From positions 3,658,001-3,722,000 of the forward strand of contig NC_083277.1 of the NCBI RefSeq assembly GCF_963506605.1: a DNA stretch of 64,000 nucleotides, given 5' to 3'. The DNA is from Zootoca vivipara (lineage: Eukaryota). Shown here in pieces: positions 1 to 64,000 of the stretch (position 1 is its first letter; every line of letters begins with the position of its first letter). The translations under genes were made by a program, and so were the position numbers. The notes under the pieces are model-generated. The model saw nothing but the letters and a program-made list of their open reading frames with translations. It did not search any database and was not told where the DNA came from.

Positions 1-575
1 GGCCACGCAATGCAGGGGTCGCAAGGAAAGCATCTGCCAAATATAGGTGTCCACCCTCTTTCCCCACTTGGATTTCCCCCGCTTCTCATTTCTGAGCCCC
101 TCCCCCAAGAGCCCTCTCCCTCCCCGGGGGTCTTAGGTGGGTGGGTGAGTGTTGGGATCTCAGAGGCCTTGAGTCCCATGGCTTCCCTCCCCCCCTGCCC
201 CCATGAGATACTCCCATTCATCTCTCAGCCCCCTCACAGCCCCCTCTGCCCCCCTCCCCCTCACCCAAAGGACTCACTGCCCCAGAGGCTTCCCAAGACA
301 AGCGGAAAGAGGAGAGGAGACGATACAAGGAGACGGGGAGAAGGGCCTTTTCCGGGCTGCTCTAGGGAGCCTAGTTCTCTGGCTCCCGTTAACCCTTACA
401 TAGCCTTGCTGCTTGGGGATTCCTGCCCACGGAGAAAGTGGGCAAGGCACTGGGAGCAATCCGATCTGGATCCCGCCATGAGATCCTGCCAGATTCAGGA
501 CATGACAACGCTTGGCTAGTCTCCTACACCGGAAAAGGGGCATCCATAGGGGCCAACTCCTGGTTTTGCCACCTC
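1..575 (-). promoter_or_regulatory. GC-rich promoter/exon-1 region of a minus-strand ZNF-unit paralog running off the left edge
   Basis: Reverse complement aligns to ~34675-35165, the 5' region of unit E, including the putative donor GTAAGGGTTAA (here at ~389-399 on minus). Confidence 0.55.
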
Positions 576-585
576 TGCCCTTAGG

Positions 586-1255
586 ATCATAGAATCATAG
601 AATAATAGAGTTGGAAGAGACCACAAGGGCCATCCAGTCCAACCCCCTGCCAAGCAGGAAACACCATCAAAGCATTCTTGGCATATGCCTGTCAAGCCTC
701 TGCTTACAAGAGCTCCAAAGAAGGTAGCTCCACCACACTCCTTGGTAGCAAATTCCACTGTCAAACAGCTCTTACTGACAGGAAGTTCTTCCTAATGTTT
801 AGGTGGAATCTTCTTTCTTGTAGTTTCAATCCATTGCTCCGTGTCCGCTTCTCTGGGGCAGCAGAAAGCAACCATTCTCCCTCCTCTATATCACATCCTT
901 TTATATATTTGAACATGGCTATCATATCACCCCTTAACCTTCTCTTCTCCAGGCTAAACATACCCAGCTCCCTAAGCTGTTCCTCATAAGGCATTGTTTC
1001 CAGGCCTTTGACCATTTTGGTTGCCCTCTTCTGGTTTTGCCCAAGTGTAGTATTTTACATTTCTCCCTGTTAAAATTCATCTTGTTTGCTTTGGCCCAGT
1101 TGTCTAATCTGTTAAGGTCATTTTGAAGTGTGATCCTGTCCTCTGGGGTAGTAGCTACCCCTCCCAATTTGGTGTCATCTGCAAACTTGCTCAGGATGCC
1201 CTCAAGCCCATCATCCAAGTCATTGGTAAAGATGCTGAATAAGACTGGGCCCAAC
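586..1255 (-). mobile_element. CR1 LINE 3' fragment, internally deleted
   Basis: Minus-strand ORFs encode [23 protein letters not shown] and LGMFSLEKRRLRGDMI; CR1 (ATTCTATG)n tail reverse-complemented at ~586-605. Confidence 0.9.
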
Positions 1256-1281
1256 ATCTGCTATATTGTGAACTGCTATAT

Positions 1282-1820
1282 TGTGAAACCCAAGGGGATG
1301 TAGATACAGTATGTGGGGATTCCCGAATCCGGAGGTTTTCCTGTGAAAGTATTGACCTTTAGTAGGTCTTGTGGTCGTGGTCAGGGACAGAAATTTCCTA
1401 CAGCTGACCTGTACTGGTTTGTTGTCTGGCCGAAGTGTGATGGACAGCAGAGCTGGCCCAGAGTCTGGCAATTCAGTCCCCCAGAACTTCCACCAGAGGG
1501 AAAGAGCAGTTAGGGAGGAGGATAGGATTTGTCTGAAGGAGAACTGGTTCTGATTTGAGTTGAACACCCACCCTGAGGGGACTGTCCATGGTGAGAGGAA
1601 AGACCCTCCCAGCTTGGAGAGGGAGACCCCGTTGGGGGTCTGGGGAAGGTCTACTGACAGGGGTGTCCTGGGAGGCCTGACTCTGAGGCAGGAGAAGCAG
1701 ATCCTGGGGGAATTCAGCCCCCCCTGGGTTTCCTTCCAGTCTGGAGGGGGCAGTTCTTCTAGGGAGAGAAGACCCTCAAGCCAGTCACAAGGGGGGAGGG
1801 GATCCCCTGGGTCTGTCACA
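1282..1820 (-). mobile_element. Possible solo LTR
   Basis: TG...CA termini with short inverted ends (TGTGAAACCC / TGTGACAGACCC); no TSD or clean AATAAA seen. Confidence 0.3.
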
Positions 1821-1879
1821 CCATTTTTTAATCAACTGTTTTTCTTTCTTTTACGTTTTATTGTAACTTCATTGATGTC

Positions 1880-1921
1880 AGCTGCCCTGAGCCCTGCTCT
1901 CACCGGGAAGGGCGGGGTATA

Positions 1922-1960
<39 letters not shown>
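1880..1960 (+). repeat. L2-type retroposon 3' tail with (AAT)n microsatellite
   Basis: GCCCTGAG...GGGCGGGGTATAAAT followed by an (AAT)n run. Confidence 0.6.
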
Positions 1961-1961
<1 letters not shown>

Positions 1962-3339
1962 GGAATTACCTCAGGAGTGGGGTTGCTTAGAGAGTGGGGG
2001 ACTGAGGAAAAGTGCCCCTTGCTCATGAACCAGGGCATCAATTGAGGAAGGAAGCTGTGTTGTCTTATTTAACTGGGCCACGCACCAGTCAAAAAGGGTT
2101 CTTGGTAATCCCTGGTGTGGTTGGGATATTTAAAGGCATATTTAATGTGCCCATTTTCTGGATTCAGCCTCTGCAACGGAGGCAGTTCAGAGCACTGCTG
2201 ATCTGACTTTCCCCCCTGTTCTTGCTACGGCAGGATGCCTGCGGGGGGGGGGAGGGTATTTAGATTATTCTCATGCTGTCAAACGTAGTCTGTGGTAACT
2301 TCCTATGCCACCTGCAGCAAACATTTGCTGCCTTGAGGGAGAGCTTAACTCTATCCTCCCTGATTTCTCCATTACCTGCATTCACTTTTCCCACCGCAAA
2401 GGGAAAACCGCAGTTAATAGTGCCCCTCTTTAGTCTTGTTTTTGCTAGCGCATATCATTCTAATATGCCAACTGGTACAGCCCTTCACTAGCCAACAATC
2501 GTTTCTGAAGAGCTTTGGAGCAAAGAAGGATTTAGACCTGGTCACCAAAGCTTGCATTGGCTCATAGTGCTCTCTGTGCATTAGAATGTATGGGGTAGAG
2601 ATTTATTGCCACCCTTGAAATCCATCTCTGCTTCTCCTCTCACAGTGTGGCCTTAAAGTGGCTGATGCTTGAGGCGGCACAGCACCATTACAGGCCCGGG
2701 TTTTAGGCCCCTCTGATTTCAGTTCCATAACTGACAAACATCACAGGTATTTTGCTAGCCTATATATCTCATTAGCCCAGCAAGTTCTGAGTTGCCCTGG
2801 ATTGGGTAGTCCTTTGTGTTTCGTTTCAAAACGAGAGAGAGAGAGAGCTGTGTGTGGAAGCCATAGCAGACCTCAGTAGAGAAGGACGGTCATGGCCACT
2901 GTAGCACAAGTCCTCTTAGTCCTTACTGCCTTACCCTTAACAAAACAGGAGGAAGCTGCTACAGTACCAGGACACCAGTGACTTTTACCTGTTTGCACAG
3001 AGGTTGCAGGGGAGACTTCAGCTGAACACACTGCATGGGGAAGAGCGGCGATAATGAGTGACCTCTTGAGAGCAGGGATCTAAAGAGGACTACTAAGAAC
3101 ACCACCACCACCCCACTCTCCATGGACTTGAGTGGCCCCTGCAGGAAGAAATGAGATCGCCATCTCTTTGGAAACCAATCTCCAATGAAGCTATAAGCAA
3201 TATCAACCTAAAAAAAACAAAAAAAAAAAAACAAAAAACAAAGGAGGTCTCCTGACCTCACTGCTGATTTCCCTCATTTAGCAGATTGCATTTTTTGAAA
3301 TTAGGTTATCACTTACCCAAAGACCCCTGATTGTGTTGC

Positions 3340-3816
3340 AGATCTTGCCTTGTTCTTCCGGAGACGCCTTTGCAAAGGGCTTGCATCCCCCGCGAGGCGT
3401 GCAGGTACCGTAGTGCTATTTGTGAGAGCGACAGGGACCCATAGAAGGGTTAAAGGAATAGAGAGAGTCCGCCTGCCTAGAGAGGCCTGGAAAGGGACCC
3501 TCCCCCCTCTCCCCCCCACCTCTCCGCTCGCAGAGCAAGGTGCGCACGGCAGAGATGCGACGCACAGGGCGAGGGGTGAGTCGTGCCAAGGGGGGGCCTT
3601 TGGGCACAGGGGAGATTTGGTGGGTGGGGGAGCCGAAAAGAGGATGTTGGGGGGCTGAGGGAGGAGGAGTGGAAAGATCTCTGGGAGGGAAGCCCACATC
3701 TCCTTTAAGTCACATCCCTACACGAGGCGAGGGGCCTCCTATCCCGCCCCCGCAAAAGCCTTTCTTCCCTGGAAGCTGGATTCCTGCCCGCCTCCTCCTA
3801 TTGGAGTAGCAGGATC
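3340..3816 (+). promoter_or_regulatory. CpG-rich promoter/exon-1 region of ZNF unit A
   Basis: Direct paralog of 39725-40395, lacking ~190 bp present there; CpG-rich; homology resumes at ~8612 after the hAT insertion. Confidence 0.55.
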
Positions 3817-3929
3817 TTCTGGGGCAGGGGTTCCCAACAAAATTTTCTCGAGGACCCCTCATCGAGCCGCTATTGTGACAAGGACCCCCATTAATTCCTA
3901 ATCCTAAAATTAAAAAGACAGGGTACCTG

Positions 3930-4156
3930 CGCAGTTCGAAAGCACGTCAAAATGCAAGTAGATAAATAGGAACCGCTACAGCGGGAAGGTAAACGGCGTT
4001 TCCATGTGCTGCTCTGGTTCGCCAGAAGTGGCTTTGTCATGCTAGCCACATGACCTGGAAGCTATACGCCGGCTCCCTCGGCCAATAATGCGAGATGAGT
4101 GCGCAACCCCAGAGTCGGTCACGACTGGACCTAATGGTCAGGGGTCCCTTTTACCT
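3930..4156 (+). mobile_element. Sauria SINE, 5'-truncated (lacertid type)
   Basis: GCAAGTAGATAAATAGG..CGGGAAGGTAAACGGCGTTTCC body, BovB-shared GAGTCGG.CACGACT and CCCTTTTACCT tail. Confidence 0.85.
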
Positions 4157-4259
4157 CATGTGCACCTTTCCCCCCTTTTGCCTCTTGGTATCCTCTCCTC
4201 CTCCTACATGGTATCATGTGCACCTTTCCCCCCTTTTGCCTCTTGGTATCCTCTCCTCC

Positions 4260-7200
4260 CCCCTTCATGGATCAATGCCTTGTCGTGGCGAAGGGGCGAA
4301 GGGGGCGAAGGGGCTTGAATAACTCAGAGAAGCTATGAGCTATGCCATGCAGGGCCACCCAAGATGGACAGGTCATAGTGGAGAGTTTTGACTAAACGTG
4401 ATCCACCTGGAGAAGGAACTGGCAAGCCACTCCAGTATCCCTGCCAAGAAAACTCCATGGACAAAGACAACAGGCATATAAAAGTTATGACGCTGGAAGA
4501 TGAGCCCCTCAGGTCGGAAGGCGTCCAACATGCTACTGAGGAAGAGCGGAGGACAAGTACAAGTAGATTCAGAGCTGATGAAGCGGCTGGGCCAAAGCCG
4601 AAAGGACGCTCAGTTGCGGATATGCCTGGAAGCGAAAGGAAAGTCCGATGCTGTAAAGAAAAATATTGCATAGGAACCTGGAATGTAAGAACCATGAGTG
4701 GAGGTAAGCTGGATGTGGTCAAAAATGAGATGACAAGAATAAATATCGACATCCTGGGCATCAGTGAACTAAAATGGAAGGGAATGGGCGAATTCAGTTC
4801 GGGTGACTATCATATCTACTACTGTGGGCAAGAATCCTGTAGCAGAAATGGAGTGGCCCTCATAGTCAACAAAAGAGTGGCAAAAGCTGTAATGGGATGC
4901 AATCTCAAAAATGACAGAATGATCTCGATACGAATCCAAGGCAGACCTTTTAACATCACAGTAATCCAAGTTTATGCACCAACTACTGGTGCTGAAGAAA
5001 GTGAAATTGACCAATTCTATGAAGACCTACAACAACTTCTAGAAATGACACCAAAGAAGGATGTTCTTCTCATTACAGGGGATTGGAATGCTAAAGTAGG
5101 GAATCAAGAGATAAAAGGAACAACTGGCAAGTTTGGCCTTGGAGTTCAAAATGAAGCAGGGCAAAGGCTAATAGAGTTCTGTCAAGAGAACAAGCTGGTC
5201 ATCACAAACACTCTCTTCCAACAACACAAGAGACGACTCTACACATGGATATCACCAAATGGGCAGCATCGAAATCAGATTGATTATATTCTCTGCAGCC
5301 AAAGATGGAGAAGCTCTATACAGTCAGCAAAAACAAGACCTGGAGCTGACTGTAACTCAGATCATCAGCTTCTTATAGCAAAATTCCAGCTTAAACTGAA
5401 GAAAGTAGGAAAAACCACTGGGCCAGTAAGATACAATCTGAATCAAATCCCTTATGAATACACAGTGGAAGTGAGGAACAGGTTTAAGGATTTAGATTTG
5501 GTGGACAGAGTGCCTGAAGAACTATGGATGGAGGCTCGTAACATCATACAGGAGGCAGCAACGAAAACCATCCCAAGGAAAAGGAAATGCAAGAAAGCAA
5601 AATGGCTGTCCAACGAGGCCTTACAAATAGCGGAGGAGAGGAGGCAAGCAAAATGCAAGGGAGATAGGGAAAGATACAGGAAACTGAATGCAGATTTCCA
5701 AAAAACAGCAAGGAGAGACAAGAGGGTCTTCTTAAATGAGCAATGCAAAGAAATAGAGGAAAACAATAGAATGGGGAAAACCAGAGATCTGTTCAAGAAA
5801 ATTGGAGATATGAAAGGAACATTTCGTACAAAGATTACCATAATCAAGGACAAAAGTGGTAAGGACCTAACAGAAGCAGAAGACATCAAGAAGAGGTGGC
5901 AAGAATACACAGAGGAATTATACCAGAAAGATATGGAGGTCTCATACACCCCAGGTAGTGTGGTTGCTGACCTTGAGCCAGACATCTTGGAGAGTGAAGT
6001 CAAATGGGCCTTAGAAAGCATTGCTAATAACAAGGCCAGTGGAAGTGATGATATTCCAGCTGAACTATTTAAAATTTTAAAAGATGATGCTGTTAAGGTG
6101 CTACACCCAATATGCCAGCAAGTTTGGAAAACTCAGCAATGGCCAGAGGATTGGAAAAGATCAGTCTACATCCCGATTCCAAAGAAGGGCAGTGCCAAAG
6201 AATGCTCCAACTACCGCACAATTGCACTCATTTCACACGCTAGCAAGGTTATGCTTAAAATTCTACAAGGCAGGCTTAGGCAGTATGTGGACCGAGAACT
6301 CCCAGAAGTGCAAGCTGGATTTCGAAAGGGCAGAGGAACCAGAGACCAAATAGCAAACATGCGCTGGATTATGGAGAAAGCTAGAGAGTTCCAGAAAAAC
6401 GTCTACTTCTGCTTCATTGACTATGCAAAAGCCTTTGACTGTGTCGACCACAGCAAACTATGGCAAGTTCTTAAAGAAATGGGAGTGCCTGATCACCTCA
6501 TCTGTCTCCTGAGAAATCTCTATGTGGGACAAGAAGCTACAGTTAGAACTGGATATGGAACAACTGATTGGTTCAAAATTGGGAAAGGAGTACGACAAGG
6601 TTGTATATTGTCTCCCTGCTTATTTAACTTATATGCAGAATTCATCATGCGAAAGGCTGGACTAGATGAATCCCAAGCCGGAATTAAGATTGCCGGAAGA
6701 AATATCAACAACCTCAGATATGCAGATGACACAACCTTGATGGCAGAAAGCGAGGAGGAATTAAAGAACCTTTTAATGAGGGTGAAAGAGGAGAGCGCAA
6801 AATATGGTCTGAAGCTCAACATCAAAAAAACCAAGATCATGGCCACTGGTCCCATCACCTCCTGGCAAATAGAAGGGGAAGAAATGGAGGCAGTGAGAGA
6901 TTTTACTTTCTTGGGCTCCTTGATCACTGCAGATGGTGACAGCAGTCACGAAATTAAAAGACGCCTGCTTCTTGGGAGAAAAGCAATGACAAACCTAGAC
7001 AGCATCTTAAAAAGCAGAGACATCACTTTGCCGACAAAGGTCCGTATAGTTAAAGCTATGGTTTTCCCAGTAGCGATGTATGGAAGTGAGAGCTGGACCA
7101 TAAAGAAGGCTGATCGTCGAAGAATTGACGCTTTTGAATTATGGTGCTGGAGGAGACTCTTGAGAGTCCCATGGACTGCTAGAAGATCAAACCTATCCAT

Positions 7201-7500
7201 TCTTAAGGGAATCAGCCCTGAGTGCTCCCTGGAAGGACAGATCGTGAAGCTGAGGCTCCAATACTTTGGCCACCTCATGAGAAGAGAAGAATCCTTGGAA
7301 AAGACCCTGATGTTGGGAAAGATTGAGGGCACTAGGAGAAGGGGACGACAGAGGACAAGATGGTTGGACAGTGTTCTCGAAACTACGAACATGAGTTTGA
7401 CCAAACTGCGGGAGGCAGTGCAAGACAGGAGTGCCTGGCGTGCTATGGTCCATGGGGTCACGAAGAGTCGGACACGACTAAACGACTAAACAACAACAAC
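4260..7500 (+). mobile_element. BovB (RTE clade) LINE, full length (copy 1)
   Basis: Typical BovB 5' leader, single long ORF, (CAA)n tail, TSD ATCCTCTCCTCC at 4248-4259 and 7501-7512. Confidence 0.97.
4457..7489 (+). CDS. BovB endonuclease-reverse transcriptase, uninterrupted (~1010 aa from first in-frame ATG)
   Basis: APE motifs GTWNVRT, GDWNAKVG, QIDYIL, SDHQ; RT motifs FIDYAKAFD, GVRQGCILSP, YADD; no stops or frameshifts. Confidence 0.95.
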   Translation: MDKDNRHIKVMTLEDEPLRSEGVQHATEEERRTSTSRFRADEAAGPKPKGRSVADMPGSERKVRCCKEKYCIGTWNVRTMSGGKLDVVKNEMTRINIDILGISELKWKGMGEFSSGDYHIYYCGQESCSRNGVALIVNKRVAKAVMGCNLKNDRMISIRIQGRPFNITVIQVYAPTTGAEESEIDQFYEDLQQLLEMTPKKDVLLITGDWNAKVGNQEIKGTTGKFGLGVQNEAGQRLIEFCQENKLVITNTLFQQHKRRLYTWISPNGQHRNQIDYILCSQRWRSSIQSAKTRPGADCNSDHQLLIAKFQLKLKKVGKTTGPVRYNLNQIPYEYTVEVRNRFKDLDLVDRVPEELWMEARNIIQEAATKTIPRKRKCKKAKWLSNEALQIAEERRQAKCKGDRERYRKLNADFQKTARRDKRVFLNEQCKEIEENNRMGKTRDLFKKIGDMKGTFRTKITIIKDKSGKDLTEAEDIKKRWQEYTEELYQKDMEVSYTPGSVVADLEPDILESEVKWALESIANNKASGSDDIPAELFKILKDDAVKVLHPICQQVWKTQQWPEDWKRSVYIPIPKKGSAKECSNYRTIALISHASKVMLKILQGRLRQYVDRELPEVQAGFRKGRGTRDQIANMRWIMEKAREFQKNVYFCFIDYAKAFDCVDHSKLWQVLKEMGVPDHLICLLRNLYVGQEATVRTGYGTTDWFKIGKGVRQGCILSPCLFNLYAEFIMRKAGLDESQAGIKIAGRNINNLRYADDTTLMAESEEELKNLLMRVKEESAKYGLKLNIKKTKIMATGPITSWQIEGEEMEAVRDFTFLGSLITADGDSSHEIKRRLLLGRKAMTNLDSILKSRDITLPTKVRIVKAMVFPVAMYGSESWTIKKADRRRIDAFELWCWRRLLRVPWTARRSNLSILKGISPECSLEGQIVKLRLQYFGHLMRREESLEKTLMLGKIEGTRRRGRQRTRWLDSVLETTNMSLTKLREAVQDRSAWRAMVHGVTKSRTRLND

Positions 7501-8173
7501 ATCCTCTCCTCCTCGAAGGCTGACATGGTCCATGCAGGGTGGATGACAGAGAGGGCTCTCCTGGTGACGGCATCTCAGTGCCAGCAACCCACAGCGGTAA
7601 GTCTGGGGAAACCCCTTGTATTTCAGCAGTGAAGCTCAAGGGCAGGTAGGTGCAGCTGGAAACTAGTTTCCTTTTTCCAAAGAATATAAAAAGTGATCTT
7701 CTGAATGGGATTCCCAGGTTCTTTCATCCTGGGATTGTTGAAAAGGGTTGTGGGCATGGTCAGCTGTGGGGGTGTGGTCAGTCGCTACATTTTCAAAGCA
7801 CCCCCACTTTGTGGTGCATGCTCTGTATTTTCTGTTTTTTCTCACACACAGCTCCTTCCCCATACAAAAATTGCTCCATTGACTTGCATGGGAGGAAAAA
7901 GCACACACACACACACACACACACACGGCTAAATGAGCCTTTGATCTTACCTTGGGGAAGGGTGATAATCAGCTCAGTCACTCAGGGTTTGCTGTTTTGC
8001 CCAGGCGCGGTGCCGGCCACGGAGCTCTGCAGGGACGCGGGTGGGAGACGGGGCTCCCTGAGGGGTTTGCGGTCAGTCAGTGCGGAGGCCGCGGCTCCCA
8101 GCGCCGCCCCGCACACGAAGCCGCCGAAGAAGCGGCTCCGGGCGAGGCGGGCGCCCAGCGACCGGGCCATGAC

Positions 8174-8422
8174 AGCAGATTTTTGCCCTGCTTCAGGGCG
8201 GCAGCGCCCGTTGGCGAGCTTGGCTTTCGCGCGCTTTTTCCTCCCCTCACGAGGCGGAGCAAAGAGAAGCTGAATAAGGCGGAGGCGGAAAGGAGGGAAG
8301 AGCCTTTCCGCCTCCGCCTTATTCAGCTTCTCTTTGCTCCGCCTCGTGAGGGAAGGAAAAAGCGCGTGAAAGCCAAGCTCGCCAACGGGCGCTGCCGCCC
8401 TGAAGCAGGGCAAAAACCTGCT
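8174..8422. repeat. Near-perfect palindrome, 120-bp arms with 9-nt spacer
   Basis: 8174-8293 is the reverse complement of 8303-8422 with about 3 mismatches. Confidence 0.95.
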
Positions 8423-8723
8423 ATCCTCACTTCTACAAAGCCGTGGGGAGCACTGGGCGGTGGGTGGCGGGCAGGCTGGCCAGCGCCCCTCCATTCTGGC
8501 TCCGCCAAGTTGCGGACCCCTCTGGCATAGCTCGCGGACTCCTGGGGGTCCGCGGACCACCTGTTGGGAAACACTGTTCTGGGGGATCCAAACGTGGGAC
8601 GCGGCCTTACACCGAGGCAGCCCTTCGGTCGACGTGGGTCGGAATTGCTTAGGGTTGCTGCCTTTGTTCCGGCAAAATACGCGCAGGGCGGTGAGGGGGG
8701 AGCGATTCTTTATTATTATTATT

Positions 8724-8880
8724 ACAGGTAGGTAGCCGTGTTGGTCTGAGTCGAAACAAAATTAAAAAATTCCTTCAGTAGCACCTGATATCTGGTATCG
8801 GGTATCTGATGAACTGTGCATGCACACGAAAGCTCATACCAAAATAAAAACTTAGTTGGTCTTTAAGGTGCTACTGAAGG
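8724..8880 (+). mobile_element. Penelope-like element LTR remnant
   Basis: GGTAGCCGTGTTGGTCTG start, inverted CCTTCAGTAGCACCT / AGGTGCTACTGAAGG, internal hammerhead; absent from paralog C at ~40510. Confidence 0.75.
8801..8840 (+). ncRNA. Minimal type-I hammerhead ribozyme (Penelope-type)
   Basis: GGTAT-CTGATGA-A-CTGTGCATGCACAC-GAA-AGCT-C-ATACC: stem I GGTAT/ATACC, CUGAUGA and GAAA cores, palindromic stem III. Confidence 0.75.
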
Positions 8881-9099
8881 ACATTTATTATTATTATTGT
8901 TATTGTTATTGTTATTTGGCGCTGAATTGACTTCAAAGCAATCCATTAGAATCTATTGCACCCTAACCGGATGCCCCTCTCTGGAATTTTATAATAAATT
9001 CCATTTTTCGTTTTCTTTTTACAAATAACACACTAACATTCACCCAAATATAATATACACATTTAATGTTGACTTTCCTCTCTCCCCCCCCTTCCACGG

Positions 9100-9291
9100 T
9101 TATTATTTATTATTTATTATTTATAACCCGCCCATCTGGCTGGGTTTCCCTGGCCATTCTGGGCGGCTTCCAACAAATATAAAAATACATTAAAATATCA
9201 CAGATTAAAAACTTCCCTAAACAGGGCTGCCTTTAGGTGTTTTCTAAATGTCAGGTAGTTCTTCTCCCTGATCTCTGATGGGAGGGCGTTC
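9100..9291 (-). mobile_element. L2 LINE 3' end (paralog at ~28672-28880, +)
   Basis: Same 3' sequence as the L2 at 57445-58047 (GCAGCCCTGTTTAGGGAAG...CCAGCCAGATGGGCGGG, AAT tail). Confidence 0.75.
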
Positions 9292-9935
9292 ATAATGCTA
9301 ATTTCTTTTCTATTACATATTATAATTACTCCCTTCCCTTTTTCTCCTTTTTATATCCAGATACTTCTTCCTGTAGATTTTTTTGTCTTTCTTTGTGTGC
9401 GTGGGCATATTCTCTTCTAGGGCACATGACCTGGGGGGAGGGGCTACAGTGGAAAGGAAGGCAGGCTGGAGGAAGGGAGTTTGTGGCTGGGGAAACCCTG
9501 CCAGATGTCTGGGGTAATAATAATAATTGTTGTTGTTATTGTGGTGTTTTTTAATTGAAGTCACTGGGAGCTTGTGGCCAGGGAGGCTGCAATACCAAAG
9601 CTCCCATCTAACAGTTATAAAAGTAGACACAGAAGGCATGACTCCAATCATAATCATAATGATGATGATGATGACGACGACGACATTATTTATATCCCAC
9701 CCATCTGGCTGGGTTTCCCCAGTCACTGAAGGTGACAGGGTTTTATTGCAAAGTGTGTTTCAAGAGGAAGGCCCCCCTCTTTCACCATGGAAACTGTGTG
9801 TGGTAACTCCACACACAGGGAGACTTGCTCTTCAACAGCTAAACCTCTGGGGCAGGAAAATGCTTGCAGGGTCTCTGAAGCTTGTTTTCGCTTCTGAGCT
9901 CCCTAGGAAGTTTGAAAGAGTCTAATCCTGCAAAT

Positions 9936-12050
9936 CCCTTCATGGATCAATGCCTTGTCGTGGCGAAGGGGCTTGAATAACTCAGAGAAGCTATGAGCTA
10001 TGCCATGCAGGGCCACCCAAGATGGACAGGTCATAGTGGAGAGTTTTGACTAAACGTGATCCACCTGGAGAAGGAACTGGCAAGCCACTCCAGTATCCCT
10101 GCCAAGAAAACTCCATGGACAAAGACAACAGGCATATAAAAGTTATGACGCTGGAAGATGAGCCCCTCAGGTCGGAAGGCGTCCAACATGCTACTGAGGA
10201 AGAGCGGAGGACAAGTACAAGTAGATTCAGAGCTGATGAAGCGGCTGGGCCAAAGCCGAAAGGACGCTCAGTTGCGGATATGCCTGGAAGCGAAAGGAAA
10301 GTCCGATGCTGTAAAGAAAAATATTGCATAGGAACCTGGAATGTAAGAACCATGAGTGGAGGTAAGCTGGATGTGGTCAAAAATGAGATGACAAGAATAA
10401 ATATAGACATCCTGGGCATCAGTGAACTAAAATGGAAGGGAATGGGCGAATTCAGTTCGGGTGACTATCGTATCTACTACTGTGGGCAAGAATCCTGTAG
10501 TAGAAATGGAGTGGCCCTCATAGTCAACAAAAGAGTGGCAAAAGCTGTAATGGGATGCAATCTCAAAAATGACAGAATGATCTCGATACGAATCCAAAAT
10601 TTTAAAAGATACGAATTAAAATTTTAAAAGATGATGCTGTTAAGGTGCTACACCCAATATGCCAGCAAGTTTGGAAAACTCAGCAATGGCCAGAGGATTG
10701 GAGAAGATCAGTCTACATCCCAATTCCAAAGAAGGGCAGTGCCAAAGAATGCTCCAACTACCGCACAATTGCGCTCATTTCACACGCTAGTAAGGTTATG
10801 CTTAAAATTCTACAAGGCAGGCTTAGGCAGTATGTGGACCGAGAACTCCCAGAAGTGCAAGCTGGATTTCAAAAGGGCAGAGGAACCAGAGACCAAATAG
10901 CAAACATGCGCTGGATTATGGAGAAAGCTAGAGAGTTCCAGAAAAACGTCTACTTCTGCTTCATTGACTATGCAAAAGCCTTTGACTGTGTCGACCACAG
11001 CAAACTATGGCAAGTTCTTAAAGAAATGGGAGTGCCTGATCACCTCATCTGTCTCCTGAGAAATCTCTACGTGGGACAAGAAGCTACAGTTAGAACTGGA
11101 TATGGAACAACTGAGTGGTTCAAAATTGGGAAAGGAGTACGACAAGGTTGTATATTGTCTCCCTGCTTATTTAACTTATATGCAGAATTCATCATGCGAA
11201 AGGCTGGACTAGATGAATCCCAAGCCGGAATTAAGATTGCCGGAAGAAATATCAACAACCTCAGATATGCAGATGACACAACCTTGATGGCAGAAAGCGA
11301 GGAGGAATTAAAGAACCTTTTAATGAGGGTGAAAGAGGAGAGCGCAAATTATGGTCTGAAGCTCAACATCAAAAAAACCAAGATCATGGCCACTGGTCCC
11401 ATCACCTCCTGGCAAATAGAAGGGGAAGAAATGGAGGCAGTGAGAGATTTTACCTTCTTGGGCTCCTTGATCACTGCAGATGGTGACAGCAGTCACGAAA
11501 TTAAAAGACGCCTGCTTCTTGGGAGAAAAGCAATGACAAACCTAGACAGCATCATAAAAAGCAGAGACATCACCTTGCCGACAAAGGTCCGTATAGTTAA
11601 AGCTATGGTTTTCCCAGTAGTGATGTATGGAAGTGAGAGCTGGACCATAAAGAAGGCTGATCGCCGAAGAATTGATGCTTTTGAATTATGGTGCTGGAGG
11701 AGACTCTTGAGAGTCCCATGGACTGCTAGAAGATCAAACCTATCCATTCTTAAAGAAATCAGCCCTGAGTGCTCCCTGGAAGGACAGATCGTGAAGCTGA
11801 GGCTCCAATACTTTGGCCACCTCATGAGAAGAGAAGAATCCTTGGAAAAGACCCTGATGTTGGGAAAGATTGAGGGCACTAGGAGAAGGGGACGTCAGAG
11901 GACAAGATGGTTGGACAGTGTTCTCGAAGCTACCAACATGAGTTTGACCAAACTGCGGGAGGCAGTGGAAGACAGGAGTGCCTGGCGTGCTATGGTCCAT
12001 GGGGTCACGAAGAGTCGGACACGACTAAACGACTAAACAACAACAACAAC
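9936..12050 (+). mobile_element. BovB LINE copy 2 with ~1.13-kb internal deletion
   Basis: Intact 5' leader and (CAA)n tail; TSD AATCCTGCAAA at 9924-9934 and 12051-12061; ORF split into 10046-10627 and 10645-12036; inserted into a cassette exon. Confidence 0.96.
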
Positions 12051-12171
12051 AATCCTGCAAACCTAGCGAGGATGGAAGGGGGAAGATGGACGGTTGACTT
12101 GGTCAGGCTGCCTCCTGTATCCCTCCCCAAAACAGTTGAGGATTCCCTCCCAGGACCCTCAGAGAGATCTG
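12051..12171 (+). pseudogene. Cassette exon A1, 3' part (disrupted by BovB copy 2)
   Basis: [16 protein letters not shown]...ERS|G then GTGAGT donor; 5' part at ~9870-9934 lacks the polypyrimidine acceptor. Confidence 0.7.
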
Positions 12172-12404
12172 GTGAGTTTCAGGGGGAAAGAGATGGGGGT
12201 AGGGGGTGGATAGAGAATCTGGTGAGTTTCAGGGGGAAAGAGATGGGGGCAGGGATGGATGGGGCTGGGGGGGGACACATTGGCAAGGTGTTGGACAAAC
12301 TTGTCCCAGGGATCTTTACAAGGTGGCAAAATTCTAAGGCACTAATTCTTATAAGTGTTATATAATAAAATAAAGGCATTTTTCATTTATTTAGTCCATT
12401 TCCA

Positions 12405-13560
12405 GTTCTTTATGTTCTCTTTTATAGGAGAATATACAAGGACTGCGCCAGCCCTCATATAGTGGAATCCAGTTTCGACAGAATCCTGTTAGAATCCTGT
12501 TCTTTTCCAATCTGGGTTTTTTCCTTAGACACTTTATATCCAGCTTCTCCTTAATTATTTAACAATATACGCATTGATCATATTCTTTGGCATGTCATCC
12601 GCATATTGCACCAGGTGATTTCAGGGTGCTGGGCTTTCCATCCCTCTAAGTTCCTTTGCAGCTGTCCTCCATAAAGTGTAGGTGATGCCATAAAACCATA
12701 AAGGTCATCCAGTCCAACCCCCTTTACAATGCAGGGGGTGTTAATCAAACATACATATCAATATCAATGCTTCTATAGTGGCACCCCTGATTTGGAGTTT
12801 TACCTTGGGGTCCCCTTCGTATTTTTCCAGGAGGTGCTGGACCCCTGATTACCCTAATCCTGGAGGGCATCAGCCCTCATAGCTCCTTATCCTCTCCTCT
12901 CCTGCTCCTGTTCCTCTCCAATCTGCCACATCCTCTAACCTTTTACTCTTAGGGTTTTGAAGTGTCAGGCATAGCTGTAGTGGCTTTAGCCCAAACGTAG
13001 CAGAGTTTTCCTGCACAGCGCAGAAGCTAGTTGAGATGGAGATGACTAGTCGGCTAGACGCAGAATAACTATTTACAGGATGTATTAAAAGAAAATGAAA
13101 CTAGCAGAGTTTCTGCATACAACGCAAAGCAAAATAAATCCTTACTCTCTCTCTCCAACCATACGCAGCACTCCTACTCCTAACACCCACAAGAAACAAC
13201 TGTGCTAGCATTCCTAGATAACAGAGTTCAGTGCTGGTCATCAACCAATCAGAGAGTTGTAGCCAGGCCAGGCAGACCATGGCTTTCTGCCAAGAGTAAA
13301 TTGACACTGCCTTGAGTTAATTGTGTGAAGTAAGAACCTGTAAGTTTCCCATGAGAACCAAATATCAGAAACCGAACATTTACAACATTCGCTTTTCCAA
13401 TCTCCTGTCTGCTTGCAATAGGCGCAAACATTCCTTTCCCCCAGTCTTGTCCATCTCACTGCCTTGAGCCTCTTGCTGCCATCATCTTGTCTTGGCGCTT
13501 CTCTGCCTTTTTACTTTCCTCTTTTCAAAACAGCTCCTTCTCACATCCGTCCTTAAACTC
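12405..13560 (-). mobile_element. Degenerate class-I ERV gag/pol remnant (paralogs ~25560-26720 +, ~31780-32150 -, ~42930-44310 -)
   Basis: Gag knuckle CAYCKQTG.WK.EC; RT fragments LVQYADD (26577-26600) and KAQIGKEQVIFIGY..LTGFC; protease-like LLGRDILTKLQA near 43650-43685 on minus. Confidence 0.7.
12976..13384 (-). mobile_element. Solo LTR within the ERV remnant (paralog 25802-26214, +)
   Basis: TGTAAA...CACTACA termini; AATAAA in the paralog near 26104; segment absent from unit C at ~44130; no clear TSD. Confidence 0.55.
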
Positions 13561-13994
13561 ACAATGAAAGACAAACTGACTTCCTGCAGGCTTTCTATTC
13601 TAGTCTTCCTTCTTACAATCGTACAACCATTTTGTTACAATACACCAGTTCTGACCTCTAACATTCCCTTGACTATTCTCACCACTTTCCACATCACATC
13701 CTGCCACAATCTCTTCATGGGAATCGATCCCCTTTCAAGGTCTCCTTTTTATTTCCCTTGTGAATTAAAATTGGATCACAGACTCCAGAGATGGCCAGTC
13801 TCATAAGTTAGAACTGTGAATCCATTCTCCTTTACAATGCAAAGTCAAAACAATTCGAGGTCATTTTAATACCATAATTTCCGTCCTTTGATCCGGATCC
13901 GCAGATTGTGTTCAGGACAGGTGGCTAAGGACAGTTCTCACTCAGTTACTGCCTTCAGTGGGATGAACCTTCGGGGTTCTTGGATTGAACCTCA

Positions 13995-14234
13995 CCAGTG
14001 TGGTGCAGTGGTTAAGAGCGGTAGACTCGTAATCTGGGGAACCGGGTTCGCGTCTCCACTCCTCCACATGCAGCTGCTGGGTGACCTTGGGCTAGTCACA
14101 CTTCTTTGAAGTCTCTCAGCCCCACTCACCTCACAGAGTGTTTGTTGTGGGGGAGGAAGGGAAAGGAGATTGTTCGCCGCTTTGAGACTTCATTCGGGTA
14201 GTGATAATGCGGGATATCAAATCTAAACTCTTCT
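13995..14234 (+). mobile_element. tRNA-derived SINE (Squam3-like)
   Basis: A-box TGGTGCAGTGG, B-box GGTTCGCGTC, conserved body, TCT tail; empty site at ~44745. Confidence 0.8.
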
Positions 14235-14403
14235 ACCCTTCTCGGTCAATCCCTGCTCCCCAGCAGTGGTCAAGTATCTTGAACTGTCCTCCCCTGCTCT
14301 GAGACCTTTTTAATTTGTTGTTTCTGTTCCGCGTGTCCAGAGTGTACTTACAGCCAACACCTCCACATCCAGAGTCCCTAGTCCAGAACTGATCAGTGTA
14401 GAG

Positions 14404-14649
14404 CATGGGTAGGCAAACTAAGGCCCAGGGGCCACATCCGGCCCATTCGCCTTCTAAATCGGCCCATGGATGGTCTGGGAATCAGCGTGTTTTTACATGA
14501 GTAGAATGTGTGCTTTTATTTAAAATGCATCTCTGGGTTATTTGTTGGGCGTAGGAATCCGTTCATTTTTTCTTTTTTCAAAATATAGTCCGCTCCCCTC
14601 CCCCCAGACAGTGGACTGGCCCCTTGCTGAAAAAGTTTGCTGACCCCTG
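14404..14649. mobile_element. hAT MITE (duplicated with the unit at 25074-25331 and 45046-45301)
   Basis: CATGGGTAGGCAAAC / GTTTGCTGACCCCTG TIRs; 8-bp TSD GTGTAGAG. Confidence 0.85.
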
Positions 14650-15479
14650 GTGTAGAGTCTCACAGGTGTCCCCTTTTGAGGTCCCAGCAGCGACGGAACT
14701 CCGTCGGACCGGTCATGCGCTAAAGGTGTCATCCGGGCTTCGCCAGGTGAGGTTGGCGATCTGGGTTTACCTGCCTGCATGCTCTGCCAAAATTGTTGGA
14801 CAAATTTTGTCCCAAGGAATCTTTACCCAGAGGGCGTCAATTGACTCATTTTAAGGGTCTCCAGCAATTAAACTCAGGTTGTAAATCATTCTTGTGCGTT
14901 GATAAACAGTTCTGCAAAGGGGCCCCGCCATTGGGCTGTTTGTGATATTCTTTGCTCACAGAACCTTAAGGCAGGCATGGTCATTTTTACTATTCCTTCC
15001 TTAAGAATAAAATTCATCTTTATTCATTTCTTCCACATTGGGGGAGGACCTAGCAGCCAGCAGAGTGGCTGGGGAAACCCTGCCAGATGGGCGGGGGATA
15101 ATAATAATTATTGTTATTGCTGTGTTGTTGTTGTTGTTGTTGTTGTTGTTTTGAAGTCACTGGGAGCTTGTGGCCAGGGTGGCTGCAGTGCCAAAACTCC
15201 CATCTAACAGAGATATAAGTAGATGCAAAATGCATGACTCTAGTCATGGTGATGATGTTATTTATATCCCACCCATCTGGCTGGGTTTCCCCAGTCACAC
15301 TAGGTGGCAGGGTTTTATTGCAAAGTGTGTTTCAAGAGGAAGGTCCCCCTCTTTCACCATGGAAACTGTGTGTGGTAACTCCACACACAGGGAGACTTGC
15401 TCTTCAACAGCTAAACCTCTGGGGCAGGAAAACACTTGCAGGGTCTCTGAAGCTCCTTTTGTTTATTCCTCCCTCCCAG

Positions 15480-16187
15480 GACCCTGCAGCTTGCTTTGGC
15501 ATGTGAGCGCCTCACGAAGGGTGGAAGAGGTTGATTCTGCAAACCTGGCGAGGATGGAAGGGGGAAGATGGACAGTTGACTTGGTCAGGCTGCCTCCTGC
15601 ATCCCTCCCCAAAACAGTTGAGGATTCCCTCCCAGGACCCTCAGAGAGATCTGGTGAGTTTCAGGGGGAAAGAGATGGGGGTAGGGGGTGGATAGAGACA
15701 GGAGGGGGAAAACACATTGGCAAGGGGTGAAGATGGAGAGGAGAGAAAATGCAGGAAGAAGGAAGCAGGGAGGCCTTCTCCCATGCTCCTCTTTGTTTCT
15801 GGAATCTGCTTTCATAGTGTAGCCAGAAACCTTTTTCATCTCACAGGATTTCAATTTTACATGTTTCCACCCCCCCCCCCAACTACATGATTTGATGATG
15901 ATGATGATGATGACCTAAACTAATACAGAAATAGGGGTAAAGGGTGTTATGAAAATGCTTCCAGTAATTATAGATTATTTATTTATTTGAAGCACCTCTA
16001 CCGCTTTTATTTTTTCTAGACAATTATAATTATGTAATGTATATATCGCCCCTCATACAAAGTTGTTCCTTGAAACCCTAAAAGCATTTCCCCCCTTTGC
16101 TCCAAAGCAGATAATCAACAGAATCAACAGATAATCAACAGAACTCTGCAGAATGTGGAATGAGCTTCATTGCTGGTGGAGACCTTT
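15480..16187 (+). pseudogene. ZNF unit A: cassette exon 15480-15653 plus stump of ZNF exon from 16111, truncated by BovB copy 3
   Basis: Acceptor CCCAG|, donor G|GTGAGT; ZNF acceptor AAAGCAG| with a 20-bp duplication; [13 protein letters not shown] then BovB tail. Confidence 0.8.
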
Positions 16188-19065
16188 GTTGTTGTTTAGT
16201 CGTTTAGTCGTGTCCGACTCTTCGTGACCCCATGGACCAGAGCACGCCAGGCACTCCTGTCTTGCACTGCCTTCCGCAGTTTGGTCAAACTCATGTTCGT
16301 AGCTTCGAGAACACTGTCCAACCATCTTGTCCTCTGTCGTCCCCTTCTCCTAGTGCCCTCAATCTTTCCCAACATCAGGGTCTTTTCCAAGGATTCTTCT
16401 CTTCTCATGAGGTGGCCAAAGTATTGGAGCCTCAGCTTCACGATCTGTCCTTCCAGGGAGCACTCAGGGCTGATTTCCTTAAGAATGGATAGGTTTGATC
16501 TTCTAGCAGTCCATGGGACTCTCAAGAGTCTCCTCCAGCACCATAATTCAAAAGCATCAATTCTTCGGCGATCAGCCTTCTTTATGGTCCAGCTCTCACT
16601 TCCAAGGATTGTGTCATCTGCATATCTGAGGTGGTTGATATTTCTTCCAGCAATCTTAATTCCGGCTTGGGATTCATCTAGTCCAGCCTTTCGCATGATG
16701 AATTCTGCATATAAGTTAAATAAGCAGGGAGACAATATACAACCTTGTCGTACTCCTTTCCCAATTTTGAACCAATCAGTTGTTCCATATCCAGTTCTAA
16801 CTGTAGCTTCTTGTCCCACGTAGAGATTTCTCAGGAGACAGATGAGGTGATCAGGCACTCCCATTTCTTTAAGAACTTGCCATAGTTTGCTGTGGTCGAC
16901 ACAGTCAAAGGCTTTTGCATAGTCAATGAAGCAGAAGTAGACGTTTTTCTGGAACTCTCTAGCTTTCTCCATAATCCAGCGCATGTTTGCTATTTGGTCT
17001 CTGGTTCCTCTGCCCTTTCGAAATCCAGCTTGCACTTCTGGGAGTTCTCGGTCCGCATACTGCCTAAGCCTGCCTTGTAGAATTTTGAGCATAACCTTGC
17101 TAGCGTGTGAAATGAGCGCAATTGTGCGGTAGTTGGAGCATTCTTTGGCACTGCCCTTCTTTGGAATTGGGATGTAGACTGATCTTCTCCAATCCTCTGG
17201 CCATTGCTGAGTTTTCCAAACTTGCTGGCATATTGGGTGTAGCACCTTAACAGCATCATCTTTTAAAATTTTAAATAGTTCAGCTGGAATATCATCACTT
17301 CCACTGGCCTTGTTATTAGCAGTGCTTTCTAAGGCCCATTTGACTTCACTCTCCAAGATGTCTGGCTCAAGGTCAGCAACCACACTACCTGGGGTGTACG
17401 AGACCTCCATATCTTTCTGGTATAATTCCTCTGTGTATTCTTGCCACCTCTTCTTGATGTCTTCTGCTTCTGTTAGGTCCTTACCACTTTTGTCCTTGAT
17501 TATGGTAATCTTTGTACGAAATGTTCCTTTCATATCTCCAATTTTCTTGAACAGATCTCTGGTTTTCCCCATTCTATTGTTTTCCTCTATTTCTTTGCAT
17601 TGCTCATTTAAGAAGACCCTCTTGTCTCTCCTTGCTGCTTTTTGGAAATCTGCATTCAGTTTCCTGTATCTTTCCCTATCTCCCTTGCATTTTGCTTGCC
17701 TCCTCTCCTCCGCTATTTGTAAGGCCTCGTTGGACAGCCATTTTGCTTTCTTGCATTTCCTTTTCCTTGGGATGGTTTTCGTTGCTGCCTCCTGTATAAT
17801 GTTACGAGCCTCCATCCATAGTTCTTCAGGCACTCTGTCCACCAAATCTAAATCCTTAAACCTGTTCCTCACTTCCACTGTGTATTCATAAGGGATTTGA
17901 TTCAGATTGTATCTTACTGGCCCAGTGGTTTTTCCTAATTTCTTCAGTTTAAGCTGGAATTTTGCTATAAGAAGCTGATGATCTGAGTTACAGTCAGCTC
18001 CAGGTCTTGTTTTTGCTGACTGTATAGAGCTTCTCCATCTTTGGCTGCAGAGAATATAATCAATCTGATTTCGATGCTGCCCATTTGGTGATATCCATGT
18101 GTAGAGTCGTCTCTTGTGTTGTTGGAAGAGAGTGTTTGTGATGACCAGCTTGTTCTCTTGACAGAACTCTATTAGCCTTTGCCCTGCTTCATTTTGAACT
18201 CCAAGGCCAAACTTGCCAGTTATTCCTTTTATCTCTTGATTCCCTACTTTAGCATTCCAATCCCCTGTAATGAGAAGAACATCCTTCTTTGGTGTCATTT
18301 CTAGAAGGTGTTGTAGGTCTTCATAGAATTGGTCAATTTCACTTTCTTCAGCACCGGTAGTTGGTGCATAAACTTGGATTACTGTGATGTTAAAAGGTCT
18401 GCCTTGGATTCGTATCGAGATCATTCTGTCATTTTTGAGATTGCATCCCATTACAGCTTTTGCCACTCTTTTGTTGACTACGAGGGCCACTCCATTTCTT
18501 CTATGGGATTCTTGCCCACAGTAGTAGATATGATAGTCATCCGAACTGAATTCGCCCATTCCCTTCCATTTTAGTTCACTGATGCCCAGGATGTCGATAT
18601 TTATTCTTGTCATCTCATTTTTGACCACATCCAGCTTACCTCCATCCATGGTTCTTACATTCCAGGTTCCTATGCAATATTTTTCTTTACAGCATCGGAC
18701 TTTCCTTTCGCTTCCAGGCATATCCGCAACTGAGCGTCCTTTCGGCTTTGGCCCAGCCGCTTCATCAGCTCTGAATCTACTTGTACTTGTCCTCCGCTCT
18801 TCCTCAGTAGCATGTTGGACGCCTTCCGAACTGAGGGGCTCATCTTCCAGCGTCATAACTTTTATATGCCTGTTGTCTTTGTCCATGGAATTTTCTTGGC
18901 AGGGATACTGGAGTGGCTTGCCAGTTCCTTCTCCAGGTGGATCACGTTTAGTCAAAACTCTCCACTATGACCTGTCCATCTTGGGTGGCCCTGCATGGCA
19001 TAGCTCATAGCTTCTCCGAGTTATTCAAGCCCCTTCGCCACGACAAGGCATTGATCCATGAAGGG
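16188..19065 (-). mobile_element. BovB LINE copy 3, in-frame RT deletion, no TSD
   Basis: ORF 16196-18955 (919 aa) lacks 114 aa directly after YADDT; left and right flanks are unrelated parts of the unit. Confidence 0.95.
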
Positions 19066-20700
19066 GAGCTCCTTCCTTAGAAAGGCTTAGGTTCATTCTT
19101 CCTATCCCTGGCGGGTGTAAATGACTGCCGCCTTCTCTCTGCTTTGGTGGCTTTAATACAGGGGACCCAAACTAAGGCCCGGGGGCCGGATGCGGCCCAA
19201 TCGCCTTCTCAATCCACCCCGCGGACAATCCGGGAATCAGCATATTTTTACATGAGCAGAATGTGTGCTTTTATTTAAAATGCATCTCTGGGTTATTTGT
19301 GGGGCATAGGGATTATTTGTTCATATTTTCCCCCCAAAATATAGTCCGGCCCGCCCACAAGGTTTGAGGGACAGTGGACCGGCCCCCTGCTAAAAAAGTT
19401 TGCTGACCCCTGGTTTAATATGTTGCACAGCAGGAGCCACCTCCTAGGAGCCGTGGGGGCTTCATTCCCACCCCCAATAAAATATTTGAGAGGGCCGGGT
19501 CCTTCCCCTCAATTTGATGGGCATTGCCATTCAAATGGGGTGTGTGCACTGCGTCATGTGATCAATTATGCAGGACGGAGATTACCTGGACCCCCACAAT
19601 ATTTTCTTCATTAGTTGCATTGTTTTTACATTGGCAACCTGCCTTTCCTACAAGCAGCTCGGGGCAATGTACACACTTCTTCTCCCCCCTCTCCATCTTA
19701 TTCCCACAACCAACCTGTGACAGGGGTGTAGCAGGGGGGTGATGCCAGCAGGGCAGTGGCCCCGGGGAAGATTTTTGAGGGGGCACAAAGCAGGCACTGT
19801 CTGCAGGCGCCCCCAGCGCAGCCCAACACTCCTCTGCCATAGTTGGAGGAACCAACCAACCATGGAGGTTTTGTTTTTAAATTATTTATGCTTTTCAGAT
19901 TTATACATTTCATCAAATTTACAATCATCTTAAGATTTCAAAACTTGACTTTCCTCCCTCTCTTTCCGCTGTTCCTTAAATTTATTTTTCATATCTTCTG
20001 CATATCCAAACTGTCTTAAATTGCTCATTTATTCATCCACCTTACAAATATACACTTATAATACTGCAGGTTATTACAATAATCCTATGAATGTTCTTAC
20101 TGTATCTGTTTACAGTTTATCTGTAAATAGTCAATAAACCATTTCCATTCTTTTTTAAAAAGTTGTTTTCTTGATTTCTTATTCTGTTAAGTTTCACCAT
20201 TTCTGCATCTATATAAATAAAAATGTAAGTGTCCGTCGGTGCCCGTCCCGAAATCTCCTAAACCACTTGACCGATTGACGTGAAATCTTGACACAATGTT
20301 CCGGTCCAATATGCGTGTGTTTGCATACACTTAGATTATATAGCTGTTACTCCTGTCACAGGTAAAAACATGATTTTACTCCCTATGTTGGACGTAAAGA
20401 AAATAGCTCCCTCTGGTGGACGTCAAAGGAACAGACACTATAGTAAAACAAAGGAGAGATGAGTCAAGATAATGACTGTCCACGTGCTCCATTATCCAAT
20501 GAAAGTAAACACGCAGCTGGCCAAAACTCTGTGCTAACACTGAGGAGCAAAAAAAAAAAAAAACCCAGCAGACAAAAATACCTCCAGCGGAAACTAAACA
20601 TCTGCCCTTAAGGAAGAGAGCCAACTGAATAAAGCGGTGAGAGGGATTTGCCAGAACACGCGTGGGTGGGGGAGTCTTTTTTGCGAGGGGGAGAGAAAGT
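19066..20700 (-). repeat. Inverted paralog of ~38240-39648 (region upstream of unit C promoter)
   Basis: Reverse complement matches from GCAGCTCCTTCCTTAGAAAGG through the L1/Helitron block. Confidence 0.85.
19159..19412. mobile_element. hAT MITE (independent insertion)
   Basis: CAGGGG...CCCCTG ends; TSD CTTTAATA/GTTTAATA; empty site in paralog at ~39560. Confidence 0.85.
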
Positions 20701-20950
20701 GCGCTTGGGGTGGTGGGTGTCATCACGCGGGGGGAGAGGACATCACATGGCGGGAGAACAGACACAGGGGTGTCGCAACATCATGCAGCTGGGGTGGGGA
20801 ACAGGGACGCTGAGCGGAGGAGGCCCATGACTGAGCCACAGCAGCGCGTGGTCGGGTACAGCTAGTATTCCATAAGTTTTTGTATCCATTCTTCCTTTGC
20901 TGGGACTTCTTTCCATTTTGGGGCAAGTAAAATTCTATATAGTTTCTATA
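19880..20950 (-). mobile_element. L1-type LINE 3' fragment, split by a Helitron
   Basis: Degenerate minus-strand ORF2 C-terminus (..EEWIQKLMEYAEMVKLT..KEWKWFIDYLQ) followed by an A-rich tail. Confidence 0.6.
20208..20865 (+). mobile_element. Non-autonomous Helitron (3'-truncated paralog ~38240-38727, -)
   Basis: 5' TC, 3' hairpin CCAC..GTGG then CTAG; inserted between host A and T (TTCTGCA|TATTCC) without TSD. Confidence 0.85.
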
Positions 20951-20952
20951 GT

Positions 20953-21395
20953 TTCTTCTTCTTCTTTGGCAATCACTCGTAGCCAAGTAAGATTGTCTTC
21001 CAAAAATATGGTTTTAACAATGAGGCCGTAGGTGACTGTGGAGGCCAATTCTGGATCCACACATCCTTCCACAGTGAGGACATTGGTTTCCGAGCAGGAG
21101 TTGATCATGGTGTGGATTTGCCAAGCATTCTTTCCTCTTAGCACGTTTCTCCCATGCGTTCTGAGATCGAGTGTCTTCAAAGTCCACAACACCTCTGGTA
21201 AAGGCTGTTCTCCAACTGGAGCGCTCGCAGGCCAGTGTTTCCCAGTTGTCAGTATTTAGTAAAAAAATTCTTTAATGTCTTCATCAGCATCCAGTGTTGG
21301 TGCATAAGCGCTTATAATAGTACCTGTTGGTTTTTGGAGAGCTTTATTCAAAGGGCTGAGAGTTGCTCATTAATGCCAGTAGGGACTTCTGTCGG
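20953..21395 (-). mobile_element. Non-BovB RTE LINE fragments (others ~38107-38235 + and ~62090-62218 -)
   Basis: (GAA)n tail; endonuclease piece IISAYAPTLDADEDIKE; at 38.1 kb WTGHVVR.PD..LPKQLLYSEL. Confidence 0.65.
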
Positions 21396-21397
21396 TT

Positions 21398-22200
21398 CCT
21401 GACAGTAAGAGCTGTTTGACAGTGGAATTTGCTGCCAAGGAGTGTGGTGAAGTCTCCTTCTTTGGAGGTCTTTAAGCAGACGCTTGACAGGCATATGTCA
21501 GGAATGCTTTGGTGGTGTTTCCTGCTTGGCAGGGGGTTGGACTGGATGGCCCTTCTGGTCTCTTGAACTGAGGTGCCCAGAACTGGACACAGTACTCCAG
21601 GTGAGGTCTGACCAGAGCAGAATACAGTGGTACTATTACTTCCCTTGATCTAGGTGCTATACTCCTATTGATGCAGCCCAGAATTGCATTGGCTTTTTTA
21701 GCTGCTGCATCACACTGTTGACTGTCTAATCGGTTAAGGTCATTTTGAAGTGCAATCCTGTCCTCTGGGGTATTAGCCACCCCTCCCAATTTGGTGTCAT
21801 CTGCAAACTTGCTCAGGATGCCCTCAAGCCCATCATCCAAGTCATTGATAAAGATGTTGAATAAGACTGGGCCCAAGACAGAACCCTGTGGCACACCACT
21901 AGTCACTTCTCTCCAGGATGAAGAGGAGCCATTGATGAGCACCCTTTGGGTTCGATAAGTCAGCCAGTTACAAATCCACTGAATAACTCCACTGAATGGT
22001 AGCATTGTCTAGCCCGCATTTTACCAGCTTCTTTACAAGAATATCATGGGGCACCTTGTCAAAGGCCTTGCTGAAATCAAGATAGGCTATATCCACAGCA
22101 TTCCCTTCATCTACCAGGCTTGTAATGCTGTCAAAAAATGAGATCAGATTAGAAACATAGAATCATAGAGTTGGAAGAGACCACAAGGGCCATCTAGTCT
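21398..22200 (-). mobile_element. CR1 LINE fragments, multiply deleted
   Basis: ORF 21472-22005 has [23 protein letters not shown] and [19 protein letters not shown]. Confidence 0.9.
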
Positions 22201-22714
22201 ATCATGACCCAGAGCCTAGTTCTTTCGCCATAAGAACATTCCTTTTCTTATCAAAATCCAGGCGTTCTGCCAAATGTAGGAACAAAACATGCTGGACAGA
22301 AAGGCATATGAGCATAGATTCCTATACCAGGTGGCTTGTATGTAAACAAGGAAACTAACTGGCAGAAAACAGCGCCTCTCATCATCTCTCTAGTAGGCCA
22401 AAAAGACAGAGAAGATTAGGAAAGCAATTATACATGGCTCATTTCTCGCAGTTTTGTACCTGAAAAGCATAGGCTCACACCTATAGGCCTACACCTGCTT
22501 ACATCACAAGGTGTATACTCTGACGGAAACTTTCCACACGCCATACATTTAAATGGATTCTCCTGTGTGAGTTCTCTGGTGTTTACTAAGTTCATCACGT
22601 CGGCTGTAGCTCTTTCCACACTCCAAGCATTTAAAGTGTTTCACCCCAGTGTGAGTTTGCCGGTGTGTTCTAAGGCCTCCACTATGACTGAACCTCTTCC
22701 CACACTGCATGCAT

Positions 22715-24339
22715 TTAAATGGTTTCTACACCTGTGTGAGTTCGCTGATGTGAAGTGAGGTTTGAACTCTGACGGAAACTCTTTCCACACTCCAAGCATT
22801 TAAACGGTTTAACCGCTGTGTGAGTTTGCAGGTGTGTTGTAAGGTTTGAACTCTGACGGAAACTCTTTCCACACTCCATACATTTAAGTGGTTTCTCCCC
22901 TGTGTGAATTCGTTGGTGTTCTGCATGTGTTCGACTATCACTGGAAGTCTTTCCACATTCCAAACATTTAAATGGTTTCTCCCCCGTGTGAGTTCGCTGA
23001 TGTCTAGTGAGGGTTGTCTTTCGGCTGAACCACTTTCCACACTTTAGACATTCAAATGGTTTCTCCCCCGTGTGAGTTCGCTGATGTGAAGTGAGGTGTG
23101 TCTTTTGGCTGAACCACTTTCCACACTTTAGACATTCAAATGGTTTCTCCCCTGTGTGAGTCCGTTGATGTATTCGAAGTGAATTGCTATGACGGAATCT
23201 CTTTCCACACTCCATACAAGTAAATGGCTTTTCCCCTGTGTGAATTAGTTGATGTTTTCTAAGTGTTGCCTTTTCACCGAAGCTCTTTTTACACTCTATA
23301 CATTTAAAAGGTTTCTCCCCTGTGTGAGTTTGATGATGTGAATAGAGTTGTGCATTCTGATTAAAGCTCTTTCCACACTCCATACATTTAAATGGTTTTT
23401 CCCCTGTATGAATTAGCTGGTGTAGTTTAAGAATGTCATTACGACTAAAACTTTTTCCACACTCCATACATTTAAATGGTTTCTCTCCTGTGTGAATCCG
23501 CTGGTGTCTTGTAAGCTTTCCACTCTGCCTGAAGCACTTCCCACATTCCACACATTCATATTGTTTTTCCCCTGCATGATTAAATAGTCTTTCCCCCGTG
23601 TGACTTCGTTGAAGGTTTGAAAGTTTCACCTTCTGACTAAAGCTCTTTCCACACACAGGACGCTTAAATGGTTCCCCCCCTGTGTAAGTCTGTCGATGGT
23701 TTGTAAGGTCTCCACCAGCAATGAAGCTCATTCCACATTCTGCAGAGTTCTGTTGATTATCTGCTTTGGAGCAAAGGGTGGAAATGCTTTTAGGGTTTCA
23801 AGGAACAACTTTGTATGAGGGGCGATATAAAAATTAAATAATTATAATTGTCTAGAAAAAATAAAAGTGGTAGAGGTGCTTCAAATAAATAAATAATCTA
23901 TAATTACTGGAAGCATTTCCATAAGACCCTTTACCCCTATTTCTGTATTAGTTTAGGTAATCATCATCATCATTTAATCATGTCTAAAGTGTGGAAACAT
24001 GTAAAATCGAAATCCTGGGAGATGAAAAAGGTTTCTGGCTACACTATGAAAGCAGATTCCAGAAACAAAGAGGAGCATGGGAGAAGGCCTCCCTGCTTCC
24101 TGCTTCCTGCCTTTTCTCTCCTCTCCATCTTCTCCCCTTGCCAATGTGTCCCCCCCCCCGGTCTCTATCCACCCCCTGCCCCCATCTCTTATCCCCTGAA
24201 ACTCACCAGATCTCTCTGAGGGTCCTGGGAGGGAATGCTCAACTGTTTTGGGGAGGGATGCAGGAGGCAGCCTGACTAAGTCAACCGTCCATCTTCCCCC
24301 TTGCATCCTCGCCAGGTTTGCAGGATCAGCCTCTTCCAT
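22715..24339 (-). CDS. ZNF unit B: predicted spliced CDS join(24339-24207, 23760-22715), ~392 aa, 10 C2H2 fingers; additional upstream cassette exon 28058-27885
   Basis: Phase-1 donor and acceptor join in frame; TGEKPF linkers; ends by frameshift (TGVETI*); its promoter appears lost at the 29403 breakpoint. Confidence 0.7.
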
Positions 24340-26724
24340 CCTTCGTGAGGCGCTCAGAAGCCAAAGCAAGCTGCAGGATCCTGGGAGGGAGGAAGAAGCA
24401 AAGGGAGCCTAAGAGACCCTGCAAGCGTTTTCCTGCCCCAGAGGTTTAGCTCTTGAAGGCTAAGTCTCCCTGTGTGTGGAGTTACCACACACAGTTTCCA
24501 TGGTGAAAGAGGGGGACCTTCCTCTTGAAACACACTTTGCAAGAAAGCCCTGCCACATAGAGTGACTGGGGAAACTCAGCCAGATGGGTGGGATATAAAT
24601 AACATCATCCTCATGACTAGAGTCATGCCTATTGCATCTACTTTTACCTCTGTTAGATGGGAGTTTTGGCACTGCAGTCTCCCTGGCCACAAGCTCCCAG
24701 TGATTTCAATAAAAAAAACCACAATAATAACACATATTATTATCCCCCCGCCCATCTGGCAGGGTTTCCCCAGCCACTCTGCTGGCTGCTAGGTCCTCCC
24801 CCAATGTGGAAGAAATGAATACAAATGAATTTTATTCTTAAGGAAGGAATAGTAAAAATGACCATGCCTGCCTTAAGGTTCTGTGAGCAAAGAATATCAC
24901 AAACAGCCCAAAGGAGGGGCCACTTCGCAGAACTGTTTATCTATGCACAAGAATGTTTGACAACCTGAGTTTAATTGCTGGAGACACTTAAAATGAGTCA
25001 ATTGACTGATCTGACAGAGTTCCGTCACTGCTGGGACCTCAGAAAGGCCACCGACTTAAGGGGACACCTACACCAGGGGTCAGCAAACTTTTTCAGCAGG
25101 GGGCCAGTCCCCTGTCCCTTAGACCTTGCCGTGGGGGGTAGCAGACTATATTTTGAAAAAAGAAAAATGAACGAATTCCTATGCCCCACAAATAAACCCA
25201 GAGATGCATTTTAAATAAAAGCACACATTCTGCTCATGTAAAAACGCACTGATTTCCGGACCATCCACGGGCCGGATTTAGAAGGAGAATGGGCGGGATG
25301 TGGCCCCCGGGCCTTAGTTTGCCTACCCATGCTCTGCACCGATCAGTTCTGGACTAGGGACTCTGGACACAGAGGAACTAGCTGTAAGTACACTCTGGAC
25401 GCGGAACATTGAATATTTACCTGTGTGGGAGAGTATAGGTTAAAACTGCAATAAGGAGACCTAAAAGGCACCTGTCTCTCCAAGTCTCCAAGTAGGGTTT
25501 AAGAGTCAAGGGAATGTTAGAGGTCAGAACTGGTGTATTGTAAGAAAATGGTTGTACGATTGAAAGAAGGAAGACTAGAATAGAAAGCCTGCAGGAAGTC
25601 AGTTTGTCTTACGTTGTGAGTTTAAGGACGGATGTGAGAAGTAGCTGTTTTGAAAAGAGGAAAGTAAAAAGGAAGAGAAACGCCAAGACAAGATGATGGC
25701 AGCTGTAGTAAAAGAGGCTCAAGGAAGTGAGATGGACAAGACTGGGGGAAAGGAATGTTTGCGCCTATTGCAAGCAGACAGGAGATTGGAAAAGGGAATG
25801 GTGTAAATGTTCGGTTTCTGATAATTGGTTCTCATGGGAAACCTACAGGTTCTTACTTCACACAATTAACTCAAGGCAGTGTCAATTTACTCTTGGCAGA
25901 AAGCCATGGCCTGCCTGGCCTGGCAACAACTCTCTGATTGGTTGATGACCAGCACTGAACTCTGTTAGCTAGGAATGCTAGCACAGTTGTTTCTTGTGGG
26001 TGTTAGGAGTAGGAGTGCTGCGTATGGTTGGAGAGAGAGAGACAGAGAGGATTTATTTTGCTTTGCTTTGTATGCAGAAACTCTGCTGGTTTTATTTTCT
26101 TTTAATAAATCCTGTAAATAGTTATTCTGCGTCTAGCCGACTAGTCATTTCTACCTCAACTAGCTTCTGCGCTGTGCAGGAAAACTCTGCTACGTTTGGG
26201 CTAAAGCCACTACAGCTATGCCTGACACTTCAAAATCCTAAGAGTAAAAGGTTAGAGGATGTGGCAGATTGGAGAGGAATAGGAACAGGAGCAAGAGAGG
26301 AAAAGATAAGGAGCTATGAGGGCTGATGCCCTCCAGGATTAGGGGAATCAGGGGTCCAGCACCTCCTGGAAAAATACGAAGGGGACCCCATGGTAAAACT
26401 CCAAATCAGGGGTGCCACTATAGAAGCATTGATATGTATGTTTGATTAGCATCCCCTGCATTGTAAAGGGGGTTGGACTGGATGACCTTTATGGTTTTAT
26501 GGCATCACCTACACTTTTTGGAGGACAGTTGCAAAGGAACTTAGAGAGATGGAAAGCCCAGCACCCTGAAATCACCTGGTGCAATATGCGGATGACATGC
26601 CAAAGAATATGAACAATGCGTAGATTGTTAAATTATTAAGGAGAAGCTGGATATAAAGTGTGCAAGGAAAAAACCCAGATTGGAAAAGAACAGGGTTCTA
26701 ATAGGATTCTGTCGAAACTGGATA

Positions 26725-27637
26725 CAGTGGTGCCTCGCTAGATGAATGCCCTGCTAGACGAAAATTCCGCTTAACGAAAGGATTTTCTGATCGGAGGTTG
26801 CCTCGCTATACGACGAAGTTTTCTATGGGCACCACTTCGTCTTGCGAAGCGTGGCCATAAAAACCTCCGATCAGAAAATCAGGGCATTCATCTAGCGAAA
26901 GGGGAACCAGCTGTAGCAAGGAAAGAAGGCCTCTCAGCTGATCTTCCTTTGCCTTCTTTCCCTGCTGCAGCTGGTTCCCCTTTGTGTTCCGCTGGTCTCT
27001 GCCCCGCTGTGTTTCGGGCGGAATGGGGGGGAAACGCAGGATCTTTCCTGTCTTTCCCTCCCATCCTGCCTGTCACACAGCGGGGATCGTAGAAGGCTTG
27101 AGAAGCCCTCTACGATTCCCACTGTGTGTCGGGCGGGATGGGAGGGAAGCGCAGGATCTTTCCTGTCTTCCCACCCATCCGGCCCGACACACAACGGGGC
27201 ATCGTAGGGGGCTTCTCAAGCCCCCTATGATCCCTGCTGTGTTGGGCTTGCCCGGGCGCTTCAGCTCCGGGAAGCAGGCAGGGAGATGGCAACAGCCCGG
27301 GAAGCTGCGGGCTGTTGCCGTCTCCCTGCCTGCTTCCCCGAGCCGTAGCGCATCGGGGGACAGAGCCGAAGATCAGGGGGCGCTGTTTGCTGGGGTTGAC
27401 AAGCCCCGCAAGCAGCGCCCGCCGATCTTCGTGCGACAGGCTGTGGGGAAGGCAGGCAGGCAAGAGAGCAAGCGCCTGCCTGCTTGCCTGCCTTCCCCAC
27501 CGCCAGTCCCCTGGAGCCCATAGGAACACATTAAGTTTCAATGCATTCCTATGGGAAACCGGGACTCCCTAGACGAAAATTTCATTTCATGAATTGACCC
27601 GTGGAACGAATTAATTTCGTCTAGCGAGGCACCACTG
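26725..27637. mobile_element. Non-autonomous Tc1/mariner (Tigger-like) element
   Basis: TIRs CAGTGGTGCCTCGCTAGA / TCTAGCGAGGCACCACTG; TA TSD; empty site in paralogs (~42995). Confidence 0.9.
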
Positions 27638-29139
27638 TACCACTATATGAGGGCTGGCACAGTCCTTGCATAATTCTCCTATAAAAGAGAACATAAAGAA
27701 CTGGGAATGGACTAAATAAATGAAAAATGCCTTTATTTTATTATATAACACATAAGAATTAGTACCTTAAAATGTTGCCACCTTGTAAAGATCCCTGGGA
27801 CAGGTTTGTCCAACACCTTGCCAATGTGCCCCCCCCCCCGTCTCTATCCATGCCCGCCCCCATCTCTTTTCCCCTGAAACTCACCAGATCTCTCTGAGGG
27901 CCCTGGGAGGGAATGCTCAACTGTTTTGGGGAGGGATGCAGGAGGCAGCCTGACCAAGTCAACCGTCCATCTTCCCCCTTCCATCCTCGCTAGGTTTGCA
28001 GGATCAGACTCTTTCAAACTTCCTAGGGAGCTCAGAAGTGAAAAGAAGCCGCTGGTTCCTGAGACGGAAGAAGAAGAAAAAGGAGCTTCAGAGACGCTGC
28101 AAGCATTTTCCTGCCCCAGAGGTTTAGCTGTTGAAGAGCAAGTCTCCTTGTGTGTAGATTTACCACACACAGTTTCCATGGTGAAAGAGGGGGGCCTTCC
28201 TCTTGAAACACACTTTGGAAGAAAACCCTGCCACCTTCAGTGACTGGGGAAACCCAGCCAGATGGGTGGGATATAAATAACGTCATCATCATCATCATCA
28301 TCATCATCATGATTGGAGTCATGCCTTTTGTGTCTACTTTTATAACTGTTAGATGGGAGCTTTGGTATTGCAGCCTCCCTGGCCACAAGCTCCCAGTGAC
28401 TTCAATTAAAAAACACCACAATAACAACAATTATTATTATTATTACCCCAGGCATCTGGCAGGGTTTCCCCAGCCACAAACTCCCTTCCTCCAGCCTTCC
28501 TTCCTTTCCACTGTAGCCCCTCCCCCCAGGTCATGTGCCCTAGAAGAGAATATGCCCACGCAACACAAAGATACTGTAGACAAAAAATTATGCAGGAAGA
28601 AATATCTGGATATAAAAAGAAGAAAAAGGGAAGGGGGTAATCATAATATGTAATAGAAAAGAAATTAGCATTATGAACGCCCTCCCATCAGAGGTCAGGG
28701 AGAAGAACTACCTGACATTTAGAAAACACCTAAAGGCAGCCCTGTTTAGGGAAGTTTTTAATCTGTGATATTTTAATGTATTTTTATATTTGTTGGAAGC
28801 CGCCCAGAATGGCCAGGGAAACCCAGCCAGATGGGCGGGTTATAAATAATAAATAATAAATAATAAATAATAAATAATAACCGTGGAAGGGGGGGGAGAG
28901 AGGAAAGTCAACATTAAATGTGTATATTATATTTGGGTGAATGTTAGTGTGTTATTTGTAAAAAGAAAACGAAAAATGGAATTTATTATAAAATTCCAGA
29001 GAGGGGCATCCGGTTAGGGTGCAATAGATTCTAATGGATTGCTTTGAAGTCAATTCAGCGCCAAATAACAATAACAATAACAATAATAATAATAAATGTC
29101 CTTCAGTAGCACCTTAAAGACCAACTAAGTTTTTATTTT

Positions 29140-29179
29140 GGTATGAGCTTTCGTGTGCATGCACAGTTCATCAGATACC
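29140..29179 (-). ncRNA. Minimal hammerhead ribozyme, duplicate of 8801-8840, in a Penelope remnant (~29100-29256)
   Basis: Exact reverse complement of 8801-8840. Confidence 0.75.
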
Positions 29180-29403
29180 CGATACCAGATATCAGGTGCT
29201 ACTGAAGGAATTTTTTAATTTTGTTTCGACTCAGACCAACACGGCTACCTACCTGTAATAATAATAATAAAGAATCGCTCCCCCCTCACCGCCCTGCGCG
29301 TATTTTGCCGGAACAAAGGCAGCAACCCTAAGCAATTATGACCCACGTCGACCGAAGGGCTGCCTCGGTGTAAGGCCGCGTCCCACGTTTGGATCCCCCA
29401 GAA

Positions 29404-31307
<1,904 letters not shown>

Positions 31308-32454
31308 TAATTGCTTTCCTAAAACCATCTTCTCTGTGTCTTTTTGGCCTACTAGAGAGATTATGAGAGGTGCTGTTTTCTGCCAGTTAGTTTCCTTGTT
31401 TACATACAGGCCACCTGGTACAGTATAGGAATCTATGCTCATATGCCTTTCTGTCCAGCATGTTTTGTTCCTACATTTGGCAGAACGCCTGGATTTTGAG
31501 AATGCCTGAATTAAGAAAAGGAATGTTCTTATGGCGAAATAACTAGGCTCTGGGTCATGATAGACTGAGAAATGTCCTTCGCCAGGGAACTTATACCAAT
31601 AATGTATCGTTTGCTTTCTGTATTGTTTTCTATGTCTTATATTGATTATGGTTTTTATGTTTGCCAATGGTTGATTGTAACTGTATGAGAATGCACCTAT
31701 GTTGGAATCACTTAGCAGTGAGCGGTGAGTTTCAGGGGGGAAGGAGAGATGGGGCAGGGATAGATGGAGACAGGAGTCCAGTTCTTTATGTTCTCTTTTA
31801 TAAGAGAATTATACAAGGACTGTGCCAGACCTCATACACTGGTACCCAGTTTTGACAGAATCCTGTTAGCTCCAAAGATGACCTCAGGGCTTTGGGGCTC
31901 ATAGGGAGTGGATTATCCAAAATAACTTGACCTCTCTCTGTTCCAAGGGCCCTGGTCCCTTTTCTCAATTCATATCCAATAAAAATCACCTGTTCTTTTC
32001 CAATCTGGGCTTTTTCCTTAGACACTTTATATACTGCTTCTCCTTAATGATTTAATAAGGAGATGGTGGCATCTACGCATTGTTCATATTCTTTGGCATG
32101 TCATCCGCATATTGCACCAGGTGATTTCAGGGTGCTGGGCTTTCCATCCCTCCATGGTGAAAGAGGGGGGCCTTCCTCTTCAAACACACTTTGGAAGAAA
32201 ACCCTGCCACCTAGAGTGACTGGGGAAACCCAGCCAGATGGGTGGGATATAAATAACATCATCATCATCATTGGAGTCATGCCTTTTGTGTCTACAGTGG
32301 TACCTCGGTTTAAGTACACAATTGGTTCCAGAAGTCTGTACTTATCCTGAAGCCTACTTAACCTGAAGTGAATTTTCCCATTGAAAGTAATGGTAAGTGG
32401 ATTAATCCATTCCAGACGGTACGCAGAGTACTCAACCTGAAGCATACTTAACCC

Positions 32455-33180
<726 letters not shown>

Positions 33181-34674
33181 GGGGGGGGAGATTTGGTCAG
33201 ACATTAACTCAGAGCTTCAGTGTGAGCAAGGCAATATGGGTGAAGGTTTTTGAGGTCAAAATGGTCCAGTGAAGATGGATAAAGGCTTTCAGGGATCTTA
33301 ACTTTTATCTCCTATCTACCTCACCTTCTGGAACACAGGGCATGCTTGGTAATATCTATCATAAAATATTGGGGGGTGGGTGGGTAGGTAAATCACATGT
33401 CAAGGCACAGACTCACCATTTGAATGGCAATCCCCATCAGTCTTTTTTTTTTGCCTCTTCTTGAACCGTGGATTATTTCCTGAAGCCCCCCCCCCTACTA
33501 TGTCAGCTGTTGCTCTGCTTCCCTCTCTTCTGCTTCCCTCTCCTCCTCTGCCTCTCCCATAATTTCACAACTTTTCAGAATCGTCTCCGATAGAGACACA
33601 TGCCCAGCTAGCATGTTCTCTCCCTCCTGGTCGATCGTTTGGGAGCTTCAAAAGCTTTCTTCAGCCCGAACATCACAGCGACGGATACCAAGAGGCGTCA
33701 GCACACTTAGGAACAGCAGAGTGTTAGCAGTTTGCGTAACATACTCAATAGCTCAGCATTTTGGCTAAACTACTTTATTCACATATAATACACTTGGAGC
33801 ATTCTGACTTAGCTCCTTCCTCTTTCTCATCAAACAGCAAAGAGAGAAAGGACAAAGGACAAACGGAACACAGTAACATAAACATCCTGTCTCCGTCACT
33901 TCCCACTATGTGGAAGTAAAACATATGCCATCATGTGATCATTTGTAAAGAAACTAAAGATATGAACAATTCAAAGAAATGGAAATTATGGGAAATGTAC
34001 TGATATGCATATGCAGATTTAGGGGAAATGTTATAAGGACCCATGTAGGGGATTCGGAGAGTCTCATGAAATTATATGTTCAATTTTTTGTTTTGTTTTT
34101 TACTACTTTCTTTTTGTGTGTAAAAACCAATAAAAATATTTCAGAAAAAAAATTAATGCATTAGTCTTTTAAGTTGTGAGAAGACTTTTTCCTCTTCTCA
34201 CCACCAGTCCATGCTTTTCCCAGTTCTTCTGCTTTCCTGTTACAGGCATATAGGAAGCTGTCAAATACCAAGACAGACCATAGATCCATCTAGCTTAATA
34301 GTAGTCGCTGCTGATTGGCAGCACATGCCCAGGGTTTTCCTGCCCCCCCCCGTAAAAAGTCCGCTCGGCGGATGTTTATTTTTGTATTATTGTAGCTATT
34401 TGTTTTATTACTGTGGGATTTCCAAAAGAAAGCATTTGTAAAAATTAAAAGAAAAATAAAAAAAAATAAGTTGCATTACTGAAATAAATGCACTTTTCGA
34501 CGATATTCTCCTGGGATACAGCAGGCTCTGCACTGCCCCCCAAAGCACTGCGGGCTTGCAGGATGCCGGAGCAGAATGGGGCTCGGAATTGCCAGCTGTT
34601 TGGTTTCGGCTGAGCTTGTGTCAGACTCCTCCTCCCAGAGCAATTGACTCCCTCTGGGGAAAATCCCTGGGCCC

Positions 34675-35165
34675 CTAGGAGTTGGCCCCTATGGATGCCC
34701 CATTCCCAGCGTGGGAGCCTAGCCAAGCGTTGCCATGTCCTGAATCTGGCGGGATCTCACGGCTGGATCCGGATCCCTCCCAGTGCCTCGCCCGCTTTTT
34801 CCCTGGGCAGGAATCCCCGAGCGGCGAGGCCACGTAAGGGTTAAAGGGAGAGAGAGAGCTGGGCTGCCTAGAGCGGTCTGCAAAAGGCCCCTCTCTCCCT
34901 CTCCTCGTCTCGTCCCATTTTTTCCGCTTGTCTTGGGAGGCCTCTGGGGCGGTGAGTCCTTTGGGCAAAGGGGAGCCTGGGGGCGATGGGGGTGCAGAGG
35001 AGGCTGTTGGGGGGGCACTGAGAGACCCACCTACGCCCCCCGGGGGGAGGGTTTTTTTGGGGGGGCTCAGAAGTGGGAGCCCCATGATAAGTGGTGGCTT
35101 CAAGTGGGGAAAGAGGATGGGCACCTATATTTGGCAGGTGCTTTCCTTGCGACCCCTGCATTGCG
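34675..35165 (+). promoter_or_regulatory. CpG-rich promoter and putative non-coding exon 1 of unit E (donor CAC|GTAAGG at ~34833)
   Basis: CpG-rich; the GTAAGGGTTAA motif has counterparts in the other promoter copies (~3445, ~40011, ~395 on minus). Confidence 0.55.
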
Positions 35166-36292
35166 GGGGGGGGGGGGTTGGACTAGATGACCCTCAGGGT
35201 ACCTTCCAGCTCCACAGTTCTATGGTTCCATGGGGCCATGAGGGCTTTGGCCCCCACAATAAAACACTTGATTGGGCGTGGGGTGGGTGGGTGTCTGTGC
35301 ACTGTGTCATGTGATCAGTTATGTGGGGTGGGGATTTCCTTCCCCCCCCAATGTTTAATTCAAGTTGGCACCCCTGGGGTGGAGAGAGAGAGAGACACGT
35401 GGCCTTTGGGCAAAAGGGCTCCATCTTGGGTGCTGGCAGGGAAATCTCCGGAGGGGCTGCCTTGGCTTCTCCCTCCGGCCCAGCACTCTCCTTAAAGTCA
35501 CATCCAAAAATGAGGGGAAGGGGGGGGTCCCAATTCCTCCCCCCCTTCCTACTTGGAAACTGCATCTCCCCCGGGGACTGGGGGCTCCCAAGGTAGGATG
35601 CTGCACGACTCCGAATTAGACCATTGGTTCTCCTGGGTCAGTGTTGCTGACACAGACTGGCAGCAATGTTTCTTTGGGGTTTCGCAGGCAGGGAGTTCCT
35701 CTCAGCCCTATCTGGCTGGGGATTGATCCTGGCAATTTTATGCATGCAAAGAAGCTTCCCACCTAAATCTGGTTGGCCACCCTGAGGTCAGGAGGCTGAC
35801 TAGGTGGGCCATTTGGCCTGACCCAGCAGGACTCTCGTGATGTTCTTAAGAGTTGCACCCCTTTCCCCTAAATGGGTGGGGGGAGAAGGAGGGCGACTGC
35901 AGTGCCAGAGTTCCAAGATGGCAAGCACAAAAGTCAAAAAAGCCCTGGCTGGAGGGAGGGAGGGGAACATCCTTCTCCGAAGTCTCACCTGGTGCATGTT
36001 TCTGGCTGTCAGAAAAGGAGGAATAGGCAGAGCAGCCCTGTGCAGATTTACTCATAAGGAAGCCCCGGCGGGGAGAGGACAGATTGAATTGGTATCACAA
36101 AAAAACCTTTAAAAATGGGGCTCCTGTTGGGAAGGGGGAACGGGCTTCTCTGGGGCAGGAGAATGTTTTGGGCAGGAGAATCCCTGAAGGGACTCTTGAG
36201 GCTCCCTTTGCGTCTTCTTCCCTCCCAGGAACCTGCAGCTTCTGAGCTCCTCAGGAAGGACCAAAGAGGCTGATCCTGCAAACCTAGTGAGG

Positions 36293-37955
36293 ATGGAAGG
36301 TGGAAGATGGACAGTTTACTTGGTCAGGCTGCCTCCTGCATCCCTCCACAAAACAGTTGAGGATTCCCTCCCAGGACCCTCAGAGAGATCTGGTGAGTTT
36401 CAGGGGGAAAGAGATGGGGGTAGGGGGTGGATAGAGACAGGAGGGGGAAAACACATTGGCAAGGGGAGAAGATGGAGAGGAAAGAAAAGGCAGGAAGAAG
36501 GAAACAGAGAGGCCTTCTCCCATTCTCCTCTTTGTTTCTGGAATCTGCTTTCATAGAGTAGCCAGAAACCTTTTTCATCTCACAGGATTTTGATTTTACA
36601 GGTTTCCTCCCCACTACACGATTAAATGATGATTACTTAAAGTAATACATAAATATTGGTAAAGGGTGTTATGGAAAATCCTTTCAGTAATTATAGATTA
36701 TTTATTTATTCGAAGCACCTCTACCACTTATATTTTTTCTAGACAATTATAATTATTTATGTAATTTATATATTGCCCTTCATACAAAGATGTTCCTTGG
36801 AACCCTAAAAGCATTTCCCCCCTTTGCTCCAAAGCAGGTGACGCAGACAATCAACAGAAATCTGCAGAATGTGGAATGAGCTTCATTGCTGGTGGAGACC
36901 TTACAAACCATCAACAGACTCACGCAGGGAGTAAACCATTTCATTGTACTGTGTGTGGAAAGAGCTTTGGTCGGAAAAATACGCTTGAACAGCACCAACA
37001 AACTCACACAGGGGGGAAACCATTTCAGTGTAATGAGTGTGGGAAGAGCTTCGGTCGGAATTATACGCTTGAACGGCACCAACAAACTCACACAGGGGGA
37101 AAACCATACGAATGTATGGAGTGTGGAAAGTCTTTTGGCTACAAATCACACCTTACCAGACACCAGCGAACTCACACAGGGGAGAAGCCTTTTAAATGCA
37201 TGGAATGCAAAAAGTGCTTCAGCGTAGGTAGAGACCTTTCAAGACATCTACAAATACACACAAGGGAGAAACCCTTTAAATGTATGTTGTGTGGGAAATG
37301 TTTCAGTGACGAAGGAAACCTTGCAAGACACCAACTAACTCACACAGGGGAGAAGGCATGGCAATGTATGGAGTGTCAAAAGTCGTTCAGTCAGAAATCA
37401 CACCTTACCACACACCAGCGAACTCACACAGGGGAGAGGCCATTTAAATGCATGGAGTGCGGAAAGGACTTCAATGAAAATCCAAAGCTTAAGATACATC
37501 TACGAACTCACACAGGGGAGAAACCTTTTAAATGTCTGGAATGCGGAAAGGGCTTTAATCAGAGTGGACACCTTACTGTACATCAACGTATTCATACAGG
37601 GGAGAAACCCTTGAAATGTATGGAGTGTGGGAAGAGCTTCCGAGAAGGTTCAGCATTTAGTGTACATGTACGAACTCACACAGGGGAGAAACCTTTTAAA
37701 TGTTTGGAGTGTGGAAAGTGCTTCATTGCTAGTGGAACACTTCGGAAACATCAGCGAATTCACACAGGGGAGAAACCCTTGAAATGTATGGAGTGTGGGA
37801 AGAGCTTCCGAGAAGGTTCAGCATTTAGAGTACATTTACGAACTCACACAGGGGAAAAACCATTTCAGTGTATTGAGTGTGGAAAGTGCTTCATTGCTAG
37901 TGGAGCACTTCGGAAGCACCAGCGAATTCACACAGGGGACAAGCCACTTGTATAA
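36293..37955 (+). CDS. ZNF unit E: predicted spliced CDS join(36293-36392, 36838-37955), ~405 aa, 12 C2H2 fingers
   Basis: ATG-GAA-GGT..TCT-G|GTGAGT joined to AAAGCAG|GT-GAC.. is in frame with ORF 36876-37955; all 12 fingers canonical. Confidence 0.8.
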
Positions 37956-63092: not shown

Positions 63093-63607
63093 GTATAAAA
63101 ATAATGAAAGTGCAAGCTCCACTTTTCTCCGTAACTGCTTGACCGATCGTCCTGAAATTTTGACACAACGATCCAGGCCACTCCCCGAGTGTTGTTAGAA
63201 AAAAACCCCCACACATCTCACACCTCTGCAGGTATAAACCTGTTTTTCAACAAAGTAAAACAGCGCCCTCAAGTGGATTTCCTCCCACAGTACACCCCCT
63301 CCCTTCCTGAGAAATCAACCAAGCAACTGAAACCACCAAGGCAGCCATTACCAGACCCATAGACCCCTGCCAGGCTGCTAGGCCCCAATTAGGCCTAGGG
63401 AGGGGGGAGAGGGCGAGCGCCCGGATTGCAGGTCGTAGCACGGCCTTTGTTTTATGTAGCCCCATGCCAGGCTGCCAGGCCCCCACTAGAACCGGGGGGG
63501 GGGCAAGCGCCTGGGTCGCAGGCCGCAGCACAGCCTTTGTTTTATGTAGGCCCCCACTAGGCCAGGGGGGGAATATCCCACAGCAACGCACTTGGGGGCA
63601 CGGCAAG
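63093..63607 (+). mobile_element. Probable degenerate Helitron
   Basis: Shares CTTGACCGAT..TGAAA..TTGACACAA and the CCACAGCA.CGC 3' motif with 20208-20865; terminal CTAG degenerate. Confidence 0.5.
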
Positions 63608-64000
63608 GGGTTTTTACTTTAAAATTTAGCGGGCGTTGTGTCACATGCGAGGCTCCGGAGGCCATTTTAAGTAAGGGCAGTCATGCCCCTTTTAACCTAC
63701 GTTTTATACTATGACTGATTGCAATCCTCTGCGTCTTAAAAAAAACAACCATGCACTTTCTCTCCCCAGTTAAAGTCCTCGGATATTTGCAGTGGCCATT
63801 TACAATCTCCTACCTTCCCCTTGCCACTTCCTGGGTTTTTTATGGAACCGAACAGCTCGGAACTCGTCGTCTGTTGCTACGGGGCTGTGGGTCTTTGCTA
63901 TTTAATTCCCCCCCACCGGTCGGGATTATTAAAGTAGTTCTCTAGGTTCTCTGGGTCACCTCCTCCAAAATTAGAAAATCCAAGTAACAAAACACACTCA

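Follow-up and report, generated by a model that had tools for sequence, protein, structure and literature searches.

A candidate lacertid-restricted leader exon joined to C2H2 zinc finger arrays without KRAB-A or SCAN in Zootoca vivipara

The gene at positions 36229 to 37955 of this 64-kb stretch of DNA (the window) joins a short exon to a large exon of C2H2 zinc fingers, and the question raised by this locus is what the short exon contributes to its gene. The initial annotation proposed a diverged KRAB-B exon, retained in an expanding lizard family of zinc finger (ZNF) genes that had lost KRAB-A. We favor another reading with moderate confidence, namely, that it is a Lacertidae-restricted, finger-associated leader exon: a spliceable, symmetric cassette of 174 nt that would give its gene a start codon and its product a head of 33 conserved residues.

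The leader exon is real. The pattern TCTGGTGAGT is matched 11 times in the 64-kb window, compared with 0.13 matches expected from shuffles. Ten of these 11 matches are exon 3' ends, by whose positions the copies are named here: 12171, 15653, 36392 (the focal copy), 41430, 42322, and 46860 on the + strand and 24207, 27885, 56125, and 58360 on the - strand (Table 1). The eleventh match (12218 to 12227) lies in a 50-bp stretch that locally duplicates the donor region of the 12171 copy. As had been reported, all ten exons end in TCTG/GTGAGT (a slash marks the exon boundary); the donor GTGAGT is present in every copy, without a single difference from +1 to +6, and the 54 nt beyond it differ by 23% between copies. 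The acceptor (a polypyrimidine tract followed by CAG) is kept in 9/10 copies, the 12171 copy having been cut by a LINE tail. All ten copies share the orientation of the next finger exon, and there are one to three of them per gene.

The consensus exon is symmetric (phase 1-1) and has a length of 174 nt, which is found unchanged in five copies. In-frame deletions have shortened the 41430 and 56125 copies to 162 and 159 nt, while the focal copy (164 nt) and the 58360 copy (176 nt) are frameshifted; both of the latter changes lie 5' of the core ATG, in agreement with the earlier description. The length is thus a multiple of 3 in 7/9 full-length copies, all seven of which are open from the acceptor. 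To describe the exon as a core with an ATG was therefore too narrow. The frame of the 33-codon core (M[EQ]GGRW...GPSERS) had been said to persist in all ten copies; it does so in nine, the start codon of the 41430 copy being ACG. Within the core there is a single indel, the in-frame deletion of 12 nt already noticed, which we locate in that same copy.

Table 1. Leader exons, finger exons, and related features of the window
Feature	Position	Strand	Description
Leader exon copy, truncated	12052..12171	+	5' side cut 120 nt from the 3' end by LINE 3' tail
Leader exon copy of dead unit	15480..15653	+	174 nt
Finger exon remnant of 15653 unit	16111..16186	+	Frameshift from short duplication; cut by LINE 16196-18955 (-)
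Finger exon of 24207 gene	22715..23760	-	348 codons, 10 fingers; in-frame join at homologous acceptor
Leader exon copy, intact gene	24207..24380	-	174 nt (MQGGRW); extra in-frame upstream ATG
Upstream cassette copy	27885..28058	-	174 nt, open; without own finger exon, upstream of 24207 gene
Focal leader exon	36229..36392	+	164 nt; acceptor ...ccctcccag/G, donor G/GTGAGT
Focal 33-codon core	36293..36391	+	ATG context AGGATGG; one extra G ends exon (phase 1)
Focal intron	36393..36837	+	445 nt, GT...AG
Focal finger exon	36838..37955	+	Phase 1 join (G/GT GAC...); 372 codons, 12 C2H2 fingers; stop TAA 37953-37955
Upstream cassette copy, subtype II (PTTSD...)	41269..41430	+	162 nt; core ATG replaced by ACG, upstream in-frame ATG kept
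Upstream cassette copy	42149..42322	+	174 nt, open frame, both ATGs
Leader exon copy, intact gene	46687..46860	+	174 nt
Finger exon of 46860 gene	47252..48630	+	459 codons, 15 fingers
Finger exon of 56125 unit	53605..54893	-	In-frame join; TAA 54694-54696 after 66 codons, then 362 open codons in the same frame
Leader exon copy	56125..56283	-	159 nt; 15-nt in-frame deletion in 5' part
Upstream cassette copy, subtype II	58360..58535	-	176 nt, frameshift 5' of core ATG

The finger open reading frames (ORFs) belong to the C2H2 polydactyl class (Pfam zf-C2H2 and zf-H2C2_2, E values of 1e-56 to 1e-110). An in-frame join between leader and finger exons had been claimed for four units and is indeed present, at a homologous acceptor (ccaaagcag/), in 24207, 36392, 46860, and 56125. 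The first three lead into an intact finger ORF, each a tandem array in one exon (10, 12, and 15 canonical fingers, respectively), but the frame of the 56125 unit soon meets a stop codon, and this unit is likely a young pseudogene. Because the 56125 unit is stopped and the 15653 unit is frameshifted and truncated, only 3/10 leader exon copies serve an intact gene. The LINE that cuts the 12171 copy has its RT ORF at 10645 to 12036, and the 50-bp duplicate of the donor region runs to 12221. A homology search with the finger exon (query to 37742) retrieved generic ZNFs only, at identities of ≤60%; these proteins served as KRAB and SCAN controls in the domain scans.

In the focal gene, the proposal that translation begins within the exon agrees with what we found. 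No other ATG of the exon precedes the core ATG (36293), whose context has A at -3 and G at +4. Entry into the exon in the phase 1 of the family leads to a TGA after five codons. Since the focal exon lacks 10 nt of the consensus length, its 5' part no longer follows the phase 1 reading frame of the family, which leaves the core ATG as the only usable start. We propose that the acceptor of the leader exon takes a putative, probably non-coding upstream first exon and that the leader exon would supply a start codon whose Kozak context is strong. The leader exon would also add the conserved 33-residue N-terminal peptide, joined in phase 1 to the single large C2H2 finger exon. The predicted products are poly-ZNF proteins without KRAB-A and without SCAN. 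The leader exon is probably translated, and we infer that it is both spliced and translated in the source animal.

The reported absence of KRAB-A and SCAN was upheld by scans of six frames of the 64 kb. The best E value was 0.45 for a home-built KRAB-A HMM, by which 85 of the fetched ZNF proteins were recovered as positive controls, and 0.42 for a home-built SCAN HMM (PF02023), by which 10 positive controls were recovered. Upstream exons of the Podarcis type were likewise absent from all six frames (best E values across the domain scans, 0.3 to 0.45), and a tblastn search of the window with 120 ZNF N termini, including squamate SCAN ones, gave no match outside the finger arrays. Pfam assigned the leader exon peptides to no family at an E value of ≤10, KRAB (PF01352) included. 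A shared first exon was not found at the CpG-rich patches of the window (7.8 to 8.6 kb, 26.8 to 27.4 kb, 39.8 kb, and 55.0 to 55.6 kb); these patches, considered as promoters, were rejected as mostly repeated or transposable element (TE)-like segments. Upstream of four leader exon copies, the stretch between -228 and -800 is repeat-rich and has no conserved donor. KRAB-A is required for recruitment of TRIM28 in the canonical way; thus, the predicted proteins of this locus cannot recruit TRIM28 by this route. A past loss of KRAB-A and a role as competitor ZNFs, both suggested by the initial annotation, are conjectural.

To place the exon among known proteins, we turned to its relatives. Among 1.84 billion representatives, a profile search retrieved seven proteins at an E value of ≤1e-10 (4e-43 to 9e-14). 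Six of the seven are named, all as ZNF models of Lacerta agilis, Podarcis muralis, or P. lilfordi; two word-index searches likewise place the leader peptide in ZNF models of Lacerta and Podarcis. The peptide was found only in models of these two genera, so that the suggestion of a lizard family was supported. It stands on a C2H2 array in XP_032991998.1 (L. agilis "zinc finger protein 34-like"), XP_077779541.1, A0A670I1H8, and A0A670I024 (P. muralis), and CAI7934869.1, CAI5768290.1, and CAI5768268.1 (P. lilfordi). The core of these lacertid relatives is about 79 to 85% identical, and the boundaries of the exon are the same (...SERS/G or D), with the peptide, which ends in the pattern [SP]PASLP...GPSERS, spliced to the C2H2 array. 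The relatives differ from the genes of the window in that the exon is stacked twice, follows a degenerate SCAN-like N terminus, or precedes half a KRAB-A, and their finger exons also begin otherwise. Two further sequences were noted: P0123, the sole relative that is not a ZNF model, is a 142-residue fragment that reads through both splice sites, and P0128 is a metagenome ORF of tandem 34-residue repeats with a weak likeness to the leader peptide, in which one short unit is counted four times.

Some of these relatives bear on whether the exon is a leader at all. In the Podarcis models P0010, P0125, and P0130 to P0132, it is internal, following about 140 to 190 coding residues, and is thus not a start exon in those other genes; in P0121 and P0122, two copies are stacked in frame. 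Such models are consistent with the exon being an internal coding repeat (a finger-associated repeat domain), with a start in upstream coding exons that were missed or lie beyond the window and with a focal gene that is decaying. Within the window, the seven copies whose phase 1 frame stays open from the acceptor onward, the restriction of their indels to in-frame ones (12 and 15 nt), and an acceptor that persists even in the copies farthest upstream point the same way. We nevertheless consider this account unlikely. Homologs of the Podarcis upstream exon, SCAN, and KRAB-A are missing from every frame of the 64 kb; the focal gene retains an intact finger ORF of 12 fingers; and the coding sequence of the RefSeq model P0121 begins inside the first of its two stacked leader exon copies. 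Moreover, the 5' part of the exon has a pN/pS of 1.7 to 1.95 and looks to be without protein-level constraint.

Selection across the copies, to which the initial annotation had tied its reading, was found in the core. Pairs of copies differ on average by 0.103 in the core and by 0.208 and 0.229 in the flanking introns. With pairwise values that are not independent and small counts (19 variants among young paralogs), the pN/pS of the core is 0.36 (bootstrap 95% interval, 0.16 to 0.78), versus 0.98 and 1.16 in the other two frames. Within subtype I, the main subtype, it is 0.20, versus 2.86 and 1.12. The core variants comprise 11 synonymous and 8 non-synonymous changes (binomial p = 0.0016 versus a neutral share of 24%), while the seven codons preceding the core ATG hold 1 synonymous and 6 non-synonymous variants. 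As judged from these variants, the core is under frame-specific purifying selection, with a signal that starts at about the core ATG.

These data also bear on a non-coding origin of the pattern, in which the exon would be 5' untranslated region or decaying and its open frame a product of recent duplication, gene conversion, and splice-signal constraint. Conservation among young paralogs does come partly from recency or gene conversion; the copies are 75 to 97% identical, several of them lie in dead units, the variable columns are flat across codon positions (11, 10, and 12), and the peptide has no detected domain or fold. Against this background, the deficit of non-synonymous variants is specific to one frame, the others being at about 1 or more; the core ATG is retained, in a strong context, in 9/10 copies; and the coding models of Lacerta and Podarcis keep the peptide. 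We therefore give the non-coding account little credence.

The KRAB-B identity itself did not survive profile comparison, and a strongly diverged KRAB-B exon that outlived the loss of KRAB-A now appears improbable. The likeness is one of anatomy: in both cases, a short phase 1-1 exon directly precedes a single large finger exon. Phase 1-1 is not diagnostic of KRAB-B, however, because neighboring exons of these genes have it too, and the leader exon has its own start codon and, at 174 nt, far exceeds the 20 columns over which the two can be aligned. There is also a weak pattern match (P..L.r.E.G..W..DL), and the best local match chosen independently by hhalign is the very alignment of the initial annotation (against KPDVISQLERGEEPWvpDL), with P values of 0.025 to 0.036 but a probability of only 1.4 to 1.9%. 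A KRAB-B HMM, for the profile KPDLIsqLErGeEPW, gave the leader peptides -1.6 to +0.8 bits, chance-level scores that were equaled or exceeded by 8 to 48% of 3,000 shuffles. The order of exons is a further difficulty. The B box comes after the A box in KRAB-ZNF genes, whereas the P. lilfordi protein P0127 has the leader exon upstream of half a KRAB-A exon (Pfam KRAB positions 16 to 42; E = 0.005, below the cutoff), and the locus in the window has no KRAB-A. Canonical KRAB-B is present in lacertids, e.g., in P0083 (L. agilis), which favors the KRAB-B account, but canonical B boxes are nearly invariant across amniotes. A relation to the SCAN-to-KRAB linker of squamate SCAN-KRAB-ZNFs was also considered, and none was found (hhalign P values of 0.58 to 0.74).

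Lastly, as judged from the window and the database relatives, an exonized part of a TE or dispersed repeat with chance splice sites is very improbable. Some features would fit it: exon copies are twice as numerous as finger exons, in six of them the homology to the others covers only about -228 to +70 nt, fragments of LINEs and other repeats crowd the surrounding DNA, and P0128 weakly resembles the peptide. However, the homology edges are ragged (5' ends at -153 to -817 and 3' ends at +12 to +1500), so that the copies have no common termini; 10/10 copies run in the direction of the next finger exon; the database relatives are ZNF gene models except for the fragment P0123; and the P0128 match depends on its one short, repeatedly counted unit.

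We thus return to the leader exon as the preferred reading and to what its peptide might do. Because the exon is symmetric, it has been duplicated within genes and can be stacked in frame, as in the Lacerta and Podarcis models. The ESM Atlas gave no usable match for the leader peptide, and AlphaFold2 run on P0121 as a single sequence gave no confident fold (mean pLDDT, 36). The segment WTVDLVRL may bear a loose likeness to eh1-type co-repressor motifs (FxIxxIL). We infer that the peptide may be more than a passive leader, serving as a small motif for interaction or effector function. A bolder version, in which the 33 residues are a new, lacertid-born effector or interaction module that replaces KRAB and SCAN in one ZNF subfamily and is dosed by stacked cassettes (one to three per gene), is a tentative possibility that we rate as rather doubtful.

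Lineage-specific ZNF expansions mostly reuse KRAB, SCAN, or BTB, and to our knowledge only a few lineages have invented a finger-associated module of their own. The Xenopus FAX box and FAR repeats and the cyprinid FiNZ are N-terminal modules of this kind. As generally described, they resemble the leader exon in being lineage-specific N-terminal modules spread across an expanding ZNF subfamily, with a variable repeat number in the case of FAR; they differ in having seen some experimental characterization, whereas the leader module is known from sequence alone. We read the exon as a candidate of the same general type, a lineage-restricted finger-associated leader cassette exon.

Among lizards, a close comparison is with the 723 "ZNF-only" polydactyl models of Anolis carolinensis (Liu et al. 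2014, PMC3971581, Table 1). Like the genes described here, lizard ZNF-only genes are one-exon tandem C2H2 arrays without KRAB, SCAN, or BTB that form lineage-specific clusters with many pseudogenes. Unlike them, the lacertid subfamily shares an N-terminal exon peculiar to it, both conserved and duplicated, that is not described in that survey (PMC3971581). Whether lizard KRAB domains recruit the KAP1/TRIM28 co-repressor is itself not yet settled (PMC3971581). If the peptide is only a leader, the locus would be an ordinary ZNF-only cluster with a common start exon. If the reading as a module is true, it would offer a concrete peptide for repression or partner-binding tests in squamates, and, if translated and constrained, the leader exon would be a young, datable example of how a finger-associated module originates and spreads.

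The pattern TCTGGTGAGT matched the window 11 times (0.13 expected from shuffles), and the ten exon ends of the initial annotation account for 10 of these matches. The eleventh is a local 50-bp duplication of the donor region adjoining the 12171 copy (copies are named by the window position of their 3' ends); this tandem duplication (12172-12221, +) creates a second TCTG/GTGAGT site. In an alignment of the ten copies, the GTGAGT donor is invariant (10/10), and the acceptor is a conserved polypyrimidine tract plus CAG in 9/10. Conservation of both sites indicates that the leader exon is an internal exon rather than a first exon. Copy lengths further imply that the consensus leader exon is symmetric (phase 1-1), and the frame is open from the acceptor in 7/7 copies with a length divisible by three. 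Frameshifting length changes had been placed upstream of the core ATG, which is true of the 36392 and 58360 copies.

Leader exons (named by 3' end), finger arrays, and LINE-related features of the window
Feature	Position	Strand	Length	Remark
Leader exon	15653		174 nt	
Leader exon	24207		174 nt	
Leader exon	27885		174 nt	
Leader exon	42322		174 nt	
Leader exon	46860		174 nt	
Leader exon	41430		162 nt	12-nt in-frame deletion within core
Leader exon	56125		159 nt	15-nt in-frame deletion within 5' part
Leader exon	36392 (focal)		164 nt	frameshifted, change 5' of core ATG
Leader exon	58360		176 nt	frameshifted, change 5' of core ATG
Leader exon	12171		cut 120 nt from 3' end	LINE tail adjoins (RT ORF 10645-12036)
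Finger array	22567-23554	-		C2H2 array scan, Pfam
Finger array	29479-31166	+		C2H2 array scan, Pfam
Finger array	32500-33175	+		C2H2 array scan, Pfam
Finger array	36945-37931	+		C2H2 array scan, Pfam
Finger array	47344-48612	+		C2H2 array scan, Pfam
Finger array	52895-54693	-		C2H2 array scan, Pfam
LINE copy	4388-7489	+	1033 aa	endonuclease and reverse-transcriptase ORF
LINE copy	10645-12036	+	463 aa	endonuclease and reverse-transcriptase ORF
LINE copy	16196-18955	-	919 aa	endonuclease and reverse-transcriptase ORF
LINE fragment	57611-58150	-		resembles C-terminal part of CR1/L2-type reverse transcriptase
LINE fragment	46459-46635	-		resembles C-terminal part of CR1/L2-type reverse transcriptase

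A (CAA)n-like tail marks the junction at which a LINE truncates the 12171 exon. The two CR1/L2-like fragments lie between leader-exon copies or just 5' of them, and both are matched by the TE-derived N-terminus of the fish protein P0053 (E values of 9e-34 and 1.5e-7).

All ten copies are co-oriented with the next downstream finger exon, at one to three copies per gene (12171 and 15653; 27885 and 24207; 36392 alone; 41430, 42322, and 46860; 58360 and 56125). Joining to the homologous finger-exon acceptor, ccaaagcag/, is in frame for the 24207, 36392, and 46860 copies, giving ORFs of 348, 372, and 459 codons, respectively, as initially proposed. The join of the 56125 unit is also in frame but meets a TAA (54694-54696, -) after 66 codons, past which the same frame stays open for 362 more. 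The 24207 paralog has GAA (E) at this position; the single TAA marks a pseudogene of very recent origin or else is a polymorphism or an error in the assembly. In the 15653 unit, a short duplication shifts the frame of the finger exon, and the 16196-18955 LINE cuts that exon short. With these two units broken, the intact genes are served by three of the ten leader-exon copies. The arrays at 29479-31166 and 32500-33175, between the 27885 and 36392 units, contain several frame changes, have no same-strand leader exon upstream, and are probably ZNF exons that have decayed.

In database searches, exons served as queries individually. A profile built from the ten exon peptides retrieved seven of 1.84 billion representative proteins at E ≤ 1e-10, and all named ones are ZNF gene models of Lacerta agilis, Podarcis muralis, and Podarcis lilfordi. 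Word-index searches covering 5.8 billion proteins contributed further Podarcis models and nothing else; annotated proteins of the window's own genes were absent from the matches of both searches. Two database proteins, P0121 (XP_032991998.1) and P0122 (XP_077779541.1), carry two exon copies stacked in frame, with exon boundaries exactly as predicted in the window; the P0121 model starts translation within the first copy, at an upstream in-frame ATG (MKETDP...). In the Podarcis proteins P0010, P0125, and P0130 to P0132, the exon is preceded by ~140 to 190 residues, including the segment QHWEAQKQDFLKT...SFRGAADAS.WP...LLPD. The QHWEAQKQDFLKT segment resembles an N-terminal extension, in degenerate form, of the reptile SCAN/Gag-capsid region; P0131 is SCAN-box-containing by UniRef name, yet has no Pfam SCAN match. 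In another relative, P0127, the exon lies upstream of half a KRAB-A (Pfam KRAB positions 16 to 42; E value of 0.005; 16.8 bits, below the cutoff of 20.4). These varied arrangements make the exon a movable symmetric module that lies 5' of several distinct finger exons in Lacertidae. A metagenome ORF, P0128 (200 aa; contig of 1878 nt), contains four tandem 34-residue repeats (..W.QWLRLGPSK.PNTVGDSLPSPE..) that resemble the leader peptide at ~12 of 21 positions (E value of 4e-5); this likeness, though odd, is probably chance inflated by repetition.

Given models with stacked copies or preceding residues, the exon might instead encode an internal repeat domain whose upstream coding exons went unrecognised, which we regard as unlikely. 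In the focal gene (exon 36229-36392, finger exon 36838-37955), entry in the family phase 1 meets a TGA after five codons, and the core ATG is the first ATG (exon position 65, window 36293). Translation from inside the exon, as the initial annotation envisaged, is thus this gene's only coding reading.

That annotation also suggested that the exon may be a diverged KRAB-B box lacking its KRAB-A partner. The absence of such a partner from the window was borne out: HMMs of KRAB-A segments, SCAN segments, and Podarcis upstream exons, run with all filters off on 2,499 six-frame pieces of the window, gave best E values of 0.45, 0.42, and 0.3, and 85 KRAB-A and 10 SCAN positive controls were recovered. 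When N-termini of 120 ZNF proteins from the finger-exon homology search, including squamate SCAN-KRAB proteins, were compared with the window by tblastn, only the leader exon (via P0010) and TE fragments matched outside the finger arrays; 85 of the fetched proteins were KRAB-A positive by HMM. The KRAB-B identity itself fared poorly. No Pfam family matched the exon peptides at E ≤ 10, and an HMM of nine canonical B boxes scored them at -1.6 to +0.8 bits, which 8 to 48% of shuffled peptides (n = 3,000) also reached. The best local hhalign match to KRAB-B is the alignment originally proposed (P of 0.025 to 0.036; probability of 1.4 to 1.9%; 20 columns). Exon order in P0127, with the exon 5' of the half KRAB-A, is the reverse of A-then-B. 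Chance-level scores and this order make a diverged KRAB-B exon very unlikely.

Mean pairwise difference among copies is 0.208 in the upstream intron, 0.173 in the exon 5' part, 0.103 in the 99-nt core, 0 in the donor hexamer (+1 to +6), and 0.229 at intron positions +7 to +60. The suggested dN/dS comparison pointed to constraint: pN/pS is 0.36 in the core frame (pN 0.068, pS 0.188; bootstrap 95% interval, 0.16 to 0.78) versus 0.98 and 1.16 in the two other frames of the same DNA, with the caveat that the paralogs are young, pairwise values non-independent, and counts small. Among the eight subtype-I copies (all but 41430 and 58360), the ratio is 0.20 in the core frame versus 2.86 and 1.12 in the others, and distinct core variants number 11 synonymous versus 8 non-synonymous (binomial p of 0.0016, taking 24% synonymous as the neutral expectation). 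The exon 5' part has a pN/pS of 1.7 to 1.95 in the family frame, and the seven codons directly before the core ATG hold 1 synonymous versus 6 non-synonymous variants. Protein-level constraint thus begins at about the core ATG, which is kept in 9/10 copies (context AGGATGG). Variable core columns are flat across codon positions (11, 10, and 12). A non-functional leader, conserved through recency, has a similarly low probability to that of the KRAB-B reading.

Homology between units usually starts ~55 to 65 nt 5' of the acceptor (~-228, counted from the end of the exon) and stops at widely scattered downstream points (+12 to +1500). Such uneven boundaries are matched by duplication, both segmental and intragenic, and not by a fixed-termini transposon, and a TE-derived module is highly improbable.

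We consider it moderately likely that the leader exon is a lineage-restricted, finger-associated leader cassette, with all the following roles. Its acceptor would take an upstream first exon, probably non-coding; the cassette would provide both the start codon and a 33-residue head under constraint, and its join to the finger exon would be in phase 1. Symmetry would be the reason for its multiplication within genes and possible stacking. AlphaFold2 on P0121 (single sequence) was uninformative (mean pLDDT of 36), and the ESM Atlas gave no usable match to the leader peptide. Lacking KRAB-A, the products would, on established understanding, be incapable of canonical TRIM28 recruitment.

Many ZNF-only genes are already known in lizards (723 models in Anolis; PMC3971581, Table 1), so for a lizard ZNF family to lack KRAB and SCAN is ordinary in itself. 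The present family likewise lacks both but differs by its shared N-terminal exon; what is new here is that such an exon is shared, constrained, and duplicated.
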